A stretch of 20,000 nt of DNA from an uncultured virus (IMG/VR IMGVR_UViG_3300000558_000068) (taxonomy: Duplodnaviria; Heunggongvirae; Uroviricota; Caudoviricetes), in IMG/VR virus record IMGVR_UViG_3300000558_000068, positions 55,018 through 75,017 of that record; one strand, given 5' to 3'. Positions 1-20,000 of this stretch are shown piece after piece. The notes below the pieces were generated by a model, which saw only the letters and a program-made list of their open reading frames with translations, was not told the origin of the DNA and made no database searches. Position numbers and translations under genes: made by a program. Within the stretch, counting starts at the first letter, position 1, and every line of letters begins with the position of its first letter.

Positions 1-103
1 TGAAGCTTGGAGCAGTATCGATCTTAACCTTTTGGAAAATATAACCGATAACTATTATAGCTTTGGCATTTAAATTGTATTCTTTATTGTAAATTAACTC
101 ATT

Positions 104-781
104 ATGAAAAAATTATTTACTATTTTCGCCCTCGTTTTACTTAGTTTTGTTGGTAAAGCACAATACGAAGAAAACACATATCCGGATTATGAATCTAGAT
201 TTAAACATTTCCACCACAACACCTATGAATCAAATTTTGGGTATTATAGTTATGTTTATGTTACTAATTGGTACTTGTTCTCATTTGGACCGGTAGATTT
301 TTATTATGCTAACTATTATTATCCGTATTACTGGGGATATTATACTTATTGCCAACGATATAATTATTGGAACTATTCCCCGTATTACTGGAATTATCCT
401 TCGTATCATTGGGGGTATTACTCAAATTATTATTCGAATACCGGTAATAATGATAATAACAACGTATATAATGGACACAGACCCTCTATAACGTCCAATA
501 CCAATCAACCAACCCTTAATTATAATAAACCCGTTAATCAATCTATAAACAATAAACCAACCCATCGTAATAACCAAAGCCCATTTGATCAACCACAACA
601 AAATAACCAATACAAACCGAAACCAGTTGTTAATAATAGACCGCCGATAAATTATTCAAAACCCAGTTCATCATATAATCGTCCCGCATTTAACAATTCA
701 AAACCATCAAATATTTATAATACAAAGCCGCAGAGTTATAGTCGCCCTGCAAATAATGTATCACAACAAAAACGAAGATAA
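104..781 (+). CDS. Secreted Tyr/Asn/Gln/Pro-rich low-complexity protein with Sec signal peptide
   Basis: MKKLFTIFALVLLSFVGKA/Q is a typical signal peptide with Gln at +1. The middle is Y/W/N-rich and the tail is N/Q/P/S-rich and probably disordered. A TAGCTTTG (TAnnTTTG) lies at 58-65. Confidence 0.75.
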   Translation: MKKLFTIFALVLLSFVGKAQYEENTYPDYESRFKHFHHNTYESNFGYYSYVYVTNWYLFSFGPVDFYYANYYYPYYWGYYTYCQRYNYWNYSPYYWNYPSYHWGYYSNYYSNTGNNDNNNVYNGHRPSITSNTNQPTLNYNKPVNQSINNKPTHRNNQSPFDQPQQNNQYKPKPVVNNRPPINYSKPSSSYNRPAFNNSKPSNIYNTKPQSYSRPANNVSQQKRR

Positions 782-789
782 CGAATAAC

Positions 790-1773
790 ATGGTCATTCT
801 TGGATATAAAAATTTAATAAGAAAAGTATTGCTCGAGTATCACGGAAACCAAACAGATATTGATGAAATTGAAACTATAATAACGAACGACATTGTTGAT
901 ANCACAACNNANACGANNATATCGGTAATAGTTAATCAGGGAAGAAGTGTTATAATTAGTGAAATTGAAGTTGATGACATTCAGAGACAAAACAATACAC
1001 AAATCCAAAAAATAAAAACTGAAGTCAGCATCACAATTACAGATCAAACACAAGCCACAGGTCAATTTAACCCAAAAACTATCACATTAATTGACAATGA
1101 TATGTATTCTATTGAGTTGTCCGTTGTTGTTAATCTAAACCCACAAGACATTGATAATTTAAAGAAGGAAATTGGTAAGGTGATATCTCATGAGCTACAT
1201 CACGCTTTTAGAGAAATAAAATTGATAGGTAAACAATCCAGATCAAAAATATATAATCTGGCCCAAAACTTATCGAAACTAGGATTTAAGGATTTATATA
1301 ATGATTACCCGGAACTAAAAGATTTTATGGTAATGTTCTATCTGGCACTACCACAAGAAATCACGGCAAGAGTACAAGAAACGACATCAATATTAAAAAA
1401 CATCGAATCAACAAACTATAATGACGTTACTAATCAATTATTGCGTTACCAGCCGCTTATTGACGCTAAAAAAATGATAAAATATGATATGAACGAAATA
1501 AAAAATGTCGACAACGATAAGCTCAATAATTTTATTACCGAATTTAATAAAAATATCAAATACTACGGTGATAAAGAAAATATTGACATAAAAACTAAAA
1601 ATACGGTCGATTCATTCGTTTATTATTGGGGTAGCAAAATTAGTAGGGGTGGAATGGAATTGTTTAGAAAAATATCAACGTTGGCATCTGATAAATGCTG
1701 GAATGATAAATCTCCTGAAAACCGAATTAAACATGATTTACTAGCACAATTGATGGGGGATGATTATGATTAA
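790..1773 (+). CDS. HExxH zincin-like (putative metalloprotease) protein, paralog of 7458..8480
   Basis: VISHELHHAF plus a downstream EITARVQ (possible third ligand Glu). Many blocks are shared with 7458..8480. Ns at 902-918. Confidence 0.7.
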   Translation: MVILGYKNLIRKVLLEYHGNQTDIDEIETIITNDIVDXTXXTXISVIVNQGRSVIISEIEVDDIQRQNNTQIQKIKTEVSITITDQTQATGQFNPKTITLIDNDMYSIELSVVVNLNPQDIDNLKKEIGKVISHELHHAFREIKLIGKQSRSKIYNLAQNLSKLGFKDLYNDYPELKDFMVMFYLALPQEITARVQETTSILKNIESTNYNDVTNQLLRYQPLIDAKKMIKYDMNEIKNVDNDKLNNFITEFNKNIKYYGDKENIDIKTKNTVDSFVYYWGSKISRGGMELFRKISTLASDKCWNDKSPENRIKHDLLAQLMGDDYD

Positions 1774-2419
1774 GCTACTAAATTTATTGATAGAAGAAAT
1801 AACTGATTGGGAATTTGGTTATGAAAGACCGTTCAGGTTCGATTTAAACAGCACTGTCAATGAGGGACGTTTTCGCCTGTATCATCCGGACGACCTAGAT
1901 TCATATTTCAGAACAAAAACACATCCATGGACAAAAGAAGTCATTGAAGGGGTATCGTATGTAATGGGGAAACGAAAAGATAATAGAAAACTAACAATTC
2001 AAGCAATACGTTTTAATAAAGGATACTGGAATGAAGATCAAGCAAAGAACTGGTTTAACGATAACAAAAAGAACTTCAGATTTAATATTGGACAAATTGA
2101 TGAAGGGCTAAATCTACCAAAAAAGAAACTTGATACCCCAGAAGACTGGTTTAAAAACTTGTTAACTGATCTAGAAATAAATAAACAATTTGATGATATT
2201 TTTTTTTTCAATATTAGTGACCACGATAGGGAATATATGGCGTATTTTGTTAGTGAAAAAGAATTATTGGTTAGTAACATCAAAATTTGGTCAGTATTAC
2301 GTAAAAAATATCAATTGAGCACAAAAGAAATTCGGCAATTAGTGAAAAACAAAATAGAAGGTGAGTTTGGTATTGATATTGATAGTGTTTTTTGTGGCAT
2401 TGGAAGTTATCGTCGATAG
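1760..2419 (+). CDS. Two-domain hypothetical phage protein, possibly head-associated; start may be 1766
   Basis: 219-aa ORF overlapping the upstream stop. The C-half (EGLNLPKK..WFKNLL..KIWSVLRKKYQL) resembles 9664..10071. Confidence 0.7.
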   Translation: MIMIKLLNLLIEEITDWEFGYERPFRFDLNSTVNEGRFRLYHPDDLDSYFRTKTHPWTKEVIEGVSYVMGKRKDNRKLTIQAIRFNKGYWNEDQAKNWFNDNKKNFRFNIGQIDEGLNLPKKKLDTPEDWFKNLLTDLEINKQFDDIFFFNISDHDREYMAYFVSEKELLVSNIKIWSVLRKKYQLSTKEIRQLVKNKIEGEFGIDIDSVFCGIGSYRR

Positions 2420-2425
2420 CCGGAT

Positions 2426-2581
2426 ATGAAAAACAAAAAAGTAAATAAAGTTAAATTTCTAGATAAAAAGGAATTAGCCAAGGAACAAATTAATGATCCC
2501 GATTACAGACTTAAAGCCATTCAAAAATATTACGGCGATAAGTTTACTATATCTTGTAGTCGTTGTCACCATTGTAGATAA
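2426..2581 (+). CDS. Small 51-aa protein ending in CSRCHHCR (putative metal-binding)
   Basis: Hand translation: MKNKKVNKVKFLDKKELAKEQINDPDYRLKAIQKYYGDKFTISCSRCHHCR*. Starts 6 nt after the previous stop and fills the gap. Absent from the ORF track (its shortest ORF is 61 aa). Confidence 0.6.
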   Translation: MKNKKVNKVKFLDKKELAKEQINDPDYRLKAIQKYYGDKFTISCSRCHHCR

Positions 2582-2855
2582 GCGATAAGTTACTATCAAT
2601 CTTGTAACAAATATGATCAAAATTCGTTACATCTTCCTCGCTTAAAATAAACCATTCACTTACTGCTCTCTTATAATTCCACAATCTATGTATAACTGCT
2701 TCGACCATATAAGGATTTTGGCATGGAACGGATTTAATAAGTTCCAATATGTTACCATTACCGGTTTGATTTTCTTTTAATCGTTTATTGACATGTTTAG
2801 ATACGCCAATTTTATACAAATCCGAATCGTCCTGATGTATTAAGTAAACATTCAT
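2547..2855 (-). CDS. T5orf172/MUG113 family (GIY-YIG-like) protein
   Basis: VYLI..LYKIGVSK..KRLK..QTGN..E..IHR..R..EWF pattern. Confidence 0.85.
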   Translation of the reverse strand: MNVYLIHQDDSDLYKIGVSKHVNKRLKENQTGNGNILELIKSVPCQNPYMVEAVIHRLWNYKRAVSEWFILSEEDVTNFDHICYKIDSNLSLIYNGDNDYKI

Positions 2856-3532
2856 TAGTTAAAAAGATATTTCCATTTATATAATATCCGTTTTTGTTGC
2901 TCTTTAATTGTATCATTTCGAAGAATTCCTTTTTGATTTCTTTTTTTGGGGAACTTTCGCAAATTCCAAGCATCTTCAAAACTCATACATCCCTGTTCTG
3001 TTAGTTTTTCAATCGGACCCAGTTTAAATTTACTAGCATTTTTATTAATTAGGTAAATACGTTCAAATTCATTATCCAGCAACACATCGAATTTTTCACT
3101 GAACAATGTTTTTAATTTATCTAAGAATCCGCTATTTGAATATATTTTCCAATTGTCTGGTGTATGAAACGAAAATTTTATAACTAGTGGATGCTTTGTC
3201 CTAATAAAGTCGTCAATTATTTTAAAAGCAGTTGCTGTCATTTTCATCCAATTTGCTGGAGTTTTTAATTCATTACTCATATCAGATTTAAATTGCCAAG
3301 ATACATCATAATAAACATCAATTTTGTCGTTATAGAAGTAGTAATTGTTTAAATCGTTGTTGTTTGGTTTCCGGGTAAAATAAAAAACACCTTTAACTCC
3401 ATTTTCATCAACATCATATTCCATATCACTCTTTTTAATAATATTGGAAAATGGTCTATCAAACGACTCATTTATTTGGTATTTAATAAACAATGTGTCT
3501 TTAATTACTTTTTTTATTAACTCTTCTCTCAT
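2855..3532 (-). CDS. Hypothetical phage protein
   Basis: 225-aa ORF, 4 nt downstream of the helicase stop and coupled to the next gene by a TAATG overlap. Confidence 0.75.
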   Translation of the reverse strand: MREELIKKVIKDTLFIKYQINESFDRPFSNIIKKSDMEYDVDENGVKGVFYFTRKPNNNDLNNYYFYNDKIDVYYDVSWQFKSDMSNELKTPANWMKMTATAFKIIDDFIRTKHPLVIKFSFHTPDNWKIYSNSGFLDKLKTLFSEKFDVLLDNEFERIYLINKNASKFKLGPIEKLTEQGCMSFEDAWNLRKFPKKRNQKGILRNDTIKEQQKRILYKWKYLFN

Positions 3533-3536
3533 ATTT

Positions 3537-6437
3537 TTATTTTTTTAATTTCTGAATAACACTTTTAAATATATCATCGTCTAAATTTGAATCCCCCATT
3601 ACTTGATCAATAACTTTAATTTTCTTCATAAGTGCGTGATATAGATGGAGATCCAGAGTTTCTGATACTATGTTATAATACACGTTTACCACCTTTTTAG
3701 TTCCAATACGATAACACCTATCTTGTGCTTGAAGATGATCTGCCGGCAACCAAGATAAATCATTAAAGACAACCAATTCGGCCGCTGTTAATGTAATACC
3801 AACACCTGCAGATATAATATTACCAATAAATACCTTAACATTGGGATCGTTTTGGAATCGTTCGATAGATTCCTCACGATTATTTTTTGACATTGGCCCG
3901 TGGTGTATAACTGACATTTTACCGAAATGATTGTGTAATTGTAATAGAGGCTCAGTGAAATTGGTAAAGATAACAACCTTTTTACCTTCTTCTATTGCGT
4001 TTTCAACGATTTCAATGGTAAATTCAACTTTAGATAGAGCTAAAAATTGACGTAATTTAACTAATTGTGACAAATGAAGAGCGAGATTTACAGTTTTTTG
4101 ATGATCAGCCCATGTTTGATATTCCCCAACAATTTTTTGGTATTCTTCCTTACATTGTAATGGGAGATAAATGGGCTGTACAATCTTTTCTGGTAGATCT
4201 AATATATCTTCTTTTCTTCGTCTTAAAATAACATCTTGGGTACAATTATGCAATTCTTCTAAATTACTAGCACCTTTGGTATCCCATATTTTCCTCCCAC
4301 CCCTACCATAAAATTGTTTACCAGCACAATACCGGATAACATAGCCCATCCAACTACGGGCCAGACGATGTTTACATAAGGCTAATAAATTATACAAATC
4401 AATTGGCCGATTAGTAACTGGCGTCCCAGTCAATAACCATACACGTTTAATGTTTTTGGATAAATCATTAAATATTTTAGCGCGCTGGCTTTGTTGGTTT
4501 TTTGTATAGTGGCAATTACTAACCAAAATGTTATTAGCAAAATAATTATGATTGTCGTTTATTTCGAGATTATAAACTGTTGTATTTTTTGAGCCACCAG
4601 ATTTGGGTCTTGATCTACTTCTTTGTTCCAAAACCTCAACACTTTCCACCCTAACGCATTTAACACTTCCGTTTTGCGATGATCCAAAAATTTCCATTTT
4701 TTCATTTTGTGGGTATTTCCATCGATTTCGATTGATATTTTTAATTCGGGATGAGCAATATCTGGCGAATAATGGAAGGGTAAAGAAGGAAACTGGTCGA
4801 AGACTTCTTTTGTTTTTATTGGAAACTCTAACATCCATCGATGATCCATCTGAAATAGTATATCGTATATTATTTTTTGTTGTTTGGTTATCTGACCGTT
4901 TCCACCACGAGATAAAAATGTTCGGCCTTTCATTTTTTCCGTCATTTTTTCTTTCACGCCCGGTTTTGACATTAGCGGATCGTTTTTTAATCGGTCTGAT
5001 AATTGTTGTATTAATTCTGGCCTTTTTTGAAAAGTCAATTTGTGTGTAATTGATGACTTTTGATAAACTGTTTCGTTGTGTATCTTTGCAAATTTCTCTG
5101 GCTGTCTCATTGTCCCTTTTGCTGAACAAGATCGACAACAAAATCGTCTTTTGTCTGACGGTTTTTTTGTAAATTCGATTCCACATTCTTGACAAATTTG
5201 TATAATTCGTGGCCTTTTTCTTTTTAATGTGTTTGATATTCGTATATTCACTTCCTGATCTCTGGATGAGCAAAGAATCGAACAGTGTTTGCTTTTGTTG
5301 TATTTTTGCCGCTTGGTTAATTCCTTCTGACAAACCAAACAATGTGTCGTTTGGTTTAATTTTATTTGCTTTGACATATCCTTCATTTTTAATAAATATT
5401 TTATGGTTTGGTGTGCATTCGATAATTAATCCGTTATTTGTTTTTATTTTTAATAGTCTGTTGCTTGTTTCATTTTTTATCCATCTAATGATTTTTTTAT
5501 GCTCTAATTTATTTGTTTTTAAATTATAACTTAATATTTGTACATTCAAATTATTTTCAACAATGTCACCTATTTTCATTTGCCCGAATTCGGTTGTTAC
5601 TAAAGTATTATATGTAAAACACTCATCCCCAATAATTATATCAAAATTTTCATCTACTATTGTCGTAATTAATAACTGATCTTTTTTTCTTTTATCCGGA
5701 ACTGTATGGAAATTTTTAAGAATATCATAATTAACTATTGTCCATTTCCCGCCCGATATCCATTCACTTCCATTAATGATATTAATTTGCCGTGTAGATT
5801 CTAACATTTCGATTTCTTTTTTCCAGTTTAATTTTAACGATGCTGGGCACACAATTAATATCTTTTCTGATTTAGACTCTATCGATGCAACAATTGATTC
5901 ATAGCTTTTTCCTAACCCGCAATCGTCAGCTAATATAAACCTATCATTCTCTAATAACTTAATAATACCTTCAATTTGATATTTATATGGTTTTCTTTCA
6001 TAGTTATCCCAATGGTCTTCCGAGAATTCTATTTTATTTATTGCTTTGGGTTTAATTATTGAATGTTTTGGTATCCACAAGTCCACACATTTATCATCTT
6101 CCCAAATCTTTCCCCATATATGAATAGCCTTATCTGTATTTGATAATAGTTTTTGAATGTATATCTTGGTTGGTTTCTCTACACATAAAAATTTCTTTTG
6201 TAATTCTTCTCCACAATAACCATCAATATTGTACCACTTATTAATTCCTATTACTTTCTTATCATAATTCTTAACAACGTATTCAGATATTTTTCGCCCA
6301 AATGTAGTTTCACCATTAAGAACCCGGTTTTTTAATATAAGCAAGAAATTGTTATTACCACTATAATCTTTTAAAATGGTAATAGCACGTTTTTCAACTG
6401 GCTGGTATTTTAGCTCGTTAATTTGACTTTCATCCAT
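3537..6437 (-). CDS. SNF2/HARP-like helicase precursor containing an intein (966 aa; about 597 aa after splicing)
   Basis: Motifs: I ILADDCGLGKS, Ia VCPASLKLNW, II DE/CH split by the intein, III LTGTP, IV VVIFT, V GVGITLTAA, VI QAQDRCYRIG. Start moved to the ATG at 6437 (MDESQ) because the longer ORF overlaps the neck gene on the opposite strand. Confidence 0.92.
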   Translation of the reverse strand: MDESQINELKYQPVEKRAITILKDYSGNNNFLLILKNRVLNGETTFGRKISEYVVKNYDKKVIGINKWYNIDGYCGEELQKKFLCVEKPTKIYIQKLLSNTDKAIHIWGKIWEDDKCVDLWIPKHSIIKPKAINKIEFSEDHWDNYERKPYKYQIEGIIKLLENDRFILADDCGLGKSYESIVASIESKSEKILIVCPASLKLNWKKEIEMLESTRQINIINGSEWISGGKWTIVNYDILKNFHTVPDKRKKDQLLITTIVDENFDIIIGDECFTYNTLVTTEFGQMKIGDIVENNLNVQILSYNLKTNKLEHKKIIRWIKNETSNRLLKIKTNNGLIIECTPNHKIFIKNEGYVKANKIKPNDTLFGLSEGINQAAKIQQKQTLFDSLLIQRSGSEYTNIKHIKKKKATNYTNLSRMWNRIYKKTVRQKTILLSILFSKRDNETAREICKDTQRNSLSKVINYTQIDFSKKARINTTIIRPIKKRSANVKTGRERKNDGKNERPNIFISWWKRSDNQTTKNNIRYTISDGSSMDVRVSNKNKRSLRPVSFFTLPLFARYCSSRIKNINRNRWKYPQNEKMEIFGSSQNGSVKCVRVESVEVLEQRSRSRPKSGGSKNTTVYNLEINDNHNYFANNILVSNCHYTKNQQSQRAKIFNDLSKNIKRVWLLTGTPVTNRPIDLYNLLALCKHRLARSWMGYVIRYCAGKQFYGRGGRKIWDTKGASNLEELHNCTQDVILRRRKEDILDLPEKIVQPIYLPLQCKEEYQKIVGEYQTWADHQKTVNLALHLSQLVKLRQFLALSKVEFTIEIVENAIEEGKKVVIFTNFTEPLLQLHNHFGKMSVIHHGPMSKNNREESIERFQNDPNVKVFIGNIISAGVGITLTAAELVVFNDLSWLPADHLQAQDRCYRIGTKKVVNVYYNIVSETLDLHLYHALMKKIKVIDQVMGDSNLDDDIFKSVIQKLKK
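4559..5377 (-). CDS. Zn-finger + DUF559/Vsr-like PD-(D/E)xK endonuclease nested in the +1 frame of the intein (alternative start 5386)
   Basis: Two CxxC..CSxxC/CCxxC Zn-ribbon units, a NUMOD3-like KEKMTEKMKG segment, and C-terminal PDIA..ISIEIDGNTH..D..K...L..LGWKVLRFWN.EV typical of DUF559. TATTTAT lies 14 nt upstream of the ATG at 5377. Confidence 0.88.
   Translation of the reverse strand: MSKQIKLNQTTHCLVCQKELTKRQKYNKSKHCSILCSSRDQEVNIRISNTLKRKRPRIIQICQECGIEFTKKPSDKRRFCCRSCSAKGTMRQPEKFAKIHNETVYQKSSITHKLTFQKRPELIQQLSDRLKNDPLMSKPGVKEKMTEKMKGRTFLSRGGNGQITKQQKIIYDILFQMDHRWMLEFPIKTKEVFDQFPSLPFHYSPDIAHPELKISIEIDGNTHKMKKWKFLDHRKTEVLNALGWKVLRFWNKEVDQDPNLVAQKIQQFIISK
5392..5398 (-). promoter_or_regulatory. 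TATTTAT motif (putative phage late promoter) 14 nt upstream of the nested endonuclease ATG
   Basis: Minus strand reads aaTATTTATtaaaaatgaaggatATG. Spacing matches the motif copies before 6482, 16125 and 18991. Confidence 0.55.
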
Positions 6438-6442
6438 ACAAA

Positions 6443-6467
6443 ATAAATATAATTGACGGATATTTAT
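6443..6467. promoter_or_regulatory. Divergent pair of TATTTAT motifs between the helicase (-) and neck gene (+)
   Basis: gaTATTTATt at 6461-6467 (+), 14 nt before ATG 6482. ATAAATA at 6443-6449 is TATTTAT on (-), 5 nt before ATG 6437. Confidence 0.55.
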
Positions 6468-6481
6468 TGTAAAGATTAAAA

Positions 6482-7000
6482 ATGAGTCAAAACATTGTGC
6501 CAATAAACAGAAATTCGAAATTCTACGGACTAAATGACATGCAAACAGAGATAAACATGGGTAGGGAATATATCGAGGGTGACATAGATTTTCGTGTTGT
6601 CTTATACCGGGTTGATCATGAAAAAACAAACACGGACGATTTATATGGTGAAGTTGAAGCCTATCAAATAAAATATAAATCACCAATAGAATTAAGTTGC
6701 TCAGTATCGTTAAAACCAAAACAAAATAAACAATATGGGACTAACGCATCACTAATTAGAGAAGAATGGGGTAATCTTGAATTTAACGTGTATGAAGAAC
6801 AATTAAAAGAACTTGATATTGAGATTAATAAAGGAGACTACGTTGGATATCCTGTCCGCGAGAATTTTTTTAAGTATTTTAGCGTGGTTGATAATGATAA
6901 GGTTAATGATGACACAACCAGATTATTGGGATTGAAAAAAGGGTTCTATCGTCATATCGTGTGTACACCAACAGATAACAGCGAATTTATGGTTAATTAA
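6482..7000 (+). CDS. Neck / head-closure protein (T4 gp14-like)
   Basis: VVLYRVD..T..DDLYGE...Y..P.E pattern typical of gp14-like proteins; position upstream of the tail terminator and sheath. Confidence 0.65.
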   Translation: MSQNIVPINRNSKFYGLNDMQTEINMGREYIEGDIDFRVVLYRVDHEKTNTDDLYGEVEAYQIKYKSPIELSCSVSLKPKQNKQYGTNASLIREEWGNLEFNVYEEQLKELDIEINKGDYVGYPVRENFFKYFSVVDNDKVNDDTTRLLGLKKGFYRHIVCTPTDNSEFMVN

Positions 7001-7003
7001 AAT

Positions 7004-7234
7004 ATGATAAATTTACAGGAAGAAATAAAAAAATCAAAAAAATTGATGGGAATTAATGCGACAAATTTACATGAATTATTATCACGAACTGTTGTTATGA
7101 AATATCGTGGAATAAAAGTAACATTATTATCAACCGAACAATCATCCCTTGCCCAAGAAAAAGCTAAAAAAATGCTAGATGATATTCTACAAAATCATAA
7201 TAACATTGTTGAGATAACACTTCAAATTCAATAA
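7004..7234 (+). CDS. Small hypothetical protein with NLQEEIxxxKxLMG leader
   Basis: 76 aa, tightly packed in the operon. The N-terminus is shared with the ORFs starting at 7458 and 10071. Confidence 0.7.
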   Translation: MINLQEEIKKSKKLMGINATNLHELLSRTVVMKYRGIKVTLLSTEQSSLAQEKAKKMLDDILQNHNNIVEITLQIQ

Positions 7235-7237
7235 TAT

Positions 7238-7453
7238 ATGGGATTTAAGAAAACAATGACGGATATATTAAACTCACTTCCTGTAATTAAAAACAAGATT
7301 TATAAAAGTGCTGGTGTTTATGCTAGCGAAACAGATAACACGGGTACAGGAAGAACAAATAAAACTGACGGATTTACCATGTCAACGGATCCTTTAGGTG
7401 GAGATGATACTATGACATTAACCGATAGAAAAATAGTAATTAATAGGAAATAA
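7238..7453 (+). CDS. Small hypothetical protein
   Basis: 71 aa with 3-4 nt spacing to both neighbours. Confidence 0.6.
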   Translation: MGFKKTMTDILNSLPVIKNKIYKSAGVYASETDNTGTGRTNKTDGFTMSTDPLGGDDTMTLTDRKIVINRK

Positions 7454-7457
7454 TAAC

Positions 7458-8480
7458 GTGGAAAACTTACAAGAAGAAATTAATAGAACAAAGATTATTA
7501 GAAATATTTTATTAGAATATCATGGAGTTCAGTTAGATATCAATAAATTAACAAATGAAGTAACTGATGGCGTTGTTAATAAATTATCTAATGCATTCGC
7601 CGGGTTTCAATTTGACGAAACTTATAATGTTGGTCAAATATTTAAAACAGATGAAATAGTTGAACAAAACACTAAAATTGATAATGTTGTGGTTAAAGTT
7701 GATATAACAAAAACTAATAAATTTTTGGTGGATGGTGGATTGGCGGCGGAGCAAACAGAAAAAAAGGATAACGGATTGTGTAATGTACTTTTAAATCTGG
7801 AAATCTGTGTTAATGATGACAATTTTTCTTTACTTAGAACTAAAATATTATCTGTTATTTCACACGAACTAAATCATGCTTTTAAAGTTGTTGAAGTTAT
7901 AAATAAAAAATCAAAATCATTAACTTACAACTCGGCAGTGAAATTAACCGGGTTTGGACTTATAACAAAATTAAAAGATTATCCCCTGTTGCAAGAATTT
8001 TTACATATGTTTTATTTGTCTTTATCTGATGAAATTAATGCTAGGGTTCAACAAACATATTCAGAACTACAAACAATAACATCAAATGATTATAACGACA
8101 CAATACGGCAGTTACTACAATTCAATCCACTAAATGATGCTAAAAAAATGATGCATTATAATGTTAAAGATATTTATTTGCTTGATCCAAACTTTTTAAA
8201 CTATTTCATTCACGAGTTCAACAATAACTTAGAGTATTGTGCAGAGAAAGATGGTATAGAATTAAGAACAAAATTAGGAATTAATAGTTTTTTTAATTAT
8301 TGGGAATATGTTATTAAAGGTAGGGGAATAATACTGTATCATAAAATATTAAGATTAGTTGCGGATAAACATGAAGTATCCGATAATGCTCTAATGAAAA
8401 AAATAAATAAAAAAACGTTAAATGAAATCACCGGAGATGCATATAACATTTTTAATAGATATGATGAAGATTACCATTAA
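7458..8480 (+). CDS. HExxH zincin-like protein, paralog of 790..1773, with NLQEEI leader
   Basis: GTG start; LLEYHG.Q.DI, VISHELNHAF, MFYL.L..EINARVQ, PLNDAKKM, SF..YW. Confidence 0.72.
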   Translation: MENLQEEINRTKIIRNILLEYHGVQLDINKLTNEVTDGVVNKLSNAFAGFQFDETYNVGQIFKTDEIVEQNTKIDNVVVKVDITKTNKFLVDGGLAAEQTEKKDNGLCNVLLNLEICVNDDNFSLLRTKILSVISHELNHAFKVVEVINKKSKSLTYNSAVKLTGFGLITKLKDYPLLQEFLHMFYLSLSDEINARVQQTYSELQTITSNDYNDTIRQLLQFNPLNDAKKMMHYNVKDIYLLDPNFLNYFIHEFNNNLEYCAEKDGIELRTKLGINSFFNYWEYVIKGRGIILYHKILRLVADKHEVSDNALMKKINKKTLNEITGDAYNIFNRYDEDYH

Positions 8481-8491
8481 AAAACAATAAT

Positions 8492-9361
8492 ATGTCACTA
8501 CCCAAAAGAAAGAAAGATTTTCACTTATCACCGGTTCGAGAAGGAATTCATGGGCTAGATGCTCGGTCAACCTATGAATATGCTGATAATTGGCAAGATA
8601 ATGAAAGGATTGAACAAATTTTCGAAGAAGTACAAAAGGGACGAGGTTATTTTCCACAATCAGTACTCCATGAAGATCACGATAAAGCTTTCATTGAATT
8701 TATTAAAAACGATTGTAAATTAATAACATCGGTAGTGGACCAAAAAAGAAAAGTAATACAGAAAAAAGACGTTCCGGTATTCTTTCTTAATATTCAACGA
8801 TGGAAGGAATTCACGCAAACATGGCAATTAATGGACAACAAACAAGTTATTTCCATGCCATTTATTACAATCGTCAGAAAGCTAGAAGTAACCAAAGATG
8901 AAAACACTCCCAACACAATTCCGGTAAGAAGATTATTTCCTTATCAATATGTACCTACGTGGGATGGTAATAAAAAAGGCGTGGATATATATAAAGTTCC
9001 GCAACCAATTCCCATTACCATGACATTTGAGGTTCGATTATTCTCAACAAAAATCAGGGATCTTAATAAACTTAATAAAATAATGCTCCGAGAATTTGCA
9101 TCACTTCAACGTTATATAAATGTAAATGGACACTTTATCGAGCTACAATTAGAAACCGTGGGAGATGAATCACAAATCGATACCATTGAGGAAAGACGGT
9201 TTTATGTCCAACCCTATACAATTAAACTAAATGGATACCTCATAGATAACGAAGAGTTTGAAATAAAACCCGCGGTCAACAGAGTATTCGCAATGACCGA
9301 AATTGGTGGATATAGTGGATTGTTACCTAGACAACTAATTAGATATAGCGGGGGAACTTAA
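8492..9361 (+). CDS. Tail terminator / sheath completion protein (T4 gp15-like)
   Basis: D.AF..FI, MPFITIVR, PQPIPITMTFEVRL, Y.IKLNGY. Synteny between neck and sheath. Confidence 0.65.
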   Translation: MSLPKRKKDFHLSPVREGIHGLDARSTYEYADNWQDNERIEQIFEEVQKGRGYFPQSVLHEDHDKAFIEFIKNDCKLITSVVDQKRKVIQKKDVPVFFLNIQRWKEFTQTWQLMDNKQVISMPFITIVRKLEVTKDENTPNTIPVRRLFPYQYVPTWDGNKKGVDIYKVPQPIPITMTFEVRLFSTKIRDLNKLNKIMLREFASLQRYINVNGHFIELQLETVGDESQIDTIEERRFYVQPYTIKLNGYLIDNEEFEIKPAVNRVFAMTEIGGYSGLLPRQLIRYSGGT

Positions 9362-9460
9362 TTATTTTGAACTTTAAGAAAATTTTCGAAACTTTTCCGA
9401 GATGGCAGACTTGTCCACACTATAAATCAATTAATTAAGTTACATGCTCTATATATACTA

Positions 9461-9514
9461 GTTATAGCACAATTACCGCACATACAACGCACAGCCAAAG
9501 TAACTGTGCATAAC
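9461..9514. repeat. Imperfect inverted repeat GTTATAGCACAATTAC / GTAACTGTGCATAAC (attC-core-like ends)
   Basis: 9461-9476 pairs with 9500-9514 with one bulge and one mismatch. Confidence 0.6.
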
Positions 9515-9663
9515 ATCGAATATAACCAATGCTTTCCGTTCTTCGTATTGAGGTTCGTACTAAATTTACCATAATTAAATATTTTTTGCCACCGCACTTT
9601 TCAGTTTTTTCAAAACTGTTTGGATTTGATTGGTAATATTTTTAAAATTTAAAACCAAACATT

Positions 9664-10071
9664 TTACCTTTTAAAGTTACGGTTAAAAATCTTTTCATTC
9701 CCTTGTGGTTGTGGAAACATCGCAAGGGATAATGATAAGTCTTTTAGCTTTGTATTCTGTAACATCACACTTTGTATTATCATCTGTATTTGTTTGTGTT
9801 TCAACCCAAATTTGGATTCAAAAACGGTAGTTATTTTATCATCATTTATCCACAACTCATTAGACATTCGATTAAATGTTAGATAATTTTTTTTATTGAT
9901 TTGAAAATGAATATTATTTGGGTTATTTTTGTCGTGTATTGCTGTCATTTGGCTTAACAATTTCGTAAACCAAGTTATTGCGGTGGTTACGTTCTTGTTT
10001 GGTGTGTTTAAACCTTCAGATACACCCATTAATTTCTTAGATCTTTGTATTTCTTCTTGTAAATTTTTCAT
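9664..10071 (-). CDS. Hypothetical protein with NLQEEIQRSKKLMG leader; similar to the C-half of 1760..2419
   Basis: 135 aa; gaTATTTATag upstream at 10087-10093. Confidence 0.75.
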   Translation of the reverse strand: MKNLQEEIQRSKKLMGVSEGLNTPNKNVTTAITWFTKLLSQMTAIHDKNNPNNIHFQINKKNYLTFNRMSNELWINDDKITTVFESKFGLKHKQIQMIIQSVMLQNTKLKDLSLSLAMFPQPQGNEKIFNRNFKR

Positions 10072-10086
10072 AACATTAAGTTTCCT

Positions 10087-10093
10087 ATAAATA
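10087..10093 (-). promoter_or_regulatory. TATTTAT motif (putative late promoter)
   Basis: gaTATTTATaggaaacttaatgttATG, 15 nt to the start. Confidence 0.55.
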
Positions 10094-10193
10094 TCATCAA
10101 AAAAAAAAACGCCTTTTCTTCCCCATTTTTTAATTTTTTCTGTTCTTCGATTAAAATTTGTGTTTAATAATCACACTGTATATACACGCAACC

Positions 10194-10432
10194 GTTATAT
10201 GGCATTGTAAGAAATGCCCCACTTTGATTTATTTCCAATACACAACCTTTCTTTTGTAGCGTACATTTTAGCCGCCTTTAGTGTCAAGAAGAAACCATTT
10301 TCTCCATGCTCAATATTATATATATCCCGACCACTCCAATTCATTAACCAAGCATTGTGCATATATTCAATTGTACACCACTCAACGCAAGGTTTATTTG
10401 GGTTCAAAAGAGTATAAACAACGCCACATAAC
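10194..10432. repeat. 15-bp imperfect inverted repeats (13/15) bracketing most of ORF 10195..10509
   Basis: GTTATATGGCATTGT at 10194-10208; ACAACGCCACATAAC at 10418-10432 (reverse complement GTTATGTGGCGTTGT). Confidence 0.65.
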
Positions 10433-10509
10433 ACACGGTCATCATCAATGTTTGCCGTGCCTTGTGGATTATTTTCTGCCAATTTTGTCATTTGTTTTTT
10501 CGTGCTCAT
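10195..10509 (-). CDS. Hypothetical accessory protein
   Basis: 104-aa ORF overlapping the end of the upstream gene. Its stop codon lies within CCATATAAC. Confidence 0.6.
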   Translation of the reverse strand: MSTKKQMTKLAENNPQGTANIDDDRVLCGVVYTLLNPNKPCVEWCTIEYMHNAWLMNWSGRDIYNIEHGENGFFLTLKAAKMYATKERLCIGNKSKWGISYNAI

Positions 10510-10891
10510 TGTAAAATTTAATAAATTCTATTACAGCTTTGTAGATAGCTTCCATCTTTGTTAATCCATTTTCATTTATTAAGCAAATCGAATCTTCCCC
10601 AAATGCTAGCACTTCAACCATATTCCTTCCAAGTATATCAACTCTGTAAGGGGTACATTTTACTTTTTGGTTTTTTATTTGTCTATCGTATTCTTCTAAT
10701 GATTCAATTTTCTCAACTAATTGCATAAGCCAAGCCCAGTCATCGTGCCATTTAGTATAATCATTTGGTTTTGTTTGGCTGTACGGGGATTTAAACCTAC
10801 TTTCCTCGTCTTGATGGTATGACCAACCCTGATTAAGATTTATAAATTTTGCAATTAATTTATTACCTTCAATAATTTCTGATTTTTTCAT
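10469..10891 (-). CDS. Conserved hypothetical phage protein (NKLIAxF..WxWLM.xVEKIE..YKAVIEFIKxYN type)
   Basis: I recall this motif pattern from Bacteroidota phage hypothetical proteins; function unknown. Confidence 0.75.
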   Translation of the reverse strand: MKKSEIIEGNKLIAKFINLNQGWSYHQDEESRFKSPYSQTKPNDYTKWHDDWAWLMQLVEKIESLEEYDRQIKNQKVKCTPYRVDILGRNMVEVLAFGEDSICLINENGLTKMEAIYKAVIEFIKFYNEHEKTNDKIGRK

Positions 10892-10969
10892 TGATAAAAA
10901 TCTAAGTTTTGTTTGTTATTTCAAATCAAGCCCGTTGGAATTTACTGTTAACAAATTTTTTTCGTTATA

Positions 10970-11001
10970 CAAAGGTAATACAAATATTTTAGATTTCCAA
11001 A
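10970..11001 (-). promoter_or_regulatory. Bacteroidota-type primary sigma promoter (-33 TTTG, -7 TAnnTTTG)
   Basis: Minus strand TTTG (11001-10998), 20-nt spacer, TACCTTTG (10977-10970), upstream of the ORF starting at 10891. Confidence 0.7.
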
Positions 11002-11187
11002 TTATTCTCCGTAAATATTTTTATCATCTATAACCGTTCGGCAATTATCATTTATTAATCTTTCAATAAAAGCAAAAATTTTTAGACCATTTTCCTGACA
11101 ATACGATTTCAATTTTGCGTGGCTATCTTCGCTTATTTTAAGGTTTTTAATTTTACCCCGATTATTAGTATGATTTTTTTCTACCAT
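11002..11187 (-). CDS. Small ribbon-helix-helix-like DNA-binding protein
   Basis: KIKNLKISEDSHAKLKSYCQENGLKIFAFIERLI fits a strand-helix-helix pattern; divergent from the sheath gene. Confidence 0.7.
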   Translation of the reverse strand: MVEKNHTNNRGKIKNLKISEDSHAKLKSYCQENGLKIFAFIERLINDNCRTVIDDKNIYGE

Positions 11188-11213
11188 TTGTCTTCTTTTT
11201 TTCTTCCTTACAT

Positions 11214-11265
11214 TATAAATATCTTTTGATTGGAATATTCTTTTGATGTTTTACGCATATTTATA
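11214..11265. promoter_or_regulatory. Divergent TATTTATA motifs for the RHH gene (-) and tail sheath (+)
   Basis: TATAAATA at 11214-11221 (gaTATTTATA on -) and caTATTTATA at 11258-11265 (+). Confidence 0.55.
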
Positions 11266-11339
11266 AGAAAATAATAATAGATAAATGAACGAATATAAAA
11301 CATTAAATAAAATAACATCAAATAAAAACACGTAACATT

Positions 11340-14288
11340 ATGAGTAGTAAGATAATAGTTAGTCCGGGAATCTATACCAGCGAGCGTTCTTTAGATTTTA
11401 TAACATCCTCAATAGGTATAACAACATTAGGTTTAGTTGGCGAAGCCCCTAAAGGTCCCGCTTTTGAACCAGTATTCATTAGAAATTTCGAAGAATATAC
11501 AACCTTTTTTGGTGGTTTAAATCCATCAAAATATCCGGCCCTACCGTCATTACCAAAATTTGAGATGGGATATGTGGCTCGTCAATATCTAAAACAATCC
11601 AATCAATTGTTCATTACTCGTATTCTAGGACTTACCGGTTATAATGCAGGTAGAGCTTGGGCAATACGCGCTAATGGTAATATAGATATGTCAACAATAG
11701 TGGCATTAGGTACAAGTGTTGCACAATCTGGATGGCAAGTTTATGATAATGGAACCAATGTTTATTTCTCATTACCGGGTAGCGTATTTGCTAGTGGTGG
11801 TACATACGACACAAATGGTATAAAATTCTATTCAACTGATGCTACCGGTGATGATAACTTAGTAATGGGTGCTGATTTAACAAGCTCATTAGAAGTAACC
11901 GGTTGGACTAAATCACAAGTATTCGACTGTACTTTCCATATGGTTCGCGGGACTTTATCTGCTGACACATCTACCGGAATTGCTACATTAACTAATAACG
12001 AAGTATTCTCAGCATCTTGTTATACAAACTATGATAAATTAGTAGTTGCGTTGCTTCGTTCAAGAGTCACAACATCAAACGATTATGATATAAAACAAGC
12101 TCAACATTATTTAGTTCGGAACGCAACGTCAATTAATAATATATTCTTAAATGATATAAGTGCTATTAGTGATCCAAATGGTGATTTTCAATTATCGGGA
12201 TGGACAACTGGCACGACACCGGAGCAATTCGATTATACAGTGAACCTTGATTATACATCTAAGACTTTTATTTCGAAAGTAATTGGTGGCGCTGGCGTAA
12301 GTCAAAATTGTGTATTCTGTGATGGACCGAAATCTAAAAACACTCCAATATGGGTTGAAGAAGTTTATCCAACCAGTTACAAATACCTTGTCGATTATGA
12401 AAAGATATATGGAGTAAGAGATATTGTTCGTATTAATGATGACGTTTCAAACTATGGGTATAAAGACAGTAGTGCATTACAACCAATAGGATTTGAAACA
12501 CCTTCCACTCCTTGGGTTGTATCTGAATTACGTGGTAACACTGTTGATCGTTTATTTAAATTCCAATTAATATCAGATGGTGAGGACGCTAACGTTGAAG
12601 TGAAGATATCGTTCATGAATATAAACTTAGCAACTGGCGAATTTGATGTAATTGTGAGGGAATGGGCTGACAATGATAATAAACTAAGCGTATTAGAAAA
12701 ATATCAGAGATGTAACCTTGACTCAACATCGAATAATTATATAGGTAGAAAAATTGGTACAGCTGATGGGGAATACTCGTTAAATTCAAGATTCATTATG
12801 TTAGTTATGAATCCTAACCATCCAAACGATGCTGTTCCCGCTGGTTTTGAAGGATATCCAATGCGTCATGATTCTGTTGAGCCTTTTGGCGGTAGTGTTG
12901 GTGATTTAGTTAATATGAGACCAATCTATAAAACTAAGTATTTTACTACCGGTGAAGTTATATATGAAAATATTATTACTGGATATAAAATTGAAGCCGC
13001 TGGCGATAAAGAACCGTTCTATCGTAAACGCTATCTTGGATTAACAAATATTGTGGCATTAGATCCCGCTGAATTTGCCTATAAAGGATATACTACTAAT
13101 GGTGGAACTTGGACAGTTATCAGTAAAGGTTTCCATATGGATATTAATGCCGCTAATGCCTTAATTAAAAAAATTGACACTCCCGTTATAAGTGAGCCTG
13201 ATAATTCAATCGGATTTGAAGTTGGGGATTATGCGTTTCAAAATGAAGATGATTTATATGGAACTGAATATGAAACATTAAGTTCACGTAAATTTACTTT
13301 CCATCCTTTTGGTGGATTCGATGGCTGGGACCCAAACAGAGGACGTAGAACAAATGGTGATAATTATCGTCTTGGTAAATCTCCTTTTATTACAAGCGGA
13401 TTCCTTGGCACAACATCTGACTATTATGCTTATTTAGCCGGTATTCAGACATTTAGTAACCCTGAAGCCGTAAATATTAATGTGTTCGCAACTCCGGGTA
13501 TCGATTACGTAAACAATAAAGAACTGATCGATGAATCTATTACAATGGTCGAAGAAGACAGAGCTGATAGTTTATTTATAACAACAACTCCAGATATTGA
13601 TTACCAAACTGGATTATTATATTCAGCACAAGATGCCGTTGATAATTTAGATAACGCTAGTTTAGATACTAACTACACCGCAACTTATTTTCCATGGGTT
13701 AAATATGAAGACGATATTAATAACGTTTCGATATATCTTCCAACAACTTATGACGTAATGAGAAATATAGCATTAACAGATAATATAGCATTCCCATGGT
13801 TTGCATCAGCCGGTTATACTCGTGGTATCATAGAATGTTCAAGAGCTCGTATCAAATTAACACAAGATGATCGTGACTTGCTTTACGAAAACAGAATTAA
13901 CCCAATAGCAACTTTTAATGATGTTGGAGTATTAATTTGGGGTAACAGAACTCTTCAGGTTGCAGAATCAGCTCTCGACAGAATTAATGTAAGACGTTTA
14001 TTACTTCAATCAAGAAAACTTATAGCCGCTGTTTCTAAACGTTTAGTATTCGAACAAAATGACGACATCGTTCGTAATGACTTCTTGAATTTGGTTAACC
14101 CTATTCTTGACGGTATTAAAAACGAAAGAGGATTAATAGATTTCAGAGTACAATTAGTTCCCAGAGCTGAAACAGAAGATGAAAATCTGTTAAGGGGTAA
14201 AATTTTCTTAAAACCCACTAAATCATTGGAATTCATAGACTTAGAATTTATTATCACCCCAACATCCGCTAGTTTTGAAAATGTTTAA
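11340..14288 (+). CDS. Contractile tail sheath protein (T4 gp18-like), 982 aa
   Basis: N-terminal SPGIYTSE and GEAPKGPAFEP; C-terminal PWFASAGYTRG, LYENRINPI, WGNRTLQ, RINVRRLL, PTKSLEFIDLEF. Confidence 0.95.
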   Translation: MSSKIIVSPGIYTSERSLDFITSSIGITTLGLVGEAPKGPAFEPVFIRNFEEYTTFFGGLNPSKYPALPSLPKFEMGYVARQYLKQSNQLFITRILGLTGYNAGRAWAIRANGNIDMSTIVALGTSVAQSGWQVYDNGTNVYFSLPGSVFASGGTYDTNGIKFYSTDATGDDNLVMGADLTSSLEVTGWTKSQVFDCTFHMVRGTLSADTSTGIATLTNNEVFSASCYTNYDKLVVALLRSRVTTSNDYDIKQAQHYLVRNATSINNIFLNDISAISDPNGDFQLSGWTTGTTPEQFDYTVNLDYTSKTFISKVIGGAGVSQNCVFCDGPKSKNTPIWVEEVYPTSYKYLVDYEKIYGVRDIVRINDDVSNYGYKDSSALQPIGFETPSTPWVVSELRGNTVDRLFKFQLISDGEDANVEVKISFMNINLATGEFDVIVREWADNDNKLSVLEKYQRCNLDSTSNNYIGRKIGTADGEYSLNSRFIMLVMNPNHPNDAVPAGFEGYPMRHDSVEPFGGSVGDLVNMRPIYKTKYFTTGEVIYENIITGYKIEAAGDKEPFYRKRYLGLTNIVALDPAEFAYKGYTTNGGTWTVISKGFHMDINAANALIKKIDTPVISEPDNSIGFEVGDYAFQNEDDLYGTEYETLSSRKFTFHPFGGFDGWDPNRGRRTNGDNYRLGKSPFITSGFLGTTSDYYAYLAGIQTFSNPEAVNINVFATPGIDYVNNKELIDESITMVEEDRADSLFITTTPDIDYQTGLLYSAQDAVDNLDNASLDTNYTATYFPWVKYEDDINNVSIYLPTTYDVMRNIALTDNIAFPWFASAGYTRGIIECSRARIKLTQDDRDLLYENRINPIATFNDVGVLIWGNRTLQVAESALDRINVRRLLLQSRKLIAAVSKRLVFEQNDDIVRNDFLNLVNPILDGIKNERGLIDFRVQLVPRAETEDENLLRGKIFLKPTKSLEFIDLEFIITPTSASFENV

Positions 14289-14290
14289 TC

Positions 14291-15343
14291 ATGACAAAAC
14301 AGAAAATTTACCGAATAAACGAAAATCAGTTAAAAGTAATTGTGGAGAGCCAAAAGAGTTCTCCACAACTACAAACTGAAGTATTAGATAGTTTAGCAAG
14401 TGGGTTTGGTAAATTATTAACCTTTACCTTTAAACAATCAGTAAACGCCTTTAAATACTTTAGTGGTATTGGTGTTAATGTTTTTATTGGTAACAAGTAT
14501 ACGTCTACCGGAAAAGTAAAATTAAAAAAGAACAACCCATTATCACCATTATCACTTTACAACGCTAAATTAACATCCTTACCGCAGGGATATGAAAAGC
14601 TATTTACAACAATTTCTACAGGTATTAAAGGGGTATCAGAATCCCAACCTAAAGACGCAAAACCGGTATCTTACGAATCTATATTAAAAAACTTAAAATT
14701 TGACAACACAAATGGCATAACATATCCAATAAAGTTTGAATTTCAGAATCTAGATAAGAAAGCTAAAGAGAATTCTGTAATAATGATGACAACTTGGGGA
14801 CTAATATTTAATGTTGTCTGTGCAGGTCAAGCGTCCGAGCCAAGCACAATGACTTTTAATTTAGTTAGTTTTCAATCACAAGGCCCATCGTTCGATTTGT
14901 TTTTAAAGCAATTAGCTCAAAGTGAAAAAAAGGATCAAGAACTTATAAAATCACTTTCTAAATTTAATACAACTGGCAGGGATACTTTTAGTTTAATTTT
15001 CAGTAATGCTAGCCAATCTCGTAAATTTGAAACGGTAATGGCTAAGCAAATTCAAGATCATATGAAAGTATTGATTGGTCATTTAAATTCAGATATGGGG
15101 GTAAAAAAAGCCATACAAGTTCCAACAATAAAAGTTACTGTCGCTAACACTTTGATTGGTGACGTTAAATTACAAGCAGAAAATCAAAAGGCTCCACCGG
15201 TTGACGAAATAGATGATGATATTGAAGAAATACAAAGACAAATTAAACTTTATCAAGATCAAGACCAGTATAGAAGCTATATACAAGATTTAAATACAAT
15301 ATTAAATAAACTAGCATTAAAAAGAAAAGAAATAAGTAAATAA
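14291..15343 (+). CDS. Hypothetical protein between sheath and tube genes
   Basis: 350 aa, 2 nt after the sheath stop; leader KIYRINENQLKVIVE; coiled-coil C-terminus. Confidence 0.75.
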   Translation: MTKQKIYRINENQLKVIVESQKSSPQLQTEVLDSLASGFGKLLTFTFKQSVNAFKYFSGIGVNVFIGNKYTSTGKVKLKKNNPLSPLSLYNAKLTSLPQGYEKLFTTISTGIKGVSESQPKDAKPVSYESILKNLKFDNTNGITYPIKFEFQNLDKKAKENSVIMMTTWGLIFNVVCAGQASEPSTMTFNLVSFQSQGPSFDLFLKQLAQSEKKDQELIKSLSKFNTTGRDTFSLIFSNASQSRKFETVMAKQIQDHMKVLIGHLNSDMGVKKAIQVPTIKVTVANTLIGDVKLQAENQKAPPVDEIDDDIEEIQRQIKLYQDQDQYRSYIQDLNTILNKLALKRKEISK

Positions 15344-15378
15344 TTATAATAACTAAGAGAAAAAAATAAACTAGATAC

Positions 15379-15386
15379 TATTTATA
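15379..15386 (+). promoter_or_regulatory. TATTTATA motif upstream of tail tube
   Basis: acTATTTATAtag in the 139-nt intergenic region. Confidence 0.5.
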
Positions 15387-15482
15387 TAGAAATAAATTAC
15401 TAAGTCCAGTTCTAGAGAGGGTCCTTAGAATATAAGATAAAAAAATGAAAAGTCAATAACAAAGCAATAAAAAAATAAAATT

Positions 15483-15971
15483 ATGGCAAATCTATTATTA
15501 AACATGCCCATCAATTACGAACCAAAAAAACAAAATAGGTTCATATTTTCCTTTCCAAGTAATATGGGAATTCAATCTTGGTTCGTGGTCAGCTCAAAAA
15601 GACCCAATATAACCATAGATCCAATTGAGATACCTTTTTTAAATACCTCAACATGGGTAGCTGGTAGATTTAAATGGGAAGCGATTGACATTACATTGAG
15701 AGATCCTATTGGTCCTTCAGCATCACAAGCAATTATGGAATGGGTTCGCCTACATGCTGAATCTGTAACAGGTCGTATGGGATACGCCGCAGGCTATAAG
15801 AAAAATGTTACCCTTGAAATGCTTGATCCTACCGGTGTTGTAATTGAACGCTGGAAATTGGTTAATACAATGTTAACTAGTTCTGATTTTGGGACATTAG
15901 ATTATAATTCTGGAGACCTTGCCGATATTACGATTAATCTTCAAATGGATCGTTGCATTCTCGTTTTTTAG
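15483..15971 (+). CDS. Tail tube protein (T4 gp19-like)
   Basis: YEPKKQNRF, RPNI, AGRFKWEAIDITLRD, EW, YKK.VTLEMLDP.G.V.E.W, FG.LDY. Follows the sheath gene. Confidence 0.92.
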   Translation: MANLLLNMPINYEPKKQNRFIFSFPSNMGIQSWFVVSSKRPNITIDPIEIPFLNTSTWVAGRFKWEAIDITLRDPIGPSASQAIMEWVRLHAESVTGRMGYAAGYKKNVTLEMLDPTGVVIERWKLVNTMLTSSDFGTLDYNSGDLADITINLQMDRCILVF

Positions 15972-16032
15972 TAATTATCTGTATATCAGTTACTTACAGA
16001 ATCATTTAATATATCGAATTGTTAACTTCTTT

Positions 16033-16070
16033 AAATTTCCTTGTATGTGTATGAGGAAATTTTTATTTAT
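16033..16070 (+). terminator. Intrinsic terminator-like hairpin after tail tube
   Basis: AAATTTCCTTGTA-tgtg-TATGAGGAAATTT stem with G-U pairs, followed by a T-rich tract. Confidence 0.6.
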
Positions 16071-16078
16071 ACATACCC

Positions 16079-16110
16079 TTGACAACCAAAACACATTTGC
16101 TTATATTTAT
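16079..16110 (+). promoter_or_regulatory. TTGACA-N17-TATATT sigma70-like promoter overlapping a TATTTAT motif
   Basis: TTGACA 16079-16084, TATATT 16102-16107, TATTTAT 16104-16110 (14 nt before ATG 16125). Confidence 0.55.
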
Positions 16111-16124
16111 GTAAAAGTGTGCCT

Positions 16125-17726
16125 ATGGATATGAATTATTTCATGACAGATAATCGATCTGGATATAAAACTAAAGAATTTTGGTTTAGTAAAAATCATC
16201 CGGAGGAATATCATCGAATACAAAATTATTTTAATTCATTGGGTTTGAGTGATAGCGGATTTAAAGAAAAAATTTGGATATACTATAATAATCTTAAAGA
16301 ACGCCCGAAATGTTTAACTTGTAATAAGGAAATAAAATTTGGCGATAGATTTGATCGGCCATATGGTGATTTTTGCTCAATTGATTGTGTTAATAGTAAT
16401 ATTCCAGAAATGTTAGTTAGAATAAAAAAAACTAATCAAAAAAAGTTTAATGTTGATTTTTATCCGAGCCACAAAGATTTTATAACTAAGAGGAAAAAAA
16501 CTAAGCTAGAACGTTATGGTGATGAAAACTATAACAACATGGACAAATGTAGAAAAACAAAACTTCAAAATCATGGTGATGAAAATTATAACAATATTGA
16601 TAAAATGAAAAACACCTGTTTGGAAAAATATGACGTAGATAATTTTTCCAAAACACAGCAATTTAAGATAATAATGTATGAATTTTTTTATAGTAAATAT
16701 AGTGATAAATATACATTTGATCTAAGTAAAAACACTAAAGATACTTGTACATTTTTATGTAAAAAACATGGTTATATAACAACAACAAAAAATTTATTTA
16801 GAGAACGTATAAGATATGACACAATTCCTTGTACTGAATGTAATCCTATTGGTTTTTCATCAACTAGTTCTGATCATTTACATCTTGTTACTAAACTTAA
16901 AGAAACGCCCGGACTTAATATAAAAGAAAATATTAAACATTTATTAAACGGAAAAAAGGAAATTGATATATTGATAAATAATAAATTGGGTGTTGAAGTT
17001 AATGGAATTTATTGGCATAGTGAGTTATTTGTGGACAGATATTATCATTTAAAAAAAATTACGGAAGCAAAACAAAATAACATACGTTTAATTCACTTTT
17101 TTGAAGACGAAATAAAATTTAAGTTGGATATTGTTAATTCGATAATATTAAATAGATTGGGATTAACAAAAAACAAAATTTATGCAAGGAATTGTAATAT
17201 TTGCGAGGTTAGTAAAAAAGATTGCTCGGAATTTTTAAACGAAAACCACATACAAGGAAATTGTAAAGGTAAATTTAAATACGGGTTATATCACAATAAT
17301 GAACTAATATCGTTGATGGTATTTTCAAAAAATCGATTGGGCGTTGGTACTATAAATCCGTCAAGTTACGAATTAATTAGATTTTGTAATAAGATAAATA
17401 CAAATGTTATTGGTGGAGCAAATAGACTATTCAAACATTTTATAAAAACAATCAGTCCCAATCATATTATAAGTTTTGCTGATTATAGATTATTTGATGG
17501 TGATCTCTATCAAAAGTTGGGTTTTGCATTTTTATATCAAACTGATCCTAATTATTGGTATGTTATTGGATTAAACAGATTTCATCGATTTAATTATAGG
17601 AAATCAATTTTAGTTAAACAGGGTTATGATAAAGATAAAACTGAAAAAGATATAATGCTAGAACGGAAAATTTATCGTATATATGACTGTGGTAATTTAA
17701 AGTTTGAGTGGAATAAATCAGATTAA
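16125..17726 (+). CDS. Free-standing Hef-like / PD-(D/E)xK homing endonuclease with Zn-binding and repeat domains
   Basis: CLTC..FCSIDC; three KTxLExYGxxN-type repeats; CKKHG..CTEC; EIDI..LGVEVNGIYWHS nuclease core; C-terminal ARNC..NHIQG..ELIRFC..VIGGA..SFAD..RIYDCG domain. ATG 16125 preferred over GTG 16119. Confidence 0.8.
   Translation: MDMNYFMTDNRSGYKTKEFWFSKNHPEEYHRIQNYFNSLGLSDSGFKEKIWIYYNNLKERPKCLTCNKEIKFGDRFDRPYGDFCSIDCVNSNIPEMLVRIKKTNQKKFNVDFYPSHKDFITKRKKTKLERYGDENYNNMDKCRKTKLQNHGDENYNNIDKMKNTCLEKYDVDNFSKTQQFKIIMYEFFYSKYSDKYTFDLSKNTKDTCTFLCKKHGYITTTKNLFRERIRYDTIPCTECNPIGFSSTSSDHLHLVTKLKETPGLNIKENIKHLLNGKKEIDILINNKLGVEVNGIYWHSELFVDRYYHLKKITEAKQNNIRLIHFFEDEIKFKLDIVNSIILNRLGLTKNKIYARNCNICEVSKKDCSEFLNENHIQGNCKGKFKYGLYHNNELISLMVFSKNRLGVGTINPSSYELIRFCNKINTNVIGGANRLFKHFIKTISPNHIISFADYRLFDGDLYQKLGFAFLYQTDPNYWYVIGLNRFHRFNYRKSILVKQGYDKDKTEKDIMLERKIYRIYDCGNLKFEWNKSD
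16494..16664 (+). repeat. Three 57-bp (19-aa) tandem repeats inside the endonuclease gene
   Basis: KKTKLERYGDENYNNMDKC / RKTKLQNHGDENYNNIDKM / KNTCLEKYDVDNFSKTQQF; GGTGATGAAAA at 16518 and 16575. Confidence 0.8.
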
Positions 17727-17739
17727 CTATACACATTTT

Positions 17740-17785
17740 AAGTTCCTCGGTTATTTTTATGATGATCGAGGAATTTTTTATTTAT
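17740..17785 (+). terminator. Intrinsic terminator-like hairpin after the endonuclease
   Basis: AAGTTCCTCGGTTA / TGATCGAGGAATTT stem followed by TTTATTTAT. Confidence 0.65.
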
Positions 17786-17828
17786 CGATATTTAAGCGCA
17801 AATAACAAAATTTTAAAAACTATAATTT

Positions 17829-18794
17829 ATGCCAAACGAAAACAAACCAAGAATTAACTGGAACAATACTGGAGAAACGCCGCCTCCAAATGAATTTCAA
17901 TCTAATGAAACAGAGGACATCGATACAGATCAGTTACCAAAGCGATATGCCCAGTTCGATACTACTAAAGGGGCTAAGCCAAAATCTGAGCCAATAGAAC
18001 AAACAAGATACTCAGAATTTGATGAAAAGGCTTTTATGGGTCAGACGGGGTTTATTGAAGATAACGAACCATTTGATGTCATTGAGCTGCCCAGCAAGGG
18101 TTATTTCTATGCAAACAAAAAAACTCATTTAAGGGTTGGGTATTTAACAGCGGCAGATGAAAATATTTTAACATCTCCCAATTTAATTCAATCTGGAAAA
18201 GTTATTGATGTTTTGCTTCGTAAGAAAATTAAGGACCGGGATATTGAGGTTAGCAAACTTTTACCGGGAGATAGAACAGCTATTATGTTGTTTTTAAGGG
18301 CTACAGGATATGGTAAGGATTACGCAATAAACTTAACTGATCCATTGACCGGGGATGATTTTGAATATATTGTAGATCTGTCAACATTACCAACAAAAGA
18401 AATAACGGATATGCCTGACGCTAGTGGTGAATTTGTTTTTGAATTACCTCGCACAAAAAAGAATTCAAAAATCAGACTTTTAACTCCTGATGATGAAAAA
18501 AATATAACAGAAAGTGATGAAAAGAGAAAACAGTCTTATGGNGAAAATTATATATCAAACAGATTAACAATGCGTCTNGAACGTGCTATTGTTGAAATTG
18601 ATGGTAATCGGGANAAGTCGTTTATTGCTGAGTTNATTCAACAGATGCCNGCNTTTGATTCATTATCCGTTCGNAGTTTCTTATTAAAAATAGAGCCCGG
18701 AATAAACACATCAATCAAAGTAAAAGCGCCGTCAGGGGAAATTATTCAAACTAATGTTCCTTTTGGCCCTAGCTTTTTTTGGCCTAAACTCTGA
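17829..18794 (+). CDS. Tail assembly chaperone / baseplate hub assembly protein (T4 gp26-like)
   Basis: LPSKGYFY, LTAADENIL, L.PGDR.AI..FLRATGYG..Y, F.LP, FFWP end; acidic disordered N-extension; located between tube and tape measure. Confidence 0.75.
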   Translation: MPNENKPRINWNNTGETPPPNEFQSNETEDIDTDQLPKRYAQFDTTKGAKPKSEPIEQTRYSEFDEKAFMGQTGFIEDNEPFDVIELPSKGYFYANKKTHLRVGYLTAADENILTSPNLIQSGKVIDVLLRKKIKDRDIEVSKLLPGDRTAIMLFLRATGYGKDYAINLTDPLTGDDFEYIVDLSTLPTKEITDMPDASGEFVFELPRTKKNSKIRLLTPDDEKNITESDEKRKQSYXENYISNRLTMRXERAIVEIDGNRXKSFIAEXIQQMXXFDSLSVXSFLLKIEPGINTSIKVKAPSGEIIQTNVPFGPSFFWPKL

Positions 18795-18963
18795 TTACCG
18801 CAATTACGTCCTAGATGAAGTTTATTATATGGTTAAACATGTCAATTTCGAAAGAGATGATGTGTTAAAAATGCCAATATTTGAACGTCGTTATCATTTA
18901 CAGAAGTATGTTGCTGAATTAGAAGCACAAAAAGCCGCTATGGATGCGGCCAAGAAAAAATAG
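18754..18963 (+). CDS. Short overlapping ORF, probable frameshift extension of the chaperone (lambda gpGT-like)
   Basis: +1 frame relative to the upstream gene; overlap spans a T7 run; EVYYMVKH..DVLKMPIFERRY followed by a coiled coil. Confidence 0.65.
   Translation: MFLLALAFFGLNSDYRNYVLDEVYYMVKHVNFERDDVLKMPIFERRYHLQKYVAELEAQKAAMDAAKKK
18771..18783 (+). other. Candidate programmed frameshift site AGC TTT TTT TGG
   Basis: T7 at 18774-18780 reads FF in both frames (FFWPKL* versus FFGLNSDY). Confidence 0.55.
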
Positions 18964-18969
18964 TCGTGA

Positions 18970-18976
18970 TATTTAT
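18970..18976 (+). promoter_or_regulatory. TATTTAT motif (putative late promoter)
   Basis: gaTATTTATtaaaaacgtgattcATG, 14 nt to the start. Confidence 0.55.
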
Positions 18977-18990
18977 TAAAAACGTGATTC

Positions 18991-20000
18991 ATGGCAGAGA
19001 ACGCTAAACCATTAAACGACTTAGATAAACTGACCCAAGATATTATTAGCCGATTTGAAACTGCTTTAAATGTTTCAACAACGGCTCAATTATCTTCTAT
19101 TGTTGAGGATATTAATAAATCTTTAGAAAAACAAACCAATTTAATACAGAACATTGCTATTAATTCAACTAGTCGTTTACAGCAAACAAGGGACGAAAGT
19201 GAGAATGTAAAAGTAATTACCGAAGAAGTACAAAAGCAATCAGCAATATATCAAGACATCTTAGCTCACAATGATGCTATTACTGAGAACTGGGATACTA
19301 TGATTAAACAGTCAGCAACCATAGGTAAATCATATAAAGAAATTAATAAGGAGCAAAAAAAATATTTAACTTCTTTAAATGCTGCAACCAAACAAGAGAA
19401 AAAATTAACTGATCTCACTTTAAAACGAATGAAGGTTATTGCCAAGATGAATAAAACCACTGGCAAGAGTCAAAATAAATCGGGGCAGGGAAGGGTTCCT
19501 CAGTTTGTAGACATTCAGGGTATTAGTTCGACACAAATCGGATTAGAGTCTTTAACCGGTGGAAGACCATATTTTGCTTCACATCCGGAAATGGGTGTTC
19601 CTATGGGATTATTTAACACCAAGGACGAACCAAACAGAGCGGCTCGTATAAGGGCAATTAAAAAATATGGATCACAAGGATCAATTAGTGGCGCCTTCCC
19701 TCAATATGCTGATGACTTACCCACTTTAAATCCGCAACGCACTGACGCTAATGATTTATTGGCTGCCGGAGCCATTATATCGAGAAAGATACTGGATAAA
19801 GCAAAACCGATTTTAAACGAAGTAATTCAAATTATCGACACTCTTAATAATATGGCGGATAAGTTCATAGACGCGGCCGGAGAAGCTGATGAGGCGATTC
19901 GTTCGTCAATTCAAAGCGCTGGTGTTTTAATGCAAGGGGAGTGGACAAAAATATCTAAGGGTGAAACTCCCTTAACTAAGGCGGAATATTTCCAACAATC
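18991..20000 (+). CDS. Probable tape measure protein, N-terminal part (runs off the window)
   Basis: Hand-translated frame MAENAKPLNDLDKLTQDII... stays open to the window end (336 codons); helical/coiled-coil composition; directly follows the chaperone pair. Confidence 0.6.
   Translation, partial: MAENAKPLNDLDKLTQDIISRFETALNVSTTAQLSSIVEDINKSLEKQTNLIQNIAINSTSRLQQTRDESENVKVITEEVQKQSAIYQDILAHNDAITENWDTMIKQSATIGKSYKEINKEQKKYLTSLNAATKQEKKLTDLTLKRMKVIAKMNKTTGKSQNKSGQGRVPQFVDIQGISSTQIGLESLTGGRPYFASHPEMGVPMGLFNTKDEPNRAARIRAIKKYGSQGSISGAFPQYADDLPTLNPQRTDANDLLAAGAIISRKILDKAKPILNEVIQIIDTLNNMADKFIDAAGEADEAIRSSIQSAGVLMQGEWTKISKGETPLTKAEYFQQ

Follow-up and report, generated by a model that had tools for sequence, protein, structure and literature searches.

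A helicase gene in an uncultured virus (IMG/VR IMGVR_UViG_3300000558_000068) raises the question of how one run of nucleotides, read in two frames, can specify both the intein that interrupts the helicase and a nuclease concealed beneath that intein. The window, by which we mean the whole 20,000-nucleotide stretch of DNA that was analyzed, gave no DNA similarity match to known phages. Within it, the likely start of the helicase is position 6437 (MDESQ); a start at the listed TTG (6719) would overlap a divergent ORF on the plus strand. The precursor matches the Pfam domains SNF2-rel_dom (63 bits) and Helicase_C (63.4 bits). The positions of all features are collected in Table 1.

The sequence inserted into the helicase begins with CFTYNT, ends with ILVSN and is flanked by IIIGDE on one side and CHYTKN on the other. 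Its removal restores the DECH box, and an intein-free relative (L099) reads IADECHYAKN at this site. The Pfam model Intein_splicing (PF14890) covers residues 14-369 with a score of 51.8 bits (cut-off, 35.8). Block B reads TPNH, with His73 encoded at 5403-5405, and Cys1, His73 and Asn369 are invariant across 48 aligned inteins; in the window, Asn369 is directly followed by Cys+1. A penultimate His in block G is usual in inteins but not obligatory. Here the penultimate residue is Ser, and the resulting SN ending is common to the closest relatives of the SNF2 group. In the AlphaFold model of the host frame, a pLDDT above 90 was reached only in the two Hint halves (about 97 at residues 320-332 and 348-369 of the C-terminal half), while the linker between them stayed at 38-73 per 10-residue block. 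The consensus of this linker over the 48 inteins is almost entirely "x", and searches against Pfam and PHROGs returned a single weak match (phrog_28517, E value of 0.052). No LAGLIDADG or HNH domain turned up in frame 0 with either collection, and the element is therefore not a canonical intein with an in-frame endonuclease.

Table 1. Features of the interrupted helicase gene and of the overlapping nuclease gene (positions in the window)
Feature	Coordinates	Strand	Details
SNF2-type helicase precursor gene	3537..6437	-	966 aa from ATG 6437, including the intein; stop 3537-3539
Contiguous class-1-type intein, 369 aa	4515..5621	-	in helicase motif II, between GDE and CH; Pfam Intein_splicing
N-terminal Hint half, intein residues 1-100, blocks A and B	5322..5621	-	AlphaFold pLDDT 91-98 per 10-residue block
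Frame-0 linker, intein residues 101-319, K/R/S/N-rich read-through	4665..5321	-	without recognizable domain
C-terminal Hint half, intein residues 320-369, blocks F and G	4515..4664	-	...ILVSN, then Cys+1
Nested +1-frame homing-endonuclease gene	4559..5386	-	275 aa from ATG 5386; 272 aa from conserved ATG 5377; TAA 4559-4561
Zn-ribbon 1 of nuclease, C16/C19/C35/C39	5270..5341	-	CLVC...CSILC
Zn-ribbon 2 of nuclease, C65/C68/C83/C87	5126..5194	-	CQEC...CCRSC
Vsr-like/DUF559 nuclease core, residues 161-275, with RGGNG motif	4562..4906	-	
3' dual-coding zone	4559..4664	-	LGWKVLRFWN...ISK and stop over C-terminal Hint strands VRVESVEVLE...VYNLEI; about 35 codons

Since (5621-5386) mod 3 equals 1, the ORF nested in this region lies in the +1 frame of the intein. 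Its first ATG (5386) stands five codons past His73 and its TAA falls within block F (YNLEIN). Residues 206-272 of the product match the Pfam family DUF559 (PF04480) with 52.3 bits against a cut-off of 20.6, and PHROG 1271 and 2308 match its N-terminal part. The four Cys residues of the second Zn-ribbon are invariant in 66 aligned nucleases, as are D209, E220, D222, H226, D235 and K238, while the first Zn-ribbon is variable or missing in shorter relatives. AlphaFold modeled the product with a mean pLDDT of 93.5; in the 3' dual-coding zone the products of both frames are modeled with confidence. The best structural matches of the C-terminal domain found by Foldseek were I-Bth0305I of the EDxHD family (3r3p; TMt of 0.77 at a modest E value of 1.8e-3) and the DUF559 protein 3hrl (TMt of 0.82), with Vsr (1cw0) also found, and phmmer matched the nuclease to 3hrl_A at 1.5e-6. 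A group I intron of recA carries the gene for I-Bth0305I. For the N-terminal Zn-ribbon and helical parts, Foldseek returned no match among solved structures. A second endonuclease gene in the window (16119-17726) has only weak Zn-ribbon similarity to the nested nuclease (E value of 0.01). The preliminary description of this DNA had already recognized a 369-aa contiguous intein splitting the DECH box, a linker without recognizable LAGLIDADG or HNH motifs and, overlapping both Hint halves from just after block B into block F, a complete +1 gene with two Zn-ribbons and a DUF559/Vsr-like nuclease. All of this was borne out, including the coordinates; the NUMOD3-like segment that it had also proposed fell away, as no NUMOD3 family appears among the Pfam matches of the nested ORF at an E value of 1 or below.

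Such a gene might be an inactive relic, with frame 0 kept open for the sake of the helicase and the +1 frame not yet decayed. The copy in the window has no close relatives by which its selection could be gauged: the nearest relative of its nuclease is 46-47% identical, and single-protein scans of viral contigs for close relatives of the element yielded one locus each. The SNF2 clade in which the element falls has 15 members. Nevertheless, the nested ORF is of full length, retains every residue that is invariant in the 66 relatives and, as noted, yields a confidently modeled product. Moreover, an unselected frame of 275 codons at 34% G+C would rarely be open, and the third frame over the nested ORF contains 25 stops, against 25.7 expected. 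That the gene is an inactive relic is hence, in our judgment, improbable.

The way in which the nested frame is translated bears on a different explanation, namely, a programmed +1 ribosomal frameshift that would join the N-extein and the N-terminal Hint half to the nuclease without separate translation. Its start overlaps Hint codons that are themselves translated, and in the window we found no Shine-Dalgarno-like sequence before ATG 5377 or ATG 5386; a scan for sigma-70-like promoters gave 9 sites compared with 15.2 in shuffled sequence, which leaves an internal promoter unsupported. The relatives speak against such a fusion. In 73 of 74 loci the first CxxC, which opens the leading Zn-ribbon, has an ATG before it, a stop closes the +1 frame 0-46 codons upstream of the nuclease ATG, and a Shine-Dalgarno-like sequence lies ahead of this ATG at 28 of 73 loci (for example, GAGG in Vibrio and Pseudomonas phage loci). 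In addition, the free-standing relatives are ordinary genes. ATG 5377 lies in the context GGATATGT, which is common to relatives. Taken together, these features make a frameshifted fusion very unlikely and favor a separately initiated nuclease. A hairpin at 5332-5357, which closely follows the start codon and has a z score of -2.1 in the window, was rejected as a candidate signal, not being conserved in 12 relatives.

That both frames are kept open by selection, as the preliminary description had estimated, was upheld by synonymous-codon shuffling of the nested ORF, which produced on average 12.9 stops in the helicase frame, where none is observed, and not one stop-free sequence in 20,000 shuffles. 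Across 74 nonredundant loci, 13.0 stops were expected in the host frame and 1 of 22,200 shuffles was stop free; these loci were picked for an open host frame, and the independent statistic is therefore the survey of relatives described below. Runs of A residues are found close to either end of the nested ORF, and compensating indels there could in principle make a canonical in-frame nuclease look like a +1 ORF. Contigs from four sequencing runs (three samples, one of them possibly the source) showed no differences and no gaps over both ends, however, and the same +1 layout recurs in more than 140 other, independent sequences, which excludes the compensating indels that had been named for checking. 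Such an artifact would also not hold frame 0 free of stops where 12.9 are expected, and we give it next to no weight. The double coding of intein and nuclease is real and selected.

The survey of relatives covered three sources. From 40 tblastn matches, 7 phage records were inspected, and each places the nuclease at +1 of an uninterrupted helicase coding sequence. The layout is shared by 79 of the 80 best viral-contig relatives (of 327), namely, 78 and a further locus, L017, that is cut by the contig end, and by 61 of 64 long matches in contigs of cellular genomes. The latter survey comprised 80 of 221 matches, and the 64 counted leave out L175-L190, short DUF559-only matches (58-75 aa) from G+C-rich genomes that we treated as a different family. 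One further candidate (L008) was rejected as a relative; it shares the Zn-ribbon modules only, within in-frame inteins of another protein. Altogether, 140 of the 144 relatives examined are overprinted, always with the nuclease in the +1 frame, and 4 are free-standing genes; neither split forms, with stops in the host frame, nor in-frame forms occur among them. Two of the free-standing copies (L137 and L151) lie directly upstream of intein-free DECH helicase genes, and a third (L124) keeps a block-F-like relic in its -1 frame. The overprinted relatives reside in SNF2 helicases, ResIII/DEAD helicases, helicase-methylase fusions and clamp loaders, the inteins of phage clamp loaders (DnaX-like) accounting for 11 of 70 host ORFs, and every insertion site lies at the Walker B/DExH nucleotide-binding motif. 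The preliminary description had viewed the layout as a possible intermediate between mini-inteins and split inteins; with only overprinted and free-standing forms among the 144 relatives, this idea was not sustained, and overprinting seems to be a lasting condition instead of a passing stage.

To which frame selection applies was read from nine close pairs of relatives. At host codon phases 1, 2 and 3, respectively, 1,103, 714 and 2,602 mismatches were counted outside the overlap and 604, 279 and 297 inside it, the latter peaking at the third codon position of the nuclease. Amino-acid identity was higher in the nuclease frame than in the host frame in 9 of 9 pairs. Where the two genes overlap, substitutions in these pairs thus obey the nuclease frame; elsewhere they obey that of the helicase. 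The earlier expectation that conservation would follow the +1 frame held for the family; the copy in the window lacks a close relative, and the frame-specific pattern is therefore one of the family. The converse reading, in which the frame-0 linker is a functional domain and the +1 ORF incidental, could point to the open frame 0 and to a few near-invariant linker columns (L161 and R298), but its sole family match and its modeled confidence are the low ones given above, host-frame identity is the lower one in every pair and conserved frame-0 strings such as RVESxExLE are conserved because the nuclease motif GWKVLRFWN forces them, so that its probability is negligible.

The same relatives carry signs of mobility. 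Motif II is free of an intein in each of the 19 related helicases examined, and one of these reads DECHYAKN. In 4 of 4 pairs the intein, including the N-terminal Hint part outside the overlap, is less diverged than the flanking exteins, a difference that could partly reflect dual-coding constraint instead of transfer. The sporadic distribution and the low intein divergence are signs of horizontal spread in these relatives.

Collectively, we consider it very probable that the locus is a composite selfish element, a contiguous motif II intein with a homing-endonuclease gene laid in the +1 frame over its linker. The helicase mRNA would be read in frame 0 through the whole intein, and the linker of about 220 residues would be an unstructured by-product selected only against stops. 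The Hint halves would fold together and splice the intein out by means of Cys1, His73 of block B, Asn369 and Cys+1, restoring the DECH box. Internal initiation in the +1 frame at ATG 5377 or 5386 would yield the 272- or 275-aa Zn-ribbon and Vsr-like/EDxHD-type nuclease, which may cut intein-less helicase alleles of coinfecting phages near the DECH codons; repair of the cut allele would then copy in the intein together with the nuclease gene. The sequences and models show the dual coding, the selection on both frames in the family, the confident folding of the +1 product and the signs of horizontal spread in relatives; the splicing, the internal initiation, the cleavage target and the activity of the copy in the window are what we infer.

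The preliminary description knew of no report of such a layout, but out-of-frame endonuclease genes in contiguous inteins are on record in preprints of 2025-2026. Inteins with out-of-frame or opposite-strand endonucleases were described by Gosselin, Arsenault and Gogarten (bioRxiv 10.1101/2025.01.02.630785), who propose the invasion of an intein by a free-standing endonuclease gene, and an out-of-frame case was described by Phillips et al. (bioRxiv 10.64898/2026.09.14.751524); both preprints cite Gorbalenya 1998. As far as the accessible text of the former goes, its inteins resemble ours in being contiguous and presumably splicing, with host-frame read-through and a separate overlapping homing-endonuclease ORF. 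Its genes are antisense LAGLIDADG, antisense VSR-like and frame-3 endonuclease VII-like, located in actinophage DNA polymerase, minor capsid, terminase and thymidylate synthase, whereas here a sense +1 Vsr-like gene occupies helicases and clamp loaders of many phage groups. It terms such layouts rare; here they are the rule for the Vsr-like family. The case of Phillips et al., according to the available part of that preprint, likewise combines a same-strand overlapping ORF with a contiguous intein, and its purifying selection on the endonuclease frame with a relaxed host frame agrees with our phase counts, but it concerns a LAGLIDADG enzyme in a +2 ORF of a cellular host instead of a Vsr-like enzyme in a +1 ORF of a phage helicase.

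Two further systems are similar in part. The "fractured genes" (Dassa et al. 2009, PMC2677866), likened here by their description, also place a Vsr-like nuclease between Hint halves in phage DNA-metabolism genes, and the 3' end of the endonuclease gene overlaps the beginning of the C-terminal intein coding region by 6-69 bp there and by about 106 bp here. In those genes, however, the host frame is broken into two genes and splicing occurs in trans, while the host frame in the window is continuous, with no frame-0 stop; the model in the accessible part of that paper includes no out-of-frame contiguous state. The ShiLan-type phage methylase insertions (PMC11855218) also conceal an endonuclease ORF in another frame of a read-through insertion, but, as their available description has it, they lack flanking Hint domains and carry an HNH nuclease in frame 3. 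We found no literature report of a Vsr-like gene that lies on the sense strand and in the +1 frame within inteins of helicases or clamp loaders.

The constancy of the +1 phase could be the leftover of one insertion event or could be locked by true dual coding; we regard the lock as possible but doubtful. The most conserved motif of the nuclease, LGW[KR]V[LF]RFxN, is RVESxExLE in frame 0, where it is modeled as the strand that opens the C-terminal Hint half (AlphaFold, pLDDT of about 97), and at the 5' end the conserved nuclease ATG falls within the Hint "GYV" codons. If the phase were locked in this manner, the nuclease core would share nucleotides with a portion of the splicing fold, and two selfish elements would be welded so that they move only together. 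The lock would explain the share of 140 overprinted forms among 144, the lack of in-frame or split derivatives and the block-F-like relic in L124. A hydrophilic linker was rejected as the cause of the +1 phase: over 74 loci the mean Kyte-Doolittle hydropathy of the host-frame linker was -0.97, and that of the third frame was -0.95.

The element in the window is real but unexceptional, belonging to a kind that is known yet under-annotated. Gene callers give only the helicase precursor, and the homing endonuclease therefore goes unannotated; in all 7 public phage records checked, it lies under a coding sequence called helicase, hypothetical protein or "coil containing protein." Out-of-frame intein endonucleases are held to be rare in the literature, yet the +1 layout is the norm for the Vsr-like family. 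The insertion sites at Walker B/DExH motifs fit a published proposal in which shared nucleotide-binding sequences allow inteins to pass from one host gene to another. The family offers a case of natural dual coding in which one frame is constrained only against stops while the other specifies a folded enzyme.

The preliminary description placed a complete endonuclease ORF in the +1 frame of a contiguous intein, and this reading was confirmed. The host ORF matches the Pfam families SNF2-rel_dom (63 bits) and Helicase_C (63.4 bits), and its 369-aa insert matches Intein_splicing (51.8 bits; cut-off, 35.8). The nested ORF starts 5 codons past the block B His, and its TAA falls within block F. Its C-terminal part matches DUF559 (52.3 bits; cut-off, 20.6), and the N-terminal part matches phage 'HNH endonuclease' PHROGs through Zn-ribbon modules; the ORF has two CxxC...CxxxC ribbons. 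The NUMOD3-like segment also proposed for this ORF was not recovered, as no NUMOD3 family was among the Pfam matches at E ≤ 1.

Features of the window and their coordinates
Feature	Position	Strand	Size	Remarks
SNF2-type helicase ORF	6437 to 3537	-	966 aa from likely ATG	
Intein CFTYNT...ILVSN	4515-5621	-	369 aa	between ...IIIGDE and CHYTKN...
Nested ORF	5386 to 4559	-, +1 frame	275 aa	second ATG at 5377
Inverted repeat (AAACCAAAC / GTTTGGTTT)	5332-5357		9 bp, perfect	20-45 nt downstream of nested ORF start
Tail sheath gene	11340-14288	+	982 aa	phrog_23 match by C-terminal 300 aa only
Tail tube gene	15483-15971	+		
Free-standing homing-endonuclease gene	16119-17726	+	535 aa	between tail-tube gene and downstream genes

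Both frames proved open beyond chance, as had been estimated. Shuffling of synonymous codons within the nested ORF predicted 12.9 stops in the helicase frame compared with 0 observed, and 0 of 20000 shuffles were stop-free; the third frame contained 25 stops against 25.7 expected. Positions 4300-5900 are covered by Logan contigs of four sequencing runs that represent three samples from a single study, one sample possibly being the source of the window DNA. Pieces of these contigs run across both ends of the nested ORF with 0 differing letters and 0 gaps, which excludes compensating indels there. Dual coding is real and selected.

A tblastn search of phage records with the nested protein yielded 40 matches (25-33% identity), all under annotated helicase-type CDSs. 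Seven of these records were inspected, those of Vibrio phages CP-T1, K391, 159E43-1b, 104E43.1 and 1.194.O, Pseudomonas phage MR14 and Corynebacterium phage phi673, and all seven carried the nuclease in frame +1 of an unbroken helicase CDS with a Hint-type insert at DE/CH. A nuclease profile search of viral contigs found 327 relatives, of which the best 80 were kept. In 78 of them, a long host ORF lay one base upstream in phase and spanned the whole nuclease match, and none of the best 80 showed the other phase or an in-frame arrangement; locus L017 is cut by the contig end, with the host frame open up to there, and at L083 the nuclease gene is free-standing. Cellular-genome contigs provided 221 relatives, and among the best 80 we counted 64 long matches, leaving out 16 short DUF559-only ones; 61 of the 64 were overprinted and 3 were free-standing. 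Two free-standing genes on Clostridia MAG contigs (L137, 1570-2180; L151, 3501-3908) lie directly upstream of intein-free DECH helicase genes, which could be either a precursor state or an escape from the intein. On a Polaromonas glacialis scaffold (L124, about 3501-4200), a block-F-like string (AVNDFEV...) is still readable in the -1 frame of a free-standing nuclease, suggesting that this copy descended from an intein-embedded one. The idea that the layout is an intermediate towards split inteins found no support among 144 relatives. The window element belongs to a large, mostly unannotated family.

Selection by frame was examined in nine close pairs of relatives by tallying mismatches by host codon phase. 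Outside the overlap, phases 1, 2 and 3 held 1103, 714 and 2602 mismatches, as is typical of a coding frame. Within the overlap, the tallies were 604, 279 and 297, with the peak in host phase 1, the third codon position of the nuclease, and amino-acid identity was higher in the nuclease frame than in the host frame in 9/9 pairs. The test applies to the nuclease family and not to the window copy, since no close relative of the latter was found (the nearest is 46-47% identical). Across an alignment of 66 nucleases, D209, E220, D222, H226, D235 and K238, all four Cys of ribbon 2 and two Gly of the RGGNG motif did not vary; in an alignment of 48 inteins, the invariant positions were limited to C1, H73 and N369, and no linker consensus emerged.

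The +1 product, modeled from the 66-sequence alignment, reached a mean pLDDT of 93.5, and its C-terminal domain best matched the homing endonuclease I-Bth0305I (3r3p; TMt 0.77), the DUF559 protein 3hrl (TMt 0.82) and Vsr (1cw0), with modest E-values from 1.8e-3. The pLDDT of the frame-0 intein model was high over residues 1-100 (91-98) and over residues 320-332 and 348-369 (about 97), as opposed to just 38-73 over residues 101-319. Because the frame-0 strand VRVESVEVLE (residues 320-332) and the nuclease motif LGWKVLRFWN share their nucleotides, the 3' overlap, about 35 codons long, amounts to full dual coding.

The layout had been thought undescribed; however, out-of-frame endonuclease genes in inteins have already been reported in two preprints. 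Actinophage inteins carry antisense LAGLIDADG, antisense VSR-like and frame-3 endonuclease VII-like genes, such layouts being termed rare with Gorbalenya 1998 cited (Gosselin et al., bioRxiv 10.1101/2025.01.02.630785), and a cyanobacterial dnaX intein holds a +2-frame LAGLIDADG gene with frame-specific dN/dS (Phillips et al., bioRxiv 10.64898/2026.09.14.751524). Dassa et al. 2009 (PMC2677866) described Vsr-like genes that stand free between the halves of split inteins, with 3' ends overlapping the downstream intein part by 6-69 bp, and a contiguous out-of-frame state is absent from their model. Out-of-frame HNH insertions that lack Hint domains have been described as well (PMC11855218). No helicase or clamp-loader intein with a +1 Vsr-like gene on the sense strand was encountered in the openly accessible full texts searched.

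In 73/74 loci, an ATG is present ahead of the first Zn-ribbon. The second ATG of the window lies in a GGATATGT context, encoding Hint residues G-Y-V, that is shared with L011, L013, L014, L015, L029, L035 and L051, the L037 counterpart being GGTTATGT; by this conservation it is probably the conserved start. SD-like sequences were present at just 28/73 loci and absent before the nested ORF in the window, and a promoter scan gave no promoter-like signal standing out. We infer internal initiation on the helicase mRNA. In Vibrio CP-T1 and Pseudomonas MR14 (L001, L004), a conserved Hint motif contributes, through its D-E-V codons, the SD-like GAGG of the nested ORF, so that a host-frame protein motif provides the translation signal of the overlapping gene. 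The inverted repeat had a fold z-score of -2.1 and was not conserved in 12 relatives.

The source record is a 75-kb myovirus fragment, rated 23% complete by CheckV, and the source phage is therefore probably very large. The product of its free-standing homing-endonuclease gene matches phrog_3339 (1e-100), phrog_559 (4e-77) and Pfam DUF7487 and shares weak Zn-ribbon similarity alone (E 0.01) with the nested nuclease. A large protein of another virus (L008, IMGVR_UViG_3300031227_000438, 2631-6653) has several in-frame inteins containing HNH-type regions and Zn-ribbon modules (ICQECGIEF...) of the type seen in the nested nuclease.

Viral contigs contributed 70 non-identical host ORFs: SNF2 helicases (35), DnaX-like clamp loaders (11), ResIII/DEAD helicases (9), ORFs with Helicase_C alone (7), helicase-methylase fusions (4), ORFs with an intein match alone or truncated (3) and one without any match; 60/70 had a Hint-type Pfam match at E ≤ 1e-5. 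Both insertion sites, DE/C...N/CH and DExH(x)/C, map to the Walker B / motif II nucleotide-binding site. Several related SNF2 helicases (L010/L022, IMGVR_UViG_3300010355_000555; L012, L015, L019, L033 and L050) contain two inteins: upstream of the one at motif II, which holds the overprinted nuclease, lies a canonical one at the GLGK (Walker A) site whose LAGLIDADG domain is in frame. Inteins had diverged less than the flanking exteins in 4/4 pairs examined, including the N-Hint part outside the overlap (L035/L037, 0.05-0.10 versus 0.17-0.25; L014/L015, 0.07-0.14 versus 0.27-0.38). All 19 helicases examined after a search with the window C-extein lacked an intein at motif II, and one of them has DECHYAKN. 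In a FastTree nuclease tree, the clamp-loader nucleases clustered in a single clade (support, 96); the window nuclease fell inside a 15-member SNF2 clade (support, 95). The tree grouped by host-gene type (10 label changes versus 29.9 in shuffles), which suggests that the intein-nuclease unit rarely changes its host gene.

Follow-up and report, generated by a model that had tools for sequence, protein, structure and literature searches.

We analysed a 20,000-nt stretch of DNA (positions 55,018 to 75,017 of the IMG/VR record IMGVR_UViG_3300000558_000068, from an uncultured member of the Caudoviricetes), which we will henceforth refer to as the window. It carries a minus-strand gene for an SNF2-type helicase that is interrupted by an intein, and within the intein lies a second open reading frame (ORF). 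The features of this locus, in window positions, are as follows:

3537..6437, minus strand: SNF2-type helicase gene including the intein, 966 aa (profile matches, open frame)
4515..5621, minus strand: intein, helicase residues 273-641, 369 aa, inserted between DE and CH of a helicase motif
4559..5386, minus strand: nested +1-frame ORF, stop included; 275 aa from ATG 5386, 272 aa from ATG 5377
5398-5392, minus strand: TATTTAT heptamer; ATG 5377 follows after 14 nt, the in-frame ATG 5386 after 5 nt
5405..5388, minus strand: helicase-frame codons CAT AAA ATA TTT ATT AAA, reading HKIFIK
5435..5418, minus strand: AAC GGA TTA ATT ATC GAA, reading NGLIIE; degraded counterpart of an element that lies 44 nt before the nested ATG in relatives, which carry AACGGAnTATTTATAGA

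The intein borders read GDE/CFTYN...ILVSN/CHY, with the block A Cys1, the block B TPNH and a C-terminal Asn followed by Cys all in frame, and the region matches the Pfam Intein_splicing profile (3.7e-13). The penultimate residue of inteins is usually His; here it is Ser. The nested ORF has CxxC...CSxxC zinc-finger-like repeats at its N-terminus and a DUF559/Vsr-like nuclease at its C-terminus (Pfam DUF559, 5.8e-14). We found 100 homologues; E220, D222, H226 and D235 were invariant across 26 sequences of the family, and the family profile matched the endonuclease-like protein 3hrl in the PDB (1.1e-11). On these profile matches we class the predicted product as a Vsr-like/DUF559 endonuclease, with the EDxHD homing-endonuclease family of I-Bth0305I as its named relative; the I-Bth0305I chain itself was absent from the nine PDB matches (E up to 1) of the family profile. 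The nearest protein relative (P0001, 63% identity) was not found in the viral contigs searched, and blastn of the helicase region against a phage collection gave no match. In the first scans of viral contigs, single proteins recovered one weak locus each and a three-sequence alignment recovered four.

The helicase frame runs through the nested ORF without a stop for 275 codons, which has a probability of about 1e-18 given the off-frame stop rate of the genome; genome-wide, the same relative frame has 0.139 stops per codon, and its longest stop-free run elsewhere is 47 codons. This layout recurs in relatives: the endonuclease match is spanned by the host frame in 65 of the 80 metagenome loci and in 47 of the 48 viral ones, and the same is seen in Vibrio phages CP-T1 and K391. 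The nested ORF is thus an out-of-frame (i.e., overprinted) intein endonuclease. A sequencing or assembly frameshift as the source of the two frames is excluded by the stop-free host-frame codons together with contigs from a second sample, which cover 4217-4839, 4874-5526 and 5121-5650 with 0 differences and 0 gaps. A fusion by programmed frameshifting is unlikely, given that a TAA at 5428-5426 closes the nested frame upstream and that relatives have stops a few codons from the nested start. The nested gene is supported far better by homology and by the open second frame than by the heptamer in front of it, which the original prediction had offered as independent support and which adds little.

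The same prediction had pointed out that the HKIFIK codons hold TATTTAT exactly 14 nt before the +1-frame ATG 5377, that the motif recurs before 6482, 16125 and 18991 (14 nt) and 10071 (15 nt), and that about a dozen copies per strand are expected per 20 kb. The sequence bears out the position and all of the spacings, and the window holds 23 copies (12 on the plus strand and 11 on the minus strand). Copies that bear on the analysis are:

6461..6467, plus strand: 14 nt before ATG 6482; best-scoring site, sequence acggaTATTTAT
16104..16110, plus strand: 14 nt before ATG 16125 of a free-standing homing-endonuclease gene (16125-17726)
18970..18976, plus strand: 14 nt before ATG 18991
10087..10093, minus strand: 15 nt before ATG 10071
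11258..11264, plus strand: 75 nt before the tail-sheath gene (ATG 11340); score 17.0
15379..15385, plus strand: 97 nt before the tail-tube gene (ATG 15483); score 13.0
6443..6449, minus strand: 5 nt before the helicase ATG 6437

The free-standing gene matches phrog_3339 (1.2e-100), and in the sequence TTGACA lies upstream of its motif at a sigma-70-like spacing. The copy before the helicase overlaps a sigma-70-like pair, TTTACA-16-TATATT (6473..6446, minus strand).

Across the 75-kb contig the total number of heptamers does not exceed the expectation from base composition (70 copies vs. about 82 expected by arithmetic), but their placement is non-random. Specifically, 15 of the 70 copies lie 0-50 nt before one of 86 gene starts (called with a longest-ORF, ATG-only caller and not a trained gene finder), a zone comprising 2.7% of positions, which amounts to an 8.0-fold enrichment; an ATG falls exactly 14 nt downstream of 6 copies, compared with about 1.3 expected by arithmetic. 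In 18 related loci the enrichment was 13.3-fold (44 of 157 copies 0-50 nt before gene starts; binomial p 3e-36), the highest of any 7-mer, and 43 of 116 genes were preceded by the motif. Spacings to the start codon gather at 4-7 and 13-15 nt. TATAAAT, for comparison, was only 2.1-2.2-fold enriched before genes. The reverse complement ATAAATA was also enriched there (5.3- and 7.0-fold), meaning that part of the TATTTAT signal comes from AT-rich intergenic composition and divergent promoters.

Genes preceded by TATTTAT include structural ones (head-tail adaptor-like, sheath, tube, tail-fibre-operon and tape-measure-like), and the site ahead of the adaptor-like gene is kept in relatives. When 12 sites were aligned, information content was near zero from -25 to -3, i.e., we found no -35 information upstream of the motif. 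The element resembles T4-type (gp55-dependent) late promoters in being short, AT-rich, -10-like, placed before structural genes and without a -35 box, whereas its core is TATTTAT and the T4-type consensus is TATAAATA. Transcripts from T4-type late promoters start 6-8 nt downstream, late in infection. A search for a matching sigma factor, covering a contig estimated to be 23% complete, returned a 236-aa protein (genome positions 15119-15829, minus strand) whose best PHROG was phrog_234, the T4 gp55 family of late sigma factors; the match was weak (E 4.2e-5, 24.7 bits), and Sigma70_r2 was hit at E 0.0021, below its cut-off. Strong sites at distances of 75 nt (sheath gene) and 97 nt (tube gene) fit a promoter better than a translation signal. 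These lines of evidence support TATTTAT as a real and recurrent promoter-like element of this phage group, although that it is a promoter at all we infer only from its position. A literature search for TATTTAT as a phage late promoter found nothing relevant among the papers listed.

The intein copy falls in the K-I-F-I codons just after the block-B histidine (the His of HKIFIK is that of TPNH, 5414..5403, minus strand), and its bases are therefore shared with the splicing domain of the SNF2-helicase intein. Its spacing fits both modal classes: the conserved ATG 5377 follows after 14 nt and ATG 5386, a start in the same nested frame on which the original prediction was silent, after 5 nt. Scored with a weight matrix built from 15 gene-associated sites, it reached 10.8 and ranked 20th among 149,964 positions. 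Nineteen sites score higher: 16 lie upstream of genes or between them (a partly circular count, because 12 of those sites trained the matrix) and the remaining 3 lack the exact core. The intein copy is without the upstream G-A found in 8-9 of the 12 gene-associated sites, and it scores lower than all but one of these 12. A scan of the minus strand found no sigma-70-type -35/-10 pair at the intein site.

Related inteins hold the heptamer at a different place. In 14 of the clade's 20 distinct sequences, TATTTAT precedes the nested ATG by 44 nt; the window is not one of these 14, and it alone has the motif at -14. In the 14 of 19 other sequences the heptamer sits in G-[VLI]-F-I-E codons and not in block B, where the other inteins read TATATGT, TATACGT, TCTATGT and similar, scoring 3.8 to -3.2 as opposed to 10.8 in the window. 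The changes that distinguish the window at -14 (Y-to-F and V-to-I) are conservative. At its own -44 position the window has the core TAATTAT (5428..5422, minus strand), which includes the TAA stop that closes the nested frame.

In the clade's -44 element, synonymous sites are constrained. The residue preceding Phe varies (I, V, L, E, K or R), yet its codon has a final A in all 20 sequences; the Asn codon is AAC in all 20 as well (vs. 23 of 79 Asn codons elsewhere), TTT is the Phe codon in 17 of 18 (vs. 14 of 21 elsewhere), and third-position entropy is the lowest among 37 five-codon windows. In five helicase genes, places compatible with the peptide spelled the motif in 4 of 5 cases near the nested start and in 3 of 19 elsewhere (Fisher p 0.014). 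In all of these clade statistics related sequences count as independent, which makes the p-values optimistic. The original prediction had taken the stretch to be block-B codons, promoter and start region at once, and had proposed to ask whether homologous inteins keep the motif at synonymous positions only where the nested ORF is present, a test to which the clade comparison comes close. What stands of this is a promoter-like element at modal spacing before a real nested gene, a TATTTAT kept under synonymous constraint upstream of the nested start in relatives, and its absence from the two clade members whose nested ORFs are truncated, to 83 and 221 aa. By contrast, the kept copy is at -44 and not in block B, the -14 copy is unique to the window, and three members with intact nested ORFs (L014, L102 and L111) have the exact motif at neither -44 nor -14, L014 having lost it through a synonymous TTT-to-TTC change.

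The explanation that we favour, at about even odds, is that TATTTAT at 5398-5392 is an internal, -35-less promoter of the nested endonuclease gene. The short promoter-like element of the phage group would in this case be written into the K-I-F-I codons after the block-B His, and a separate transcript would most likely start a few bases downstream, carrying the +1-frame DUF559/Vsr-like homing-endonuclease gene either behind a leader of about 8 nt (AUG 5377) or without one (AUG 5386). Such a transcript would present its start codon near the 5' end. This phage group does not use Shine-Dalgarno sites (found before 4 of 86 contig genes, compared with 6% of control ATGs), so that an internal promoter, by supplying a 5'-proximal AUG, would offer a simple and plausible way of selecting the internal start. 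Shine-Dalgarno-led internal initiation in the window is itself ruled out by an anti-Shine-Dalgarno duplex of +0.2 kcal/mol at the nested start and by the lack of a genome-wide signal.

In relatives the same promoter would precede the nested AUG by 44 nt, which is 30 nt more than in the window, and the window, which has the -14 copy and lacks the -44 copy, suggests that the element moved. We suggest tentatively, with somewhat less conviction than for the single site, that intein codons across this clade of AT-rich phages without Shine-Dalgarno sites carry a selectively maintained promoter for the overprinted gene, which moved from -44 to -14 and, by way of a 5'-proximal AUG, times the endonuclease apart from the helicase. 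If the intein copy fires as a promoter, it may be read by a phage gp55-like sigma and hence act late. Late expression that is independent of the helicase is suggested by the association of the motif with structural genes, the weak gp55-like match and the sigma-70-like promoter of the helicase gene.

It is also conceivable, though less likely, that the -14 heptamer is a functionless by-product of AT-rich I-F-I codons. Ribosomes would in that case initiate internally on the helicase mRNA, using the conserved AUG that overlaps the G-Y-V codons (5381..5373) within an unstructured A-rich stretch, to make the endonuclease. Given the peptide IFI and the codon usage of the genome, TATTTAT arises with a probability of 0.27, and both its restriction to the window among the 20 clade sequences and the three relatives with intact ORFs and no exact motif nearby are what an accident of codon composition would produce. 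The ATG-in-GYV start is common to relatives, and GC-richer ones appear to initiate in a similar manner with an embedded Shine-Dalgarno site: among relatives whose GC is at least 0.40, 16 of 27 have one of -5 kcal/mol or better at the nested start (vs. 16% of control ATGs), meaning that this endonuclease family does use internal translation signals. The region around the nested start is less structured than its shuffles (minimum free energy -1.2 kcal/mol over 5345-5430, minus strand; z +1.4). The A-run just past the intein motif (A at -13 to -9) matches the A-rich context that start codons generally have at -14 to -10 in this genome, and may thus reflect translation rather than transcription. 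However, a by-product of codon composition leaves the constrained synonymous sites of the relatives' -44 element unexplained, and it does not account for the perfect copy, at the modal -14 spacing, in the sole clade member where a -44 motif is not possible. Outside the intein, moreover, strong matches to the extended motif occur almost exclusively upstream of genes.

A further alternative, to which we assign a low probability, is that the motif works on RNA or in translation and not as a promoter, either as a binding site for a regulator or as a Shine-Dalgarno-independent enhancer of initiation on the helicase transcript. The tight grouping of motif-to-ATG spacings at 4-7 and 13-15 nt would suit such a role, as would a phage group without Shine-Dalgarno sites, but the high-scoring copies ahead of the sheath gene (75 nt) and the tube gene (97 nt), and the relatives' copy 44 nt from the nested start, are too distant for an element of the initiation region, and the -35-less, -10-like form together with the gp55-like sigma match fits transcription. 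Finally, although homing endonuclease genes commonly decay and two clade members have truncated nested ORFs, it is very improbable that the window's ORF is a decaying, no longer expressed relic to which any upstream signal would be irrelevant, as it is full length (272-275 aa), retains the invariant residues including E220, D222 and H226, shares its DNA with a second frame that is open throughout and is identical, without gaps, in the second sample.

Intein endonucleases read out of frame are already known, and so are endonuclease genes that have a late promoter of their own. Non-canonical inteins with an out-of-frame or antisense endonuclease ORF have been described (bioRxiv 10.1101/2025.01.02.630785), as has a cyanobacterial dnaX intein with a non-canonical endonuclease ORF (bioRxiv 10.64898/2026.09.14.751524), and these preprints cite Gorbalenya 1998 for the same kind of intein. 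As in those cases, the splicing domain and the endonuclease are here read in different frames of the same DNA, with the in-frame linker as unstructured filler and the endonuclease frame under selection. The endonucleases that the two preprints describe are LAGLIDADG in a +2 ORF, a frame-3 EndoVII-like nuclease, and VSR-like or LAGLIDADG enzymes encoded antisense, in contrast to the same-strand, +1-frame DUF559/Vsr-like gene of the window. The ShiLan domain, an HNH endonuclease read out of frame in a phage methylase (PMC11855218), is likewise hidden in the second frame of an uninterrupted host gene; it differs in having no intein and an HNH nuclease.

How such hidden frames are expressed has been left open in the recent papers on out-of-frame endonucleases. 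The two preprints bring up no more than possible ribosome-binding sites: the first does not contain the word 'promoter' (10.1101/2025.01.02.630785), and the dnaX preprint mentions only putative Shine-Dalgarno motifs (10.64898/2026.09.14.751524). The ShiLan study, which looked for no promoter and never uses the word, asks the question directly, calls it open and proposes leaderless initiation (PMC11855218). If our proposal is true, it would answer for one family how out-of-frame intein endonucleases get expressed, and the same bases would encode intein residues, act as a promoter and, in the window, also form the 5' end of the endonuclease mRNA, an example of DNA under three constraints at once. 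The comparative pattern makes a concrete prediction of a promoter embedded in protein-splicing codons. If the proposal is false, the motif is an accident of codon composition and the finding reduces to one more member of the out-of-frame intein-endonuclease layout.

The T4 td intron endonuclease I-TevI is transcribed from its own late promoter inside the intron. The arrangement proposed here is similar, with a homing-endonuclease gene in a self-splicing element, a late promoter directly upstream and timing apart from an early host gene; in td, however, the element is an RNA intron whose non-coding sequence houses the promoter, whereas here it is a protein intron and the candidate promoter also codes for intein residues.

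A second precedent is that of fractured genes, in which a free-standing Vsr-like or GIY-YIG endonuclease gene lies between the halves of a split intein (Dassa et al. 2009, PMC2677866). The 5' regions of these intein-splitting genes contain a T4-type late promoter, and ten of their 5' hairpins include the promoter element (PMC2677866). Both there and in the window, a Vsr-like endonuclease gene lies on the same strand within the intein of a phage replication gene, and the independent control region of the fractured-gene endonucleases (PMC2677866) has its proposed counterpart in the candidate promoter. The differences from the published account (PMC2677866) are that the host gene is there broken in two, whereas here its frame runs through; that the promoter there occupies a non-coding spacer of 27-51 nt, whereas the candidate here consists of intein codons; and that the core there is TATAAATA and here TATTTAT. 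Should the candidate promoter be real, the logic of own late promoter and own timing, seen in intron-encoded and gene-fracturing endonucleases, would reach inteins. Fractured-gene promoters, moreover, often lie within a hairpin that sequesters the ribosome-binding site, of the Aeh1 nrdA type (PMC2677866), whereas folding 5345-5430 (minus strand) predicted no such hairpin around the intein motif. Around the motif of the free-standing endonuclease gene at 16125, we found a weak hairpin (z -1.5).

The window covers the final 20 kb of a phage contig of 75,017 bp (G+C 31.7%; CheckV completeness estimate 23%); the contig also codes for a tail sheath and a tail tube of T4-like type. The following features of the window bear on the TATTTAT heptamer found within its intein codons:

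6437..3537, minus strand: SNF2-type helicase, 966 aa (PF00176, PF00271; phrog_62 at 1.7e-93)
5621..4515, minus strand: intein, 369 aa, helicase residues 273-641, with borders GDE/CFTYN...ILVSN/CHY (Pfam Intein_splicing, 3.7e-13)
5386..4559, minus strand: nested ORF in the +1 frame, 275 aa, C-terminus matching DUF559 (5.8e-14)
16125-17726, plus strand: free-standing homing-endonuclease gene (phrog_3339 at 1.2e-100), flanked by the genes for tail tube and baseplate hub

The nested ORF is a genuine gene, overprinted on the helicase frame. Its protein has 100 homologues among called proteins (identity 30-63%), and the profile of the nested family matches the endonuclease-like PDB protein 3hrl (1.1e-11). 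Across the nested ORF the helicase frame stays open for all 275 codons; the same relative frame in the contig's 86 genes (called as longest ORFs starting with ATG) has 0.139 stops per codon and a longest open run of 47 codons. A frameshift error behind the two frames was excluded, since contigs from a second sample match both borders with no differences and no gaps. Homologues also lie in the +1 frame of helicase genes in Vibrio phages CP-T1 and K391, whose records annotate only 'helicase'. The stretch matching the endonuclease is spanned by the host frame at 65 of the 80 metagenome and 47 of the 48 viral loci; this DUF559/Vsr-like family is overprinted at large scale in the +1 frame of host genes, mostly intein-bearing ones. 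The Tyr and Val codons of G-Y-V in block B (TAT G..) supply the nested start codon of many members. ATG 5377 lies in these codons, as in the related loci L013, L014, L021 and others, and on sequence grounds it is the conserved nested start.

The helicase-frame codons CAT AAA ATA TTT ATT AAA (5405..5388, minus strand) include TATTTAT at 5398..5392, so that the original observation of a motif inside intein codons, 14 nt ahead of the +1-frame ATG 5377, is borne out; the four further sites it named (before 6482, 16125, 18991 and 10071) are correctly placed. It had not recorded an additional in-frame ATG at 5386, 5 nt past the motif. The heptamer is not over-represented (23 copies in the window and 70 in the contig, where ~82 are expected from base composition); its placement is clearly non-random. 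Specifically, 15 of the 70 copies sit 0-50 nt before the 86 called ORF starts (8.0-fold enrichment), and 6 have an ATG exactly 14 nt downstream, against ~1.3 expected. In 12 aligned sites we found extra information solely beside the core (G-A before it, an A-run after it) and no -35 signal. By the weight matrix the intein copy ranks 20th of ~150,000 positions, and none of the 3 higher-ranked sites outside gene-upstream positions has the exact core.

In L012, L013, L014 and L021, four AT-rich relatives whose helicase contains a homologous intein, TATTTAT likewise stands ahead of these loci's own genes. Across 18 loci of this kind no other 7-mer is as enriched (44 of 157 copies within 2.1% of positions; 13.3-fold, p 3e-36), and 43 of 116 genes carry it. 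At the window's -14 place, however, the relatives read TATATGT, TATACGT or TCTATAC (host residues KIYVK or KFYTN) and score between 3.8 and -3.2 by weight matrix, versus 10.8 for the window; the window's block-B copy is therefore derived (Y to F, V to I). An ungapped alignment places TATTTAT in the relatives 30 nt upstream of the window's motif place. The clade set, viral contigs included, comprised 27 loci with 20 distinct 151-mers, distributed as follows.

Location of TATTTAT relative to the nested ATG in the 20 distinct clade sequences
44 nt before the ATG, in codons G-[VLI]-F-I-E: 14 sequences
At -14 only: 1 sequence, the window, with TAATTAT (5428..5422) at the -44 place
Neither place, one mismatch at -44, nested ORF intact: 3 sequences (L014, L102, L111)
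Neither place, nested ORF truncated (221 aa, 83 aa): 2 sequences

This comes close to the check originally proposed: most related inteins keep the motif in intein codons ahead of the nested start, at -44 and not at -14. Synonymous positions of the -44 element are unusually fixed: of 37 five-codon windows, the one over it ranks lowest in third-position entropy, and the codon preceding Phe ends in A in 20/20 sequences while its first base can be any of the four and its residue I, V, L, E, K or R. Asn is AAC in 20/20 (vs. 23/79 for other Asn codons of the region) and Phe is TTT in 17/18 (vs. 14/21 elsewhere). In five full helicase genes the heptamer is spelled at 4/5 peptide-compatible places near the nested start, compared with 3/19 elsewhere (p 0.014). 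These clade tests are suggestive rather than decisive because they ignore shared ancestry.

The simplest account is that an internal promoter-like element would travel with the nested endonuclease gene in this clade, the window's copy being a relocated element that may by chance have come to lie in codons following the histidine of block B. The original interpretation finds partial support. We put the chances that TATTTAT in the intein is a functional promoter at about even: clade conservation and the fixed synonymous sites favour the original promoter interpretation, while the restriction of the -14 copy to the window weighs against it, as does the probability of 0.27 that IFI spells the heptamer under the genome's codon usage. 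Taken alone, that probability argues for chance, and a codon-composition accident, with the nested gene translated by internal initiation, is a less likely but tenable explanation. Motif-to-start spacings in the 18 loci cluster at 4-7 and 13-15 nt; the weight matrix also recovers non-training sites upstream of the sheath gene (by 75 nt), the tube gene (97 nt) and a small ORF (40 nt), which fit a promoter better than a start-codon-locked element, and we consider a functional but non-transcriptional role improbable.

That the nested gene would be expressed late and independently of the helicase, as originally proposed, is suggested by the motif's association with structural genes, the missing -35 signal, a weak gp55-like match and a sigma-70-like pair before the helicase. 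I-TevI provides a precedent for a late promoter. The gp55-like candidate is a 236-aa protein outside the window (G000:C1:15119-15829, minus strand, in whole-contig coordinates), whose best PHROG is phrog_234 (T4 gp55 late-sigma family; weak, E 4.2e-5) and best Pfam match Sigma70_r2 (0.0021); the gene immediately downstream has a TATTTAT 17 nt ahead of it. In the divergent helicase/6482 intergenic region (6443-6467) both strands carry the motif, which forms an inverted repeat there, ATAAATA-11 nt-TATTTAT. Its helicase-side copy, 5 nt from ATG 6437, overlaps the sigma-70-like pair TTTACA-16-TATATT, which would leave the helicase mRNA with little or no leader. At the free-standing endonuclease gene, TATTTAT is 14 nt before ATG 16125; a TTGACA precedes it at a sigma-70-like distance, and a weak hairpin (z -1.5) surrounds it.

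A Shine-Dalgarno site as strong as -5 kcal/mol or stronger precedes 16 of the 27 nested starts in relatives whose G+C is 40% or higher, but only 16% of the control ATGs taken from those host genes; initiating independently is therefore characteristic of the family. Such sites occur at 2 of 15 nested starts in AT-rich relatives and at 4 of 86 genes in the window's contig (vs. 6% of controls), so start selection in the AT-rich group must work differently. The contig's gene starts have an A-rich tract at -14 to -10, with A at -13 to -11 in 52-53 of 86. These A-rich starts without Shine-Dalgarno sites, together with a signal peptide ending ...GKAQ in the window's first ORF, presumably recall Bacteroidota hosts. 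ATGs 5377 and 5386 each fit one of the group's two modal spacings; a start at 5386, 5 nt from the motif, would give a leaderless message. No start-masking hairpin of the type found in T4-like-phage endonucleases was predicted at the intein motif. A perfect 9-bp stem with an 8-nt loop at 5332-5357 (minus strand; AAACCAAAC ... GTTTGGTTT) starts 20 nt inside the nested ORF. Given 1 terminator-like hairpin in the region versus 0.9 in shuffles, it may be due to chance; judged from the alignment, it is not conserved in relatives.

Inteins with out-of-frame and antisense endonuclease ORFs have been described (bioRxiv 10.1101/2025.01.02.630785, available text; Gorbalenya 1998, as cited in the available text of bioRxiv 10.64898/2026.09.14.751524), the former including Vsr-like genes antisense in actinophage inteins. 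Split inteins with Vsr-like endonuclease genes are also known, whose non-coding 5' regions often carry a T4 late promoter within a hairpin (PMC2677866, in part). An intein-embedded promoter would be a variation on known kinds, with no new principle. In the literature searched we found no discussion of a promoter inside intein codons, and the word 'promoter' does not occur in the available portions of bioRxiv 10.1101/2025.01.02.630785 and PMC11855218. How hidden endonucleases are translated is an open question according to the latter's available text; the value of the present case is a concrete, cheap prediction on their expression.

Elsewhere in the window, the helicase operon is followed by a small T5orf172/MUG113 (GIY-YIG-like) gene at 2547-2855 (minus strand, 1.8e-10), perhaps a third mobile nuclease in these 20 kb. 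The 13 N bases fall in two clusters (902-918 and 18542-18674), both distant from the intein motif, and give X residues in ORFs 790-1773 and 17829-18794. The ~330-aa proteins at 790-1773 (plus strand; DUF5700 match at 6e-06) and 7458-8480 (plus strand) resemble paralogues, sharing an N-terminal ...ILLEYHG... and a HELxHAF zinc-peptidase-like motif, and the N-terminus of a 135-aa protein at 9664-10071 (minus strand), MKNLQEEI..., is similar to the MENLQEEI... of the 7458 protein.
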